Shown here: in pieces, positions 1 through 64,000 of the stretch
Position numbering within the stretch: the stretch's first letter is position 1
Layout of the letters: every line of letters starts with the position of its first letter
Assembly: GCA_964515735.1 (NCBI GenBank)
Contig: CAZEVP010000008.1
Span: forward strand, 7,945 to 71,944
Source of the DNA: an uncultured Verrucomicrobiaceae bacterium
Lineage (GTDB): Bacteria > Pseudomonadota > Gammaproteobacteria > Pseudomonadales > CAMLJR01
Length of the DNA: 64,000 nucleotides
Reading direction: 5' to 3'
Position numbers and translations under genes: made by a program
The notes under the pieces: generated by a model
Told to the model about the DNA's origin: nothing
Seen by the model: the letters and a program-made list of their open reading frames with translations, nothing else
Database searches by the model: none

Positions 1-144
1 GCCACGGTCGTCGACGTCGGCCTGCGCGCCAACTTCGCCCGCCACTACGACCGCCTCTCCGACGAGGACAAGGGCCATCTGGTGCGGATCATGGGCGAGT
101 TGCACGACCAGCTCGACCGCGATTTCATCTCGGCGAGCCGGTGA
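1..144 (+). CDS. 3' end of an unidentified CDS (partial, runs off the window start)
   Basis: Frame 1 is open from base 1 to the TGA at 142-144 (..ANFARHYDRLSDEDKGHLVRIMGELHDQLDRDFISASR*). No family recognised. Confidence 0.3.
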   Translation, partial: ATVVDVGLRANFARHYDRLSDEDKGHLVRIMGELHDQLDRDFISASR

Positions 145-237
145 ACGCTTCAGGGGGTTAAACAACTGGCGCTGGAGCCGCCGCCACCTCGCCAATAGAC
201 TCGTTCGCCATCGCATCCGAGCCCCCAGGAGTCTGTC

Positions 238-1248
238 GTGTCCCGTCCACTGACCTTCGGTTACCTCTACGACTTCCGCAATCCGGCGCCGTGGCGGCGG
301 CCGTGGAGCGAGCTCTACGCCGAGACGCTCGACCTGATCGCCTGGAGCGAAACGGCCGGCTTCACCGGCGCCTGGGTACCGGAGCACCACGGCGCCGACG
401 ACGGCTACCAGCCGGCGCCGAACATCGTGCTGGCCGCCATCGCCGCGCGCACGAAGACGATCAGGCTCGGCTCGGCGATCGCGCTGGCGCCGCTCTACCA
501 CCCGGTGCGCTTCGCCGAGGAGTGCGCACTGCTCGACATCCTGTCGAACGGCCGCGCCGAAATGGCACTGGCGATCGGCTACCGCCAGCGCGAGTACAAC
601 GGCTTCGGTCTCGACTTCAAAAAGCGCGGCAGCCGCTTCGACGAGTTCCTGCACATCGTGCGCGCGCTGTGGGCCGGCGAGACGGTGACGTTCGAGGGCC
701 GCCACTACACGGTGAACGAGGCGCGCATCATGCCGCCGTCGCCGCGCGGGCAGATTCCGCTCTACATCGGCGGCTTCGCCGAAAAAGCGCTGGAACGCGT
801 GGCGAAGTACGCCGACGGCTACTTCGGCAACGAGGAGGTCTGCGGCCTCTACGCCGAGAAGCTGAAACAGCAGGGCAAGGACCCGGCCGACGCCGGCATC
901 CGCATCCAGGGGCTGTTCACCGTCGTCGCCCGCGACCCCGAGCAGGCGATGGAGGAGCTGGCGCCCTGCTACCACTACGTCAACAACAGCTACGGCGCCT
1001 GGCTCAACGAGGACAACGCCATCGGCATCGACGATCCGACGCTGAAGCCGATGGATCTCGACAGTTTCAAGCGCAGCGGCATCCTGCAGATCCTGACGCC
1101 GGAACAGGCAATCACCCATTTCCGGAAGATGCAGCAGCGCATCGCCGTCGAGCACTTCATGATGATGCGGCCGCCGGGGCTGCCGGCCAGCCGCTTCGTC
1201 GAATACGCGCAGCTGTTCGCCGACGAAGTGATCCCCGCGTTCCGGTAA
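238..1248 (+). CDS. Luciferase-like monooxygenase (LLM) family flavin/F420-dependent oxidoreductase
   Basis: 336-aa ORF with LLM-type sequence (AWVPEHHG.., LGSAIALAPLYHPVRFAEECALLDILSNGR, IPLYIGG). It lies directly upstream of fbiC/npdG. F420 dependence is inferred from context only. Confidence 0.75.
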   Translation: MSRPLTFGYLYDFRNPAPWRRPWSELYAETLDLIAWSETAGFTGAWVPEHHGADDGYQPAPNIVLAAIAARTKTIRLGSAIALAPLYHPVRFAEECALLDILSNGRAEMALAIGYRQREYNGFGLDFKKRGSRFDEFLHIVRALWAGETVTFEGRHYTVNEARIMPPSPRGQIPLYIGGFAEKALERVAKYADGYFGNEEVCGLYAEKLKQQGKDPADAGIRIQGLFTVVARDPEQAMEELAPCYHYVNNSYGAWLNEDNAIGIDDPTLKPMDLDSFKRSGILQILTPEQAITHFRKMQQRIAVEHFMMMRPPGLPASRFVEYAQLFADEVIPAFR

Positions 1249-1439
1249 CGCCGGGACGCGCGACATGACCGGATCTGGACACCACCGGCAATTGTCGCCG
1301 CCCCGAAACTGACGTCCAATGGCCATACCTATGATATTCGGCCATGTCGCATGGAGCCGTCGCGGCAACTGTGTGACCATGGCCGGCCGGCGCCTCCGCC
1401 AACCCCATCGCCACTCCATGACGCACCGCCGCCAACGGC

Positions 1440-3875
1440 GTGCGCGACGACACCGAGAACGCCGTGGACCCGACGACATCCATCCCGACAGCGACCACCC
1501 GCGCCAACGACGACGCGCTGCGCCAGCGCCTGCTGCGCGCGCCGCTCGCCGACCTGCTGGCCGAGGCGCGGGCGCTGCGCGAGCGCGGCCACGGCCGGCT
1601 GCAGTCGTTCTCGCCGAAGGTGTTCATTCCGCTGACCCGGCTCTGCCGCGACTACTGCCACTACTGCACCTTCTCGCGGCCACAGGCGCGCAGCGAACGC
1701 GCCTACATGACGCCCGACGAAGTGCTGCGCATCGCCCGCGACGGCGCCGCGCTCGGCTGCACCGAGGCACTGTTCACGCTCGGCGACAAACCCGAGCTGC
1801 GCCACGCCGGCGCGCGCCGCGAACTCGACGCGATGGGCTACGACAGCACCAACGCCTATCTCGCCGACCTCTGCGCGCGCGTGCTGCAGGAGACCGGTCT
1901 GCTGCCGCACGTCAACGCCGGCGTGATGACACGCGATGAACTGATCGCGCTGCGCAAGGTATCGGTGTCGCAGGGGCTGATGCTGGAGACGACGGCCGAG
2001 CGCCTGTGCGAGCGCGGGCAGGTGCACTACCGCTCGCCGGACAAGGTGCCGGCGGTGCGCCTGGCGATGATCCGCGAGGCCGGCGAACTCGCCATTCCGT
2101 TCACCAGCGGCATCCTGATCGGCATCGGCGAGACCCGCGACGAACGGCTCGACGCGCTGTTCGCACTGCGCGATCTGCACGAACATCACGGCCACATCCA
2201 GGAGATCATCGTCCAGAATTTCCGCGCCAAGGCGCGCACGCCGATGGCGGGCAGCATCGAACCCGACCTCGACGACCTGCTGTGGACGATCGCCTGCGCG
2301 CGGCTGATCTTCGGCCCGGCAATGAACATTCAGGCGCCGCCGAACCTGTCGCACGCCGATTTCCCGCGTCTGCTCGACGCCGGCATCAACGACTGGGGCG
2401 GTGTCTCGCCGCTGACGCCGGATCACGTCAACCCGGAGGCGCCGTGGCCCGAGCTGGCCGTGCTCGACGACGGCACGCGCCGCGCCGGCTACACGCTGGT
2501 GCGGCGGCTGCCGATCTACCCGGCATGGCTGAAGGATGCCACGCGCTGGCTCGACGCCGACGTCGTCGCGCCGACACTGCAACGCAGCGATGCCGATGGC
2601 TGGGGCCGCGACGAGCGCTGGAGCAGCGGCGGCAGCGCGCGGCCGCCGCAACCGCAACCGCTCGCGCCGATCGTCGACCCGCGCATCGGCGACACGCTGC
2701 AGGTGCTGGCCGCCGGCGCCGCGCCGACCGCCGCCATGATCGAGACACTGTTCGGCGCGCGCGGCAGCGATGTCGAGGCCGTCTGCGCGGCCGCCGACGA
2801 ACTGCGGCGCGCGGTCAACGGCGATGCCATCGGCTACGTCGTCAACCGCAACATCAACTACACCAACATCTGCGCCTACACCTGCGGCTTCTGCGCCTTC
2901 TCGAAAGGATCGACGCACGACGACCTGCGCGGCAAACCCTACGACCTCGACCACGGCGAGATCGCGCGCCGCGTTCGTGAAGCGGTCACGCGCGGCGCCA
3001 GCGAAGTCTGCCTGCAGGGCGGCATCCACCCGCGCTACAGCGGCCAGACCTACCTCGACATCCTGCGCACCGTGAAGCGCGCCGAACCCGGCGTGCACGT
3101 GCACGCCTTCTCGCCGCTCGAAATCATGCACGGCGCCGGCACGCTCGGCATCGGTGTGCGCGAATTCCTGACGCGCCTGAAAAGCGAAGGGCTCGGCACG
3201 CTGCCCGGCACCGCCGCCGAAATCCTCGACGAGGACGTGCGCGCGATCATCTGCCCGGACAAGCTGACCGCCGGCGAATGGCTGGAAGTGATCGGGACCG
3301 CGCACGACGTCGGCCTGAAGACGACGGCGACGATCATGTTCGGCCACGTCGACACGCCGGCGCACTGGGCGAAACATCTGCTGGCGATCCGCGCACTGCA
3401 GGCGCGCACCGGCGGCATCACCGAGTTCGTGCCGCTGCCGTTCGTGCACATGGAGGCGCCGATCGCGCGGCGCGGAAAAACCCGGCGCGGTCCGACCTTT
3501 CGCGAAGTGCGGCTGATGCACGCCATCGCCCGCCTCGCGCTGCATCCGCTGATCCCCAACATCCAGGTGTCGTGGACCAAGCTCGGCGCCGATGGCGCGC
3601 GCATCTGCCTCAATGGCGGCGCCAACGATCTCGGCGGCACGCTGATGAACGAGAGCATCTCGCGCGCCGCCGGCAGCAGCCACGGCCAGGAGTTCGCACC
3701 GCCCGAGCTGGAAGCGTTCATCCGCTCGCTCGGCCGCGCGCCGTCGCCGCGCACGACCCTTTACACACCGGCCGACCCCGCGCTGATCGCGCGCGCCCAT
3801 CGCGCGGCGCCGCTGACACCGATGGTGCAGACGCCGCCGGTCAAGATTCGTAACCTGACGGAGCAATCGACATGA
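1440..3875 (+). CDS. fbiC: FO synthase, fused CofG/CofH (7,8-didemethyl-8-hydroxy-5-deazariboflavin synthase)
   Basis: 811-aa ORF with two radical-SAM CxxxCxxC motifs (CRDYCHYC and CAYTCGFC), one in each half. The GTG at 1440 is the first in-frame start; the true start is uncertain. Confidence 0.9.
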   Translation: MRDDTENAVDPTTSIPTATTRANDDALRQRLLRAPLADLLAEARALRERGHGRLQSFSPKVFIPLTRLCRDYCHYCTFSRPQARSERAYMTPDEVLRIARDGAALGCTEALFTLGDKPELRHAGARRELDAMGYDSTNAYLADLCARVLQETGLLPHVNAGVMTRDELIALRKVSVSQGLMLETTAERLCERGQVHYRSPDKVPAVRLAMIREAGELAIPFTSGILIGIGETRDERLDALFALRDLHEHHGHIQEIIVQNFRAKARTPMAGSIEPDLDDLLWTIACARLIFGPAMNIQAPPNLSHADFPRLLDAGINDWGGVSPLTPDHVNPEAPWPELAVLDDGTRRAGYTLVRRLPIYPAWLKDATRWLDADVVAPTLQRSDADGWGRDERWSSGGSARPPQPQPLAPIVDPRIGDTLQVLAAGAAPTAAMIETLFGARGSDVEAVCAAADELRRAVNGDAIGYVVNRNINYTNICAYTCGFCAFSKGSTHDDLRGKPYDLDHGEIARRVREAVTRGASEVCLQGGIHPRYSGQTYLDILRTVKRAEPGVHVHAFSPLEIMHGAGTLGIGVREFLTRLKSEGLGTLPGTAAEILDEDVRAIICPDKLTAGEWLEVIGTAHDVGLKTTATIMFGHVDTPAHWAKHLLAIRALQARTGGITEFVPLPFVHMEAPIARRGKTRRGPTFREVRLMHAIARLALHPLIPNIQVSWTKLGADGARICLNGGANDLGGTLMNESISRAAGSSHGQEFAPPELEAFIRSLGRAPSPRTTLYTPADPALIARAHRAAPLTPMVQTPPVKIRNLTEQST

Positions 3876-4552
3876 CTGAACAGAACCGACGCCTGACCAT
3901 CGCCGTACTCGGCGGCGCCGGCAAGGAAGGCGGTGGCCTCGCGCTGCGCTGGGCGCACGCGGGTCACACCGTCATCATCGGCAGCCGCTCCGCCGAACGC
4001 GCGCAGGAAGCCGCCGACGAGATCAACGCGACGCTCGACCGCGAGGCGGCATCGGGTGCCGACAACGCAAGCGCCGCGCAACAGGCCGAACTGGTGGTGC
4101 TCGCCGTGCCGTTCGCGGCGCAGCGCGCGCTGGCCGAGGAGATTCGCGACCAGCTGCAGGGCAAGATCCTGATCGACGTCACCGTGCCGCTGGTGCCGCC
4201 GAAGGTCAGCCGCGTGCAGCTGCCGGAGAACGGCTCCGCCGTCGAGGCGATCCAGAAACTGCTCGGCGTGGATGTGCGCGTGGTGTCGGCGTTCCAGAAC
4301 ATCTCCGCGCACCACCTGAAGGATCTCGACCACGCCATCGACTGCGACGTGCTGGTCTGCGCCGACGATGCCGGGGCGGGCGAGCGGGTCGTCGCGCTGG
4401 CGCGCGAGATCGGCCTCGGCGCCTGGTACGCCGGCGCGCTGTGCAACTCGGTGGTCAGCGAGGCGCTGACCAGCGTGCTGATCGCGCTGAACCGGCGCTA
4501 CAAGGTGCCGGATGCCGGCATCCGCATCACCGGGCTGCCGAAACCCGAATGA
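3872..4552 (+). CDS. npdG: NADPH-dependent F420 reductase
   Basis: 226 aa with an N-terminal Rossmann motif (IAVLGGAGKEGGGLALRWAHAGHTVIIGSR). It overlaps the fbiC stop by 4 nt. Confidence 0.85.
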   Translation: MTEQNRRLTIAVLGGAGKEGGGLALRWAHAGHTVIIGSRSAERAQEAADEINATLDREAASGADNASAAQQAELVVLAVPFAAQRALAEEIRDQLQGKILIDVTVPLVPPKVSRVQLPENGSAVEAIQKLLGVDVRVVSAFQNISAHHLKDLDHAIDCDVLVCADDAGAGERVVALAREIGLGAWYAGALCNSVVSEALTSVLIALNRRYKVPDAGIRITGLPKPE

Positions 4553-4601
4553 CCCGGGTCACCGCGCCGCCAGACGCACGCGGCGCTCTCGCGACGATCG
4601 C

Positions 4602-4925
4602 TCAGGGCAGCAAGTGGAGGAGATGGATCTCCATCCAGTCCCACAACGGACGTCCGAACGTATAGACACCGACCAGCAGCACCAGCGTCACCACCACCCA
4701 CGCATCCGTGATCCGCTTCAGCGCGCGGGAGGCGTGATTGACCTCCATGAACTCCCTCAGGATGATCCTCGCCTTCAGCGCGGATATCGCCAGCACTACA
4801 CCGGTCACCAGAGCGCTCACCTGCATCGGCTCCGCGCCGCTCGAACCGGTGAACCACGATATGGCCGTCACCACGACGAGACCGATCCAGACTGCAGTCA
4901 ACCGGAAATTCGATACCTCGCTCAT
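4602..4925 (-). CDS. Small membrane protein, prokaryotic cytochrome oxidase subunit IV (CyoD-like) family
   Basis: 107 aa starting at the internal ATG (MSEVSNFRLTAVWIGLVVV..) of track ORF 4602-5447. Three hydrophobic spans. It begins 2 bp after the subunit-III-like gene. The size matches CyoD. Confidence 0.6.
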   Translation of the reverse strand: MSEVSNFRLTAVWIGLVVVTAISWFTGSSGAEPMQVSALVTGVVLAISALKARIILREFMEVNHASRALKRITDAWVVVTLVLLVGVYTFGRPLWDWMEIHLLHLLP

Positions 4926-4927
4926 GG

Positions 4928-5551
4928 CTACCTCATCAGATAGAGCAGTGCAAAGATGAACACCCAGATCAGGTCGACCATGTGCCAGTAGGTAGCGCCG
5001 GTCTCGACCGACTCGACCAGATGATTGGTCGGCCTGATCAGGTTGAAGTAGACGTAGGTCAGCACCACCAGACCGACGACCATGTGCAGCATGTGATACG
5101 CGGTGATGTAGTAGTAATAGGTGAAGTACAGGCTGTGCATCAGCGTGAATCCCTCGCGGATCGCCAGCGTCCACTCGACCGACTTCGACACCATGAACGA
5201 CACGCCGAACAGTACCGCCAGCATCAGGCAGCGTTTGGCCCCGCCCAGATCGCCGAGGCGGGTGCAGCGAACGCAGCGTGCGATGAACCACGAGCTGGTC
5301 AGCAGCAGTATCGTGTTGAAGATTCCGAAACCCTGACTCTGGTGCGCCTGCGCCGCCAGGAACTCCTCCGGATTCCTGGCCCGGAACAGCATGTAGGAGA
5401 TCAGATAACAGCTGAAGACACAGGCATCGAAGATGATGAAGTACCACATGTCCCGCTGACCGGGACCGAAACCGTGCTCGCTCCCCTCTTCCTGCCTGAT
5501 CAGATCATCGATCGTCTGCGTACTCGACATGGTCGTCTCTCGCGAATTCAT
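4928..5551 (-). CDS. Heme-copper oxidase subunit III family protein (CyoC/NorE-like)
   Basis: 207 aa, polytopic, with a subunit III-like C-terminus (..YYYITAYHMLHMVVGLVVL..TGATYWHMVDLIWVFIFALLYL). A start at M8 is also possible. Confidence 0.8.
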   Translation of the reverse strand: MNSRETTMSSTQTIDDLIRQEEGSEHGFGPGQRDMWYFIIFDACVFSCYLISYMLFRARNPEEFLAAQAHQSQGFGIFNTILLLTSSWFIARCVRCTRLGDLGGAKRCLMLAVLFGVSFMVSKSVEWTLAIREGFTLMHSLYFTYYYYITAYHMLHMVVGLVVLTYVYFNLIRPTNHLVESVETGATYWHMVDLIWVFIFALLYLMR

Positions 5552-5570
5552 TTCGGCCCCGTTCGGCCGC

Positions 5571-6344
5571 TCACTTCTTTGCCAGCGCCGGCAGCACGCC
5601 CGCCCCCAGGTCTTCCCGTTCGATCATCTGCCTGAGCAGTTTGATGAACGCTCCGGTGTAGACCGCGAACACCACGAAGGCGATCCAGAACGCCGTCAAT
5701 CCGTTCCACGCGAACGGTCCCTCATGGGTGAACCACAGCGTCACGATCACGAACTCGGTGAAGGCGTTGCACAGACAGAAATAGCCGAACCACTTCGGAA
5801 ACACCTTGTTGCGATCGACGAGGACGGCGGTCATCCAGACCAGCGAACCGATCAGGAAGATGCCCATCGTTCCCTGGAACGAGAGAATGCCCATGTCGTA
5901 CAGCATCATCATCAGCTCGGGGTCACGATCGAGGCGCATCGCACCGACCGCAAAGATCAGCGCGGCCAGCAGCATCCCCGGAAACGTCGCGGTTGAGTAG
6001 ATCACGATGTAGGCGTAACCGAAGGCGCGGCTGACCGACATCCGCCGCATCGAATAACCGATCAGGCCATTCTGAAAAGCCGTCAGCCCCGCCGACACGA
6101 AGCAGAGCGCGAAACCGTACTGGATACCGGTCTGGTGAGTAGTGAACCACTCGACGATCTGCCCGGCGTTCCACCACGGCTTCGGCGGCGGCTGGGTGCG
6201 GGTCAGCACGAAGAATACGAGGGTGTACAGCTGGTAGAAGGAGACCGTGGTGATCCACGCCAGCATCAGCTCCTTTCTGCCGCGCTTGACGGCCTCGGGA
6301 CTCGCCTCCCCTCCCTCTCGCAGCGAGATCGGCTGCGCGGTCAT
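5571..6344 (-). CDS. Polytopic membrane protein of unknown family (paralog A)
   Basis: 257 aa with multiple hydrophobic spans. It shares motifs with the upstream paralog (DRNKVFPKWFGYF / EGPFAWNGLTAFWI). Its ATG overlaps the paralog B stop (ATGA). Confidence 0.6.
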   Translation of the reverse strand: MTAQPISLREGGEASPEAVKRGRKELMLAWITTVSFYQLYTLVFFVLTRTQPPPKPWWNAGQIVEWFTTHQTGIQYGFALCFVSAGLTAFQNGLIGYSMRRMSVSRAFGYAYIVIYSTATFPGMLLAALIFAVGAMRLDRDPELMMMLYDMGILSFQGTMGIFLIGSLVWMTAVLVDRNKVFPKWFGYFCLCNAFTEFVIVTLWFTHEGPFAWNGLTAFWIAFVVFAVYTGAFIKLLRQMIEREDLGAGVLPALAKK

Positions 6345-7072
6345 GACGCCACCCCCACCTCACGGCGCTGCCGGCAGATGGCCGCGGCGACGACGCAGCC
6401 GGTCACCAGAACCCACAACCCGGTTGCTCCGTTCTTGATCCAGAACGGGAACAGGCCATCCCACGACAGCGGCCCCTCGAAGCCGTTGACGCCGGCGAAG
6501 CTGGCCGGCGCCAGCGCGATGACGATCGCGATGTTGAAATGCGCGAACCAGGTCGGAAAGATCCTGTTCTTCTGATCATCGAAATAGACCGCAATCGCGA
6601 GAATCAGCGACTGCGCGATCATGAAGCCACCCTGCACGGTGAACGACATCCAGGCCATGTCGTTCAGCAGCTGCGTCAGCGCCGGGCTGCGATCGGGCCG
6701 GAACGCAGCCAGCAGCCAGAACAGGTCCGCCGTGAAGAACAGGACCGGGCTGCCGCAGATACAGGCGAGAAAACAGTAGGCGAAGATGGCGCTGCGATGC
6801 GCCATGCGCTTTATCTGCACCATCACCAGCGCCAGCAACGGAATGATGCCGTAGCTGAACCAGTTCAGCAGGATCATGCTCCAGCGAGTGCGCGAGAGAT
6901 TGTCCGGGTCGCGATAGAACGCCGCCACCTCATCGGCGCTCAGCGCCGGTGACATCGGGCTGGTGAACCCCGGAAACATCATGATCGAGACCACCCAGAT
7001 CAGCAGCACGAACGGAAACGACCACAGCAGCAGCAACTCTCCGTCTCGCATTCTCACGGCGTGTGTGGACAT
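6341..7072 (-). CDS. Polytopic membrane protein of unknown family (paralog B)
   Basis: 243 aa from the internal ATG at 7072 (MSTHAVRMRDGELLLLWSF..). Contains motifs DQKNRIFPTWFAHF / EGPLSWDGLFPFWI. The longer track ORF to 7207 would run into the TonB-receptor 3' end. Confidence 0.6.
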   Translation of the reverse strand: MSTHAVRMRDGELLLLWSFPFVLLIWVVSIMMFPGFTSPMSPALSADEVAAFYRDPDNLSRTRWSMILLNWFSYGIIPLLALVMVQIKRMAHRSAIFAYCFLACICGSPVLFFTADLFWLLAAFRPDRSPALTQLLNDMAWMSFTVQGGFMIAQSLILAIAVYFDDQKNRIFPTWFAHFNIAIVIALAPASFAGVNGFEGPLSWDGLFPFWIKNGATGLWVLVTGCVVAAAICRQRREVGVAS

Positions 7073-7170
7073 CAGCTTGCCTCTCCTCTTGCAAAAAAAT
7101 GGGCAATGCCCGACGGCACTGCCCGAACTCCGATATTTCGCAACATCAGAGGGGAACCACGAACGGATCG

Positions 7171-9690
7171 CTATCCGCCAAAGTTGTAACGCACCTTCGC
7201 GCCCCACATCTTCGGCAGGCCGACCTGACGGGTCTCGAAGCCGAGGTTGTGGTAGGCACCGGAAACGTAGGTCGTGTACTTCTCGTCCAGCGCGTTGGTC
7301 ATGAACAGCCCCGCATCGAAGCGACTGCCGAAGATGCCGTTCCAGTTGACGTTGAGATTGAGCAGGCTGTAGGAGTCGAGAGTCGCGTAGGGCGAGCCGG
7401 CGAGACGACCATTGCCATCCACGTACTCCGGCGCGGTACTGTTCTGCTCATCGGTGTAGCTGTAGGTGCCGCCGATGTGAACGTCGCCGACCTCCACCGG
7501 CAACGGCAGCCGGTAGCGCAGGCCCGCGACCACGCTATGCATCGGCGAGAAGGTGAGGTCGTCGCCCGGCCGCGAGGTCGGAGAGAGCGAAACGCCGGCC
7601 GGAGCGACCGGGTCGACCATCTCCTTCAGTTCCGTATCCAGGTAGGTATACGAAACATTCAGCATCAGGTCTTCGAGCAGCATCAGCGAGGTCTCGACCT
7701 CGAACCCCTGAATGACCGACGTACCCGCGTTGACGATCGCTGTGGTCGACAGGCCGCCGGAGAGATAGCCGTACTGCAGCTGCTGATCCTGCAGATCGTT
7801 GTAGAAGACGGAGACGTTGAAGGTGCCGGGCACCGGACCGCCGAACGTGGTCTTGGCGCCGAGCTCGTAGGCATCGACGTGTTCGGGATTGAACTCGCGG
7901 AATCCATCGCCGCCGAACACATTGACACTGCCCATCCGGTAGCCGCGCGCATATTTCGCGTACAGCATCACGTCCTGCGTCAGGAAGTAATCGACATCGA
8001 TCAGGCCGGTGACCGCCTCGCTGGTCTGGTCCACGTTGTCCTTGCAGCCGTTGGCGAGAGTGGCGCCATTGCCGCTGTAGAGACACTGGGTGTTGCCGGC
8101 GACACTCGGCGTCGCCGGCGCGCCCAGGTAGGAATAGCCATTCCACATCTGCGAGCGCGACTGGCCGATGGCCTTGTCTCTCGTGTAACGCAGGCCTGCG
8201 GTCACCTTCCACTGATCGTTGATGTCGTAGGTCATCTCCGAGTAAATGGCGTTGTTGACGTACTCGACCTCTCCCTGCGTGCGCGTGATGGCGCCGTAAC
8301 CGTTGGGGCCGAACTGCGCGCCGATGATGTCGATGCCCAGGCTGTTGAGGAAATGGTTGCGCGGCACGTCGATACAAGTCGAGTTGGCCGGATTCGCCTG
8401 ATCGACGGACGAGCAGAACACCTGCCCGATGCTTTGCGAACCGGAAATGCCATCCGGCATGCTGTTTTCGAAATAGATCCCCGCCTGCCAGGTCAGGTCT
8501 CCATCCATCGCGTAACCCTGGAACTGCAGCTCTTCGACGAAACTCACCTGGCTGTTGGTTGGAACGCCCGGCGGAGAGTTGGACTCCACGAAGCCATAAC
8601 TGCCGATGCCGTAGTAGTCGTAGTTCATGCCATAGACGGCCGTCCGGTTGATCTGCTCCAGATCGGCATAGGCGACGATGTTCTTGATCGTCAGATCGTC
8701 GTGCACTTCCCACGTCGTCGTATTGATCAGCTGCCACTGCTTCTGCTCGCTGACCGGATTGGCCATCAGGCTTTCCAGCATGTAGAAATCGCGGCCCTGA
8801 TGCGCGAGCTGTGCCGGACATCCCATGTTGAACAGCGTCAGCCCCGGCTTGCAGTCGAACAGGCTGGAGGCGACGCCGGTATTCTCGGAATCGCTGTAGC
8901 TGAGAATCGTGTAGTTCTGCAGAGCATCCGACACCTCCCAGACGACGCTGGCGCGCGCGGCGACGTAATCGGTGTTGCCGAGTTCGCTCGGGCCGATACC
9001 GGAAACGTTGCGCAGGTGGCCGTCCCGTTTCATCGTGTCGACACCGAAACGGGCGCGCACGGTTTCGCTGATCGGCACGTTGATGACACCCTGAATGCGC
9101 TGCATGTCGTAATCGCCGGCGGCACCTTCGAGGTAGCCTTCGAGCTGGCTGGTCGGTTCCTGCGGCGTCAGCAGAATGGCGCCACCGGTGGTGTTGCGAC
9201 CGAACAGCGTGCCCTGCGGACCTTTCAGCACCAGCACGTTCTGCAGATCAAAGAACGAGCCGGGGCCGGCGCCATCGCCCGCCGTCACCGAACCACCGCC
9301 GCGCGGCGCCACCACTTCCGCGAAGTAGAAACCGACCGACGCCGTGGTGCGCAGCTCCTGCGTGAAGCCACGAATGGCGAAGGTCGCCTGATCCGGCCCG
9401 AAGCGGGGGTTGACCGCCAGCGACGGCGTGAACTGTTTCAGCTCGGCGGAGCTGAACACGTTGCTGTTGGCCATCGTCTGCTGATCGACCACGGTGATGG
9501 CGATCGGGATGTCCTGCGAACTCTCCTCCTGCCGCCGCGCCGACACGATGATCTCCTCCACCACCGCGCTCGACTGCCCCGAACCCTGCGCCAGCACCGG
9601 CGCCGACAGCCCAAGCCCGAGGGCTGCCGCCGGCCAGACCACGCTCCGGCAGGCATTCGTGATCCGCTTGTTGTTTATCTGCATCGTCAT
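7171..9690 (-). CDS. TonB-dependent outer-membrane receptor
   Basis: 839 aa with a signal peptide ending ..APVLAQG, a plug region (EEIIVSARRQEES.. IPIAITVV.. FAIRGF) and a long beta-barrel with alternating aromatic residues. Confidence 0.9.
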   Translation of the reverse strand: MTMQINNKRITNACRSVVWPAAALGLGLSAPVLAQGSGQSSAVVEEIIVSARRQEESSQDIPIAITVVDQQTMANSNVFSSAELKQFTPSLAVNPRFGPDQATFAIRGFTQELRTTASVGFYFAEVVAPRGGGSVTAGDGAGPGSFFDLQNVLVLKGPQGTLFGRNTTGGAILLTPQEPTSQLEGYLEGAAGDYDMQRIQGVINVPISETVRARFGVDTMKRDGHLRNVSGIGPSELGNTDYVAARASVVWEVSDALQNYTILSYSDSENTGVASSLFDCKPGLTLFNMGCPAQLAHQGRDFYMLESLMANPVSEQKQWQLINTTTWEVHDDLTIKNIVAYADLEQINRTAVYGMNYDYYGIGSYGFVESNSPPGVPTNSQVSFVEELQFQGYAMDGDLTWQAGIYFENSMPDGISGSQSIGQVFCSSVDQANPANSTCIDVPRNHFLNSLGIDIIGAQFGPNGYGAITRTQGEVEYVNNAIYSEMTYDINDQWKVTAGLRYTRDKAIGQSRSQMWNGYSYLGAPATPSVAGNTQCLYSGNGATLANGCKDNVDQTSEAVTGLIDVDYFLTQDVMLYAKYARGYRMGSVNVFGGDGFREFNPEHVDAYELGAKTTFGGPVPGTFNVSVFYNDLQDQQLQYGYLSGGLSTTAIVNAGTSVIQGFEVETSLMLLEDLMLNVSYTYLDTELKEMVDPVAPAGVSLSPTSRPGDDLTFSPMHSVVAGLRYRLPLPVEVGDVHIGGTYSYTDEQNSTAPEYVDGNGRLAGSPYATLDSYSLLNLNVNWNGIFGSRFDAGLFMTNALDEKYTTYVSGAYHNLGFETRQVGLPKMWGAKVRYNFGG

Positions 9691-9698
9691 TCCCCCAT

Positions 9699-9761
9699 GT
9701 TCTTATCGAAGAGGTTCTTATCCGAGAAAGCCTCATGCCGAAGAGGCTCTTATCGAAGTCG
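9699..9761. promoter_or_regulatory. Three direct repeats of TCTTATC(C)GA(A)G in the divergent receptor/AraC intergenic region (candidate operator)
   Basis: Cores at 9701-9711, 9716-9726 and 9748-9758. A longer 20-nt unit, CGAAGAGG(T/C)TCTTATC(C)GA(A)G, occurs at 9707-9726 and 9739-9758. Confidence 0.4.
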
Positions 9762-9954
9762 TTTCTGTCGACGCAAAAATTTACTGGCGACGGCCTTGTG
9801 GGGGATACGATGAAATCTGGCCGACAGGCTGCGGATTGGACATCGCAGCCGAATGCGCGGGTTGCCCGGTGTCGTTGACGCAACTCGCGGGTGTGGCGTA
9901 TTTTCCGGCGGCACCCCATCACGACAATGGCTGGTCCGCAGCCGGTTCCGCGCC

Positions 9955-10815
9955 ATGACATCCGCCATCGCCAAGGGTTCTATCGACATCGATGCCGAAG
10001 TCCGGTCGCAGCACGCGTGCATCCAGCTGGTTCGCTACCACTTTCTGGAGCCGCCCGAGAGCACGCTCTACGCCAGCGACAATTTCCGCATCGACCTCTG
10101 CCTGACGGCGCGGCACCGCAGCTCGCGCGCCAGTTTCATCGATCTCTGGAACCCTCGCCGCTTCGAGCGGATCGGCGACCTGTTCCTGTTGCCACCCGCC
10201 ATCGGCATCCGCGCTGGAAGTGACGAAAGCTCGTCGATCAGCTCGCTGGTCTGCCAGCTCGATGCCGGGTTCCTGCTCGCGCTGTTCGACGAACTGCCGG
10301 AAGTGAACGACCGGATGCTGACCGCGAGCCTGGACATCAAGGACGCGCGGGTGCGCAACCTGCTGCTGCGTCTGGCCGAGGAGGCGAGGCACCCCGGTTT
10401 CGCCAGCGCCCTGCTGATCGACTCGATCGTCACGCAGACCGCTATCGAACTGTTCCGGATCGGTGTCGGCGTGCGCGAACAACCCGACCAGGGCGGGCTC
10501 GCGCCGTGGCAGCTGCGCCAGATCGACGAGCGACTGAAGGAGATCAGGGAGTCGCCGACACTGGCCGAGATCGCCAGCATCTGCCGGATATCGGTGCGGC
10601 AACTGACACGGGGGTTTCGCGCCAACCGCGGCTGCTCGATCGGCACCTACGTGGCCAACAGCCAGATCGAACACGCCAAACAGATGCTCGACAGCGGCAA
10701 GAGCGTTTCCGCCATTGCGGAAATTCTGGGATTCTCGACGGCATCGAATTTCGGCGTCGCGTTCCGGCGCGCGACCGGGCTCACGCCCGGCCAGTACCGA
10801 CGTCGCATCATTTGA
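9955..10815 (+). CDS. AraC/XylS family transcriptional regulator
   Basis: C-terminal double HTH (..LAEIASICRISVRQLTRGFR.. SVSAIAEILGFSTASNFGVAFRRATGLTPGQYR). The start is taken at the internal ATG (MTSAIAKG..); the alternative is 9853. Confidence 0.85.
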   Translation: MTSAIAKGSIDIDAEVRSQHACIQLVRYHFLEPPESTLYASDNFRIDLCLTARHRSSRASFIDLWNPRRFERIGDLFLLPPAIGIRAGSDESSSISSLVCQLDAGFLLALFDELPEVNDRMLTASLDIKDARVRNLLLRLAEEARHPGFASALLIDSIVTQTAIELFRIGVGVREQPDQGGLAPWQLRQIDERLKEIRESPTLAEIASICRISVRQLTRGFRANRGCSIGTYVANSQIEHAKQMLDSGKSVSAIAEILGFSTASNFGVAFRRATGLTPGQYRRRII

Positions 10816-10828
10816 CGAAAAAGAACGA

Positions 10829-11185
10829 ATGTTCAGGCATCACAAATATTGCGTGATCGAGGTTGCCGGCCTGCTGGTGGGACGCATCGACCGCGACGGC
10901 GCGTTCGATCTGCGTCTGCTCGACACACAGGGCGCACTCGGACCAGACCGTGTAAATCAGGCCGATGCGTCATCGGCGATCAGAATCTGCGATGGCGGCC
11001 TTAGCGATTACATCCGGCAACATGCGTCGATGGGAGATCGCCTCGACGGCGAATATCGGCTGCAGGCCCGCATCACCGGCAACGTGGACATGGATGGTGG
11101 TGAAACCCGGCTGGCCGACATCAGTCAGGCGATCCTGAAGGATGGTGACAGGGTGCTGCGCTACGACCCGGACGGTCTGGGTTGA
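10829..11185 (+). CDS. Hypothetical protein
   Basis: 118-aa ORF from the ATG at 10829. No recognisable family. Coding status is uncertain. Confidence 0.35.
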   Translation: MFRHHKYCVIEVAGLLVGRIDRDGAFDLRLLDTQGALGPDRVNQADASSAIRICDGGLSDYIRQHASMGDRLDGEYRLQARITGNVDMDGGETRLADISQAILKDGDRVLRYDPDGLG

Positions 11186-11202
11186 GCTGACAGCGGCAAA
11201 AA

Positions 11203-11754
11203 CTACGAGCAGCGAACCAGTTCCAGCGCATCCGGTTCATCGACATCCACCGCCAGCCCCTGACGTTCGATGACAGCGGCATGGGGCAGCAGTGCGCGAT
11301 GCGCGGCGAAACTTTCCACGCCGAACTTCGACACGAAGGGCTCCGCGCCGACCAGCGCCAGAGCATTGGTGCCGTGACCCGCGCGATCCGGCGCCAGCGC
11401 CGCACCACACCGTTCCGCCGCATCCAGTAACTCGGAGATTTCCGCAACATCGAGCAGCGGCAGGTCGGCGTGAATGAACAGCGTCGCTTCAGCAGCGAGT
11501 CGTTCGCGCGCGGCGGCCAGCTCTCCGTTCAAACCTCGACCGATATCCTCCAGCCACAATCCGTCGAAGAATGGCGGGCACTGTGGCGCGACGACGCAGA
11601 TACGTTCGATGGCCGGCACCCGCGCCAGCTGATCGAACACATGACACGCCATCCGCTCGACCAGCACATTGCGCTGCGCGGGCGTCAGGTGCCCGGAGAG
11701 CCGCGTCTTGCAGTCGCGCCCGTAATTGAGCGGAACGATCGCCGTCCACTTCAT
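11203..11754 (-). CDS. cofC: F420 biosynthesis guanylyltransferase (2-phospho-L-lactate/PEP/3PG guanylyltransferase)
   Basis: 183 aa with a CofC/FbiD-like N-terminus (MKWTAIVPLN.. KTRL) and ..LFIHADLPLL... Its start overlaps the cofD stop by 4 nt. Confidence 0.8.
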   Translation of the reverse strand: MKWTAIVPLNYGRDCKTRLSGHLTPAQRNVLVERMACHVFDQLARVPAIERICVVAPQCPPFFDGLWLEDIGRGLNGELAAARERLAAEATLFIHADLPLLDVAEISELLDAAERCGAALAPDRAGHGTNALALVGAEPFVSKFGVESFAAHRALLPHAAVIERQGLAVDVDEPDALELVRCS

Positions 11755-12674
11755 GATGCCGCGATGTCCTGCGCCAGTTGCACGGCGGCCGCCGCCACGC
11801 GCTGCTTGTCCTCCAGCGTGCGCATCAGCGTCGACGTGGCGCGCGCCGGCAGGTTCGACGGCGCCGCGTCGCTGTCGTCGTGCAGCAGCGCGTCGACGAT
11901 GCCGGCGTAGTGCGCGGCGATGGCATCGTTGGTCGATGGCACCCCCAGCTCCGCCATCATCTTCGTCGTCGGTCCCTTCACCGCCTGGCCGCCGACGATC
12001 GGCGATATGGCGACGACCGCCGCCGGTGTCGAACGCAGCGCCTGCGCGATGTCTGCGACAGTGAGGATCGGATCGATCGACAGATAGGGATTCGACGGCG
12101 CGATGAAAACGGCATCGGCGCCGAGAATGGCATCGACGACACCCGGTGCAGCGTTGGCGCCATCGGCGCCATTGAAACGGACAGCGCGCACGACCGGTTC
12201 GCAGTGCCGCGCGACGAAGTAGCGCTGGAACTCCAGCTCGCCTTCATCGGTGTCGACGACGGTGGCGACGTTGCTGTCGCTCATCGGCAGGATGCGGGTG
12301 GGAATCTCCCACGCCCGCGCGAACCGGGCCGTGATCGTCGACAGCGATTCGCCGCGCGCCAGCGCGTCGCTGCGCAGTACGTGCAGCGCGAGATCGCCAT
12401 CGCCGAGCAGGAACCAGTCGGGACCGTGCAGCGAGCGCACGGCGTCGAGGAAATTCCAGCTCTCCCCTTCGCGCCCCCAGCCCAGCGTCTTGTTCGACTT
12501 GCCGGAGAGCGTGTACAGCAGCGTGTCGATATCGGGCGAGACATGCAGGCCGAGATGGCGGAAGTCGTCGCCGGTGTTGACGATGGCGGTCAGTTCGTCG
12601 ACGAGGCCGCAGCGCTCCAGCCCGAGCACGAACTTGGCGCCGCCGACGCCACCTGTCAGCACTGTAATCTTCAT
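11751..12674 (-). CDS. cofD: 2-phospho-L-lactate transferase (FO phospholactyl transferase)
   Basis: 307 aa from the internal ATG (MKITVLTGGVGGAKFVLGL.. IVNTGDDF..). This is the typical CofD N-terminus. Confidence 0.9.
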   Translation of the reverse strand: MKITVLTGGVGGAKFVLGLERCGLVDELTAIVNTGDDFRHLGLHVSPDIDTLLYTLSGKSNKTLGWGREGESWNFLDAVRSLHGPDWFLLGDGDLALHVLRSDALARGESLSTITARFARAWEIPTRILPMSDSNVATVVDTDEGELEFQRYFVARHCEPVVRAVRFNGADGANAAPGVVDAILGADAVFIAPSNPYLSIDPILTVADIAQALRSTPAAVVAISPIVGGQAVKGPTTKMMAELGVPSTNDAIAAHYAGIVDALLHDDSDAAPSNLPARATSTLMRTLEDKQRVAAAAVQLAQDIAAS

Positions 12675-12693
12675 CGAAAATGATTCTCGGTCT

Positions 12694-13443
12694 TCACCGG
12701 AACAGATCCTCGTCGGGATTGCGCACCAGCGACGCCGCCGCAACATCGCCGGCCGGCAACGCGCAGCCGCGCACCAGCACGACCGGAATGCCCTCGGCGC
12801 CCTCGCCCATCGCCAGCCCCGCCGCCGAGGCGAGCAGATCGCCATAGGCGATCTGTGTCACGCGCAGTTCGCGGCCGTCGCGATCGCTGATGCCGCGCTT
12901 GTCGTACAGCGCCGGAATGCCGGCCGCGCCGAGCGCGACGTTGACGACGCCATTGCGCCACGGCCGACCGAAGCTGTCGGAGATGACGATGCCGAGTTCG
13001 ACGCCGAGCCGTTCGCGCAGGGCGTCACGCAACGTCGCGGCCGACTGGTCGGAATCGAGCGGCAGCAGCAATACCGAATCGTCGTTGCCGGCGCCGATGT
13101 TGGAGGCATCGATACCGGCGTTGGCCATCACATAGCCGCAACGATGGCGCGTGATCAGCACGCCGCGCACGGCGCGCACCACCTCGGTCGATTCGCGCAG
13201 CACCAGCTCGATCAGGCGCGGGTCCTTGTCGACGACGGCCGCCAGCTCGATCGCGCGCGCGCCCGGCGTCACGCCGACGAGCGCCACCATCCGCCCCTCG
13301 GCTTTCGAGACGATCTTCTGTGTGACGACGACGATGTCGCCGTGCCGCGGCGCCAGCGGTTGCAGTGCCTGCGCCAGCAGCTCGCCGAGATCGGCGCCGC
13401 ACGGCACTTCGCCAATGCCGGTAACCGGTTGAATCGCTATCAA
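12694..13443 (-). CDS. cofE: F420-0:gamma-glutamyl ligase, single-domain form
   Basis: CofE-like sequence (VVVTQKIVSKAEGR.. ANAGIDASN.. ISDSFGRPWRNG). There is no in-frame ATG near the conserved N-terminus. A TTG at 13443 is proposed, so the start is uncertain. No FbiB-type C-terminal nitroreductase domain. Confidence 0.85.
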   Translation of the reverse strand: MIAIQPVTGIGEVPCGADLGELLAQALQPLAPRHGDIVVVTQKIVSKAEGRMVALVGVTPGARAIELAAVVDKDPRLIELVLRESTEVVRAVRGVLITRHRCGYVMANAGIDASNIGAGNDDSVLLLPLDSDQSAATLRDALRERLGVELGIVISDSFGRPWRNGVVNVALGAAGIPALYDKRGISDRDGRELRVTQIAYGDLLASAAGLAMGEGAEGIPVVLVRGCALPAGDVAAASLVRNPDEDLFR

Positions 13444-13571
13444 ATTCGATACCTCGATATCACTTCGCCCACACCCCCGTGCCACTCCCTTCCCCCGACC
13501 GCGCGCACCCGTCATGGCTGCCCCATACTTCGTGCTGTATTGTGTACACCCAAACACTGCGGGGTAGCGCC

Positions 13572-13814
13572 ATGTCCACGACCATGACCATTCGCCTGGA
13601 GCCCGAACTCAAGGAGCGGCTCGACCAGCTGGCCGAGGCCACCAACCGCTCCAAGTCGTTTCTGGCGGCGGAAGCGCTTCGCGATTACGTCGAGATCAAC
13701 GAATGGCAGATCCACGAGATCAGGGAAGCCATCAAGGAGGCCGACGACGGTGATTTCGCCTCCGATCAGGCTGTGAACGAAACGCTGGGCAAGTGGGGCG
13801 TCGATGCGCGTTGA
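13572..13814 (+). CDS. Ribbon-helix-helix antitoxin (ParD/CopG family)
   Basis: 80 aa (MSTTMTIRLEPELKERLDQLAEATNRSKSFLAAEALRDYV..). It overlaps the downstream toxin gene by 11 nt. Confidence 0.8.
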   Translation: MSTTMTIRLEPELKERLDQLAEATNRSKSFLAAEALRDYVEINEWQIHEIREAIKEADDGDFASDQAVNETLGKWGVDAR

Positions 13815-14094
13815 GTGGCTGAACCAGGCGCTGCGAAACCTCGACGACGAAGCCGAATACATCGCCCGGGAAGACCCGCAGGCCGCCAGGCTCGTCGTCC
13901 AGCGCATCGTCGATACCATCAACCTGCTGCCCGACAACCCCGCCCTGGGCCATGCCGGCCGCCTGCACGGCACTCGCGAGCTGGTAGTGCCCGACACCCG
14001 CTACATCGTCCCCTACCGCGTCCGACCCCGCCTGCAACGCATCGAGATTCTCCGCATTTTCCACGCTTCGCGTAAGCCACCAAAGCGCTGGTAG
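13804..14094 (+). CDS. Type II toxin, RelE/ParE family
   Basis: 96 aa with typical ParE/RelE features (..AEYIAREDPQAARLVVQRI.. ELVVPDTRYIVPYRV.. IEILRIFHASR). Confidence 0.85.
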   Translation: MRVEWLNQALRNLDDEAEYIAREDPQAARLVVQRIVDTINLLPDNPALGHAGRLHGTRELVVPDTRYIVPYRVRPRLQRIEILRIFHASRKPPKRW

Positions 14095-14118
14095 CCTCGC
14101 CCCGGTCGCAGCCGCGGC

Positions 14119-14859
14119 TCAGCATCGCGCACTCAACTCATACGCGCAGATATTGACCACCGATGCCAGATTCAGCGATTCGATGTCGCCGCTACCGGTG
14201 ATGGTGAACGGTTTTGCCTGCAGCGATGCCAGCAGTTCGCGCGGCACGCCGCGCGCCTCGTTGCCGAACAGGTAGCAGTCGAAGTCGGAGAATCCGGAAG
14301 CGGGCAGCGGTTCGCCCTGCATGTCGAGCACGGCGATACGCGGAAAACGCTCGCGCAGCGAATCGAGCCCGACATCGCACTCGAGCGGCACGCGGAATAT
14401 CGCGCCCATGCTGGCGCGCACCACCTTCGGATTGAACGGGTCGACGCTGCCGGGAGCGAGCAGGCAGCGGAAGCCGCCGAACCAGGCCAGCGTGCGCAGG
14501 ATGGTGCCGAGATTGCCGGGGTCCTGCACTTCGTGCAGATAAACCGCGCGCGCGCCGCCGCTCACCGATACGACCGCCGACAGCGGCACGACGGCAACGA
14601 TGCCCTGTGGCGTTTTGGTATCGGCGATCTGCGCCAGCTGGCGCTCGCCGACGACGTGCGTCGCGAACGGGCTGTTCCAGTCGCCGCCCTGTTTCTGCAA
14701 AAAGGCGTCGGTGACGTACAGCTCGCTCTGCAGCAGTGCCGGATTGCTGTCGGCCGCGCGCTGCAATTCGATCGCGAGGTGCTCGCCCTCGACCAGGAAG
14801 TGGCCGAACCGCTCGCGGTATTTCTTCTGCTGCAGTTTCTTGATGTCGTCGAGTTTCAT
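14119..14859 (-). CDS. TrmH/SpoU family RNA 2'-O-methyltransferase
   Basis: 246 aa from the internal ATG (MKLDDIKKLQ..). SpoU motifs are present (VQDPGNLGTILRT, VRASMGAIFRVP, GNEARGV, SLNLASVVNI). ATGA overlap with the upstream gene. Confidence 0.85.
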   Translation of the reverse strand: MKLDDIKKLQQKKYRERFGHFLVEGEHLAIELQRAADSNPALLQSELYVTDAFLQKQGGDWNSPFATHVVGERQLAQIADTKTPQGIVAVVPLSAVVSVSGGARAVYLHEVQDPGNLGTILRTLAWFGGFRCLLAPGSVDPFNPKVVRASMGAIFRVPLECDVGLDSLRERFPRIAVLDMQGEPLPASGFSDFDCYLFGNEARGVPRELLASLQAKPFTITGSGDIESLNLASVVNICAYELSARC

Positions 14860-16487
14860 GCGCGCGCCACCTGCGCCACATCGGCGAGCATCGCCAGCGC
14901 CACCGCCTCGGCCACGCGGATGCCGTCGACACCGGCCGACAGGATGCCGCCAGCGTAACCAGCCCCTTCGCCGGCCGGATAGAGGCCGCGCGTGTTGCGG
15001 CTCTGCAGTGTCTGCGCATCGCGCGCGATCCGCACCGGCGACGAGGTGCGCGTCTCGACGCCGGTCAGCACGGCGTCGTCGCGGTCGAAGCCGCGAATCT
15101 GTTTGCCGAAGGCCGGCAGCGCCTCGCGGATCGCCTCGATAGCATAGGCCGGCAGTGCGCTGGCCAGATCGACGAGTTTCACACCGGGCTTGTAGGAGGG
15201 TTCGACTTCGCCGAGTCCGGTCGACGGCACGCCGCGCAGGAAATCGCCGACCAGCTGCGCCGGCGCCGAGTAGTCGCCGCCACCCAGTTCGAAGGCGTGC
15301 GATTCCAGTTTCTGTTGCAGTTCGACGCCGGCCAGCACGTCGCCGGGAAAATCGCTCTGCGGATCGATGCCGACGACGATGCCGGCGTTGGCATTGCGCT
15401 CGTTGCGCGAGTACTGGCTCATGCCGTTGGTGACGACGCGGTTCGGCTCCGACGTCGCCGCGACCACGGTGCCGCCGGGGCACATGCAGAAGCTGTAGAC
15501 GGCGCGGCCGTTCTTCGCGTGGTGAACCAGCTTGTAGTCGGCGGCACCGAGTGCCGGGTGGCCGGCGTACTTGCCGAGCCGCGCACGGTCGATCATCGAC
15601 TGCGGGTGTTCGATGCGAAAGCCGATCGCGAACGGCTTCGGTTCGATGAAGACGCCGCGCCGCTGCAGCATCCGGAACGTATCGCGCGCACTGTGGCCGA
15701 GCGCCAGCACGACGTGGCGGCTGGCGATCCGCTCGCCGCTGGCCAGCTCGACACCCTCTACCCGGCCCGCCTCGATCAGCAGGTCGGTGACATGACTCTC
15801 GAACCGCACTTCGCCACCGAGCCGGATGATCTCGTCGCGCATCGCCGCCACCACGCCGGTCAGCCGGAAGGTACCGATGTGCGGCTTGCTGACATACAGG
15901 ATCTCTTCCGGCGCGCCGGCCTTGACGAACTCGGCCATCACCTTGCGGCCGTAGAACTTCGGATCCTTGATCTGACTGTAGAGCTTGCCGTCGGAGAACA
16001 GGCCGGCGCCGCCCTCGCCGAACTGCACGTTCGACTCCGGCGTCAGCTCGCGCTGGCGCCACAGCGCCCAGGTGTCCTGCGTGCGGCGGCGCACGTCGCG
16101 GCCGCGCTCCAGCACGATCGGCTGGAACCCCATCTGCGCCAGCAGCAGCGCGGCGAACAGTCCGCACGGGCCGAAGCCGACGATGACCGGCCGCTCGCCG
16201 ATGCCGGCCGGCGCTTGCGCCACCGGGTGGTAACGGGTGTCGGGCGACGAACTGATGTGACGATCGTTCGACAGCCGTTTCAGCACGGCCGACTCGTCGC
16301 GCACGGCGACGTCGACGATATAGATGAACAGGATCGCGCTGTTCTTCTTGCGCGCGTCGTAGCTGCGCTTGAACACGGTGACGTCGAGCAGGTCGTCCTT
16401 GCGGATGCCGAGCCGTTGCACGATCGCCTGCGGCAGCGCCTCGGCGGGATGGTCGAGCGGCAGGGAGAGTTCGGTGATGCGAATCAT
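14856..16487 (-). CDS. FAD/NAD(P)-dependent oxidoreductase (COG2509-like, uncharacterised)
   Basis: 543 aa with a dinucleotide-binding motif (VIVGFGPCGLFAALLLAQMG) and ..GEGGAGLFSDGKL... Confidence 0.8.
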   Translation of the reverse strand: MIRITELSLPLDHPAEALPQAIVQRLGIRKDDLLDVTVFKRSYDARKKNSAILFIYIVDVAVRDESAVLKRLSNDRHISSSPDTRYHPVAQAPAGIGERPVIVGFGPCGLFAALLLAQMGFQPIVLERGRDVRRRTQDTWALWRQRELTPESNVQFGEGGAGLFSDGKLYSQIKDPKFYGRKVMAEFVKAGAPEEILYVSKPHIGTFRLTGVVAAMRDEIIRLGGEVRFESHVTDLLIEAGRVEGVELASGERIASRHVVLALGHSARDTFRMLQRRGVFIEPKPFAIGFRIEHPQSMIDRARLGKYAGHPALGAADYKLVHHAKNGRAVYSFCMCPGGTVVAATSEPNRVVTNGMSQYSRNERNANAGIVVGIDPQSDFPGDVLAGVELQQKLESHAFELGGGDYSAPAQLVGDFLRGVPSTGLGEVEPSYKPGVKLVDLASALPAYAIEAIREALPAFGKQIRGFDRDDAVLTGVETRTSSPVRIARDAQTLQSRNTRGLYPAGEGAGYAGGILSAGVDGIRVAEAVALAMLADVAQVARA

Positions 16488-16637
16488 GGGCGATGCCTTT
16501 GCGGCCGGTTGTCCCCGGCAGATACGGAGGCACTGCCGCGCCTCCGGGGTCGATAGCCTGCGGATTCTACCGACCCGATGCGGCGAGCGGCAGCGGCCGG
16601 CTTACAATGGCGCCCTTTCCATCCCCGGTAGCACCTC

Positions 16638-17261
16638 ATGGCACGCTCGAAAAGCAGCAATCGCTGGCTGCAGGAACACGTCAACGATCCCTACGTGAAG
16701 CAGGCGCAGAAGGATGGCTACCGCTCGCGCGCCGCCTACAAGCTGCTGGAGCTGAACGACAAGGACAAGCTGATCCGGCCCGGCATGCTGGTGATGGACC
16801 TCGGCTCGGCGCCGGGCGGCTGGTCGCAGGTGGCCGGTCATCTGGTCGGCCATCACGGCCGCGTCATCGCCACCGACATCCTGCCGATGGACGCGCTGGC
16901 CAACGTCGACTTCATCCAGGGCGACTTCACCGAGGAGGCCGTGTTCCGGCAGCTGCTCGACTACCTCGGCGAGCGCAGACCGGACCTGATCATCTCCGAC
17001 ATGGCGCCGAACATCTCCGGCATCGATGCCGCCGACCAGGCTTCGTCGATCTATCTGGTGGAACTGGCGCTGGACATGGTGCGCCACGTGCTGAAGCCGG
17101 GCGGCAACTTCGTCACCAAGCTGTTTCAGGGCGCCGGTTCGGACGACTACCTGAAGGAAGTCAGGAAGTCGTTTTCCAAGGTGTCGGTGCGCAAGCCGGC
17201 GGCGTCGCGGCCGCGCTCGCGCGAGGTCTACATCGTCGCCCGCGACTTCAAGGGGCAGTGA
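16638..17261 (+). CDS. rlmE: 23S rRNA (uridine2552-2'-O)-methyltransferase
   Basis: 207 aa ([33 protein letters not shown].. [11 protein letters not shown]). Confidence 0.95.
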
Positions 17262-17288
17262 GCGCCCGCCATCCCACCGCCCGCTTCG

Positions 17289-18146
17289 CTAGACGGCGGT
17301 CAGCCGTCCATCGCGATAGTCGCGAATCGCCTGCTCGATCTGCTCCGGTGTGTTCATGACGAACGGCCCCCACTGCGCGATCGGCTCGCGCAGCGGTTTG
17401 CCGGCCAGCAGCAGCACGCGCGCGCCGTCCGGACCCGCCTCGACCACCACCCGTTCACCATCGCCGAGCACGCCGGCCACGCTGCGCGGCAGCCCCCGCC
17501 GCTCGTCGCCGACCCACAGCTCGCCCTCATACGGATAGAGCAGCGCGTTGTGACCGGCCGGCAGCGCCTGTTCGAAGCGTTCGCCCGGCGCCAGTTCGAG
17601 ATCGACGCAGAGCGGTTCGGTCGACAGCCCCTGCATCGGACCGTCGACACGTGCGCCGCCGACCTCGATCGAACCGGCGATCACCCTGGCGCGGCCGCCG
17701 CCCGGCAGCGCCGCCTGCGGAATCTGCGCGGCCGGGATGTCGCGGTAGCCGGCCGGCTTCATCTTCTCGGCCGCCGGCAGGTTCAGCCACAACTGGAAGC
17801 CGCGCATCAGGCCATGCTCCTGCTGCGGCATCTCGGAGTGGATGATGCCGCGCCCAGCCGTCATCCACTGCACGTCGCCACTGCGCAGGTCGCCGCGGTT
17901 GCCGAGGTGGTCGCTGTGCAGCATGTGGCCGTCGAGCATGTAGGTGACGGTCTCGAAGCCCCGGTGCGGGTGGCTCGGGAAACCGGCGATGTAGTCGGCC
18001 GCCTGCTCAGAGCCGAACTCGTCGAGCATCAGGAACGGGTCGAGCCGCACCCCCTGGCGCTGGCCGAGCGAGCGGCGGATGCGCACGCCGGCGCCATCGC
18101 TGGTCTGTTCGGACGGAATCACCTGTCGCAGTTCGCGTGTGGTCAT
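17289..18146 (-). CDS. Pirin family protein
   Basis: 285 aa from the internal ATG (MTTRELRQVIPSEQTSDGAGVRIRRSLG.. FPSHPHRGFETVTYMLDG.. GDVQWMTAGRGIIHSE). Confidence 0.9.
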   Translation of the reverse strand: MTTRELRQVIPSEQTSDGAGVRIRRSLGQRQGVRLDPFLMLDEFGSEQAADYIAGFPSHPHRGFETVTYMLDGHMLHSDHLGNRGDLRSGDVQWMTAGRGIIHSEMPQQEHGLMRGFQLWLNLPAAEKMKPAGYRDIPAAQIPQAALPGGGRARVIAGSIEVGGARVDGPMQGLSTEPLCVDLELAPGERFEQALPAGHNALLYPYEGELWVGDERRGLPRSVAGVLGDGERVVVEAGPDGARVLLLAGKPLREPIAQWGPFVMNTPEQIEQAIRDYRDGRLTAV

Positions 18147-18319
18147 GGTCGTCTCCTCCCGGTTCGCCGACAGGCCGCCATTACAGCGCCGCCGCGGCGC
18201 CGTTGTCAGCGAGCGCGATTGCACGTCCCGTTCAACGCGACTGATCGATCGCGGCGCGCGCCGCAGGGCCGGGAGGCCGCGTGCTATAGTGCCGCCCGCC
18301 TGCCCGCTCGAATAACACC

Positions 18320-19774
18320 ATGCTCAATCGCGCCGCCCCGGTCCTGTTCGTTCAGGGAGTCCTGCTGCTGATCCTCGCCGTGACGATGGCGCCGGCGCTG
18401 TGGCTGATGTACGCCGAGGCCAGCCCGCAGCGCGGCGGCTTCGCGCTCGGCGCGGCGGTCACGCTCGGCGCCGGCCTGCTGCTGACGCTCTCCAGCGGCC
18501 GCCAGCGTTTCAACCTGTCGATCCGCCAGATGTTCGTGCTGACCACGGCGAGCTGGGTGTCGACCTGCCTGTTCGGCGCGATGCCGCTCTACTTCGGCAT
18601 CGAGTCGCTGTCGTTCACCGACGCCGTGTTCGAATCGGTCTCCGGCGTCACCACCACCGGCGCCACCGTGCTCTCCGGCCTCGACACCATGCCGCGCGGC
18701 ATCCTGCTGTGGCGCGCGCTGCTGCACTGGTTCGGCGGCATCGGCATCGTCGTCATCGCCATCGCCATCCTGCCGTTCCTCAGCATCGGCGGCATGCGGC
18801 TGTTCAAGACCGAATCGTCGGACTGGTCGGACAAGGTGGCGCCGCGCGCCGGCTCGGTCGCCAAATCGGTCGGCGTCGTCTACGTGGCGCTGTCGCTGCT
18901 GTGCACCGGCGGCTACCTGCTCGGCGGCATGGGCTGGTTCGACGCCATCACCCACGCGATGAGCACGATCTCGACCGGCGGCTTCGCCAATCACGACCGC
19001 TCGTTCGGCCCGTTCGCCGACCAGCCGCTGATCATGTGGACCGCCATCGTCTTCATGCTGCTCGGCGGCATGCCGTTCACGCTCTACGTCGCGCTGCTGC
19101 GCCACCGCCGCGTCGACCTGTTCCGCGACCAGCAGGTGCGCGGCTTCCTGACCACCGCCGCCGCCGTCTCCGGCCTGCTGTTCATCGTGCTGCTGCTGAG
19201 CAGCGACAGACGCACCGACGAACTGCTGACCCACGTCGTCTTCAACGTGGTTTCGGTGCTGACGACGACCGGCTTCGCCTCGGACGACTACACGCTGTGG
19301 GGGCCGTTCGCCATCGCGATCTTCTTCCTGATCACCTTCATCGGCGGCTGCTCCGGCTCCACCACCGGCGGCATGAAGATTTTCCGGCTGCAGATCGGCA
19401 TGGAAGTGCTGAACCACCAGCTGAAGCAGCTGCTGCACAACAACGGCGTGTTCACGCTGAAATACAACGGCCGCCGCGTCTCCGACGAGCTGATCACGTC
19501 GATCACGGCGTTCTCGTTCTTCTTCCTGATCACGATCGGCGTGCTGACGTTGCTGCTGGCGCTGCTCGGGCTCGACCTGGTCACCGCGCTGACCGGCGCC
19601 GCCACCGCCGTCGCCAACGTCGGCCCCGGCCTCGGCACCGTGATCGGCCCGGCCGGCAATTTCCAGCCACTGCCGGACACCGCGAAATGGCTGCTGTCGA
19701 TCGGCATGCTGCTCGGCCGTCTGGAGATCATGACGGTGCTGGTTCTGTTCACGAAGGCGTTCTGGCGCTGGTGA
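18320..19774 (+). CDS. trkH: Trk-type potassium uptake protein
   Basis: 484 aa, polytopic, with TrkH-like repeated pore motifs (SGVTTTGAT, STISTGGFAN, TTTGFAS, GGCSGSTTGGMK). Confidence 0.9.
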   Translation: MLNRAAPVLFVQGVLLLILAVTMAPALWLMYAEASPQRGGFALGAAVTLGAGLLLTLSSGRQRFNLSIRQMFVLTTASWVSTCLFGAMPLYFGIESLSFTDAVFESVSGVTTTGATVLSGLDTMPRGILLWRALLHWFGGIGIVVIAIAILPFLSIGGMRLFKTESSDWSDKVAPRAGSVAKSVGVVYVALSLLCTGGYLLGGMGWFDAITHAMSTISTGGFANHDRSFGPFADQPLIMWTAIVFMLLGGMPFTLYVALLRHRRVDLFRDQQVRGFLTTAAAVSGLLFIVLLLSSDRRTDELLTHVVFNVVSVLTTTGFASDDYTLWGPFAIAIFFLITFIGGCSGSTTGGMKIFRLQIGMEVLNHQLKQLLHNNGVFTLKYNGRRVSDELITSITAFSFFFLITIGVLTLLLALLGLDLVTALTGAATAVANVGPGLGTVIGPAGNFQPLPDTAKWLLSIGMLLGRLEIMTVLVLFTKAFWRW

Positions 19775-19858
19775 ACGCAACTACCAGCACGACCCTGCCT
19801 GTTGCGGCAGAGCACGACCCGGAAGCCGGGTACGGCCACCCAAAGACGGCTCCGACAA

Positions 19859-20872
19859 TCAGGCCAGACTTCTGACCCTCGGCAGGAAGCGCTTCACCGG
19901 CGGAGACAGGTGTCGCAATAGAACTGCCCTCGTCCGCCCCCACAGCGCGGACAACAGCAGCAACATCGAACCAATCAGAATCCCCGTGACGGCAAAACCC
20001 TCGCTGACCATGCCGTACATCTTGAACAGCTCCGAAAAAGCGTAGATCACATAGATCAATGCCGAGACCATCAGGGCCCGGCGATCGATCGCGATGGATA
20101 TGACGCCGAGAACCAGATAAACGGCAATGATCAGACATGCGCTCAACAGCGAGCTTTCCCCTTGAAAAACCTTCAGCGAAATAAATACCGGATGAACGAT
20201 CAGCGGTGCCGCCATCAGATGCAACCAGAACGCCACGTCTGACTTGCGGGTCTTCCTTTCGACATCCTGAGCATCCCAGTACATCGCGACAAGAAAGGTA
20301 AACACGCCGAAAGCGGCGAGAATGGCCACCCCATATCTGCCCGATCCCGGAACATAGGCGGCCAGCACGACGATCAGGAAAATCAAAAAGCTACCGACCC
20401 CCGCCGCAACCGTGATGGGAACCCTGAACTTCAGCCAGTGCAGCCACGCCGCGACAATTCCGAGAGCCGGCGCTATCAGCACCATCCTTTTCGAGTCGAC
20501 ATCGAGCGCGACAAGAGTCAGTACGGTGCCTCCCATGACGCTGCCGACAAAGGTGAAGAGAAACAGGATGGCAGGCAGGGCCAGCCGTCGTTTCGTCACG
20601 AAAAGGATCGACAACAGCCACGCCAGTGCCGCTGCAACCCAGAGGCCGACAGCCGGCTCGAACTTGCTCCCCAGCCACGCGGCTGAAATCAACAGCAGCA
20701 ATGCCGCTATCGACACGAAGATGTCATTGAAGCCGGAGATGAGCCGAAAGTTCTCTTCATCCACGGTGTTGGTGTTGCCGGACTCCTCCATGAACCGCCT
20801 GAAAGCATCGACGGCCCGCTCCTCAAGAACACCCACCTTTACAGCGGCATACAAATCTTCATCCGTATACAT
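19859..20872 (-). CDS. Polytopic membrane protein, unknown function
   Basis: 337 aa with a soluble N-terminal segment followed by about 9 hydrophobic spans. GC is visibly lower than the surrounding genes. Confidence 0.6.
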   Translation of the reverse strand: MYTDEDLYAAVKVGVLEERAVDAFRRFMEESGNTNTVDEENFRLISGFNDIFVSIAALLLLISAAWLGSKFEPAVGLWVAAALAWLLSILFVTKRRLALPAILFLFTFVGSVMGGTVLTLVALDVDSKRMVLIAPALGIVAAWLHWLKFRVPITVAAGVGSFLIFLIVVLAAYVPGSGRYGVAILAAFGVFTFLVAMYWDAQDVERKTRKSDVAFWLHLMAAPLIVHPVFISLKVFQGESSLLSACLIIAVYLVLGVISIAIDRRALMVSALIYVIYAFSELFKMYGMVSEGFAVTGILIGSMLLLLSALWGRTRAVLLRHLSPPVKRFLPRVRSLA

Positions 20873-20996
20873 CCTGCATCCTCAATATGCCGCGGAGCTT
20901 CCCAAGGAGTTGCCCCGACTGGCGCTCCATCGTTTATCGAGCCGCGCTCGTACCCCAACCAGCCCACCATGGCCAGCGGTCGACTCGACAAACGTC

Positions 20997-21056
20997 TCAA
21001 TCGATCACCACCAGATGGTCCGGCAGCTCGTTCTTCCGAGTGCAACCGTGCGGCAC
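20997..21056 (-). pseudogene. Relic of a TPM-domain gene 3' end (19 codons plus stop)
   Basis: Translates to VPHGCTRKNELPDHLVVID*, versus HVPATDQKNELPNHLVMLD* at the end of the intact gene 21608-22219. DNA identity is about 80% over about 40 nt. Confidence 0.4.
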
Positions 21057-21070
21057 CCCTCTCATCGCGA

Positions 21071-21589
21071 TCAATCGCCGCCCTCCAGGCAATAGCTGAA
21101 ATTGTCGTGCGGGAAATCGCCCTGACTCGGATAGACGATCCAGCGCCGCAATACTCCTTCACGCACGAAACCGCACTTCTCCAGCACCCTCGCCGACGCG
21201 ACGTTATCGATCGCGCACGTCGCCCAGATGCGATGCAGCGCCGGGTTTTGCCGGAGAATCGGCAGGAATTCGCGGAGTGCCGCCGTCGCCACGCCACCAC
21301 CCCAGAACGCCCGGTCGATGACGTAGCCGACCAGCGCCCGATGCCCGTCGATTCTCGCCTTGATGAAACCGACGATGACTCCGGTATCCGGTTGCACGAT
21401 ATGGAAGCAGGGTGCAGAACCATCGCCCAATGCCTGTCGGAGATACTCTTCGGCATCCCCGACCGAACGCTGCGGCCGCGCGGAAAGGTAGGTGAAGTTC
21501 TCCGCACGACATCCCCAGGCGGCAAAAACCCGTTCGGCGTCCGCCATCGACGCCCGCCTGAGCCCGACCGAAACATCCATGCCTGACAC
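21071..21589 (-). CDS. GNAT family N-acetyltransferase
   Basis: 172 aa (..VGYVIDRAFWGGGVATAALREFL.. ASARVLEKCGFVREGVLR). The start is uncertain among three nearby Met codons. Confidence 0.8.
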   Translation of the reverse strand: MSGMDVSVGLRRASMADAERVFAAWGCRAENFTYLSARPQRSVGDAEEYLRQALGDGSAPCFHIVQPDTGVIVGFIKARIDGHRALVGYVIDRAFWGGGVATAALREFLPILRQNPALHRIWATCAIDNVASARVLEKCGFVREGVLRRWIVYPSQGDFPHDNFSYCLEGGD

Positions 21590-21607
21590 TCCCTCTCGCT
21601 CGCAACG

Positions 21608-22219
21608 CTAGTCGAGCATCACCAGATGATTCGGCAGCTCGTTTTTCTGATCTGTGGCCGGCACGTGGCGCTTCAGCAACTCGCCGCAGGCATTGACGCA
21701 GTCGAGAAACCCGCGCAGCGTCTCGCCGCGCTTCACCGCCGCCGTGAACGCATCGACGATCGCCTGCCACTGCTCGTGCGTGACGTGTCGGCTGATGCCG
21801 CGGTCGGCGATGATCTCGACGTAGTGCTCGGCTGCGCTGACGAAGATCAGCACGCCCGACTCGAAGCGGGTGTGGTGCAGGTTCTGTTCGAGGAACTGCC
21901 GCCGCGCCAGATTGCCGGCACGCCACCGGCGCACGCGGCGCGGCACCAGCCGCATCAGCAGCGGCGGCCAGCGCAGCAGCAGCGCGAGCAGCAGGAACAG
22001 CAGCCACTGCAGCGCCATCACCTCCCACATCGCCAGCCAGAACGGCGTCAGCGCCAGCACGCCTGGCGTCAGCAGCGCCACCGCCGCCGCCCACAGCAGC
22101 GAGATCGGCCGGTAATCGTCGGCGCGGCGCGCCAGCACGGTGACCAGCTCCGCGTCGGTCTCGCGCTCGACCGCGGCAATGGCGTCGGCGACCTGTCGCC
22201 GTTGTTCGTCTGTCAGCAT
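21608..22219 (-). CDS. TPM domain-containing membrane protein (third gene of LemA-type clusters)
   Basis: 203 aa from the internal ATG (MLTDEQRRQVADAIAAVERETDAELVTVL..), with two transmembrane spans and ..GVLIFVSAAEHYVEIIADRGI... Confidence 0.75.
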   Translation of the reverse strand: MLTDEQRRQVADAIAAVERETDAELVTVLARRADDYRPISLLWAAAVALLTPGVLALTPFWLAMWEVMALQWLLFLLLALLLRWPPLLMRLVPRRVRRWRAGNLARRQFLEQNLHHTRFESGVLIFVSAAEHYVEIIADRGISRHVTHEQWQAIVDAFTAAVKRGETLRGFLDCVNACGELLKRHVPATDQKNELPNHLVMLD

Positions 22220-22369
22220 CGTTTCACCACCGGCAACTCCTCCCTCCACGCGCCGCCCCGTGCCGGCGCCCCGATCCACCGCCCGTCGCCTGCCGCATTG
22301 ACAGACGGGGCAACCTCCCCTTTAATACGCGAGAACGTCGTTCTCAAACTTCTCAAGGGTTCAGAACCA

Positions 22370-23170
22370 ATGGAAACCGTATTTGCCACCCTGCTGGAAC
22401 ACTACCAGTGGCATCTCTCTCTGATCACCGGCCTCGGAATCGTCGCCACGATCCTGATCGGCAAGCAATTGCTGCTGCTGATCCCCGCGATCAAGCAGGC
22501 GCAGCAGCTGAACAAGGAGGCGGCCGACAAGAAGATGCAGCGCAAGGTCTACTCGGACAACCAGAAGTGGAACCGCAAGTGGGCCGGCCTCTATCTGGTC
22601 GTGATCTTCGGCCTGATCCTGCCGTTCTGCCTGACCACCGAGTCGCAGCCGTGGTGGATGTACCCGCTCGACATCTTCGTCATCCTGATGGTGTACGACT
22701 TCTTCTATTACCTGACCCACCGCTTCCTGTTCCACGAAAGCAACGGCGTCAAAGGGCCGCTGATGTGGATGCACGCCGTTCACCACCAGCAGAACAACCC
22801 GTGCCGGATGGACTCCAGCTACATCCATCCGCTGGAAGTGGCGATCGGCCTCGGTCTCTACGTGGCGACGATCTTCGGACTCTCGTTCGTGATGGGCAAT
22901 TTCCATGTGCTGACCATCATCATCACCTGGGTCGCCTTCTCGGAGATCAACCTGCACAACCACGACCGCTGGGAAAGTGACAAGACGCCGTTCAAGTACC
23001 TGAACTACATGTCGGTGATGCACCACAACCACCACGTGCGCTTCACCGGCGGCAACTTCGCCACCATCACCCTGCTGTTCGACTGGCTGTTCGGCACCTA
23101 CGACACCGGCAATGGATTCGGCATCAACAAGCGCGAGCCCAAACCCGTGGCGCAGCAAGCCGAGTCATAA
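22370..23170 (+). CDS. Fatty acid hydroxylase / sterol desaturase family protein
   Basis: 266 aa from the ATG at 22370. His boxes are present (HRFLFHE, HAVHHQQ, HHNHH). Confidence 0.85.
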   Translation: METVFATLLEHYQWHLSLITGLGIVATILIGKQLLLLIPAIKQAQQLNKEAADKKMQRKVYSDNQKWNRKWAGLYLVVIFGLILPFCLTTESQPWWMYPLDIFVILMVYDFFYYLTHRFLFHESNGVKGPLMWMHAVHHQQNNPCRMDSSYIHPLEVAIGLGLYVATIFGLSFVMGNFHVLTIIITWVAFSEINLHNHDRWESDKTPFKYLNYMSVMHHNHHVRFTGGNFATITLLFDWLFGTYDTGNGFGINKREPKPVAQQAES

Positions 23171-23191
23171 GGAACGCTGCTCCAGCTCCAC

Positions 23192-23224
23192 GAAAGCGCC
23201 GACCTGTCGGCGCTTTCTGTTTTT
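23192..23224 (+). terminator. Rho-independent terminator after the hydroxylase gene
   Basis: An 11-bp perfect stem (GAAAGCGCCGA / TCGGCGCTTTC at 23192-23202 and 23207-23217), a 4-nt loop, then TGTTTTT. Confidence 0.6.
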
Positions 23225-23274
23225 CGGCACACTGTTTTTCGGCCCCTGTTTTTGCGGCATCAACGGCCGACCGG

Positions 23275-24021
23275 CTACCACCCGCCCGACGCACCGCCGC
23301 CGCCGAAACTGCCACCGCCACCACTGAACCCACCGCCGCCAAACCCACCGCCACCCCCGAAACCGCCACCGCCCGAGCTGCCACCCCAACCACCGGCATG
23401 GGGCGCGCCCCAGTCGCCGCGCCGGCCGGTGGAACCGCCGCCGAACATGCCACCGCCCCAGAACCAGAGCACGACCAGCAGGAAGAGCCAGAACAGGACG
23501 CCTCTCTCCTCCCCGTCGCCGCTCTTGGCGACGGGCTCGTATTCGCCCTGCAGCGCCGCCTCGATGGCAGCAACGCCGGCGTTGATGCCATCGGCGAACT
23601 GGCCGAGCCGGAAACGCGGCACGATCTCGCCGTGGATGATGCTGGCGGCGATGGCGTCGGTCAGTGCCCCTTCGAGGCCGTAGCCGACCTCGATACGCAC
23701 CTGACGCTCGCTCTGGGCGACGATCAGCAACACGCCGTTGTCCTTGCCCTGCTGGCCGATGCCCCAGTGGCGCCCGAGCTGGTAGCCGAACTCCTCGATC
23801 GTGTAGCCCTGCAGGTCCGGCAGCGTGACGACGACGAGCTGGATGCCGCTGGCCTGCTCGAAACGGGCCAGCTCGGCCTCGAGCGTGCCCGCACCGCTAC
23901 CGAGCAGGCCGGCCCGGTCGACGACGCGGCCGCTCAGCGCCGGAAACTGCGGCGCCGCCAGCGCGACGCCAGCCAGCAGCAGCCACAGCAGTGCGAACCC
24001 GCGCGCGACGATCCGGCTCAT
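23275..24021 (-). CDS. TPM domain-containing protein (YgcG-like) with a Gly-rich C-terminal tail
   Basis: 248 aa with a signal peptide, a TPM core (..GIQLVVVTLPDL.. NGVLLIVAQSERQVRIEVGYGLEG), a transmembrane span, and a GGGGFGGGG tail. Confidence 0.85.
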   Translation of the reverse strand: MSRIVARGFALLWLLLAGVALAAPQFPALSGRVVDRAGLLGSGAGTLEAELARFEQASGIQLVVVTLPDLQGYTIEEFGYQLGRHWGIGQQGKDNGVLLIVAQSERQVRIEVGYGLEGALTDAIAASIIHGEIVPRFRLGQFADGINAGVAAIEAALQGEYEPVAKSGDGEERGVLFWLFLLVVLWFWGGGMFGGGSTGRRGDWGAPHAGGWGGSSGGGGFGGGGGFGGGGFSGGGGSFGGGGASGGW

Positions 24022-24033
24022 TCAGCGCCGACC

Positions 24034-24654
24034 TCACTCGAAGTTGACGGTGGGCGCCTGCTGCGCGTTCTCGGTGGTCGCCTTGAAGCCCTCGCGCACC
24101 GGCAGGTCGCTGTAGAGCACCATGTGCCAGAGGCGGCCGGGGAAGGTGCGGATCTCGGTGTTGTAGGCCTGCACCGCGGCGATGTAGTCGCGCCGCGCCA
24201 CCGCGATGCGGTTCTCGGTGCCTTCGAGCTGCGACTGCAGCGCCAGGAAGTTCTGGTTCGACTTCAGCTCGGGGTAGCGCTCGACGACGACCATCAGCCG
24301 GTTCAGCGCGCTGGTCAGCTGCCCCTGCGCCTGCTCGAACTGCTGCAGCTTCTGCGGATCGTCGATGACGCTCTGGTCGACCTGCATCGAGCCGACCTTG
24401 GCGCGCGCCTCGGTGACGGCGACCAGCACCTCGCGCTCCTGCTCGGCGAACCCCTTCACCGTCGCCACCAGGTTCGGCACCAGGTCGGCGCGGCGCTGGT
24501 ACTGGTTCTCGACCTGGCTCCAGGCCGCTTTCACCTGTTCGTCGAAGGTCGGGATGTTGTTGATGCCGCAGCCGGTCAGCAGCGGCAGCCACAGCAGCAG
24601 CGCCAGCCACCAGACCGGGCTTCTGCCGGCCGAACCATTGCCGTTGAGTCGCAT
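24034..24654 (-). CDS. lemA: LemA family protein (lipoprotein signal LLTGC)
   Basis: 206 aa (..AWSQVENQYQRRADLVPNLVATVKGFAEQEREVL.. RYPELKSNQNFLALQ..). Confidence 0.9.
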   Translation of the reverse strand: MRLNGNGSAGRSPVWWLALLLWLPLLTGCGINNIPTFDEQVKAAWSQVENQYQRRADLVPNLVATVKGFAEQEREVLVAVTEARAKVGSMQVDQSVIDDPQKLQQFEQAQGQLTSALNRLMVVVERYPELKSNQNFLALQSQLEGTENRIAVARRDYIAAVQAYNTEIRTFPGRLWHMVLYSDLPVREGFKATTENAQQAPTVNFE

Positions 24655-24878
24655 GTGATCTCTCCTCGATCAGTGATAGTGGTGTTCGCGGCAGCGCATC
24701 GCCGCGGTGGCAATGCCGCTGTCACGGCGGCGACGTCGTGATGGACATGTGACGGACGTTGTAACGGAAATGTGGCCGCGTATCCATCGACCCCGTCATC
24801 GGTGCGCGCCGAACTTGCTTCGCTCACGCCCGGCACTTTAACGTGCGGTGCTCGATCGCGCTGTGGGAGAGAGACGCG

Positions 24879-27800
24879 ATGGCAATGAGACCGCCCCTGA
24901 AGCGGGCCGTCATCTGGCTGCTGGCGCTGCTGGTCGCCTGGCCGGCGCTGGTGGTGCTGGTGGCGACGCCGGCGCTCGAAGCGCTGCTGCCGAAGATCTA
25001 CCGCGAACAGACCGGCCGCGAGCTGCAGCTCGGCGACGTGGTGCTGAACCCGTTCACGCTGAGCGCGACGCTGCGCCATGCCAGCAGCCGCGACCCCGAC
25101 GGCAAACCGTTCTGGTCGCTGCGCGAGCTGGTGGTCGACGTCGGCATCGCCTCGCTGTGGCGCCGCGCGCTGGTGCTGGAACAGCTGCGGCTCGACGGCG
25201 TCGAGCTGCGCGTCGAACAGCTCGCCGCCGACCGCTACAACTTCAGCGACATCCTCGATTACCGCGCCCGCCACTTCCCACCGGGCGAACCGGACACCGG
25301 TCCGCTGCCGGCGCTGGAGCTGCGCCGCCTCGAACTCGGCATCGCCCGCCTCGACGCGCGGCTGCCGTTCATCGCCGAGCCGCTGACGGCGGCGCTGACC
25401 GACCTGCAGCTGAATGCCGACGACCTCACCACCCGCCCCGACGGTTACGCCCCCGGCGCCACCGAAAACGCTGCCGACCTGCCGCCGCTCGGCAGCGGCC
25501 CGCTGCATCTCGCGTTCGCGCGGCTGGCGCTGCAGTCGCTGCGCGCCGAGGAGCCGTGGGACGCAACCGTGGACCCGTTCAGGCTCGGCTTCGAGCGGCT
25601 GACGACGGTCGCCGAGGAGGGCCAGCCGCACGAGATCGAGGCACGACTCGCCGACGGCGGCAGCCTGCGCTGGCGCGGCGAGCTGTCGCTGGCGGCGCAC
25701 CGCAGCCGCGGCGAAATCGCGCTCGACGGCCTCAACCTGCGGCCGCTCTGGCGCTACCTGCAGCCGCAGCTGAACTTCCAGGCCGATACCAAACGCAACC
25801 GGCTCGACCTCAGCGCGCACTACCGGCTCGACTGGCGCGACGGCCTGCGCTGGGCCATCGACAAAGGCGCGCTGGCACTGCACGACACCGACCTGCGGGC
25901 TCGCGGCGACGACGGCACCGCGCTGCAGCTGAAACGGCTCGGCGTCGACGGCATCAGCGCTGACGGCACAACCCGGCAGGTGGCGATCGCGCGGGTACGG
26001 CTGGACGGGCTGGCGCTGCGCAGCTGGAACCGCGACACCGAGGTCGGCCTGCTGGCGATGCTGCAGCCGCGCCGGCCAGGCGATGCGCCGCCGGACGCCA
26101 GCGCTGACGACACAAACGGCGACGAATCGCCGTGGCAGCTGGCCATCGCCGAGATCGCCACCGACGACGCCCGCATCCGCTGGCACGCCAGCCAGCTCGA
26201 CGTCGAGCAGCTCGACATCCAGCCGCTGAAGCTGCAGGTGCAGCAGCTGCGCTGGCCGTCGACCGGCGCCGCGCAACTGGCGCTACAGGCCCGCGTCAAC
26301 GACACGCTGCAGCTCGCCGTCGACGGCGAACTCGACCCCGGCGCGCTCGACGGCAAGCTGCAGGGCAGCGTCGACGGCCTGCCGCTGACCTGGGGCAACA
26401 CGCTGCTCGGCCAGCAGCTGAAGCTGACGATCGCCTCCGGCACGCTGGCGACGCAGTGGCAGCTGGAGCTGGCCGACGGCGCGCCGACCCGGCTGCGGGC
26501 CGACGGTGCGATCGGCGACTTCGAGTTGCTGCGCGCCGGCAACAAGCGCCGTTTCGCGGCGTGGCGGCAGATGAGCTGGCGCGACCTCGATTTCAACCTC
26601 GAACAGCAGCGGCTGACGCTGGCCGAGGTCGGCCTGAAACAACCGTTCCTGCAGTTCCGCCTCTACGAGGACGGCAGCACCAGCTTCCGCGACCTGACCG
26701 TCGCCGACGACGGCGCCGAAACGGCAGACACCGAAACCAAAAGCACCGAGGCCGCACCGGCAAAACCGGGGGACGACGCGAAGCCGTTGCAGGTCGCGGT
26801 CACCGCCGTCCGCATCGAGGGCGGCACGCTCGACTTCCGCGACGACACGCTGCCGCGCCCGTTCCGCGCCCGCATCGGCGAGCTCGGCGGCGACATCCTC
26901 GAACTCTCCAGCGAGCGTGGCCGCTACGCCAGCGTCGACCTGACCGGCAGCGTCGACGGCTACGCGCCGGTGACGCTGGCCGGCCGCGTCGCGCCGCTGG
27001 CCGAGAAGCCGGCGCTCGATCTGACGCTCGACTTCGCCAACCTCGACCTCGCCAACTTCACGCCGTACAGCAGCACCTATGCCGGCTACGTCATCGACCA
27101 CGGCCAGCTCAGCGTGCAGCTCGCCTACACGCTGGAGAACAACCGCATCGAGGGGCGCAACCGCATCGTCGTCGACCAGCTGCAGCTCGGCGAACGGGTC
27201 GACAGCCCGAAGGCGCTGGAGCTGCCACTGCGGCTGGCGATCGCGCTGCTGACCGACAGCAACGGTGTGATGGACCTCGGTGTCGACATCAGCGGCGATA
27301 TCGACGACCCGCAGTTCGATCTGGGGGGCATCGTCTGGAAAGCGTTCCGCAACCTGATCGTCAAGGCGACCACGGCGCCGTTCCGGGTGCTGGCCAACCT
27401 GGTCGGCTCGAAGCAGAAGCTCGACTTCATCACCTTCGCCCCCGGCAGCGACACGCTGAACGACACCGCGCGCGAGAAGCTGTCGGCGCTGCGCGACGCG
27501 CTGAACCAGCGGCCGGAGCTGCGGCTGATGGTCAGCGGCCAGACCGAGGACACCAGCGACGAGCCGGCCCTGCGCGAACGCGAGCGCGACCAGCAGCTCG
27601 TGGAAGCGGGCCTGTCGGAGGAGGCGCTGGCCGAGCGCGGCCGGGCCTGGCGCCGGGCCGCCGAGAAGCTCCACGAACAGCTGCTGCCCGACGCCGATCC
27701 CGACGACCTCGACGACGCACAGCTGGCCGACGCACTGCGCGATGCCGTGCCACTGCGCCCGACCGCACTGCGCGGGCTGGCCGGCCGTCGCGCCACCGCG

Positions 27801-27917
27801 GTCAAGCGGACGCTGGTGACCGAACTGGGTCTCGGTGCCGAGCGCGTCTTCATCGACAGCGGCAAACGCCAGACGGTGCAGCAGGCGCGCGCGACGCTGG
27901 CGGTCGACGCGATGTAG
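24879..27917 (+). CDS. DUF748 domain-containing protein (AsmA-like large envelope protein)
   Basis: About 1012 aa from the internal ATG (MAMRPPLKRAVIWLLALLVAW..). The sequence is repetitive and beta-rich. The C-terminal segment (..FAPGSDTLNDTAREKLSALRDAL..RPELRLMVSG) is typical of DUF748 proteins. Confidence 0.8.
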   Translation: MAMRPPLKRAVIWLLALLVAWPALVVLVATPALEALLPKIYREQTGRELQLGDVVLNPFTLSATLRHASSRDPDGKPFWSLRELVVDVGIASLWRRALVLEQLRLDGVELRVEQLAADRYNFSDILDYRARHFPPGEPDTGPLPALELRRLELGIARLDARLPFIAEPLTAALTDLQLNADDLTTRPDGYAPGATENAADLPPLGSGPLHLAFARLALQSLRAEEPWDATVDPFRLGFERLTTVAEEGQPHEIEARLADGGSLRWRGELSLAAHRSRGEIALDGLNLRPLWRYLQPQLNFQADTKRNRLDLSAHYRLDWRDGLRWAIDKGALALHDTDLRARGDDGTALQLKRLGVDGISADGTTRQVAIARVRLDGLALRSWNRDTEVGLLAMLQPRRPGDAPPDASADDTNGDESPWQLAIAEIATDDARIRWHASQLDVEQLDIQPLKLQVQQLRWPSTGAAQLALQARVNDTLQLAVDGELDPGALDGKLQGSVDGLPLTWGNTLLGQQLKLTIASGTLATQWQLELADGAPTRLRADGAIGDFELLRAGNKRRFAAWRQMSWRDLDFNLEQQRLTLAEVGLKQPFLQFRLYEDGSTSFRDLTVADDGAETADTETKSTEAAPAKPGDDAKPLQVAVTAVRIEGGTLDFRDDTLPRPFRARIGELGGDILELSSERGRYASVDLTGSVDGYAPVTLAGRVAPLAEKPALDLTLDFANLDLANFTPYSSTYAGYVIDHGQLSVQLAYTLENNRIEGRNRIVVDQLQLGERVDSPKALELPLRLAIALLTDSNGVMDLGVDISGDIDDPQFDLGGIVWKAFRNLIVKATTAPFRVLANLVGSKQKLDFITFAPGSDTLNDTAREKLSALRDALNQRPELRLMVSGQTEDTSDEPALRERERDQQLVEAGLSEEALAERGRAWRRAAEKLHEQLLPDADPDDLDDAQLADALRDAVPLRPTALRGLAGRRATAVKRTLVTELGLGAERVFIDSGKRQTVQQARATLAVDAM

Positions 27918-27945
27918 CACGGCTCCACTGCGTCGTTCGCTGCCG

Positions 27946-28040
27946 TTTTTCTGGCGCGCCTGACACCCCTTTTTCTGGCGCGCCGAGCGGTTCTTTTCTG
28001 GCACCCCGGGCCGCTCTTTTTCTGGCGCCTCGGGCGCCTT
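27946..28040. repeat. Four tandem ~24-bp repeats (TTTTTCTGGCRC + GC-rich spacer) between the DUF748 gene and motA
   Basis: Units start at 27946, 27970, 27994 and 28017. The first 15 nt (TTTTTCTGGCGCGCC) are identical in units 1 and 2. Confidence 0.7.
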
Positions 28041-28131
28041 CCGCTATCCTTGCCGAAGCCCGCCCGCGGCTGACCGGCGCCGAACGGCGCCCAGCCGCCC
28101 CGCGGCTCCAGATCCATCCGGAGTTGTCTGC

Positions 28132-28983
28132 ATGAATGTGATCCTCGGCGTTGCCATCGTCCTGGCATGCTGTGCCATTGGATTTATCGCCGCCGGCGGC
28201 AACCTGCTGGCGCTGTGGCAGCCGTTCGAGTTGCTGATCATCGGCGGTTCGGCCTTCGGCGCGCTGATCATCTCCAACCCGATGTCGGTCACGATGGGCG
28301 TGGTCAAATCGACCGGCTCACTGTTCAAGGGCTCGCCGTACAAGAAGGAGCTGTTCCTCGAACTGCTGGCACTGCTGTTCGACATCTTCAACAAGATGCG
28401 GCGCGAGGGGATGCTGGCGATCGAGGCCGACCTCGACGATCCGGAAGCCAGCCCGCTGTTCACCAAGTACCCCAACGTCCTCAAGATTCACGGCTCGCTC
28501 GAATTCATCTGCGACTACCTGCGGGTGATGATGATCGGCTCGATCGCCGGTCACGAGCTGGAGGCGCTGATCGACGCCGAACTGGAGACCCACCACACCG
28601 AGGCCGGCCTGGTGCCGGGCGCCATCGGCAAGGTGGCCGAGGGGCTGCCCGGCTTCGGTATCGTCGCCGCGGTCATGGGCGTCGTCATCACCATGGGCCA
28701 CATCGGCGGCCCGCCCGAGGAGCTCGGCCACCACGTCGGTGCGGCACTGGTCGGCACCTTCCTCGGCATCCTGCTCTCCTACGGCTTCGCCGGCCCGATG
28801 GGCCAGTACCTCGAACACAAGGTGCGCGAGGAAGCCAAGTTCTACGAGTGCATCAAGGCATCGCTGATCGCCACGCTGAACGGAGCGGCACCGCAGATCG
28901 CCGTCGAGTTCGGCCGCAAGGTGCTGTACCACGACACGCGCCCGAGCTGGGCCGAGGTCGACGAGCGCGTGCGTCAGAAGTGA
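28132..28983 (+). CDS. motA: Flagellar motor stator protein MotA
   Basis: 283 aa with a MotA/TolQ/ExbB-type channel C-terminus (..GFGIVAAVMGVVITMGHIGGPPEELGHHVGAALVGTFLGILLSYG). Confidence 0.9.
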   Translation: MNVILGVAIVLACCAIGFIAAGGNLLALWQPFELLIIGGSAFGALIISNPMSVTMGVVKSTGSLFKGSPYKKELFLELLALLFDIFNKMRREGMLAIEADLDDPEASPLFTKYPNVLKIHGSLEFICDYLRVMMIGSIAGHELEALIDAELETHHTEAGLVPGAIGKVAEGLPGFGIVAAVMGVVITMGHIGGPPEELGHHVGAALVGTFLGILLSYGFAGPMGQYLEHKVREEAKFYECIKASLIATLNGAAPQIAVEFGRKVLYHDTRPSWAEVDERVRQK

Positions 28984-29010
28984 TGCCGGCCACGCGCCTG
29001 AGGTAGTGCC

Positions 29011-29988
29011 ATGAAGCCGTCGATGCAGCCGATCATCATCAAGAAGAAGAAGGTCCACGGCCACGGCCACCACGGCGGTGCGTGGAAGGTGGCCTACGCC
29101 GACTTCGTCACCGCGATGATGGCGTTCTTCCTGCTGCTATGGCTGCTCGGCAACACCACCGAGGAGGAGCAGCAGGCCATCTCCGGCTACTTCCAGGATC
29201 CCGGCGGCGGCCTGGTCGGTCCCGGTGGCGCCAACCAGGGCGTCATCCAGTTCCCGCACCCGCTGTCGCAGCCCAACCCGAACGAACTGCCGCCCCCGCC
29301 GCAGGTGAAGCCCGACGAAACCTCCGGCGGCGACAACCTGATGGAAGAGGCGCCGGTCGATTCGATCACGCCGATCGAACTCTCCGAACAGGAACTGCGC
29401 GACCGGCTCGAACAGCTGGAGATGGAGCAGCTCGAACAGCTGAAGGAGCAGATCGAGGAGGAGCTGAACAACGCCGAATCGGCGCTGCAGGAGCTGAAGG
29501 ACCAGATACTGCTCGACCACACCGAGATGGGGCTGCGCATCCAGATCGTCGACAAGGAGAAGCGGCCGATGTTCGACCTCGGCAGCCCGTCGCTGAAGCC
29601 CTACACCGCCGACGTGCTGATGGCGATGGCGCCGCTGATCGACAGCGTGCCGAACCGCATCTCGATCACCGGCCACACCGACGCCGTCAGCTTCGGCGCC
29701 GCCTCGCTCTACACCAACTGGGAGCTGTCGGCCGACCGTGCCAACACCGCGCGCCGCGCGCTGCTCGACGGCGGCTACCCCGAGACGAAGATACTGACCG
29801 TGCAGGGCATGGGCGACGGCGCGCCATTCAACGCCGATAACCCGAACGACGCGGCCAACCGCCGCATCGCCATCATCGTGCTGAAGAAATCGATCGAGAA
29901 CGCACTACTGGGCCACAAGGGCACCACCAGCGGCAAGGTGATCAAGTCGGAAGGGAAGATTCTGGAGCCGGTCAGGGGTGGGCGTTGA
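29011..29988 (+). CDS. motB: Flagellar motor protein MotB (OmpA-like C-terminus)
   Basis: 325 aa with the N-terminal plug/transmembrane segment (GGAWKVAYADFVTAMMAFFLLLWLL) and a C-terminal OmpA-like domain (ISITGHTD.. NWELSADRANTARRAL.. NRRIAIIVL). Confidence 0.9.
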   Translation: MKPSMQPIIIKKKKVHGHGHHGGAWKVAYADFVTAMMAFFLLLWLLGNTTEEEQQAISGYFQDPGGGLVGPGGANQGVIQFPHPLSQPNPNELPPPPQVKPDETSGGDNLMEEAPVDSITPIELSEQELRDRLEQLEMEQLEQLKEQIEEELNNAESALQELKDQILLDHTEMGLRIQIVDKEKRPMFDLGSPSLKPYTADVLMAMAPLIDSVPNRISITGHTDAVSFGAASLYTNWELSADRANTARRALLDGGYPETKILTVQGMGDGAPFNADNPNDAANRRIAIIVLKKSIENALLGHKGTTSGKVIKSEGKILEPVRGGR

Positions 29989-32745
29989 TGTGCTACGCAA
30001 ACTAATGCGTCCGCATCAACAGCTAAAAATCCAAAGCAGACCGACAAGCCTGCATCAATGCTTATTGTGCAGATGCGCGTTATCACCAAACAGTTAGGTA
30101 CACCTACGCAGCATCGAATTTCAAAATTTTCAATTAGAACCCCAGATAATTCTAACAGGATGAAAAAATGAGCGGATTCATAGAGCGCCAATCAAGACTT
30201 CGTCAACTAGTTGATGATCTAGGATTTGAGAATCGTGGGGAGGTTTCAATTCCGGCGCGTAATCCGCAGTTCTTGGAAATCCCTAGCACACTTCATCCAG
30301 CCGTACGCAATGAGCTTCAACTGCGACTCCCAGATGGAATGTATGGACATCAGGCCAAGGCAATTAGAGCCTCGCTAGATGGGGCTGACGTATGTGTCGC
30401 AACCCCAACGGCGTCTGGAAAAAGCTTGATTTTCATGTCGGTATCGGCCCATACACTCAAGGCCGACCCAGACGCAAAAGTTCTTGCGCTATACCCTGCC
30501 AGAGCCTTAATACAAGACCAATTTTCGAAATGGCAATCCCTCCTATCCCCCATGGGGCTAAAGTGCGTACAAATTGATGGCGGCATTCCAGTAAATAAAC
30601 GAGCGGACATCTTACGATCTGGCCGCCTAGTTTTAATGACACCGGACGTTGCACATGCTTGGATGATGAGCCGATTACACGAAAAATCAATAAAAGAGTT
30701 TCTTTCCTCTATTAAAATCGTAGTGCTGGACGAAGCCCACGTTTACGACGGGGTATTTGGAACAAATATGGCGTACTTCATTCGGCGCCTGCAAGCTGTA
30801 ACCCGAGTGGATAGATTCATCACGAGCACTGCGACAATTGGCGATCCAGAAAAATTTATTGAAAATTTAGTTGGGAGGCGCCCAATTGTATTTGGACCAC
30901 CAGATGATCAAGGGCCATCGCCAGATAAGTGGCTAGTTATGGCGAAACCAGGCGGGGGTGATCCATTCGAAAAGACTGTTTCCCTACTTAAAGCTGTCGC
31001 AGATACAGGACTCGGACGATTTATAGCGTTTGCTGATTCGCGAAGAATGGTTGAGCAATTGGTAGTGGTGGCCGAGCGAAAAGAAAGCGAACACGGCATT
31101 GTTGAAGCTGACACTGACGAATCCGAAACTGAGCCAGATGATCAGCCGACAGGATATGGCAGAATCCTTCCATATCGGGCCGGATACGAGGACGAAGATA
31201 GAACTCAAATTCAACGGGCACTTACGGATGGAAAGCTTTCGGGAGTTGTTTCAACAAGCGCAATGGAGCTGGGAATTGATATAGGCGAAATTGACACTGT
31301 CCTGTTATTAAGCACGCCTCCGACAATGAAGTCATTTTGGCAAAGATTTGGTCGTGCTGGCAGAAAAAATCCAGGCTACTGTATTTTTGTTGACACTCGC
31401 GAAGCCATTAGTAACAAAGAAGAAAACCCACTGAATGAATATTTAAGGAAACCCGTAGAACCGGCTTGGCTCTACTTAGACAATCCATACTTGCAATACT
31501 CCCAAGCACTCTGCGCAGCACAGGAGTACGCTGAGTACGGGGACATTCATTACGATCGTTTTCCACTACGCTCGCTACCAGAACAGTTCATGCAGTACTT
31601 GGAAAATGAGATAAATCCAGTGCAAGGCATACCAGACGATTTATACCCCTTGAAACAGAGGGCACAGTCTGGAGCACATTATGAGTTTCCTATTCGAAGC
31701 GGGATAGAGAAGAACTTTTCCGTGAAACTGAAAGGGTCTTCTGGAGAGCATCGCCTCGGTACGCTAACCATGGCACAAGCAATGCGAGAAGGATATCCAG
31801 GCGCAATTTACTATTACATGGCAAAGCCATTTAGGGTAGTTTCATTCAACTATAGGGCCGCAGAAATATCCGTTACAAAAACGAAACGCTGGACAACACG
31901 AGCAGACTCTCGCTGCATGGTCTTTCCAAAATTCCCAAGCGGCGTAATCCTTTCAAAGAAATCCAACATAGGCTTTCTAGTTGAAGCCGGAATGCAGATT
32001 AGTGAGCGAGTAACAGGATTCATAGAGAAAAGAGGAAGAATGCAAACTCCTCACACCTATGATCACGAATCACCCCATTCGCAAAAGCCCATCACGCGAT
32101 ACTTTGAGACAACGGGTGTTTGTTGGTACTTCCCAGAAAAAGAACTTGTTTCTGACTCCGTAGCCGCAAGGCTACACGAGGCATTTTGCATTCTGTGTGG
32201 GGTTCAGCAAAGAGATATTGGGTATGGAATGTTCCATAGCAGGCCATCTGTATATTGGCAGAGTGAATGTCAAGGAATGAGCATTTATGACAATGTTCAT
32301 GGAAGTCTCCGTCTCACCAAGCAGCTTCATGAGCGATTCTCTGACGTCGTAGATCTAGCTATATCTTTAGCGATTGAGCGTGAAAGCCATCAGGTGCCAC
32401 CTGTCATTGAGGCATTAAGGCGCTTAAAGCATCTTTCTTTGGAATGTGAGTTCAATGACGCCGAAGAGACGATCAGCATTAGCTCAGAAGATGATGACTG
32501 GATCGCTGTCATTGATGACGACCAAAACGCGGTGCACGTTGAAAATAGTGAAGAGGTTAAGGTCATATCGCACCGCTTTACCCCCCAAGGGCTGATGTAT
32601 GAATTGGTTTCAAATCGACCGGGGGTGCGGTGGCTGGCAAAGACAGCATTGGTCAGGCCAATTCCAGGAATTACCAAGATGATCCGAGTTAATTGGGTAA
32701 CCGGAGAAAAGGAACCCAGTTGATGGGGTGAAGTAAGGGACAGAC
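29989..32745. other. AT-rich, probably horizontally acquired insertion with no recognisable mobility gene
   Basis: Hand counts: 45% GC at 30181-30240 and 37% at 31381-31440, versus 70% at 29581-29640 in motB. The left edge is the motB stop. The right edge (about +/-20 nt) lies inside a truncated vapC-like gene. Confidence 0.6.
30168..32723 (+). CDS. SF2 DEAD/DEAH-box helicase of the MrfA/YprA/DruE (COG1205) type, with a degenerate DUF1998-like module and a novel acidic C-terminal extension
   Basis: 851 aa. Helicase motifs: YGHQAKAI, motif I ATPTASGKS, Ia ALYPARALIQDQ, II VLDEAHVYDGVFGTNMAYFIRRL, III STAT, V/VI VSTSAMELGIDIG .. WQRFGRAGR. COG1205-specific segments: YPGAIYYYMAKPFRVVSF and the DUF1998-like ..RDIGYG..SIYDNVHGSLRL. 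Confidence 0.9.
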   Translation: MSGFIERQSRLRQLVDDLGFENRGEVSIPARNPQFLEIPSTLHPAVRNELQLRLPDGMYGHQAKAIRASLDGADVCVATPTASGKSLIFMSVSAHTLKADPDAKVLALYPARALIQDQFSKWQSLLSPMGLKCVQIDGGIPVNKRADILRSGRLVLMTPDVAHAWMMSRLHEKSIKEFLSSIKIVVLDEAHVYDGVFGTNMAYFIRRLQAVTRVDRFITSTATIGDPEKFIENLVGRRPIVFGPPDDQGPSPDKWLVMAKPGGGDPFEKTVSLLKAVADTGLGRFIAFADSRRMVEQLVVVAERKESEHGIVEADTDESETEPDDQPTGYGRILPYRAGYEDEDRTQIQRALTDGKLSGVVSTSAMELGIDIGEIDTVLLLSTPPTMKSFWQRFGRAGRKNPGYCIFVDTREAISNKEENPLNEYLRKPVEPAWLYLDNPYLQYSQALCAAQEYAEYGDIHYDRFPLRSLPEQFMQYLENEINPVQGIPDDLYPLKQRAQSGAHYEFPIRSGIEKNFSVKLKGSSGEHRLGTLTMAQAMREGYPGAIYYYMAKPFRVVSFNYRAAEISVTKTKRWTTRADSRCMVFPKFPSGVILSKKSNIGFLVEAGMQISERVTGFIEKRGRMQTPHTYDHESPHSQKPITRYFETTGVCWYFPEKELVSDSVAARLHEAFCILCGVQQRDIGYGMFHSRPSVYWQSECQGMSIYDNVHGSLRLTKQLHERFSDVVDLAISLAIERESHQVPPVIEALRRLKHLSLECEFNDAEETISISSEDDDWIAVIDDDQNAVHVENSEEVKVISHRFTPQGLMYELVSNRPGVRWLAKTALVRPIPGITKMIRVNWVTGEKEPS

Positions 32746-32799
32746 CACGTTTTCCCGAATCAGAATGTTTGCGTCCAGCACGATGGCCTTGTCGATCAC
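32689..32799 (-). pseudogene. Truncated VapC-like PIN-domain toxin gene (only about the first 17 codons look native)
   Basis: The GTG at 32799 overlaps the antitoxin stop (GTGA). Translation is V/M-IDKAIVLDANILIREN.. (a PIN N-terminal LD-x-N-hydrophobic motif), then drifts into AT-rich sequence and stops after 36 codons. Confidence 0.5.
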
Positions 32800-33056
32800 C
32801 GGGCCTCACCTTTCCGACGAGCCCGTTTGAAGTCGGCCACCACTGCCTCGGTATCCACCTCATGGCGGGCAAGTAGCTCATCCAGCGCCTGGCTGGCCTG
32901 CCTCAAGGCCGCCAGCTCGGCCTCGTTCTGGCCACGGGCGGGGATGAAGTACCCCACGGTCTGGCCATGGCGGGTGATCGCCACCGGCGTGCTGGACTCG
33001 ATGTACTCCGCCAGGCTGGCGCGGAACTCGCGGATGCCGACTTTCGCTGCCTCCAT
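32796..33056 (-). CDS. Phd/YefM-type type II antitoxin (orphan)
   Basis: 86 aa from the internal ATG (MEAAKVGIREFRASLAEYIESSTPVAITRHGQTVGYFIP..). High GC, unlike the adjacent helicase gene. Confidence 0.75.
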   Translation of the reverse strand: MEAAKVGIREFRASLAEYIESSTPVAITRHGQTVGYFIPARGQNEAELAALRQASQALDELLARHEVDTEAVVADFKRARRKGEAR

Positions 33057-33080
33057 AATGGGAACCCTCAAATGCGTATC

Positions 33081-33094
33081 AATGTGTACACATT
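33081..33094. promoter_or_regulatory. Perfect 14-bp palindrome AATGTGTACACATT upstream of the antitoxin (candidate autoregulatory operator)
   Basis: The sequence is its own reverse complement. It lies 25-38 nt upstream of the antitoxin ATG at 33056. Confidence 0.5.
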
Positions 33095-33178
33095 TTAGCG
33101 AGCAGCAACCCATAAGACAATCCAGCAGTACCCGGTGTGTTTGACGCTTCAGCCCCAACCATCCCGGGTAGTTGCAGA

Positions 33179-34273
33179 TCAGCCCGCCAGCGCCTCACCC
33201 AACGCCGCGATCAGCTGATCGCTCTGCTCCGGCGTGCCGACCGTCAGCCGCAGGCAGTCCTTCAGCAGCGCGTGGCTGCCATCCAGACACTTGATCAGGA
33301 TGTTGCGGGTTTTCAGGAACTCGAAGATCTCGCGCGCGCGCCCTTCCGGCGTGCGCACCAGCACGAAGTTGGCCTCGCTCGGCCACAGCTGCAGCGCCGG
33401 CAGCGAGCGCAGCTCGGAGATCAGCCGCTCGCGCTCGGCGCGGATCAGCGCGGTCTGCTGGCGCATCACCTGGAAATTGTCGAGCGCGAAACGCGTCGAC
33501 AGCTGCGTCAGCACGTTGATGTTGTACGGCATCCGCACCTTGTCGACCTCCGCCAGCCAGGCGGCGTCGCCGATCAGCAGGCCGAGCCGCAGCCCCGCCA
33601 GCCCGACCTTCGACAGCGTGCGCATGACCAGCACGTTGTCGTAGTCCTGCACGAAACCGAGATGGTCGGCATCGGTGAAGACGGTGTAGGCCTCGTCGAG
33701 CACCACCAGCCCTTCGGCCGCCTCGATCACCGCGCGCACGCGGTCGACCGAGAACAGATTGCCGGTCGGGTTGTTCGGCAGCGCCAGGAAGATCAGCGCC
33801 GGCTGGTGCTGCTGGATCGCCGCCAGCATGGCGTCGAGGTCGAGATCGAAGTTGGCGTCGAGCGGCACGCCGATGTAATCCATCGCCGTGAAGGTGGCGA
33901 TCATCCGGTACATGACGAAGCCCGGCTCCGGCGCCAGCACGCAGCGGCCACGGCCGGCGACCAGCAGCGCCAGCATCTGGATGATCTCGTCGGAACCGTT
34001 GCCGAGCAGCAGATCGAAGCCGGCCGGCACCCCCATCTCACGACGCAGACCGTCGCGAACCTCCGGTGCCTGCGGATCGGGATAGCGGTTCAGTTGCGCG
34101 CCCTGCAGCAGCTGCAACCACTCGCCGACCATCTCGTCGGGCCAACCGTAGGGGTTCTCCATCGCGTCGAGCTTGACCATGCCGGTCGCCGGCGGCACGT
34201 GGTAGGCGTGCAGCGCGCGGATCTCGGGGCGAACCCACTGCTGGATACGGGCGGCGATACGGTCACTGCTCAC
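33179..34273 (-). CDS. hisC: Histidinol-phosphate aminotransferase
   Basis: 364 aa (..[14 protein letters not shown].. VVLDEAY.. [15 protein letters not shown]). Confidence 0.9.
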
Positions 34274-35591
34274 GATGTTTCTCTCCGTCGATCCGGTATT
34301 CGGCCGAGCGCGCGTGCGCGGTCAGCGACTCGCCGCGCGCCAGCACCGAGGCGATGCGGCCGAGGTCGGAGGCGCCGCGCGGCGAACAGTGGATGATCGA
34401 ACTGCGCTTCTGGAAGTCGTAAACGCCGAGCGGCGACGAGAAGCGCGCGGTGCCCGAGGTTGGCAGTACGTGGTTGGGGCCGGCGCAGTAGTCGCCGATA
34501 GCCTCAGGCGTATGCCGCCCCATGAAGATGGCGCCGGCGTGGCGGATCTGCGGCAGCAGCGCATCGGGATCGGCGACCGAGAGTTCGAGGTGTTCGGGCG
34601 CCATCCGGTTGCAGACCTCGACCGCCTGCGCCATGTCGCGCACTTTGACCAGCGCGCCGCGACCGTTGATCGACGCGCTGGCGATGGCGCTGCGCTCCAG
34701 CGTCGGCAGCAGTTTGCGCAGGCTCGCTTCGACGGCATCGAGAAACGCGGCGTCGGGCGAGACCAGCACCGACTGCGCGTCCTCGTCGTGCTCGGCCTGC
34801 GACAGCAGGTCCATCGCGATCCAGTCCGGATCGGTGGCACCGTCGCAGATCACCATGATCTCGGACGGGCCAGCCACCATGTCGAGGCCGACCTGACCGA
34901 ACACCTGACGCTTGGCGGTGGCGACGTAGATGTTGCCGGGGCCGACGATCTTGTCGACGCGCGGCACGCTGTCGGTGCCGTAGGCGAGCGCGGCGACGGC
35001 CTGCGCGCCGCCGCTCGTGAAGACGCGATCGACGCCGGCGATGGCGGCGGCGGCCAGCACCAGCTCGGACAGTTCGCCGCCCGGCGCCGGTACCACCATC
35101 ACCACTTCCGGCACGCCGGCGACCTTGGCCGGAATCGCGTTCATCAATACCGACGACGGGTACGACGCCTTGCCACCCGGCACGTAGAGGCCGACGCGGT
35201 CGAGCGGCGTGATCTGCTGGCCGAGCACAGTGCCGTCGGCCTCGGTGTAGCGCCACGAATCCTGCTTCTGGTGCTCGTGATAACTGCGCACGCGCGCTGC
35301 CGCCGCTTCCAGTGCCGCACGCTCGGTCGCACCGATCTGCGCCAGCGCCTGCTGCAGCCGATCCCTGGAGAGTTCGAGCTGCGCGACACTGCTTGCATCG
35401 CGACGATCGAAACGGTTGGTGTATTCGAGCAGCGCCGCATCGCCGCGCGTGCGGATGTCGGCGACGATCTTCCCGACCGTCGCCTGCACGTCGCCGTCAG
35501 AGACGGATTCCCACGCCAGCAGCTTGTCGAACTCGGCGTTGAATCCGGGCTGCGTGGCATCGAGACGGCGTGGTTTCACATCAGTGCTCAT
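34263..35591 (-). CDS. hisD: Histidinol dehydrogenase
   Basis: 442 aa from the internal ATG ([13 protein letters not shown]..), with ..[25 protein letters not shown].. [10 protein letters not shown]... Confidence 0.95.
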
Positions 35592-36241
35592 ACCGCCTCC
35601 TTCACCTGACGCTGCTCGACCGCGGTGCGCAGCTTGTCGATCACCGCCTGCACCTGCGCGTGCTTGCACTTCATCGCGGCGCGGTTGACGACCAGACGCG
35701 AACTGACCTCGGCGATCAGGTCGAGCGGTTCAAGGCCGTTGGCGCGCAGCGTGTTGCCGGTGTCGACGATGTCGACGATCAGGTCGGCCAGATCCATCAG
35801 CGGCGCCAGTTCCATCGCGCCGTAGAGCTTGATGATGTCGGCCTGAATGCCGCGCTCGGCGAAGTGGCGGCGGGCGATGTTGACGAACTTGGTAGCGACG
35901 CGCAGCCGCGCGCGCGGCAGTGTCCGCCCCTTCATGCCGGCGGTCATCAGCCGGCAGCGGGCGATGCCGAGGTCGAGCGGTTCGTACAGGTCGGCGCCAC
36001 CGGCCTCCAGCAGCATGTCCTTGCCGGAGACGCCGATGTCGGCGGCGCCGAGGCGAACGTAGGTCGGCACGTCGGAGCCGCGCAGCACGACCAGACGCAC
36101 CCGCGGATCGGTGGTGTCGAAGATCAGCTTGCGGCTGCTGGAAATATCCTCGAGCGGCGCGATGCCGGCCTGCGCGAACAGCGGCAGCGTCTCTTTCAGG
36201 ATGCGGCCCTTGGTCAGGGCGATGGTCAACGTTTCCGACAT
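35588..36241 (-). CDS. hisG: ATP phosphoribosyltransferase, short form
   Basis: 217 aa from the internal ATG ([22 protein letters not shown].. [19 protein letters not shown].. [16 protein letters not shown]). Confidence 0.95.
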
Positions 36242-36302
36242 GGGCAAAAAGCCTGTTTCAAAATCAACTCGGGCACATCGGGTGTACGTGCCAGCAGCCC
36301 AT

Positions 36303-36393
36303 GCCGTGAAGGGCTCCAGCACCGGCGCAAGTACATCCCTGTAGCCTGCGTCGGAGACGTCCTGTCTCCGACGCTGCTGGAGCCCTTCACGGC
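36303..36393. repeat. Nested inverted repeat between murA and hisG
   Basis: Perfect 19-bp outer arms at 36303-36321 and 36375-36393 (GCCGTGAAGGGCUCCAGCA / complement). Perfect 11-bp inner stem at 36348-36358 and 36364-36374 with a 5-nt loop. Confidence 0.7.
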
Positions 36394-36449
36394 ACGCGCT
36401 GCTTCCCGCGAAGTGCCAATTTCACAACACCATCATCGGTGCCTGCTGG

Positions 36450-37712
<1,263 letters not shown>

Positions 37713-37770
37713 TCAGGCTCCTGGGCCGGAAACGGGAGGCGGGAAACGGGAAGTGCCGGGGCGTCCGTGC

Positions 37771-38016
37771 TCACCGCGCCTGCTGCTGCGCCCGCTCGGC
37801 ACGGGTCAGCGTCTTCATGTTGATCGCGTGCACGGCGCCGCTGGCGATCTCGTCGCGCAGCGCGCCGTAGACCAGCTGCTGCTTCTTGACCGGCGACAGC
37901 CCGGCGAAGATGTCGCCAACCACCAGCAGGTCGAAATGGCGGCCGTCGCCGGCGACCTCGACATCGCAGTCTTCGAGACGGCTCAGCAGCAGCGCTTTGA
38001 CCTCGGCGGGTTCCAT
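37771..38016 (-). CDS. ibaG: BolA family protein (IbaG/YrbA-like)
   Basis: 81 aa (..GDGRHFDLLVVGDIFAGLSPVKKQQLVY.. HAINMKTLT). It occupies the conserved position between mlaB and murA. Confidence 0.8.
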   Translation of the reverse strand: MEPAEVKALLLSRLEDCDVEVAGDGRHFDLLVVGDIFAGLSPVKKQQLVYGALRDEIASGAVHAINMKTLTRAERAQQQAR

Positions 38017-38125
38017 CGGAACGACTCCTCACAGCGAAACGGACAGACTGGAACGGGGCGCGGACGGCGGAAAAGGCACGGGCACGGCCCCGGACAGGGC
38101 CGGCCATTCTACGGAAGGGGGGGCG

Positions 38126-38458
38126 CTAATGGCGAGCGTCGGCGACGATCAGCGTCTCCAGCCCACTGACGTGGACGATCGACGCCATCTGCTCCGGCAG
38201 GTTGGTGAACGCCAGCCGCTTGCCGGCGGCGCTGGCGACGCGCAGCCAGTCGAGCAGCAGCGCGACACCGGCGCTGCTGCTGTATTCGACGGCGCCGAGA
38301 TCGACGTGGCAGCTGGCCGGGGCGGCCCCGTTCAGCCAGTCGAGGCCACCGCGGTGCAGCGCCAGCACGCTGTCGGCATCGAGCCGGCCGGCGACCCGCA
38401 GCGTGTCGCCGTCTATCGTCAGCGAGGCCGGGGCGGCCACGTCAGCCCGCCTTGCCAT
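38126..38458 (-). CDS. mlaB: STAS-domain phospholipid transport accessory protein
   Basis: About 110 aa (..LTIDGDTLRVAGRLDADSV.. VDLGAVEYSSSAGVALLLDWLR..). The start is either the ATG at 38458 or the GTG at 38440. Position downstream of mlaC. Confidence 0.7.
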   Translation of the reverse strand: MARRADVAAPASLTIDGDTLRVAGRLDADSVLALHRGGLDWLNGAAPASCHVDLGAVEYSSSAGVALLLDWLRVASAAGKRLAFTNLPEQMASIVHVSGLETLIVADARH

Positions 38459-39110
38459 TGTTGTTGGCCACCGCGTCGGGCTCGACACGCCAGGTGTCGA
38501 TGACGCGGTCGATGTCGTTGCGGTTCTGCTGCATCGAGCTGGAGAACTGGTTGCGGTAGGTCTGGCCGAGGTTGATGCCCTCGACGATGACGTTGCGCAC
38601 CAGCCAGTTGCCGGCACGGTCCTGCTTCATCGTGTACTGCACGACGTAGGGCTGACTGGCGTCGCCGTGGATCAGCTGCCGGACCGTCACCGAACCGCCG
38701 GCGCCGGGCTTGCCCGGCAGCGTCTCGATGCGCTGGCCGTTGAACTGGAACAGCCCCTTGGCATAGGTGTCGATGACGCCGCGCTTGAAGGTGGCGGTGA
38801 AGCGCTCGACCTGGGCGCGGAATTCGGCGCGCTCGGCGTCGCTCTTCAGCGAGCTGTAGCGCTGGGCGCTGGCGTGGCGCCCCATGACGCCGCGCGCGAA
38901 GCCGTCGAAATCGACCGCCGGCGTCATCGCCGCCTCGATGCGCTGGTGGAAACGCTCCGGCTCGCGCTCGTAGCCGGAGCGCTCCTCGTTGACGATGGTC
39001 AGCACCTGTTCGGTAGTCTGCTGCACCACCTGATACGGGTCGGACGCGGCCACCGCCTGCAGCGCCAACGCCGCCAGCAGCAGACCGCACAGATTGCGCA
39101 ACGCTTTCAT
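38442..39110 (-). CDS. mlaC: Periplasmic phospholipid-binding protein (Ttg2D/MlaC)
   Basis: 222 aa from the internal ATG, with a signal peptide (MKALRNLCGLLLAALALQAVAA) and a MlaC-like body. Confidence 0.85.
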   Translation of the reverse strand: MKALRNLCGLLLAALALQAVAASDPYQVVQQTTEQVLTIVNEERSGYEREPERFHQRIEAAMTPAVDFDGFARGVMGRHASAQRYSSLKSDAERAEFRAQVERFTATFKRGVIDTYAKGLFQFNGQRIETLPGKPGAGGSVTVRQLIHGDASQPYVVQYTMKQDRAGNWLVRNVIVEGINLGQTYRNQFSSSMQQNRNDIDRVIDTWRVEPDAVANNNGKAG

Positions 39111-39144
39111 CGAACCTTTCCTCTCAACGACAGCCATCGGCATC

Positions 39145-39606
39145 TCAATCCTTGCCGAGGCTGGTCATGAACTTGCCGATCAGATCCTCGAGGTTCAACG
39201 CCGACTGCGTGTCCTCGATCTCGTCACCGTTGCCGAGCATCTCCTCGTCGCCGCCGACGGCGATGGCGACGAACTTCTCGCCGAGCACCCCCTGCGTCTT
39301 GACCGCCGCGTAGCTGTCGCGGGTCAGGTAGTCGACGCGCTTGTCGATCGCCATCTCGACCACGGCGCGGGTGTCAGCCGGGTCGATGCGGATGTTGGTG
39401 ACGCGGCCGATGACGACGCCGGCCATCGTCACCTTGGCGCGCGCGCCGAGGCCCGAGACGTCGTCGAAACGGGCCGACAGTTTGTAGGTCTCGCGGTTGT
39501 TGTCGGCGATATTGAGGCCGCTGACCTGAATGCCGAGGAACGCCAGCGCGAGGATGCCGGCCAGCATGAAGGCACCGACTCCGATTTCAACGGTACGCAA
39601 ACGCAT
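39145..39606 (-). CDS. mlaD: MCE-domain outer membrane lipid asymmetry protein
   Basis: 153 aa ([24 protein letters not shown].. YKLSARFDDVSGLGARAKVTMAGVVIGRV). Confidence 0.9.
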   Translation of the reverse strand: MRLRTVEIGVGAFMLAGILALAFLGIQVSGLNIADNNRETYKLSARFDDVSGLGARAKVTMAGVVIGRVTNIRIDPADTRAVVEMAIDKRVDYLTRDSYAAVKTQGVLGEKFVAIAVGGDEEMLGNGDEIEDTQSALNLEDLIGKFMTSLGKD

Positions 39607-40388
39607 CAATCGACTCCGAACATGACTGCAGTGAGCAGGAAATCCATCCCGAGAATGGCCAGCGACGAGTAGACCACGGTGCGCGTCGTCGCCGCGCTGA
39701 TCCCCTCCGAGGTCGGCATCGCGTCGTAGCCCTGGAACACGGCGATCCAGGTGACGACGATGCCGAACACCAGCGACTTGATCAGGCCGTTGACGATGTC
39801 CTCGCGGAACTCGACGGCGCTCTGCATGTTGGCCCAGAACGAGCCGGCATCGACGCCGAGCCAGTCGACGCCGACCGCCACCGCGCCCCAGATCGCCACC
39901 ACGTTGAAGATCTGCGCCAGCACCGGCATGGCGATGATGCCGGCCCACAGCCGCGGCCGCACCACGCGCCGCAGCGGGTCGACGCCGATCATCTCCATCG
40001 ACGCCAGCTGCTCGGTCGCCTTCATCAGGCCGATCTCGGCGGTCAGCGCCGAGCCGGCGCGACCGGCGAACAGCAGCGCGGCGACCACCGGCCCGAGTTC
40101 GCGGATCAGCGCCAGCGACACCAGCTGGCCGAGCGCCTGATCGGCGCCGAAGCGCACCAGCACCGTGTAGCCCTGCAGCGCCAGCACCATGCCGATGAAG
40201 GCGCCCGAGACGCAGATGATCACCAGCGAGTAGACGCCGACGAACCAGAGCTGCTTGATCAGCAGCCGCGGGCCGTTGCGCAGGTCGGGCGGGCTGACCA
40301 GCGCCATCCACAGCAAACGGCCGGCGCGGCCGAGCACTTCGAGTATGCCGAGGCCGGAGGCGCCGAGACGGGCGAGCCAGTCGATCAC
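39606..40388 (-). CDS. mlaE: Mla ABC transporter permease
   Basis: 260 aa. The GTG start forms a GTGA overlap with the mlaF stop. Contains ..[35 protein letters not shown]... Confidence 0.9.
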
Positions 40389-41239
40389 GCCGCACCTCCC
40401 GCCGCGCCGCCGAGACCGAGATCGCTGCGGAAATCGACCGCCGGGTAGTGGAACGGCACCGGGCCGTCCGGCAGGCCGTGGATGAACTGCTTCACCTTCG
40501 GCTCCTCGCTCGACAGCATCTCGGCCGGCGTGCCGCTGCCGACCACCTTGCCGTCGGCGATCAGGTAGATGTAGTCGGCGATGGCGGCGGTCTCGTGCAC
40601 GTCGTGCGAGACGATGATCGAGGTCAGCCCGAGCGCGTCGTTGAGGCGCTTGATCAGCTGCGCCAGCATCCCCATCGTGATCGGGTCCTGCCCGGCGAAC
40701 GGCTCGTCGTACATGATCAGCTGCGGGTCGAGCACGATCGCCCGCGCCAGCGCCGCGCGCCGCCCCATGCCGCCAGAGAGCTCGCTCGGCATCAGGTCGC
40801 GCGCGCCGCGCAGGCCGACCGCCTGCAGCTTCATCGTCACCAGGTCGCGGATGAACGACTCCGGCAGCCGGGTGTGCACGCGCAGCGGGAAGGCGACGTT
40901 CTCGTAGACGCTGAGATCGGTGAACAGCGCGCCGCTCTGGAACAGCATCCCCATCTTGCGGCGCACGGCGAACAGCTCGGCGCGCGACAGCTTCGCGATG
41001 TCGGCACCGTCGATGTGGACGCTGCCGCGCTCGGGCTCCAGCTGGCCGCCGATCAGCCGCAGCAGCGTGGTCTTGCCGGTGCCGCTCGGGCCCATGACGG
41101 CGGTGATGCGGCCGCGCCGGATCGACAGGTCGACGCCGTCGAAAATGACCCGCTTGCCGCGCCGGAAGGCGAGATCGCGTACGTCGATCAGGCTGTCGTG
41201 AGCGTCGTTCACGTTGTCGTCGGGCGCCGGTGGCGTCAT
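40385..41239 (-). CDS. mlaF: Mla ABC transporter ATP-binding protein
   Basis: 284 aa from the internal ATG. Walker [10 protein letters not shown], signature [14 protein letters not shown], Walker B IMYDEP. Confidence 0.9.
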
Positions 41240-41450
41240 CCGCTGCGCTTCCTCTTGCCGTCGGGCGGAAAACAAAGGCGCGCATGATAGCCCGAAACCG
41301 CTTGGCGCCCGCAAACCCGCCGGCGCGCCATTTCGCGTCCGGTCAGCTTCGCGACAGCTTCAGTGCCGGAGCCGCGCTGTTCAGGCCGACGGCCGCCACG
41401 TATCATTCCCCGCTTCCGAAATCGCCCGGCCGGACCGCCCCCACTCTCCG

Positions 41451-42422
41451 ATGAGCCGCATCTCCTTCACCGACTCGGCGCGCCGCACCATCGCCATGGA
41501 GCGCGACGCCGTCGACGCCCTGTCGGCACGCATCGGCGCCGACTTCGAGCGCGCCTGCCAGATCCTGCTCGGCTGTCGCGGCCGCGTCGTCGTCACCGGC
41601 ATGGGCAAGTCCGGCCACATCGGCACCAAGATCGCGGCGACGCTGGCCAGCACCGGCACGCCGGCGCTGTTCGTGCACCCGGCCGAGGCCAGCCACGGCG
41701 ACATGGGCATGATCACGGCGCAGGACGCCGTCATCGCCCTCTCCAACTCCGGCAGCACCGCCGAGGTGGTGACGATGCTGCCGCTGCTGAAACGGCTCGA
41801 AGTGCCGCTGGTCAGCATGACCGGCAAGCCCGACTCGGTGCTGGCGCGCGCCGCCGAGGTCAACCTCGACGTCGGCGTCGACACCGAGGCCTGCCCGCTG
41901 AACCTGGCGCCGACCTCGTCGACCACGGCGGCGCTGGTGATGGGCGACGCACTGGCGATCGCGCTGCTGGAAGCGCGCGGCTTCTCCGCCGAGGATTTCG
42001 CCTTCTCGCACCCCGGTGGCGCGCTCGGCCGCAAGCTGCTGCTGAAGATCGAGGACGTGATGCGCAGTGGCGACGACGTGCCGCGCGTGCCGCCCGAGCT
42101 GCCGCTGGCGCAGGCGCTGCTGGTGATCAGCCAGCGCGGCCTCGGCATGACCACGGTGATCGACCCGGACGGCAAACTGCTCGGCATCTTCACCGACGGC
42201 GACCTGCGCCGCACCATCGACCACGGCATCGACATCCACGCCACACCGATCGGCGACGTCATGACCCGCCACAGCAAGACCGCCCGCGCCGGCATGCTGG
42301 CGGCCGAGGCGCTGGCGATCATGGACAACTTCAAGATCAGCGCGCTGACCGTCGTCGACGACGACAACCGCCCGGTCGGCGCGCTGCACCTGCACGATCT
42401 GCTGCGCGCCGGCGTCGCCTGA
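41451..42422 (+). CDS. kdsD: Arabinose-5-phosphate isomerase
   Basis: 323 aa from the internal ATG, with a SIS domain (VVVTGMGKSGHIGTKIAATLASTGTPA) plus tandem CBS domains. Confidence 0.9.
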   Translation: MSRISFTDSARRTIAMERDAVDALSARIGADFERACQILLGCRGRVVVTGMGKSGHIGTKIAATLASTGTPALFVHPAEASHGDMGMITAQDAVIALSNSGSTAEVVTMLPLLKRLEVPLVSMTGKPDSVLARAAEVNLDVGVDTEACPLNLAPTSSTTAALVMGDALAIALLEARGFSAEDFAFSHPGGALGRKLLLKIEDVMRSGDDVPRVPPELPLAQALLVISQRGLGMTTVIDPDGKLLGIFTDGDLRRTIDHGIDIHATPIGDVMTRHSKTARAGMLAAEALAIMDNFKISALTVVDDDNRPVGALHLHDLLRAGVA

Positions 42423-42447
42423 GCCGCGGCGTGCGAGACCCCCGACC

Positions 42448-42978
42448 ATGACCGACTCTCCGCAGCCCCACCCGAACGCCCGCCTCGTGCGCCTGCTGGT
42501 GCTCGACGTCGACGGCGTGCTGACCGACGGCCACCTCTGGTTCGGCAACAGCGGCGAGGAGCTGAAGGCGTTCGACATCCAGGACGGCCTCGGCATCAAG
42601 CTGCTGGCGCGCGGCGGCATCGCCACCGCCATCATCACCGGCCGCCGCTCGGCGCTGGTGGCGCGGCGCGCGCAGGAGCTCGGCATCCAACATTTATTGC
42701 AAGGGCGCGAGGACAAACAGGAGGCGCTGATCGAACTGTGCGCCGACCTCGGTCTGAACCCGGCCGAGACCGCCTACATGGGCGATGACCTGCCCGACCT
42801 CGGCGCCATCCGCGCCGCCGGCTTCGGCATCGCACCGGCCAACGCCCACGCCTTCGTCGCCCGCCACGCCGACCACCGCACCGAGCGTCGCGGCGGCCAC
42901 GGCGCCGTGCGCGAGGCGTGCGAGCTGATCCTGGCCAGCCAGGGCAAGCTCGACGCGCTGCTCGACAGTTATCTTTGA
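42448..42978 (+). CDS. kdsC: 3-deoxy-D-manno-octulosonate 8-phosphate phosphatase
   Basis: 176 aa, HAD-type (LLVLDVDGVLTDG.. FDIQDGLGIKLL.. YMGDDLPDL). Confidence 0.9.
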   Translation: MTDSPQPHPNARLVRLLVLDVDGVLTDGHLWFGNSGEELKAFDIQDGLGIKLLARGGIATAIITGRRSALVARRAQELGIQHLLQGREDKQEALIELCADLGLNPAETAYMGDDLPDLGAIRAAGFGIAPANAHAFVARHADHRTERRGGHGAVREACELILASQGKLDALLDSYL

Positions 42979-43000
42979 AGCCGCCGGTGACGGACCGACC

Positions 43001-43564
43001 GTGAACCTGCATCTCGACTACAAGCGCTTCACGCTGCAGATCGGCCTGGCCGGCTTCGCGCTGATGGTCGGCTACCTGACGCTGTTCTGGGAGGGCAGCC
43101 AGACCGTGCTGCTGCGCGATGCGCAGGACAACCCGGTCGACTTCTACGCCGAGCGGCTCAGCGGCCAGCGTTTCGACCCGCAGGGCCGGCTGCTGCAGAC
43201 GCTGACGGCGGAGCGGATGACGCACTACCGCGCCAGCGACGAGGCGCTGCTGATCGAGCCGCGCTTCATGTCGATCGGCAGCGACGGTCGCCGCTGGCAC
43301 AGCGAGGCGCGCGAGGCGACGCTGTTCGGCGAAGAGCGGGTGCTGCTGCGGCGCGATGTCCTGATCAACGAGATCGGCGGCGCGGCGCGCCTGACCACCG
43401 AGCGGCTGACCTGGTATCCGCCGGGCCAGCGCGTCGAGACCGACGCCCCGGTGCGGCTGGTCGACACCGGCCACACGCTGCGCGGCGTCGGCCTGCGCGC
43501 CGATCTGGAACGACAGCGCAGCGAGCTGCTGCACAGAGTGGAGGGTCTGCATGAACTGCGGTAA
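43001..43564 (+). CDS. lptC: LPS export system protein LptC
   Basis: 187 aa, GTG start, N-terminal transmembrane anchor. Position between kdsC and lptA. Confidence 0.85.
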   Translation: MNLHLDYKRFTLQIGLAGFALMVGYLTLFWEGSQTVLLRDAQDNPVDFYAERLSGQRFDPQGRLLQTLTAERMTHYRASDEALLIEPRFMSIGSDGRRWHSEAREATLFGEERVLLRRDVLINEIGGAARLTTERLTWYPPGQRVETDAPVRLVDTGHTLRGVGLRADLERQRSELLHRVEGLHELR

Positions 43565-44119
43565 TGGCGCCACGCGCCGCCCGGCCGCCCCGCGAGCGGC
43601 GCTCGCCGGCGTGCTGCTGGCCGGCTGCCTGTTCGCCGGCATTGCCGGCGCACTGCCGGAGGATCGCAGCCAGCCGATCCGGGTGACGGCCGACAGCGCC
43701 GTGCAACAGGCCGGCACGGTCACTTACAAAGGCGCCGTCGTCATCGTGCAGGGCACGCTGAAGATCGAGGCCGACCGGGTCACGGTCGACCACGTCGACG
43801 GCCGCGTGCAGAAGATGACCGCGATCGGCCAGCCGGCGCGGCTGCAGCAGCAGCCGGAACCCGGCGGCGGGCTGGTTCGCGCCCGCGCCGAGACGATCAT
43901 CTACTTCCAGAGCGAGAACCGCGCCGAGCTGCTGCGCTCGGCACAGGTCGAGCGCGACGGCTCCACCGTCAACGGCGACCGTATCGAGTACCAGATCGAC
44001 AGCGAGACGGTGCGCGCGCAGGGCGGCCAGCAGGGTGGTGGCCGCGTCGAGATGGTGCTGCAGCCGGAGCGCCCGGCCGACGCCGCGCCGGCCCCGAGCG
44101 ACGACGGGGAGACGCGCTG

Positions 44120-44120
<1 letters not shown>
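43551..44120 (+). CDS. lptA: LPS export periplasmic protein LptA
   Basis: 189 aa with a signal peptide and an OstA-like beta-jellyroll sequence (PIRVTADSA.. [12 protein letters not shown]..). Confidence 0.85.
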
Positions 44121-44845
<725 letters not shown>

Positions 44846-45059
44846 CCGACGCCCGCTTCGCACGCCGTTGCGGTGTGCGGAACGCGCGACTACACTCCCT
44901 TCGTCACGCTGCTTTATGCAGTTTTCGTTCCATCGGGCAGCCGTTCGCCCGATGGCGCACGCCGCCGTTCTCCGCCAGCGCTGCATCGCCTCCCTCCGGC
45001 GGCCGCAAGGCCGGAATGGTCGCGTTACCCCGGACCGGTCGCAGGAAGAAGTCGCCGTT

Positions 45060-46529
<1,470 letters not shown>

Positions 46530-46786
46530 CCGGCCCCGACCCCGGGGTTACAATGCCCGGCCGCCACGCCGGCACCCGAAGGCCGGCGCGGTCAAAGAAT
46601 CCTGACTGGGGATGAGCTACAGTGACCTGCAGGCGCACCGATTCCGCGCAACTCTGGCGGTCTTCGGGCCGCGCCCCGTGAAACAGAACGATTTCCGGCG
46701 CAAAACGGTCTCAGCGCCTGTCGGCACGCCGGAACCCGCCCTGTTTCAACGACCGATCCCGTTCCAAAGACTGTAAGGAGCGTTCC

Positions 46787-47074
46787 ATGCAAATCACCGT
46801 CAGTGGCCACCATGTCGACATCACCCCCGCCCTGCGCGACTACGTCAACAGCAAGCTCTCCAGGCTGCAGCGTCACTTCGACAACATCACCAACACGGTG
46901 GTGACGCTGACCGTCGAGAAGCTGGTGCAGAAAGCGGAGGCCACCGTGCATGTCGCCGGTGCCGACCTGTTCGCCGCCAGTGAGTCCGAGGACATGTACG
47001 CCGCCATCGATGCGCTCGCCGACAAGCTCGACCGCCAGATCATCAAGCACAAAGAGAAAGTGAAAGGGCACTGA
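46787..47074 (+). CDS. hpf: Ribosome hibernation promoting factor (short HPF/YfiA type)
   Basis: 95 aa (MQITVSGHHVDITPALRDYVNSKLSRLQRHFD..). Confidence 0.9.
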   Translation: MQITVSGHHVDITPALRDYVNSKLSRLQRHFDNITNTVVTLTVEKLVQKAEATVHVAGADLFAASESEDMYAAIDALADKLDRQIIKHKEKVKGH

Positions 47075-47139
47075 GCCCCCCGTTCCGGCGCCCGTTGCGG
47101 GCGCCGCCTCACACCACTCCCCGCCCCTCCCCGGACATC

Positions 47140-47601
47140 ATGCAACTCGACGCCATCCTGACCCCGGCCCGCACCCTCTGCCGCATCTCCGCCAGCAGCA
47201 AGAAGCGGGTGCTGGAGACCGCGGCCCAGCTCATCTGCCAGGACCTGCCGGGCTTCGACGCCAACATGCTATTCGGCAACCTGGTGGCGCGCGAGCGCCT
47301 CGGCAGCACCGGCCTCGGCCAGGGCATCGCCATTCCGCACTGCCGCCTGAAGGATCTCGACCGCGTCGTCGGCAGCCTGATCACGCTGGAGCAGCCGATC
47401 GATTTCGAGTCGATCGACGACAGGCCGGTCGATATCCTGTTCGTATTGATCGTGCCCGACGAGGCGACACAGGAGCACCTGAACACGCTGGCGGCGCTGG
47501 CCGAGCTGTTCAACCAGAGCGAATTCTGCGTGCAGCTGCGCGCGGCGCGCGACGCCGGACAGCTCTACGACGCGGCGCTCTCCTTCGCCGCCGGACACTG
47601 A
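47140..47601 (+). CDS. ptsN: Nitrogen-PTS EIIA(Ntr)
   Basis: 153 aa from the internal ATG, with the phosphorylatable His context GQGIAIPHCR. Confidence 0.9.
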   Translation: MQLDAILTPARTLCRISASSKKRVLETAAQLICQDLPGFDANMLFGNLVARERLGSTGLGQGIAIPHCRLKDLDRVVGSLITLEQPIDFESIDDRPVDILFVLIVPDEATQEHLNTLAALAELFNQSEFCVQLRAARDAGQLYDAALSFAAGH

Positions 47602-47635
47602 ACCCCGCACCGCCAACGACCGCAGGAGGTCGCGC

Positions 47636-48526
47636 ATGGCAGACGCTCCGACACCCGCATCGACACCGATGCAGCTGGTGATCATCAGCGGCCGCTCCGG
47701 CTCCGGCAAAAGTACCGCGCTGCATCTGCTGGAAGATGAAGGCTTCTACTGCATCGACAACCTGCCGGTGTCGCTGCTGCCGGAGCTGGTGACGCAGCTG
47801 CGCCGGGAACCGGCCGGCGACAGCGGCCGCGTCGCCGTCTGCGTCGATGCGCGCAACGCCTCGCGCGACCTGTCGCGCTTCCAGGAGCTGCTGCGGAAAC
47901 TGCCGGACGATGTCGGCGTCGATGTCGTCTATCTCGATGCCGACGACCACACGCTGATCAAGCGCTTCTCCGAGACCCGCCGCCGCCACCCGCTCAGCGA
48001 CGAGCGCACCGCGCTCGGCGAGGCGATCGCGCGCGAGCGCACGCTGCTCGAACCGATCGCGATGTCGGCCAGCCTGAAGATCGACACCAGCGCGCTGAAC
48101 GTGCACGAACTGCGCTCGACGATGCGGGCGCGGCTGCTCGGCCGCGGCGCCGCGCGGCTGTCGCTGCTGTTCGTCTCGTTCGGTTACAAGCGCGGCATCC
48201 CGGTCGATTCGGACCTGGTGTTCGACCTGCGGGTACTGCCGAACCCGCACTGGCAGGCGGCATTGCGGCCGCTGACCGGGCGCGACCGGGAGGTGATCGA
48301 ATTTCTGGAGATACAGCCGGAAGTCGACGAAATGTTCGTCGACATCTACACGATGCTGCACAAATGGCTGCCGCGGTTCGTCGCCGGCAACCGCAGCTAT
48401 ATTACCGTTTCGCTCGGTTGCACCGGCGGACAACATCGCTCAGTATATATGGCCGAACGCCTCGCCAAGGCGTTTCTCCCTGAATATAAAGACGTGCAGA
48501 TCAGACACCGGGAGCTGGTTTCCTGA
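47636..48526 (+). CDS. rapZ: RNase adapter protein RapZ
   Basis: 296 aa. Walker A GRSGSGKST, ..FYCIDNLP.., and C-terminal CTGGQHRSV. Confidence 0.95.
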   Translation: MADAPTPASTPMQLVIISGRSGSGKSTALHLLEDEGFYCIDNLPVSLLPELVTQLRREPAGDSGRVAVCVDARNASRDLSRFQELLRKLPDDVGVDVVYLDADDHTLIKRFSETRRRHPLSDERTALGEAIARERTLLEPIAMSASLKIDTSALNVHELRSTMRARLLGRGAARLSLLFVSFGYKRGIPVDSDLVFDLRVLPNPHWQAALRPLTGRDREVIEFLEIQPEVDEMFVDIYTMLHKWLPRFVAGNRSYITVSLGCTGGQHRSVYMAERLAKAFLPEYKDVQIRHRELVS

Positions 48527-48552
48527 ACTCCTGCACCACCCGGCTGCTTGTC

Positions 48553-48822
48553 ATGATTTCGACCCCCATCACCATCATCAACAAACTGGGCCTGCACGCG
48601 CGCGCGGCGGCCAAGCTGGTTTCCGTCGCCACCCGCTACCCCTGCGAGATTCGCATCAATGCCAACGGCCGCAGCGTCGACGCCAAGAGCATCATGTCGG
48701 TGATGATGCTGGCCGCCGGCAAGGGCACCGAGCTGGAGCTGCAGTTCGACGGCAAGCAGGAAGCCGACGCCGCCGCCGCGGTGACCGCGCTGATCAGCAA
48801 CCGCTTCGACGAGGCGGAGTAG
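48553..48822 (+). CDS. ptsO: HPr-like phosphocarrier NPr
   Basis: 89 aa (..IINKLGLHARAAAKLV..). Confidence 0.9.
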   Translation: MISTPITIINKLGLHARAAAKLVSVATRYPCEIRINANGRSVDAKSIMSVMMLAAGKGTELELQFDGKQEADAAAAVTALISNRFDEAE

Positions 48823-48827
48823 ATTCG

Positions 48828-49358
48828 ATGCGCCCGCGCGATGATTCCCGACCGTTCGACGATGAGGATGAACGCCCCAGCCGCTCCGCCTTCAAGCGCG
48901 AGGCGCAGGCGCTGCAGGAACTCGGCGAGGCGATCGTCGACCTGACCGACGGCGAGCTGGCGACACTGCCGCTCGAGGGCGATCTCGCCGACGCCATCGC
49001 GCAGGCGCGCCGGCTGAAAGAGAGCGCGAAGACGCGCGAAGGTTTCCGCCGCCAGCTGCAGTACATCGGCAAGCTGATGCGCAAGACCGACACCGACGCG
49101 CTGCGCGTCGCCTACGACGAGCTGCAACAGGGCCGTCAGCAGCGCAACCAGCAGTTCCACCGTCTCGAAAAACTGCGCGACACGCTGGTCGTCGAAGGTG
49201 TCGGTGCGATGGAACAGGTGCTGGAGCGCTACCCCGACGCCGATCGCCAGCATCTGCGCCAGCTGATCACCGCCGCGGTCAAGGAGCGCGACGCCAGCCA
49301 GCCGCCGGCCGCCGCGCGCAAGCTGTTCCGTTATCTGCGCGACCTGGCAGAACTCTGA
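48828..49358 (+). CDS. darP: Ribosome-associated DUF615 protein (YjgA/DarP)
   Basis: 176 aa (..PSRSAFKREAQALQELGEAIVDL.. REGFRRQLQYIGKLMR..). Confidence 0.85.
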   Translation: MRPRDDSRPFDDEDERPSRSAFKREAQALQELGEAIVDLTDGELATLPLEGDLADAIAQARRLKESAKTREGFRRQLQYIGKLMRKTDTDALRVAYDELQQGRQQRNQQFHRLEKLRDTLVVEGVGAMEQVLERYPDADRQHLRQLITAAVKERDASQPPAAARKLFRYLRDLAEL

Positions 49359-49424
49359 ACGACACGTTCACGACAACCGGCACAGTGCCGCAGCAGCCCT
49401 CATCTCACGGAAGCCCCTCACACC

Positions 49425-50813
49425 ATGGATAACCGTGCCCTCCTGAGCAAAGCCCAGGGGCTGCTGAACCAGAATCAGGCGCGGGCCGCCTGGCGGCTTC
49501 TCCGGGATCACGCGCCGTCGTCGCCGGATGCCGACCTTCTCTACTTTTGCGCCTTCGCCGCCACCCAGTGCGGCGAACTCGCCGATGCCCAACGCGCCCT
49601 CGATGCCTGTCTCGCTCTGGCGCCGCAACATCCGGGCGCCCATTTTCAGCGCGGCCTGCTGGCGCTGGACGAGGGCGATCACGCGCAGGCGCTGGTCGGT
49701 TTCCGGGAAGCCGCCCGCCACGCGCCCGGCTGGGGCGACGCGCACTACAACCTCGGCGTGGTACAGGCGGAGCTGGGCGATGGCGCCGCCGCCGAAGCCA
49801 GTTATCACGCCGCACTGCGCGCCTCGCCGACCATGGTGCAGGCGGCCAACAACCTGGCCAACCTGCTGCTGGCGCGCGGCGAACGCGCGCAGGCCATCGC
49901 ACTGTTGCAACAGGCGGTGTCCCGCGCGCCGACCTTCGCCGAGGGCTGGTGTTCGCTCGGATACGCCTGTCTGACGACAAGGGAGCTGGACAAGGCCGCG
50001 CAGGCGTCGGAGAGAGCGCTGTCGCTGCGCGACCCGTTCCCGGCGGCGTGGGAAAACCTCGGTGAGATCCGCAGGCAGCAGGGGCGCCCGAACGACGCGC
50101 TGAAAGCCTTCGAACGCGCGCTCGCGCAGGACCCCGGCAATGAACGGCTGCAGTTCAAGATCGCGTCGCTGCGCGGCGAGAACCCGACGCGCCCGCCCGA
50201 TGCCTACGTGCGGCAGCTGTTCGACGACATGGCCGGCGAATTCGACACGCACCTCGTCGATGAGCTCGGCTACCGCCTGCCGCGTGATCTGGAAACCCAT
50301 CTGCAAGGTGTGCTGAATGGCCCCGCCAGCCTGGACGTGCTGGATCTCGGCTGCGGCACCGGTCTGGCCGGCGTTCACATCAAACCGTGGGCGAGACACC
50401 TGATCGGCGTGGATCTCTCACCGCGAATGCTGCAGGCCGCGCGCGAACGCGGCGTCTATGACGACCTGATCGAGGCGTCGCTGCAGGACGTGCTGGCGGC
50501 GGCGCAGGCGGCCAGCCGGGACCTGCTGATCGCCACCGACGTATTCGTGTACGTCGGCGATCTGGCCCCCGTGCTGCGGCAGGCGCACCGAACGCTGCGC
50601 CCCGGTGGATGCCTGCTGTTCTCCGTCGAGCGCTGCGACGACGAACTGGATTTCGTGCTGCGCCCGAGCGGCCGCTACGCCCATTCCAGTGCCACCCTGC
50701 GGCACTGGTGCGAAGCGGAAGGTTTCGCGATCGAGCGGGAGAGCGGGATTCCGTTGCGCAAGGAGGGCGACACGATGCTGGAAGGGCTGGTCGTGCGGGC
50801 GCGCCGGGTCTGA
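49425..50813 (+). CDS. TPR-repeat protein fused to a class I SAM-dependent methyltransferase
   Basis: 462 aa with N-terminal TPR-like repeats and a C-terminal methyltransferase motif I (VLDLGCGTGLAG). Confidence 0.8.
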   Translation: MDNRALLSKAQGLLNQNQARAAWRLLRDHAPSSPDADLLYFCAFAATQCGELADAQRALDACLALAPQHPGAHFQRGLLALDEGDHAQALVGFREAARHAPGWGDAHYNLGVVQAELGDGAAAEASYHAALRASPTMVQAANNLANLLLARGERAQAIALLQQAVSRAPTFAEGWCSLGYACLTTRELDKAAQASERALSLRDPFPAAWENLGEIRRQQGRPNDALKAFERALAQDPGNERLQFKIASLRGENPTRPPDAYVRQLFDDMAGEFDTHLVDELGYRLPRDLETHLQGVLNGPASLDVLDLGCGTGLAGVHIKPWARHLIGVDLSPRMLQAARERGVYDDLIEASLQDVLAAAQAASRDLLIATDVFVYVGDLAPVLRQAHRTLRPGGCLLFSVERCDDELDFVLRPSGRYAHSSATLRHWCEAEGFAIERESGIPLRKEGDTMLEGLVVRARRV

Positions 50814-50910
50814 AGCCGGACGCTCGTGATCATTCAATGGCCCGGCCAGCGTCGTGGCCAACTCATCGAGATGATTTTTCCACCCGGGAATCCGGGTTAC
50901 AGGGCTGTTC

Positions 50911-52116
50911 ATGAAAGGTGATGGCGTCGCTGGCGACGTTGGAAATATGCGGTTGCGTGCCGGCGAACGGAATGTCGGCCCACTGCGGGCGGCAAGCAGA
51001 TGGCTGCTAGACAGCTTGAAGCCGGGGCGCGGCAACGGCAGGCCCGGCACGTTGAGAAACATCCAGACGCTGCGGTTCCTGGCCGCGACCTGGGTCGCCA
51101 TCTACCACATGCAGCCGCCGGTCACGCCGTTCACCTTCAACTGGGTACCGGAATCCCTGCGCGCTCTGGGTTTCGCCGGTGTCGATCTGTTCTTCGTCAT
51201 CAGCGGGCTGATCATGGCCGAGGCCACGCGCACGCTGCCATCCGGCTCTCGCCCCGCGCTGCGCTTTCTCGGCCACCGCTTCGCGCGCATCTACAGCGGC
51301 TGGTGGCCTTTCTTCATCCTCTATCTAACGTTCTTCAGTCTGATGGGGTGGTTGCGTCCCCAGGTCGACCTGCTGGGTTCGCTTCTGCTCTGGCCGCAGG
51401 ATCTGATGCTGTACCTGCTGCCGATCACCTGGACGCTCAGTTTCGAGCTCTATTTCTATGTCGTGGTCGCCCTGCTCATCGGATGGCGACGTCAGCACGC
51501 AGCTCCGGTGCTGGTGGTTTGCGGCCTCGTGATCATTGCCCTCAATGTCTGGTTCCACCACAACGAGCTGTACCTGCCGAAGAACGAGGCGAAAGCGAAA
51601 ACCAGCCTGTTCGTGCCTTTCTACGCTTCACCACTGGTGCTGGAGTTCATCGCCGGGTTCCTGCTGGCGGAGTGGATGCATCGCCGGCCCGACCTGCGTC
51701 TGCGCTATTGGCTGGCTGGCGCGGTGTCGTTCGCTGCACTGGCCTTCTGGTATCAGTACCACATGCCGCTGTTCGACAGCGGCATGGCGGGCTTCTTCCA
51801 CGCGTCCGAGCGCGCCGTGCTGGTGGGTGGGTTCGCCTGCTGCCTGACGGCGTGCGCCATGGTGCTGGAACGTCGCAAGTTCACTCCGCTGCGCCCGTTG
51901 CAGCTGCTGGGCGATGCGTCATACAGCATTTATCTGGCGCATATCCTCGTGTTCGGGGGTATCACCATGGCCTACTACAAGTTCCCGCTGCTGCAGCAGT
52001 TGTCGATGAGTGCGTGGGCGCTGCTGGCACTGACCATCACGTTGACGTTCTCGTGGGTCAACTATCAGTGGGTCGAACGCCCTCTGTATGCGTTCATCAG
52101 AAGAAGGATCGGCTAG
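50911..52116 (+). CDS. Acyltransferase family 3 membrane protein
   Basis: Contains ..IQTLRFLAATWVAIYH.. plus about 10 hydrophobic spans. The start is uncertain (50911 or the Met at 50947). Confidence 0.8.
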   Translation: MKGDGVAGDVGNMRLRAGERNVGPLRAASRWLLDSLKPGRGNGRPGTLRNIQTLRFLAATWVAIYHMQPPVTPFTFNWVPESLRALGFAGVDLFFVISGLIMAEATRTLPSGSRPALRFLGHRFARIYSGWWPFFILYLTFFSLMGWLRPQVDLLGSLLLWPQDLMLYLLPITWTLSFELYFYVVVALLIGWRRQHAAPVLVVCGLVIIALNVWFHHNELYLPKNEAKAKTSLFVPFYASPLVLEFIAGFLLAEWMHRRPDLRLRYWLAGAVSFAALAFWYQYHMPLFDSGMAGFFHASERAVLVGGFACCLTACAMVLERRKFTPLRPLQLLGDASYSIYLAHILVFGGITMAYYKFPLLQQLSMSAWALLALTITLTFSWVNYQWVERPLYAFIRRRIG

Positions 52117-52138
52117 CAGCCGCCCCAGCTTCGAACGA

Positions 52139-52978
52139 TCACTCCGCGCCCGGCAACCCGAACCGCCGGTGACTCATCACCGGCATCGCCGCGCGCCAGC
52201 GCTGCAGCTGTGCCAGATCGATGTCGGCCGTCAGCGCCGCTTCGCCGAAACCGACTTCGGCCTTCACCGTACCCCAGCCGTCGACGATGACCGAGCCGCC
52301 CGAGGTGGCGCGCTTTTTCGTGTGCTGTCCGCCCTGATTGGCACCGATCAGCCAGCACTGCGTCTCGATCGCGCGGGCGCGCAGCAGCGGCAGCCAGTGC
52401 GCGAGGCCGGTCTGGCGCGTGAACGCCGACGGCACCGCGATCAGATCGGCGCCCTGCATCCGCAGCAGCGTGAACAGCTCGGCGAAGCGCAGGTCGTAGC
52501 AGACCGCGAGACCGAGATGACCGACCGGCGTCGGCACCACCACCGCGCGCGGCGTGCCAGGGCAGAACGTGTCCGACTCGCAGTAACGGCCCTGCGCGTC
52601 GCCGACTTCGACGTCGAACAGATGCGCCTTGTCGTAGCGCGCCACTTCGCGACCGGCGTCGTCGATGACGAGACAGGCCGCGCGCGGGCGCGGGTCGTCG
52701 GCCTCGGTCAAGGGCAGCGTGCCGCCGACCAGCCAGATGCCGTGGCGCGCCGCCTGCTCGGCCAGGAACGGCCGCACCCGCGCCAGCGTGCGATCGGCCT
52801 CGCGCGCGCCGAGCTCGCGCTGGGCGCTGCTGAGGAACAGCGCGAAGCTCTCCGGCAGCACCGCCAGCTTCGCGCCGTCGCCGGCGGCGCGCTCGATCAG
52901 CCGCGCGGCGGTGGCGAGGTTCGATTCGATATCGGCGCCAGAAATCATCTGCAGCGCGGCGATGCGCGGTGTGCTCAT
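52139..52978 (-). CDS. Carbon-nitrogen hydrolase (nitrilase superfamily)
   Basis: 279 aa from the internal ATG (MSTPRIAALQM.. LAVLPE.. YDKAHLFD.. VCYDLRFAELF). ATGA overlap with yhdP. Confidence 0.85.
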   Translation of the reverse strand: MSTPRIAALQMISGADIESNLATAARLIERAAGDGAKLAVLPESFALFLSSAQRELGAREADRTLARVRPFLAEQAARHGIWLVGGTLPLTEADDPRPRAACLVIDDAGREVARYDKAHLFDVEVGDAQGRYCESDTFCPGTPRAVVVPTPVGHLGLAVCYDLRFAELFTLLRMQGADLIAVPSAFTRQTGLAHWLPLLRARAIETQCWLIGANQGGQHTKKRATSGGSVIVDGWGTVKAEVGFGEAALTADIDLAQLQRWRAAMPVMSHRRFGLPGAE

Positions 52979-55900
52979 GGTTTGGCCTCCTGTGCCGCGC
53001 GCGGCGACTTGTCGCTGCCACCATCGCCGCGCGCATCGAAGATGTGGCTCATGGCGACCTGCGGATCGCGCCACGAACCGGAGATCGTGTAGACCGCGCT
53101 GGAGAAGCGGTCGACCTGGTCACCGAACACCTTGCTGGCGACGAACACGCCGGCCGCCACCGGCAGGCCGCCGGTCAGCGCGGCGATCCACGGCAGGTTG
53201 CCGGCCAGCGGCAGCGTCGCCGTCATCTGCATGTCGACCTGCTCGCTGTTCAGGTCGAGCACGCCGGCGAGGCGGAAGCGGCTCGACGGCCCGTTCACCG
53301 TCAGCGGCTGCGTCAGCTCGATCAGGCCGCCGTTCAGCGCGAAGCTGCCGTCGAAGCGGTCGAAGCTTATTCCTTTCTTGTAGAGGTCGGCGAAGTCGAG
53401 CTGCAGCCGCCGCAGCAGGTTGGCGACGTTGAAGATGCCGACCAGCTTGATCGCCCCCTCGGCGGAGGCGCCGGCGCTGAGCAGCTGGCCGTCGCGCAAT
53501 GCCAGCGTCGCGGTGCCGTTCAGCCGTTTCAGCGCGTACTGGTCGGGGCGGCCGGCCCAGCTGACGCTGGCGTCGAGGCGCCCGCTCTCGGTGACGATGG
53601 CCGGCTCGATGCCCCAGCGCGCCAGCACCGAAGCGAGGTCGCCGACGCTGAGGCGGCCGTCGAACCAGGTGCGGTCACCGCCGTCGGTGCGCAGCCAGGT
53701 CAGCGTCGCCGGTTCATCGGCGCCGAAACGGAGCTCGCGGATGTCGGCGCGCAGCTGGCGCGCGGCAACACCTTCGCTGATCGGCCGCAGCGCGAAACCG
53801 AGCGAGCCCCACAGCTCGTCGCCGCGCCACAGCTCGTCGATCCTCAGGTCGACCGCCGGCAGCGTGCGCGGGTCGATGCCTGCCAGCGCCGTCGACGGCT
53901 CGCCGCTGCCATCCGGCGCCGGCAGCCGCAGCCGGCGCAGATGCAGCCGCCACGGCCCGTCGTCCGGCAATAGCACTTCGCCGTCGAAGCGATCGGCGCT
54001 GGCCTGCAGCAGCCAGCCGTCCGCCACGGCGCGGCCGGACAGCAGCAGGTCGCGCAGCGTCAGCGCACCGACCTGCAGCTCGGCCGAGCGCAGCCGGTCG
54101 ATCTCGACGGCGAGCCCGCCGCTGCCGCCCAACAGCTCCGCCTGCAGCGGGCGCCAGTCGTCGAGCGACAGCGATGGCAGCGTGCCGGTGATCCGCAGCC
54201 GGCCGTCCGCCAGCTCACCGGCCGGCATCGCATCGCCGGCGCCGAGCCAGACCCGCCCGGCCGCCGGCAGCGTCGCGCCGGCCGGCCAGCGCAGCGCCAC
54301 CGCGCCCCAGTCGCCGACGGTCGCGCGCAGCAGGCGTTCGCCGGCCAGCGCCATGTCGATCTGCAGCGGCAGTTCGTCGGCGGCACGCTTGGCATAGGGC
54401 GGCGGCAACTCGACCGCCACCCCGCGCAGCGACGAGCTGGCGCGCAGCCTGCCGCTCTCCGGCGCCAGATTGACCAGCACACGCAGGTCGGTCTCGCCCC
54501 GCAGCCGCCGCGCCACCACTTCCGGCAGCTGCGGCGTCAATCCGGCCAGCGCCAGCCGGCCGCGCACGTCGACCTCGATGGCGCCACTGCGATCGCTGTC
54601 GACCGTCGCCCGCAGCGGCTTGCCGAACAGCGCGCCGGTCAACCCCGGCGAGTGCAGCCCCTTGTCGGTGCGATAGGAGAGCGGCCCCCGCACCTGATCG
54701 ATACGCAGGCCGAGCCGGTCGAGCCGCAGCCGGCCCGGGCCGAGATCGGCGTCGACCGCCACCTGCAGCGGCCGCGAACTGCCGATGCCGAGCCCGAGAT
54801 CGAGCCGGAACTGTACCGGCCCCTGCCAGTGCCAGCCGTCGAGCTGGTCGCCGACGCGCGCGCGCAGCGGCGATTCGCGCAGCAGCCGCAGCAGGTCGTC
54901 GTCGCGCGCGCTGCCGCCGACGTCGACCGTCAGCCACAGGCCGCCGTTCGGATCGGGCGCCATCGCCACGCCGGCGTCGCTCAGCTCGATGGTGTCGAGC
55001 ATCCGCGCGGCGACATCGGCGACCTGCAGCCGCGTGTCGTCGAGCCACAGCTGCGCCGTCAGTTCGCGCAGCGGCGGCCACTCCGGCTGGAACGCCAGCT
55101 CGCCGCCGCTGACGTCGAGGTGGAGCTGCACGGTGCGGTTGGCGCTGTCGCCCGGCCGCAGCGAGCCGCGATAGAGGAAGGCACCGCGCGGCAGCTCGCC
55201 GGCGACGACGGCGCGTTTCAGCCACGCCAGCAGGTCGTCGTCCAGCGTGTGCGGCAGGAAGGCGTCGCGGTACTGCGTATCCGAATCGCGCAGCGCCACC
55301 AGCAGGTCCATCCGCGAGGCGATCTCGCCCGGCGTGTGGGCCAGATCAAGCGACACCTGCGCCGTCGCCGAGCCGGCCTCGCCGCGCAGCGCGATGGCGC
55401 CGGAGCGCAGCTGCGTGCGGCCATCCGCGCTGTGCCAGCGCACGTCGGCGCGCGCCGTATCGAACCGCAGCGGGCCATCGAACACATGGGGAAAGGAGAC
55501 GCTCGCATCGCGGCTGTCGAGCAGCGCGCGGCCGCCGTCGGCGCCGAGTTCGAGATAGCCATCGACGCCGCTCGCTCCCGGCGCCTCGTGCCACGGTTCG
55601 ACGGCGACATCGCGCATCGTCGCCCGCAGCGCGAACTGCGACCGCTGCCCCGCCGCCAGCGGCAGCGACAGCTGCACGTCGGCCAGCGTGCCGGCCGGCG
55701 CCAGCGTCTGCAGCAGCTCGCGCTGCGCCTCCGGCAGCGCGTCGCCGGCCAGCAGTGCCTCGCGCAATGGCTTCAGCTCGACTGCCGGCAGCGCGAGCTG
55801 CAGCGGCGCCGGTGCATCGCCATCGGCGGTCATCTCGCGCCGCAGCCAGAGCTGCGGCAGCTGCAGCGCCGCGCCGCCCCAGCGCAGCGACAGCGCCGGC

Positions 55901-56922
55901 AGCCACAGCTGGTTCACTCCGTCGCGCCGTTCGAATTCGAAGCGGGCATCGATGTCGGTCAGCGGCGCCAGTTCGCGGCCGGTCAGTGCGGCCAGATCGA
56001 TGGCCGGCGCGACGACGTGGCCGCGCGCGCTGAGCACGCCGTCGTCCCAGGTCAGCCAGGCGCGGCCGTCGATGCGGCCATGGCGCAGGTCGAGACCGAA
56101 CGCCTTCGCCGCCGGCAGCAGCGCGGTCAGGTCGAGGTCGTCGAACTCGGTGTAGAGCCGGGCGAGGCTCTGCTGCGGCTGCCGCGGATCACCGTCGACT
56201 TCGAGCAGCGCCCGCAGCGGCGCGCCGGTCGTTTCAGAAGCCGCACCGGTAGTCTCAGAAGCCGCGCCGGTCATTTCAGAAGGCGCGCCGGTAGCGCCGG
56301 CTACCTCCGGCTCCGACACTCCGGCATCGACCCGCGCGTCGAGCGCCAGCCGGCGGAAGCTGCCGCTGCGCTCCAGCCGCAGGTCGCCCCGCAGCCGCGC
56401 GCGATCGCCATCGAACAGGTGCACGTCGATGTCGGTCTCGGCGAGGCGGGCACGGCGCATCGCCAGCAGCAGCGACAGTGCGTCGAAACCGCCCTCGGGC
56501 GCGGCCGTGGCACCGCGCAGCCGCCACCGCCCCGGCGCCGCCTCCTCCAGCGTGAAGTGCACGCCGCGCCCCTCGACGCGGTGAAACACCGGCGCCCGCT
56601 CCTTCAGGCTGCGCAGCAGGCTGAAACGCAGCGACAGTGACTGCACGGCGAGCAGCGGTTCATCGCTGTCGGGGCGGGTGACGCGCAGGTTGTCGACCCC
56701 GACCTGCGGCGCCACGCCGCGCCACTCGCCATGCAGCCGGTCGGCGTCGATCCGGTAGCCGGAACGCTGCGAAAGCTCGGCCAGCAGCGGCTCGCGGTAC
56801 TGCTCCAGATAACCGATGTAGTGGCGCCCGAGCCCGGCCACGGCACCGACCAGCAGCACCGCGCCGACCAGTGCGGTCCACAGCAGGCGGTTGATCCAGA
56901 GCAGCAGCGCGTGGGTGTTCAT
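52975..56922 (-). CDS. yhdP: YhdP family (AsmA-like) large envelope protein
   Basis: 1315 aa with an N-terminal transmembrane anchor, a long beta-rich body, and the conserved position upstream of rng. Confidence 0.85.
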   Translation of the reverse strand: MNTHALLLWINRLLWTALVGAVLLVGAVAGLGRHYIGYLEQYREPLLAELSQRSGYRIDADRLHGEWRGVAPQVGVDNLRVTRPDSDEPLLAVQSLSLRFSLLRSLKERAPVFHRVEGRGVHFTLEEAAPGRWRLRGATAAPEGGFDALSLLLAMRRARLAETDIDVHLFDGDRARLRGDLRLERSGSFRRLALDARVDAGVSEPEVAGATGAPSEMTGAASETTGAASETTGAPLRALLEVDGDPRQPQQSLARLYTEFDDLDLTALLPAAKAFGLDLRHGRIDGRAWLTWDDGVLSARGHVVAPAIDLAALTGRELAPLTDIDARFEFERRDGVNQLWLPALSLRWGGAALQLPQLWLRREMTADGDAPAPLQLALPAVELKPLREALLAGDALPEAQRELLQTLAPAGTLADVQLSLPLAAGQRSQFALRATMRDVAVEPWHEAPGASGVDGYLELGADGGRALLDSRDASVSFPHVFDGPLRFDTARADVRWHSADGRTQLRSGAIALRGEAGSATAQVSLDLAHTPGEIASRMDLLVALRDSDTQYRDAFLPHTLDDDLLAWLKRAVVAGELPRGAFLYRGSLRPGDSANRTVQLHLDVSGGELAFQPEWPPLRELTAQLWLDDTRLQVADVAARMLDTIELSDAGVAMAPDPNGGLWLTVDVGGSARDDDLLRLLRESPLRARVGDQLDGWHWQGPVQFRLDLGLGIGSSRPLQVAVDADLGPGRLRLDRLGLRIDQVRGPLSYRTDKGLHSPGLTGALFGKPLRATVDSDRSGAIEVDVRGRLALAGLTPQLPEVVARRLRGETDLRVLVNLAPESGRLRASSSLRGVAVELPPPYAKRAADELPLQIDMALAGERLLRATVGDWGAVALRWPAGATLPAAGRVWLGAGDAMPAGELADGRLRITGTLPSLSLDDWRPLQAELLGGSGGLAVEIDRLRSAELQVGALTLRDLLLSGRAVADGWLLQASADRFDGEVLLPDDGPWRLHLRRLRLPAPDGSGEPSTALAGIDPRTLPAVDLRIDELWRGDELWGSLGFALRPISEGVAARQLRADIRELRFGADEPATLTWLRTDGGDRTWFDGRLSVGDLASVLARWGIEPAIVTESGRLDASVSWAGRPDQYALKRLNGTATLALRDGQLLSAGASAEGAIKLVGIFNVANLLRRLQLDFADLYKKGISFDRFDGSFALNGGLIELTQPLTVNGPSSRFRLAGVLDLNSEQVDMQMTATLPLAGNLPWIAALTGGLPVAAGVFVASKVFGDQVDRFSSAVYTISGSWRDPQVAMSHIFDARGDGGSDKSPRAAQEAKP

Positions 56923-56959
56923 GAAGGATTCGACCGCTCAGCGCGCGGCGGCGTTGCGG

Positions 56960-58438
56960 TCACAGCAGGATGACATCGAACTGCTCCTGGCTGTAGACCG
57001 GCTCGACGCGAAACTCGATCGACTTGCCGAGCACTTCGCCGAGGTCGGCGAGGATCGCCGAATCCTCGTCCAGCAGCCGGTCGACCACCGGCTGCGCCGC
57101 CAGCACCAGCAGCCGGTCGTTGTCGTAGGTGCGCGCCTCGCGCAGGATTTCGCGGAAGATCTCGTAACAGACCGTCTCCGCCGATTTCAGCGAACCGCGC
57201 CCCGTGCAGACCGGGCACGGCTCGCACAGCACGTGGCCAAGGCTCTCGCGCGTGCGCTTGCGCGTCATCTCCACCAGTCCGAGATCGGAGACGCCGGTGA
57301 TCGAGGTCTTGGCGTAGTCGCGCTCCATCGCCTTCTCCAGCGTGCGCAGCACCTGACGGCGGTGCTCGGCATCCTTCATGTCGATGAAGTCGATGATGAT
57401 GATGCCGCCGAGGTTGCGGATGCGCAGCTGCCGCGCCAGCGCCGACGCCGCCTCCAGGTTGGTCTTGAAGATGGTCTCTTCGAGGTTGCGGTGGCCGACG
57501 AAGGCGCCGGTGTTGACGTCGACCGTGGTCATCGCCTCGGTCTGATCGATGATCAGGTAGCCACCCGATTTCAGCTCGACCTTGCGCGCCAGCGCGCGCT
57601 GCAGCTCCTCCTCGATGCCGTACATGTCGAACAGCGGGCGCTCGCCGCGGTAGAGCTCGATGCGCTCCTGCAGCTCGGGAATGTAGTCGCGCGCGAACGC
57701 CTGCAGCTGCGGCAGCCAGTGCGAGGCGTCGACGCGGATGCGTTCGAGCCCCGGCCGCACCAGATCGCGCATCGTGCGCAGGTAGAGCGGCAGGTCCTCG
57801 TAGACGATGGCCGGCGCCGTGCCCTCGGCCATGCGCTCGGCCAGCGAGCGCCACAGCCGTTTCAGGAAACGGATATCGGCCAGCACCTCGTCGCGGCCGG
57901 CGCCCTCGGCGGCGGTGCGGATGATGAAACCGCCCTCGCTCTCCATCCCCTCGGCGGCGATGCACTCGGCCACCAGCGCCTTCAGTCGCGCGCGCTCGGC
58001 CTCGTCCTCGATGCGCTGCGACACGCCGATGTGCGCCGTCTGCGGCATGTAGACGAGAAAGCGCGACGACACCGACAGGTGCGTCGTCAGCCGCGCCCCC
58101 TTGCTGCCGATCGGGTCCTTGTTGACCTGCACCACCAGCGTCTGCCCCTCGCGCACCAGCGCGCGGATGTCAGGCGTCTCGTGCGCGCGCTGCTCCATGC
58201 CGTTGGCGTCGCGCACGAAGATGTCGGAGGCGTGCAGGAACGAGGCGCGCTCGAGGCCGATGTCGACGAATGCCGCCTGCATCCCCGGCAGCACGCGCAC
58301 CACCTTGCCCTTGTAGATGTTGCCGACGATGCCCTTGCTGCGTTCGCGCTCGATGAATATCTCCTGCAGCACGCCGTTTTCCACCAGCGCGACGCGTGTC
58401 TCCATCGGCATGATGTTGATCAGGATCTCTTCGCTCAT
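56960..58438 (-). CDS. rng: Ribonuclease G
   Basis: 492 aa from the internal ATG (MSEEILINIMPMETRVALVENGVLQEIFIERE.. GNIYKGKVVRVLPGMQAAFVDIG). Confidence 0.95.
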   Translation of the reverse strand: MSEEILINIMPMETRVALVENGVLQEIFIERERSKGIVGNIYKGKVVRVLPGMQAAFVDIGLERASFLHASDIFVRDANGMEQRAHETPDIRALVREGQTLVVQVNKDPIGSKGARLTTHLSVSSRFLVYMPQTAHIGVSQRIEDEAERARLKALVAECIAAEGMESEGGFIIRTAAEGAGRDEVLADIRFLKRLWRSLAERMAEGTAPAIVYEDLPLYLRTMRDLVRPGLERIRVDASHWLPQLQAFARDYIPELQERIELYRGERPLFDMYGIEEELQRALARKVELKSGGYLIIDQTEAMTTVDVNTGAFVGHRNLEETIFKTNLEAASALARQLRIRNLGGIIIIDFIDMKDAEHRRQVLRTLEKAMERDYAKTSITGVSDLGLVEMTRKRTRESLGHVLCEPCPVCTGRGSLKSAETVCYEIFREILREARTYDNDRLLVLAAQPVVDRLLDEDSAILADLGEVLGKSIEFRVEPVYSQEQFDVILL

Positions 58439-58439
58439 G

Positions 58440-59027
58440 TCAGCACTCGATACCGAATTGGCGCAGCAGGGCGGCAGTCTCGAACAGCGGCAGGCCGACG
58501 ACGCCGGAATAGCTGCCGTCGATGCGCGCGACGAAGGCGGCCGCCAGCCCCTGGATGCCGTAGCCGCCGGCCTTGTCGAGCGGCTCGCCGGAGACGACGT
58601 AGCGGGCGATGCGCTCTGCATCGAGCGCGCCGAAGGTGACGTCGGTGCGGCTGACCACCGACAGCTGGCGCGCGCCATCGCAGAGACTGACACCGGTCAG
58701 CACCTGATGGCTGCGGCCGGCGAGGCGCGCCAGCATCGCGCGCGCGTCGCGCTCGTCGCGCGGCTTGCCGAGGATTTCGCCGTCGACGACGACGGCGGTG
58801 TCGGCGCCGAGCACCGGCAGCAGTGCCGAACCGCCGGCCTCGACCGCGTGCCAGCCGGCCAGCGCCTTGGCGCGCGCCAGCCGCTCGACGTAGGCGCCCG
58901 CCTCCTCGCCCGGCAGCGGCGTCTCGTCGACGTCGGCGGTGACGATGCCGGGCGTCAGCCCCAGCTGCGCCAGCAGTTCGCGGCGGCGCGGCGACTGCGA
59001 GGCGAGGTAGAACTGCGGGTCGGGCAT
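58440..59027 (-). CDS. maf: Maf-like nucleoside triphosphate pyrophosphatase
   Basis: 195 aa ([17 protein letters not shown].. [16 protein letters not shown].. [10 protein letters not shown]). Confidence 0.9.
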
Positions 59028-59080
59028 CGGATCAACTCACGACAGGAAAGGGGTGTGGTTCTGCTGATGCCGGCGGCCGC

Positions 59081-59557
59081 TCAGGCCACCGGCGAGCCCC
59101 GGTAGCGGCCGAGCAGCCACAGCAGCGTCGGCCACAGCAGCGCCGACACCAGCGCCGGCAGCAGGAACAGCAGCGTCGGCACCACCTGCGCGGTCAGCGT
59201 CTGCACCCAGTGGCCGATCAGCTGGTGCACGCCGATCAGCACGAACACCAGCAAGATCTGCTGCAGCACGCCGTACATGCGCAGGCGCTGATACAGGATC
59301 AGAGCAATATAGGCCACCACGGCCAGCGCGAAGGCGTTGCCGCCGAGCGGCGAGCCCTCGATGACGTCGAGCAGCAGCCCGACCAGCCAGGCGGCGCCGA
59401 TGCCGAACTTGTCCGGCGCCATCACCACCCAGTACAGCACCACCAGTGCCACCCACTCCGGCCGCGCCCACAGCGCCCACGCCGGCAGCGGCAGCGCCGT
59501 CAGCCACAGCGCCGCCAGCAGGCTCAGACCGATCACGCCCCATTCGCCGCGGTTCAC
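59081..59557 (-). CDS. mreD: Rod shape-determining protein MreD
   Basis: 158 aa, polytopic. Overlaps the mreC stop by 4 nt. Confidence 0.85.
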   Translation of the reverse strand: MNRGEWGVIGLSLLAALWLTALPLPAWALWARPEWVALVVLYWVVMAPDKFGIGAAWLVGLLLDVIEGSPLGGNAFALAVVAYIALILYQRLRMYGVLQQILLVFVLIGVHQLIGHWVQTLTAQVVPTLLFLLPALVSALLWPTLLWLLGRYRGSPVA

Positions 59558-60450
59558 GGCGCCGGCTCCGCGGCCGCGTCGGCCGCTGCCTCCAGTTGCT
59601 CACCAGAGATGCCGGCAGCGCCGCCCTCCTCGTTGTCGCCGAAGATCAGCAGCAGGTGGCGGCTCTGGTCGAGGCGGGCGGTGGGGCGGGCGCGCACCGT
59701 CATGAACGGCTCGCCCGGGTCCTCGACCACCTCGTAAACCAGCGCCACCGGGTAACCGGCCGGGAAGCGGCCGCCGAGGCCGGAGGTGACCAGCAGGTCG
59801 CCGACCTCGATGTCGGTGGTGGCGGCGACGTTGGCCAGCTCCAGCGAATCGATGCGGCCGCTGCCCTCGGCGATGGCGCGCACGCCGTTGCGGTTGACCT
59901 GCACCGGCACCGCGTGGGTCGGGTCGGTGATCAGCAGCACGCGGCTGAAGAACGGCGCCACCTCGACCACCTGGCCGACCAGCCCGTGCGCGTCGATCAC
60001 CGCCTGTCCGATCCGCACGCCGGCGCTGGCGCCTTTGTCGATGACGACGCGGTGGCGCACCGGGTCCGGCGCCACGCCGGTCAGCTCGGCGATGACGACG
60101 CGATCCTCGACATGGGTGGCGGAGTTGAGCAGCTGGCGCAGGCGGGCGTTCTCGGCGGTCAGCGCCGCCATCTTGGCGACGCGCGCCTGCAGGATCAGGT
60201 TCTCCTCGCGCAGCACTTCGTTCTGCGCGGCGAGACCGTTCCAGTCATGTAGGGTGTGTTCGCCCCAGATCGACAGCCGCGCCGGCAGGTCGGCCAGCCA
60301 GTAGAACGGCGAGGCGACGACGGCGAGGTGCGACTCGAAATCGCGAAACCACTGCCAGCGCAGGTGGCCGCCGAGCAGCAGCAGCGCCAGCAGGCTCAGC
60401 AGCACGATGCGCGAGCCGATCGACGGGCCTTTGTGGAAGAGCGGTTTGAT
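59554..60450 (-). CDS. mreC: Rod shape-determining protein MreC (5' end extended to a putative ATC start)
   Basis: The track ORF starts at the GTG at 60405. The in-frame upstream codons encode the conserved MreC N-terminus I-KPLFHKGPSIGSRI, so the start is uncertain (see findings). Confidence 0.85.
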   Translation of the reverse strand: MKPLFHKGPSIGSRIVLLSLLALLLLGGHLRWQWFRDFESHLAVVASPFYWLADLPARLSIWGEHTLHDWNGLAAQNEVLREENLILQARVAKMAALTAENARLRQLLNSATHVEDRVVIAELTGVAPDPVRHRVVIDKGASAGVRIGQAVIDAHGLVGQVVEVAPFFSRVLLITDPTHAVPVQVNRNGVRAIAEGSGRIDSLELANVAATTDIEVGDLLVTSGLGGRFPAGYPVALVYEVVEDPGEPFMTVRARPTARLDQSRHLLLIFGDNEEGGAAGISGEQLEAAADAAAEPAP

Positions 60451-60635
60451 GGGGCCACCCCGGCAGAGTCAGCGGTGCGCCCGTCGGGCCGGAGGCCTTG
60501 CGGGCGCGTGTTCATTCTCGGTGGCTGACGATCGTCGCGAGCAAACCGATCGCACTCAGAGCCTGTTCACGATCTCGCGAGCCGGAGCCCATTTCCCATC
60601 GCTTGGCCGACGCGCAGCAGATCGTGGACAGGCTC

Positions 60636-61679
<1,044 letters not shown>

Positions 61680-62089
61680 TCAGCACCTGTCTGGGGAGCG
61701 GGGCGCAGTGGCCGGCCGGTGCCGGTCTGGCGGCGAAGCGCGAAGCCGTCCCGAATGGCGCCTGCGCGCAGCGTGGAGGCTCGCGCGCCTCTCGACGGGG
61801 CGACGTGGCAAGGCCGGTCCGGCGCCCGCTGGAAACGCGCAACTCTAGCAACGGCGGGGTTTAAGGGCAAGGCGCCGCTGTGGTAACGTTGCCGCCCGAT
61901 CGCAGCACCGCAAGCTGCTGTTTTTCCGCGATTTGCCCGGGCTCCCGCGCACACCGCGAAGCGCCTCCGGCAGCGGATGCAACGCCGTTCACGAATCCGG
62001 ACGGCGGTCACAAATCCAGACAGTGAACCCGACAGCCGCCGCGCCCGTGCACTGGCGGCCAGAGCCAACAAACCCCCGGTAACGCCCCG

Positions 62090-62377
62090 ATGACGATAGC
62101 CCCCGCCGATATCGAAAAGATCGCCCGCCTGGCGCGCATCCGCGTCGACGCCGACGCCGTGCCGGCCGTGACCGAGCGCCTGAGCAACATCCTGGCGATG
62201 GTCGACCGGCTGCAGGCGGTCGACACCAGCGGCATCGAGCCGATGGCCAACCCGCTCGACGCGACGCAGCGGCTGCGCGCCGACGTCGTCACCGAGCCGG
62301 ACCAGCGCGCCGCGCTGCTGGCGATCGCGCCGGCCAGCGAGGCCGGGTTCTATCTCGTGCCCAAAGTGATCGAGTAA
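62090..62377 (+). CDS. gatC: Glu/Asp-tRNA amidotransferase subunit C
   Basis: 95 aa (..IEKIARLARIRVD.. ILAMVDRLQAVDTSGIEPM). Confidence 0.9.
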   Translation: MTIAPADIEKIARLARIRVDADAVPAVTERLSNILAMVDRLQAVDTSGIEPMANPLDATQRLRADVVTEPDQRAALLAIAPASEAGFYLVPKVIE

Positions 62378-62422
62378 CGATCGATCGAGCCGTACACGCC
62401 CCGATTCAGGAAGCCTTCCACC

Positions 62423-63892
62423 GTGTCCGACACCGAACTGCATCAACTGACACTGGCCGGGCAGCTGCAGGCGCTGGCCGACAGACGCTGCTCCAGCGAG
62501 GAGCTGGTGCTGCACCATCTGGCGCGCATCGAGCGCCTCGACCAGCGCTTCAACAGCTTCGTCACGCTGACCGCCGACGCCGCCATCGATGCCGCCCGCG
62601 CCGCCGACAGCGCGCGCGCGCGCGGCGAGGCCGGCCCACTGACCGGCGTGCCGATCGCACACAAGGATCTGTTCTGCACGCAGGGCGTGCGCACCGCTTG
62701 CGGCTCGAAGATGCTCGACAACTTCGTCGCGCCGTACAGCGCGTTCATCGTCGGGAAGCTCGCCGCCGCCGGTGCGGTGACGCTCGGCAAGCTGAACATG
62801 GACGAGTTCGCGATGGGCTCGTCGAACGAATCGAGCTGGTACGACCCGGTAAAAAACCCGTGGGATGAGAACTGCGTGCCGGGCGGCAGCTCGGGCGGCA
62901 GCGCCGCCGCCGTCGCCGCGCAGCTGTGCGCCGGCGCCACCGGCTCCGACACCGGCGGCTCGATCCGCCAGCCGGCCGCGCTGTGCGGCATCACCGGCCT
63001 GAAACCAACCTACGGCCGCGTCTCGCGCTACGGCATGGTGGCGTTCGCATCGAGTCTCGATCAGGCCGGCCCGATGGCGCGCACGGCAGAAGATTGCGCG
63101 CTGCTGCTGCAACAGATGGCCGGTTTCGATCAGCGCGACTCCACCTCGCTCGATCGCGCCGTGCCCGACTACGGCGCCGCGCTGAACGGTTCGCTCGACG
63201 GCCTGCGCATCGGCCTGCCGAAAGAGTATTTCGGCGCCGGCTGTCACCCCGAGATCGAGTCGGCGATTCAGGCCGCCATCAGGGAACTGGAAAAGCTCGG
63301 CGCGACGGTGCGCGAGATCAGCCTGCCGCACACCGAACTGGCGGTGCCGTGCTACTACGTCATCGCGCCGGCCGAGGCGTCGTCGAACCTGTCGCGTTTC
63401 GATGGCGTGCGCTACGGCCATCGCTGCGAAAACCCGCAGGACCTGATGGACCTCTACACCCGCTCGCGCGCCGAAGGTTTCGGTGAAGAGGTGAAGCGGC
63501 GCATTCTCGTGGGCACCTACGCGCTGTCGGCCGGCTACTACGACGCCTACTACCGCAAGGCGCAGCAGGTGCGCCGGCTGATCGCCAACGATTTCCGCGC
63601 GGCGTTCAGTGAGGTCGACCTGATCGCCGGTCCGACCACGCCGAACCCGGCGTTCCGTTTCGGCGAGAAGAGCGCCGACCCGGTCAGCATGTATCTCGAA
63701 GACATCTACACCATCGCGGTGAATCTGGCCGGGCTGCCGGCGATCAGCCTGCCGGCCGGCTTCGCGGGCAACCTGCCGGTCGGCCTGCAGCTGATCGGCA
63801 ACCATTTCAGCGAAGCGCGGCTGCTGAACGCCGGCCACCGCTTCCAGCAGGCCACCGACTGGCACCGGCGCAGCGCGCCGGGCATCGCGTGA
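62423..63892 (+). CDS. gatA: Glu/Asp-tRNA amidotransferase subunit A
   Basis: 489 aa, GTG start, amidase signature ([13 protein letters not shown].. [12 protein letters not shown]). Confidence 0.95.
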
Positions 63893-63902
63893 GGAGCCAT
63901 TG

Positions 63903-64000
63903 ATGAGTTGGGAAACCGTGATCGGGCTCGAAGTGCATGTGCAGCTCTCGACCCGCTCGAAAATCTTCTCCGGTGCTTCGACCGCGTTCGGCGCCGAGCC
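63903..64000 (+). CDS. gatB: Glu/Asp-tRNA amidotransferase subunit B (5' partial, runs off the window)
   Basis: The ATG at 63903 begins [32 protein letters not shown].., the typical GatB N-terminus. Confidence 0.85.

What the first reader, a model, noticed from the sequence alone, without database searches (positions are those of the whole stretch)
29989..32745. AT-rich 2.8-kb insertion carrying a lone, atypical MrfA/YprA/DruE-type helicase: candidate single-gene defence or otherwise undescribed system
Composition: immediately after the motB stop (29988), GC collapses. My hand counts give 45% at 30181-30240 and 37% at 31381-31440, against 70% at 29581-29640. GC recovers around 32745-32800.
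Content: the only credible gene in the island is one 851-aa protein.
What the helicase resembles: its core is unmistakably the COG1205 family. The motifs are YGHQAKAI, ATPTASGKS, ALYPARALIQDQ, DEAHVYDGVFGTNMAYFIRRL, STAT, YRAGY..DR, ELGIDIG and QRFGRAGR, plus the family-specific YPGAIYYYMAKPFRVVSF segment.
How it deviates from the family: (i) an acidic insert (ERKESEHGIVEADTDESETEPDDQPTGYG) sits between RecA2 motifs. (ii) The DUF1998/MZB-like module is degenerate (..RDIGYG..SIYDNVHGSLRL..) and lacks the four-Cys zinc cluster that normally follows it. (iii) That cluster is replaced by a ~110-aa acidic-then-basic C-terminal extension (..SSEDDDWIAVIDDDQNAVHVENSEE..RVNWVTGEKEPS) that I cannot assign to a family.
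Missing partners: relatives of this family work in phage defence with partners (DruE in Druantia, DrmA/DrmB in DISARM) or in repair with a partner exonuclease (MrfA/MrfB). None of those partner genes is present in the island or anywhere in the window.
Why it is interesting: a foreign-composition, partner-less helicase dropped into a toxin-antitoxin locus in the middle of core genes is the profile of an uncharacterised standalone immunity gene.
Basis: partly seen in the sequence, partly recalled or inferred. Interest (0 to 1): 0.8.

Follow-up and report, generated by a model that had tools for sequence, protein, structure and literature searches.

The report
Lone zinc-less YprA helicase gene island
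A single foreign, AT-rich gene for an unusual MrfA/YprA-type DNA helicase has been dropped into a hypervariable spot between two core genes. Its relatives often sit among phage-defence genes, so it is a credible but untested candidate for a stand-alone immunity gene.

Summary
A 2.76-kb block (29989 to about 32752) has 46.6% GC against 67.5% in the rest of the window, and it carries one intact 851-aa ORF (30168-32723).

The protein is an MrfA/YprA-fold SF2 helicase. They define a widespread, strongly conserved clade found in many phyla:
- an acidic disordered insert in RecA2;
- loss of the four-Cys zinc site;
- an extra C-terminal 75-aa beta-barrel, found only in this clade.

The motB-hisC interval is a hotspot. 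The closest sister genome carries a Fic/SoFic-like gene there, and another carries toxin-antitoxin pairs. Here the insertion cut a PIN toxin gene after about 16 codons and left an orphan antitoxin.

No partner gene is conserved across 21 loci of the clade and its more distant relatives. About half of the clade loci with enough flank lie beside restriction-modification, BREX/Pgl, Cas10 or Hma genes, and in one locus the helicase sits between HmaA and HmaB.

Weighing against defence: the sequence is closest to the repair helicases MrfA and SftH, there is no nuclease domain, and SftH-type helicases alone gave no phage defence in a published test.

Verdict: a new variant of a known helicase family and a plausible solo defence gene; function unproven.

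The parts
29989..30167 (+). AT-rich (41% GC) leader of the inserted block. It begins directly after the motB stop codon and presumably holds the helicase promoter and RBS (AGGA 8 nt before the ATG).
   Evidence: Similarity to sister genome L011 stops exactly at 29988. GC is 0.413. Sequence read. No consensus sigma-70 site was found on the + strand.
30168..32723 (+). 851-aa YprA/MrfA-family SF2 helicase, the only gene of the island.
   Evidence: ORF. Pfam DEAD plus Helicase_C. TIGR03817 244.7 bits. MrfA 6znp 248 bits by profile and Foldseek E 2.2e-44, TM 0.76. AF2 model pLDDT 84.6. Identical gene in the same context on three independent metagenome contigs.
30348..30845 (+). RecA1 / DEAD domain (residues 61-226), with Walker A TPTASGKS and DEAH.
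   Evidence: Pfam. T81, S83, G84, K85, S86, D188, E189 and H191 are invariant in 51 homologues.
31077..31160 (+). Acidic disordered insert in RecA2 (residues about 304-331).
   Evidence: pLDDT below 50 for residues 307-328. The insert is present at the same position in all 51 homologues, with median length 32 aa and median net charge -5. Selection is relaxed here (dN/dS 0.28, against 0.05 overall).
31161..31367 (+). RecA2 / Helicase_C core (residues 332-400), with motif VI QRFGRAGR.
   Evidence: Pfam. Q392, R393, G395, R396 and R399 are invariant.
31443..32450 (+). WH-OB-CON-MZB-like 'canopy' (residues about 426-761). The helix-coil-helix that carries the four Zn-binding Cys in MrfA has none here.
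   Evidence: Foldseek aligns 803 columns with MrfA. MrfA domain map is from PMC7797055. MZB Pfam match is only E=0.03-0.08. All 51 homologues have 0-2 Cys in residues 709-775. Canonical YprA proteins found in the same metagenome scan carry CPCxxGCPSCxQSPKCGN.
32499..32720 (+). C-terminal small beta-barrel module of about 75 aa (residues 778-851), joined by a disordered acidic linker (residues 767-775).
   Evidence: Modelled alone, pLDDT is 91.3 with 8 strands. The best fold matches are Tudor/chromo-like barrels, but E is 0.19 or worse. No Pfam or PDB sequence match. A profile search of 1.84 billion representatives gave 204 hits, and in nearly all of them the module lies at or near the C-terminus, either of 820-885-aa helicases or of shorter products that look like fragments of such helicases. 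dN/dS is 0.085.
32755..32799 (-). Stub of a PIN-domain toxin gene (V-IDKAIVLDANILIR, about 16 codons), cut off by the insertion.
   Evidence: Translation. The intact partner of a homologous antitoxin on plasmid NZ_CP097637 starts VTPRTIVLDANVLMRAV.
32796..33056 (-). Phd/YefM-type antitoxin gene, now without its toxin.
   Evidence: Pfam PhdYeFM E 1.7e-4 on the longer ORF. 55-67% identical to annotated Phd/YefM antitoxins on plasmids. Translation.
29011..29988 (+). motB, the left core-gene flank of the hotspot.
   Evidence: Pfam MotB_plug plus OmpA. Collinear with L011 and L012 up to its stop codon.
33179..34273 (-). hisC-type aminotransferase, the right core-gene flank of the hotspot.
   Evidence: Pfam Aminotran_1_2. 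Collinearity with L011 and L012 resumes at 33183/33184.

Best explanation
The block 29989 to about 32752 is a horizontally acquired, single-gene cassette. It was inserted by recombination into the hypervariable motB-hisC hotspot of a high-GC gammaproteobacterium-like genome, and it destroyed a resident PIN toxin gene in the process.

What the gene encodes (shown): an intact member of a distinct, widespread clade of YprA/MrfA-family SF2 helicases. The clade keeps the whole MrfA architecture (NTR, RecA1, RecA2, WH, OB, CON, MZB-like). It has lost the four-Cys zinc site and gained an acidic disordered loop in RecA2 and a private C-terminal beta-barrel.

Biochemistry (inferred from the MrfA/SftH fold and the intact motifs): an ATP-driven 3'-to-5' single-stranded-DNA translocase/helicase.

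Biological role (inferred from context only): a stand-alone accessory gene acting against invading or replicating foreign DNA, that is, a one-gene defence module.

Speculative steps:
- The helicase would load on ssDNA-containing phage or plasmid replication or recombination intermediates and unwind or strip them.
- The C-terminal barrel would act as a docking or sensor module for a host or phage protein.
- The acidic loop would act as an autoinhibitory DNA mimic, like the DrmA trigger loop.
For: Foreign origin and hotspot:
- GC is 0.466 against 0.675 for the rest of the window.
- Collinearity with sister genomes L011 and L012 breaks exactly at the motB stop codon and the hisC end. L011 holds a roughly 50% GC Fic gene there that hits SoFic/PDC-S04. 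L012 holds DUF4153 plus Xre and ParE/Phd toxin-antitoxin genes.
- A PIN toxin gene is truncated at the junction.
- The nearest homologue is in Accumulibacter: 83% aa and 77% nt identity, with similarity confined to the ORF. It too sits in a low-GC patch.

Functional gene:
- All helicase motifs are invariant.
- dN/dS is 0.05.

Fold: MrfA, Foldseek E 2e-44.

Clade signature: shared by 51 of 51 homologues, and the C-terminal module is exclusive to the clade.

Solo: no conserved neighbour in 21 loci, no Rfam RNA in the island, and no SNF2, Hma or PglX homologue in the 64-kb window.

Defence context of homologues:
- L033: between HmaA and HmaB, with PDC-M28B/C next door.
- L031: Cas10 plus PglW.
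- L029: type I restriction enzyme.
- L113: type I HsdR/HsdS plus AAA_13 plus toxin-antitoxin genes.
- L010: HsdM/HsdS plus an integrase.
- L009: DUF1156 methyltransferase.
- L032: PLD-SNF2 helicase.
- L008: STAND NTPase.
- L115 and L116: toxin-antitoxin genes.

Embedding within Hma systems was used successfully to find defence genes in 10.1101/2024.01.29.577857.
Against: - There is no nuclease or other effector domain.
- By sequence the protein sits with the 'repair' side of the family: MrfA 248 bits and TIGR03817/SftH 245 bits, against DruE 76, DrmA 54 and DpdJ 56 bits. It also lacks the BrxA-like, Zn-module and MarR-like inserts that mark the defence branch in 10.1101/2025.09.15.676423.
- That census treats 'YprA only' genes without conserved context as repair or housekeeping genes.
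- Some homologues have host-like GC and metabolic neighbours (L114).
- SftH and its M. tuberculosis homologue gave no phage protection alone and worked only with DruH (PMC13316683).
- No PADLOC model matches beyond the helicase core.
- No member was found in phages.
- The defence-context tally comes from about 14 loci without a formal background control.
Confidence: 0.45

Rival explanations
1. It is an accessory DNA-repair or genome-maintenance helicase of the MrfA/SftH ('YprA only') type that moves by horizontal transfer. It lands in the same hotspots as defence genes only because those are the places where foreign DNA integrates.
For: - The closest characterised relatives are repair helicases: MrfA fold E 2e-44, and TIGR03817 and MrfA at about 245 bits.
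- The domain order is the same as in MrfA.
- There is no effector domain.
- Host-GC copies sit among metabolic genes (L114).
- The YprA census assigns context-free YprA genes to repair.
- C-terminal Tudor-like domains tether the repair helicases PcrA/UvrD to RNA polymerase (PMC5397179). The fold match here is weak.
Against: - MrfA works with the MrfB exonuclease, and no such neighbour, or any conserved neighbour, exists.
- The distribution is patchy, with foreign GC in several hosts.
- Different cargo occupies the same site in sister strains.
- RM, BREX, Cas or Hma genes recur beside homologues, and one homologue lies between HmaA and HmaB.
Confidence: 0.3
2. It is the helicase component of a multi-gene system of the DISARM/ARMADA/Hma/Druantia kind (YprA helicase plus SNF2 helicase plus methyltransferase, or plus a DruH-like sensor). 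Its partners are encoded elsewhere in this genome or have been lost, so the copy in this window is incomplete on its own.
For: - In L033 the helicase lies between an SNF2 helicase (HmaA) and a DUF1156 methylase (HmaB). Its stop codon overlaps the HmaB start.
- The more distant Cys-less relative in L043 sits beside a PglX-like methylase and an HmaA-like SNF2 helicase.
- L009 and L032 have a DUF1156 methylase or a PLD-SNF2 helicase nearby.
- SftH-type helicases can serve a separately encoded DruH.
Against: - Only about 4 of 21 loci show such neighbours, and no neighbour family is conserved.
- No SNF2, Hma or PglX homologue lies in the 64-kb window.
- The unit shared between this window and Accumulibacter is exactly the ORF.
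- The gene is under strong purifying selection as a solo gene.
Confidence: 0.2
3. It is a decaying or non-functional remnant: a degenerate DUF1998 helicase that has lost its zinc site.
For: The Pfam MZB match is below threshold and the four Cys are missing.
Against: - The ORF is intact and all ATPase motifs are invariant.
- The Cys-less state is shared by the whole clade and by a wider superclade.
- dN/dS is 0.05, including 0.043 over the canopy and 0.085 over the C-terminal barrel.
- The structure model is confident.
Confidence: 0.03

Closest known systems
MrfA/YprA of Bacillus subtilis (PDB 6ZNP; DUF1998 helicase, mitomycin repair factor A)
   Same: Same overall fold and domain order (NTR, RecA1, RecA2, WH, OB, CON, MZB). 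Foldseek E 2.2e-44, TM 0.76 over 803 columns. Profile match of 248 bits over residues 10-567.
   Different: - 22% identity.
- No four-Cys Zn site.
- An acidic disordered insert replaces an ordered helix in RecA2.
- About 90 extra C-terminal residues form a beta-barrel.
- No MrfB exonuclease partner.
- Lies on a foreign-GC island.
SftH / TIGR03817 clade (Mycobacterium smegmatis MSMEG_6160; 3'-5' ssDNA translocase/helicase)
   Same: Best NCBIfam hit, 244.7 bits over residues 27-621. Monomeric, with no fused nuclease. No obligatory operon partner.
   Different: The score is far below the family cut-off (874). SftH keeps the DUF1998 Cys cluster and is a host-GC chromosomal gene. Alone it gave no phage defence.
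DruE (Druantia), DrmA/DrmB (DISARM), DpdJ (Dpd), ArmC (ARMADA): the defence branch of the YprA family
   Same: Same helicase family. Dpd has also lost the four-Cys cluster. DrmA also has an acidic loop (the 'trigger loop'). The link to SNF2 helicases and methylases seen in L033 and L043 recalls DISARM and ARMADA.
   Different: - Those proteins are roughly 1,000-2,100 aa (the PADLOC/NCBIfam models that hit here span 1,095-2,055 positions) and are described as carrying BrxA-like, Zn-module, MarR-like and often nuclease domains.
- They always have conserved partners.
- PADLOC matches here cover only the helicase core or motif VI, at 54-76 bits.
Hma-embedded candidates (HEC/PDC) of Payne et al. 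(10.1101/2024.01.29.577857)
   Same: One homologue (L033, 47% identity) lies between HmaA and HmaB, the situation those authors used to predict defence genes.
   Different: None of HEC-01 to HEC-09 is a helicase. No PDC model appears among the 25 PADLOC hits displayed for this protein, out of 63 matched. The copy in this window is not in an Hma system.

Membership tests
YprA/MrfA (COG1205, DUF1998) helicase family | SF2 DEAD/DEAH-box core with intact motifs I, II, III and VI | tested here: met
   Pfam DEAD 2e-27 and Helicase_C 3e-14. GKS, DEAH, TAT and QRxGRxGR are invariant in 51 homologues.
YprA/MrfA (COG1205, DUF1998) helicase family | N-terminal strand plus the WH-OB-CON-MZB canopy following RecA2 | tested here: met
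   The AF2 model (pLDDT 84.6) superposes on MrfA 6znp over 803 columns, TM 0.76. HMM similarity runs to residue 567-621.
YprA/MrfA (COG1205, DUF1998) helicase family | Four-cysteine Zn-binding signature of DUF1998/MZB | tested here: not met
   There are 0-2 Cys in residues 709-775 in all 51 clade members and no 4-Cys cluster anywhere. Canonical YprA proteins from the same scan have CPCxxGCPSCxQSPKCGN. Pfam MZB scores 14 bits against a cut-off of 24.2.
YprA/MrfA (COG1205, DUF1998) helicase family | 3'-to-5' ssDNA-dependent ATPase/helicase activity | not testable with these tools
   Inferred only from the fold and the motifs.
MrfAB repair module | Adjacent or fused MrfB/YprB exonuclease | tested here: not met
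   The island has no second gene. No neighbour family is shared among 21 loci. MrfB itself was not searched for elsewhere in the genome.
Druantia (DruE) | Very large DruE with BrxA-like, Zn-module and MarR-like inserts, plus DruH or DruA-D partners | tested here: not met
   The protein is 851 aa. DruE models match only about 40 residues around motif VI, at 76 bits or less. No partner is present.
DISARM / ARMADA | YprA-like helicase in an operon with an SNF2 helicase (DrmD/BrxHII-like) and a methyltransferase (and DrmB/DrmC) | tested here: not met
   No SNF2, Hma or PglX homologue was found in the window by tblastn. DrmA scores 54 bits on the core only. Such neighbours occur only in L033, L043, L009 and L032.
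Dpd (DpdJ) | DpdJ of about 1,480 aa within a 7-deazaguanine dpd cluster | tested here: not met
   DpdJ scores 56 bits over about 60 residues. There is no dpd gene in the island.
Defence-island gene (guilt by association or embedding) | Homologues preferentially next to, or embedded in, known defence systems | tested here: inconclusive
   About 7 of 14 clade loci with usable flanks have RM, BREX/Pgl, Cas10, Hma or PLD-helicase genes within 10 kb, and one lies between HmaA and HmaB. Others have only toxin-antitoxin genes or metabolic genes. No background control was run.
Type II toxin-antitoxin pair Phd/YefM-PIN (the resident locus) | Antitoxin gene followed by an intact PIN toxin gene | tested here: not met
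   The antitoxin is intact. Only about 16 toxin codons remain.

The most novel reading that the evidence does not exclude
A helicase with no nuclease domain, no zinc site and no partner gene is by itself an immune system. It would be a stand-alone YprA-family translocase that recognises foreign replication or recombination intermediates. Its private C-terminal barrel would act as sensor or docking module and its acidic loop as an autoinhibitory DNA mimic. It would stop invaders by unwinding or stripping them, or by handing them to host nucleases. That would make the 'YprA only' side of the family partly immune rather than purely repair.
Probability: 0.3. Interest if true: 0.7.

Novelty: new variant of a known kind. 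Interest (0 to 1): 0.52.

Why it matters
YprA-family helicases are the engine of DISARM, Druantia, Dpd and ARMADA. In all of these the helicase works with partners and usually with a nuclease.

The 2025 census of the family sets aside partner-less 'YprA only' genes as repair or housekeeping genes. This locus points to a well-defined, widespread, solo clade that behaves like mobile accessory cargo and keeps company with defence systems. The clade is marked by the lost Zn site, the acidic loop and a private C-terminal barrel.

If it protects cells on its own, it would be a minimal model for how this helicase family discriminates foreign DNA, without the complications of multi-protein systems. 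If it turns out to be a repair gene, it shows that repair helicases circulate through defence hotspots. That is a useful caution for guilt-by-association screens.

A cultured source exists for experiments: Thermomicrobium roseum WP_012642891.1.

Tried and rejected
- Signs of a mobile element at the borders. No flanking direct or inverted repeats, no tRNA in the window, and no integrase or transposase ORF in the island.
- A non-coding partner. The Rfam E-value scan of 29500-33400 gave only a chance snoRNA hit at E 0.27.
- Promoter and terminator scan. Counts were no higher than in shuffles, and no + strand promoter appeared upstream of the helicase.
- A conserved partner gene. All-against-all BLAST of neighbours in 21 loci found none.
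- A named defence family. PADLOC gave only helicase-core matches: BrxHI 113 bits, SngC 98, DruE 76.
- Phage or viral homologues. IMG/VR gave only 26-30% identical canonical YprA-like genes. INPHARED gave none. BFVD gave only generic SF2 cores.
- Identity of the C-terminal module. No Pfam or PDB sequence match. Foldseek gave Tudor/chromo-like barrels only at E 0.19 or worse. I therefore use 'Tudor-like' as a shape description, not a family assignment.
- Whether the YprA census (10.1101/2025.09.15.676423) already lists clade members. Accession look-ups in the held supplements found nothing, but Table S1 was cut when stored, so this is inconclusive.
- The pseudogene or degeneration reading. Rejected on conservation and dN/dS.


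Full report

Yes. A sliding-window profile shows GC of 0.65-0.72 on both sides and 0.45-0.49 between about 29990 and 32750.

Across the whole 64-kb window the lowest 2556-bp GC value, 0.463, lies on the island. The rest of the window averages 0.675 with sd 0.031 and never drops below 0.602. No other anomaly of this size exists.

The only long ORF in the block is 30168-32723 on the + strand, 851 aa. The helicase gene has GC3 of 0.43 in a genome of about 0.68 overall GC.

**2. Borders and the site**

A scan of species-representative genomes with MotB found two close relatives. L011 has 97% MotB identity and L012 has 85%.

BLASTN shows collinearity with both. It stops exactly at the motB stop codon (29988) and resumes at the 3' end of the hisC-type aminotransferase gene (33183/33184). 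The interval between these two core genes is therefore replaced wholesale between relatives:
- In L011 it is 2 kb and carries a roughly 50% GC Fic-domain gene that matches the SoFic and PDC-S04 defence models.
- In L012 it is 5.1 kb. It carries a DUF4153 membrane protein, an Xre/MbcA-type antitoxin, a ParE/Phd pair and a 111-bp duplicate of the motB 3' end.
- In the window it carries the AT-rich helicase block plus a GC-richer (0.61) remnant of a toxin-antitoxin locus.

That remnant is an intact Phd/YefM-type antitoxin gene (32796-33056, minus strand). It is followed by only about 16 codons, VIDKAIVLDANILIR, of its PIN toxin gene. Homologous antitoxins on plasmids are followed by PIN genes. 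One intact PIN begins VTPRTIVLDANVLMRAV.

The toxin similarity ends at about 32755, roughly 30 bp beyond the helicase stop codon. The inserted DNA is thus about 29989-32752: a 179-bp AT-rich leader plus one gene. I found no flanking repeats, tRNA, integrase or Rfam RNA. Exchange by recombination at a hotspot is the simplest reading; this is an inference.

The identical gene in the identical context is present on three independent metagenome contigs, so it is not an assembly chimera.

**3. What the protein is**

Sequence evidence:
- Pfam finds DEAD (residues 61-226) and Helicase_C (332-400). MZB/DUF1998 reaches only E=0.08.
- The best NCBIfam model is TIGR03817, the SftH-type 'DECH helicase'. 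It scores 244.7 bits over residues 27-621, far below its 874-bit cut-off.
- A profile of the family hits B. subtilis YprA/MrfA (6ZNP) with 248 bits over residues 10-567.

Structure evidence:
- An AlphaFold2 model built on 51 homologues is confident (pLDDT 84.6).
- Foldseek places it on MrfA with E 2.2e-44 and TM 0.76 over 803 columns. Every other hit is a generic SF2 core.

The domain order of MrfA is NTR, RecA1, RecA2, WH, OB, CON, MZB (PMC7797055), and it is kept here. By contrast, the PADLOC models of the defence-branch relatives match only the helicase core: BrxHI 113 bits, SngC 98, DruE 76, DpdJ 56 and DrmA 54.

**4. The 'deviations' are a clade signature**

A protein search returned many full-length (98-99% coverage) homologues of 830-915 aa at 45-53% identity. 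They come from Proteobacteria, Acidobacteria, Verrucomicrobia, Chloroflexi, Eisenbacteria and others. The nearest is 83% identical and comes from Accumulibacter.

In an alignment of 51 of them, three features hold throughout:
- The acidic insert sits at the same place in RecA2 in every sequence. Its median length is 32 aa and its median net charge is -5. It is disordered in the model (residues 307-328).
- The helix-coil-helix that carries the four Zn-binding cysteines in MrfA has 0-2 Cys in all 51. Canonical YprA proteins recovered in the same metagenome scan show CPCxxGCPSCxQSPKCGN.
- The C-terminal roughly 75 residues are conserved (W778, G808, W822, N842, T845, G846).

Modelled alone, the C-terminal module is a confident eight-strand small barrel (pLDDT 91). 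Its best structural neighbours are Tudor/chromo-like barrels, but at non-significant E-values of 0.19 or worse. It has no Pfam or PDB sequence match.

A profile of the module was searched against 1.84 billion representative proteins. It found 204 hits, and in nearly all of them the module lies at or near the C-terminus: the full-length hits are 820-885-aa helicases, and I read the shorter hits as fragments of such helicases. The module is therefore essentially private to this clade (two repeat proteins are the exception, see section 10).

More distant Cys-less helicases (30-34% identity, 860-980 aa) carry a divergent version of the module. The loss of Zn and the gain of the barrel are therefore old.

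Between the window gene and the Accumulibacter gene, dN/dS is 0.05 overall. It is 0.043 over the canopy, 0.085 over the barrel and 0.28 over the acidic insert. This is a functional protein, not a decaying one.

**5. Solo or partnered?**

I collected 21 loci of the clade and its wider superclade. All neighbours within 6 kb were clustered by BLASTP. No neighbour family is shared beyond syntenic sister contigs. The only recurrent item is a large methyltransferase in three loci.

Between the window and Accumulibacter, nucleotide similarity starts at the ATG and ends 3 nt after the stop codon. The unit they share is thus the bare gene.

tblastn with the SNF2 helicases and methylases seen beside some homologues finds nothing in the 64-kb window. 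So the gene is solo here and in most places.

**6. Where homologues live**

Loci were chosen only for contig length. Their contexts are:
- L033: HmaA, then the helicase, then HmaB (with stop/start overlap), followed by PDC-M28B/C.
- L031: Cas10 upstream and PglW downstream.
- L029: a type I restriction enzyme.
- L113: type I HsdR/HsdS with an embedded AAA_13 ATPase, plus toxin-antitoxin genes.
- L010: HsdM/HsdS, a PD-(D/E)xK protein and an integrase.
- L009: a DUF1156 methyltransferase.
- L032: a PLD-SNF2 helicase.
- L008: a STAND NTPase.
- L115 and the T. roseum megaplasmid (L116): toxin-antitoxin genes.
- L001: unknown small genes.
- L114: only metabolic genes.

Roughly half of the informative loci therefore have bona fide defence genes within 10 kb. 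One is a textbook case of the 'embedding' that Payne et al. used to find new defence genes (10.1101/2024.01.29.577857). This is suggestive, but I had no background control.

GC is well below the flanks in four hosts: -0.21, -0.14, -0.10 and -0.10. It is host-like in the others, ranging from 0.34 to 0.72. The family thus combines long residence in some lineages with recent transfer in others. No member was found in phage or viral collections.

**7. How it most likely works**

Shown: an intact, conserved, MrfA-fold SF2 ATPase, encoded as a single foreign gene in a cargo hotspot.

Inferred from family knowledge: 3'-to-5' translocation on ssDNA with duplex unwinding, as measured for MrfA and SftH (PMC7797055; PMC3424565, listed).

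Inferred from context, at about 45% confidence: it acts against foreign DNA as a one-gene module.

Speculative:
- The C-terminal barrel docks a host or phage protein, much as the Tudor domain of PcrA/UvrD docks RNA polymerase (PMC5397179).
- The acidic loop masks the DNA channel until a proper substrate arrives, like the DrmA trigger loop mentioned in 10.1101/2025.09.15.676423.

Main rival, about 30%: an accessory repair helicase that simply shares integration hotspots with defence genes. This is favoured by its sequence affinity to MrfA/SftH and by the lack of any effector domain. It is also favoured by the census view that context-free YprA genes are repair genes, and by the finding that SftH and its M. 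tuberculosis homologue alone gave no phage protection (PMC13316683).

Second rival, about 20%: a component whose partners are elsewhere. Candidates are an SNF2 helicase plus a methylase, as in L033 and L043, or a DruH-like sensor.

**8. Comparison with what is known, and novelty**

It works like, and folds like, MrfA/SftH. It fails one defining feature of the DUF1998 family, the four-Cys Zn site, as Dpd helicases also do. It also lacks the inserts and partners that define DruE, DrmA, ArmC and DpdJ.

I found no paper describing this Cys-less, barrel-tailed solo clade. The supplements of the YprA census did not contain the accessions I tried, but the main table is truncated in the copy held.

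I rate it a new variant of a known kind. It is not categorically new, because the engine is a known helicase family and solo 'YprA only' genes are acknowledged in the literature.

**9. Verdict**

The finding is a clean, well-delimited single-gene acquisition of a distinctive and apparently undescribed YprA-family clade, with a moderate contextual case for defence. It deserves a cloning test, but on present evidence it is not a surprise to a specialist. Interest is about 0.5.

**10. Seen in passing**

- The truncated PIN toxin and its orphan antitoxin.
- The Fic/SoFic-like alternative cargo in L011.
- The 111-bp motB-end duplication in L012.
- Tandem YprA-like genes in L053.
- An ARMADA-like arrangement around the distant relative in L043.
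- Two long proteins (P0249 and P0258) with 6-7 tandem repeats matching the central hairpin of the C-terminal module.
- Conflicting taxonomic labels of the related MAGs, Verrucomicrobiaceae versus Spongiibacteraceae.

Noticed in passing
window 32755-33056 (minus strand): A Phd/YefM-type antitoxin gene is intact, but its PIN toxin gene is cut after about 16 codons at the junction with the AT-rich insert. This leaves an orphan antitoxin.
   Followed up: yes
L011 8979-10954 (gene 9307-10782): In the closest sister genome (MotB 97% identical) the same motB-hisC interval holds a different low-GC cargo. It is a 491-aa Fic-domain protein that matches the PADLOC PDC-S04 and SoFic models.
   Followed up: partly
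L012 8979-14095, repeat at 11334-11443: A third version of the hotspot carries DUF4153, an Xre/MbcA-type antitoxin and a ParE/Phd pair. It also has a 111-bp duplicate (88% identity) of the motB 3' end inside the island, which hints at successive insertions at the end of motB.
   Followed up: partly
L043 6174-18279: A distant Cys-less relative (32% identity, 896 aa) lies upstream of a 1227-aa unknown protein, a PglX-like methyltransferase and an HmaA-like SNF2 helicase. The arrangement is reminiscent of ARMADA/DISARM.
   Followed up: partly
L053 6174-8750 and 8760-11360: Two YprA-like helicase genes lie in tandem. The first has two separate four-Cys clusters.
   Followed up: no
proteins P0249 (1509 aa) and P0258 (567 aa): Two proteins outside the helicase clade match the central hairpin of the C-terminal barrel profile 6-7 times in tandem. 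This may be a repeat protein built from the same beta-hairpin.
   Followed up: no
L011, L012, L014-L016 versus L013, L017, L022, L027: MAGs with near-identical or similar motAB regions are labelled either 'Verrucomicrobiaceae' or 'Spongiibacteraceae'. At least one set of labels is probably wrong, so the taxonomy of the window's organism is uncertain.
   Followed up: no
L116 (Thermomicrobium roseum DSM 5159 megaplasmid NC_011961.1, 709748-712267): This is the only clade member found in a cultured, completely sequenced organism (WP_012642891.1, 44% identity). It is solo and sits near a MazE-like gene, which makes it a convenient source for experiments.
   Followed up: partly
window 5001-9000 and 20001-21000: Mild GC dips (0.57-0.63 against about 0.68) occur elsewhere in the window. 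I did not examine them.
   Followed up: no
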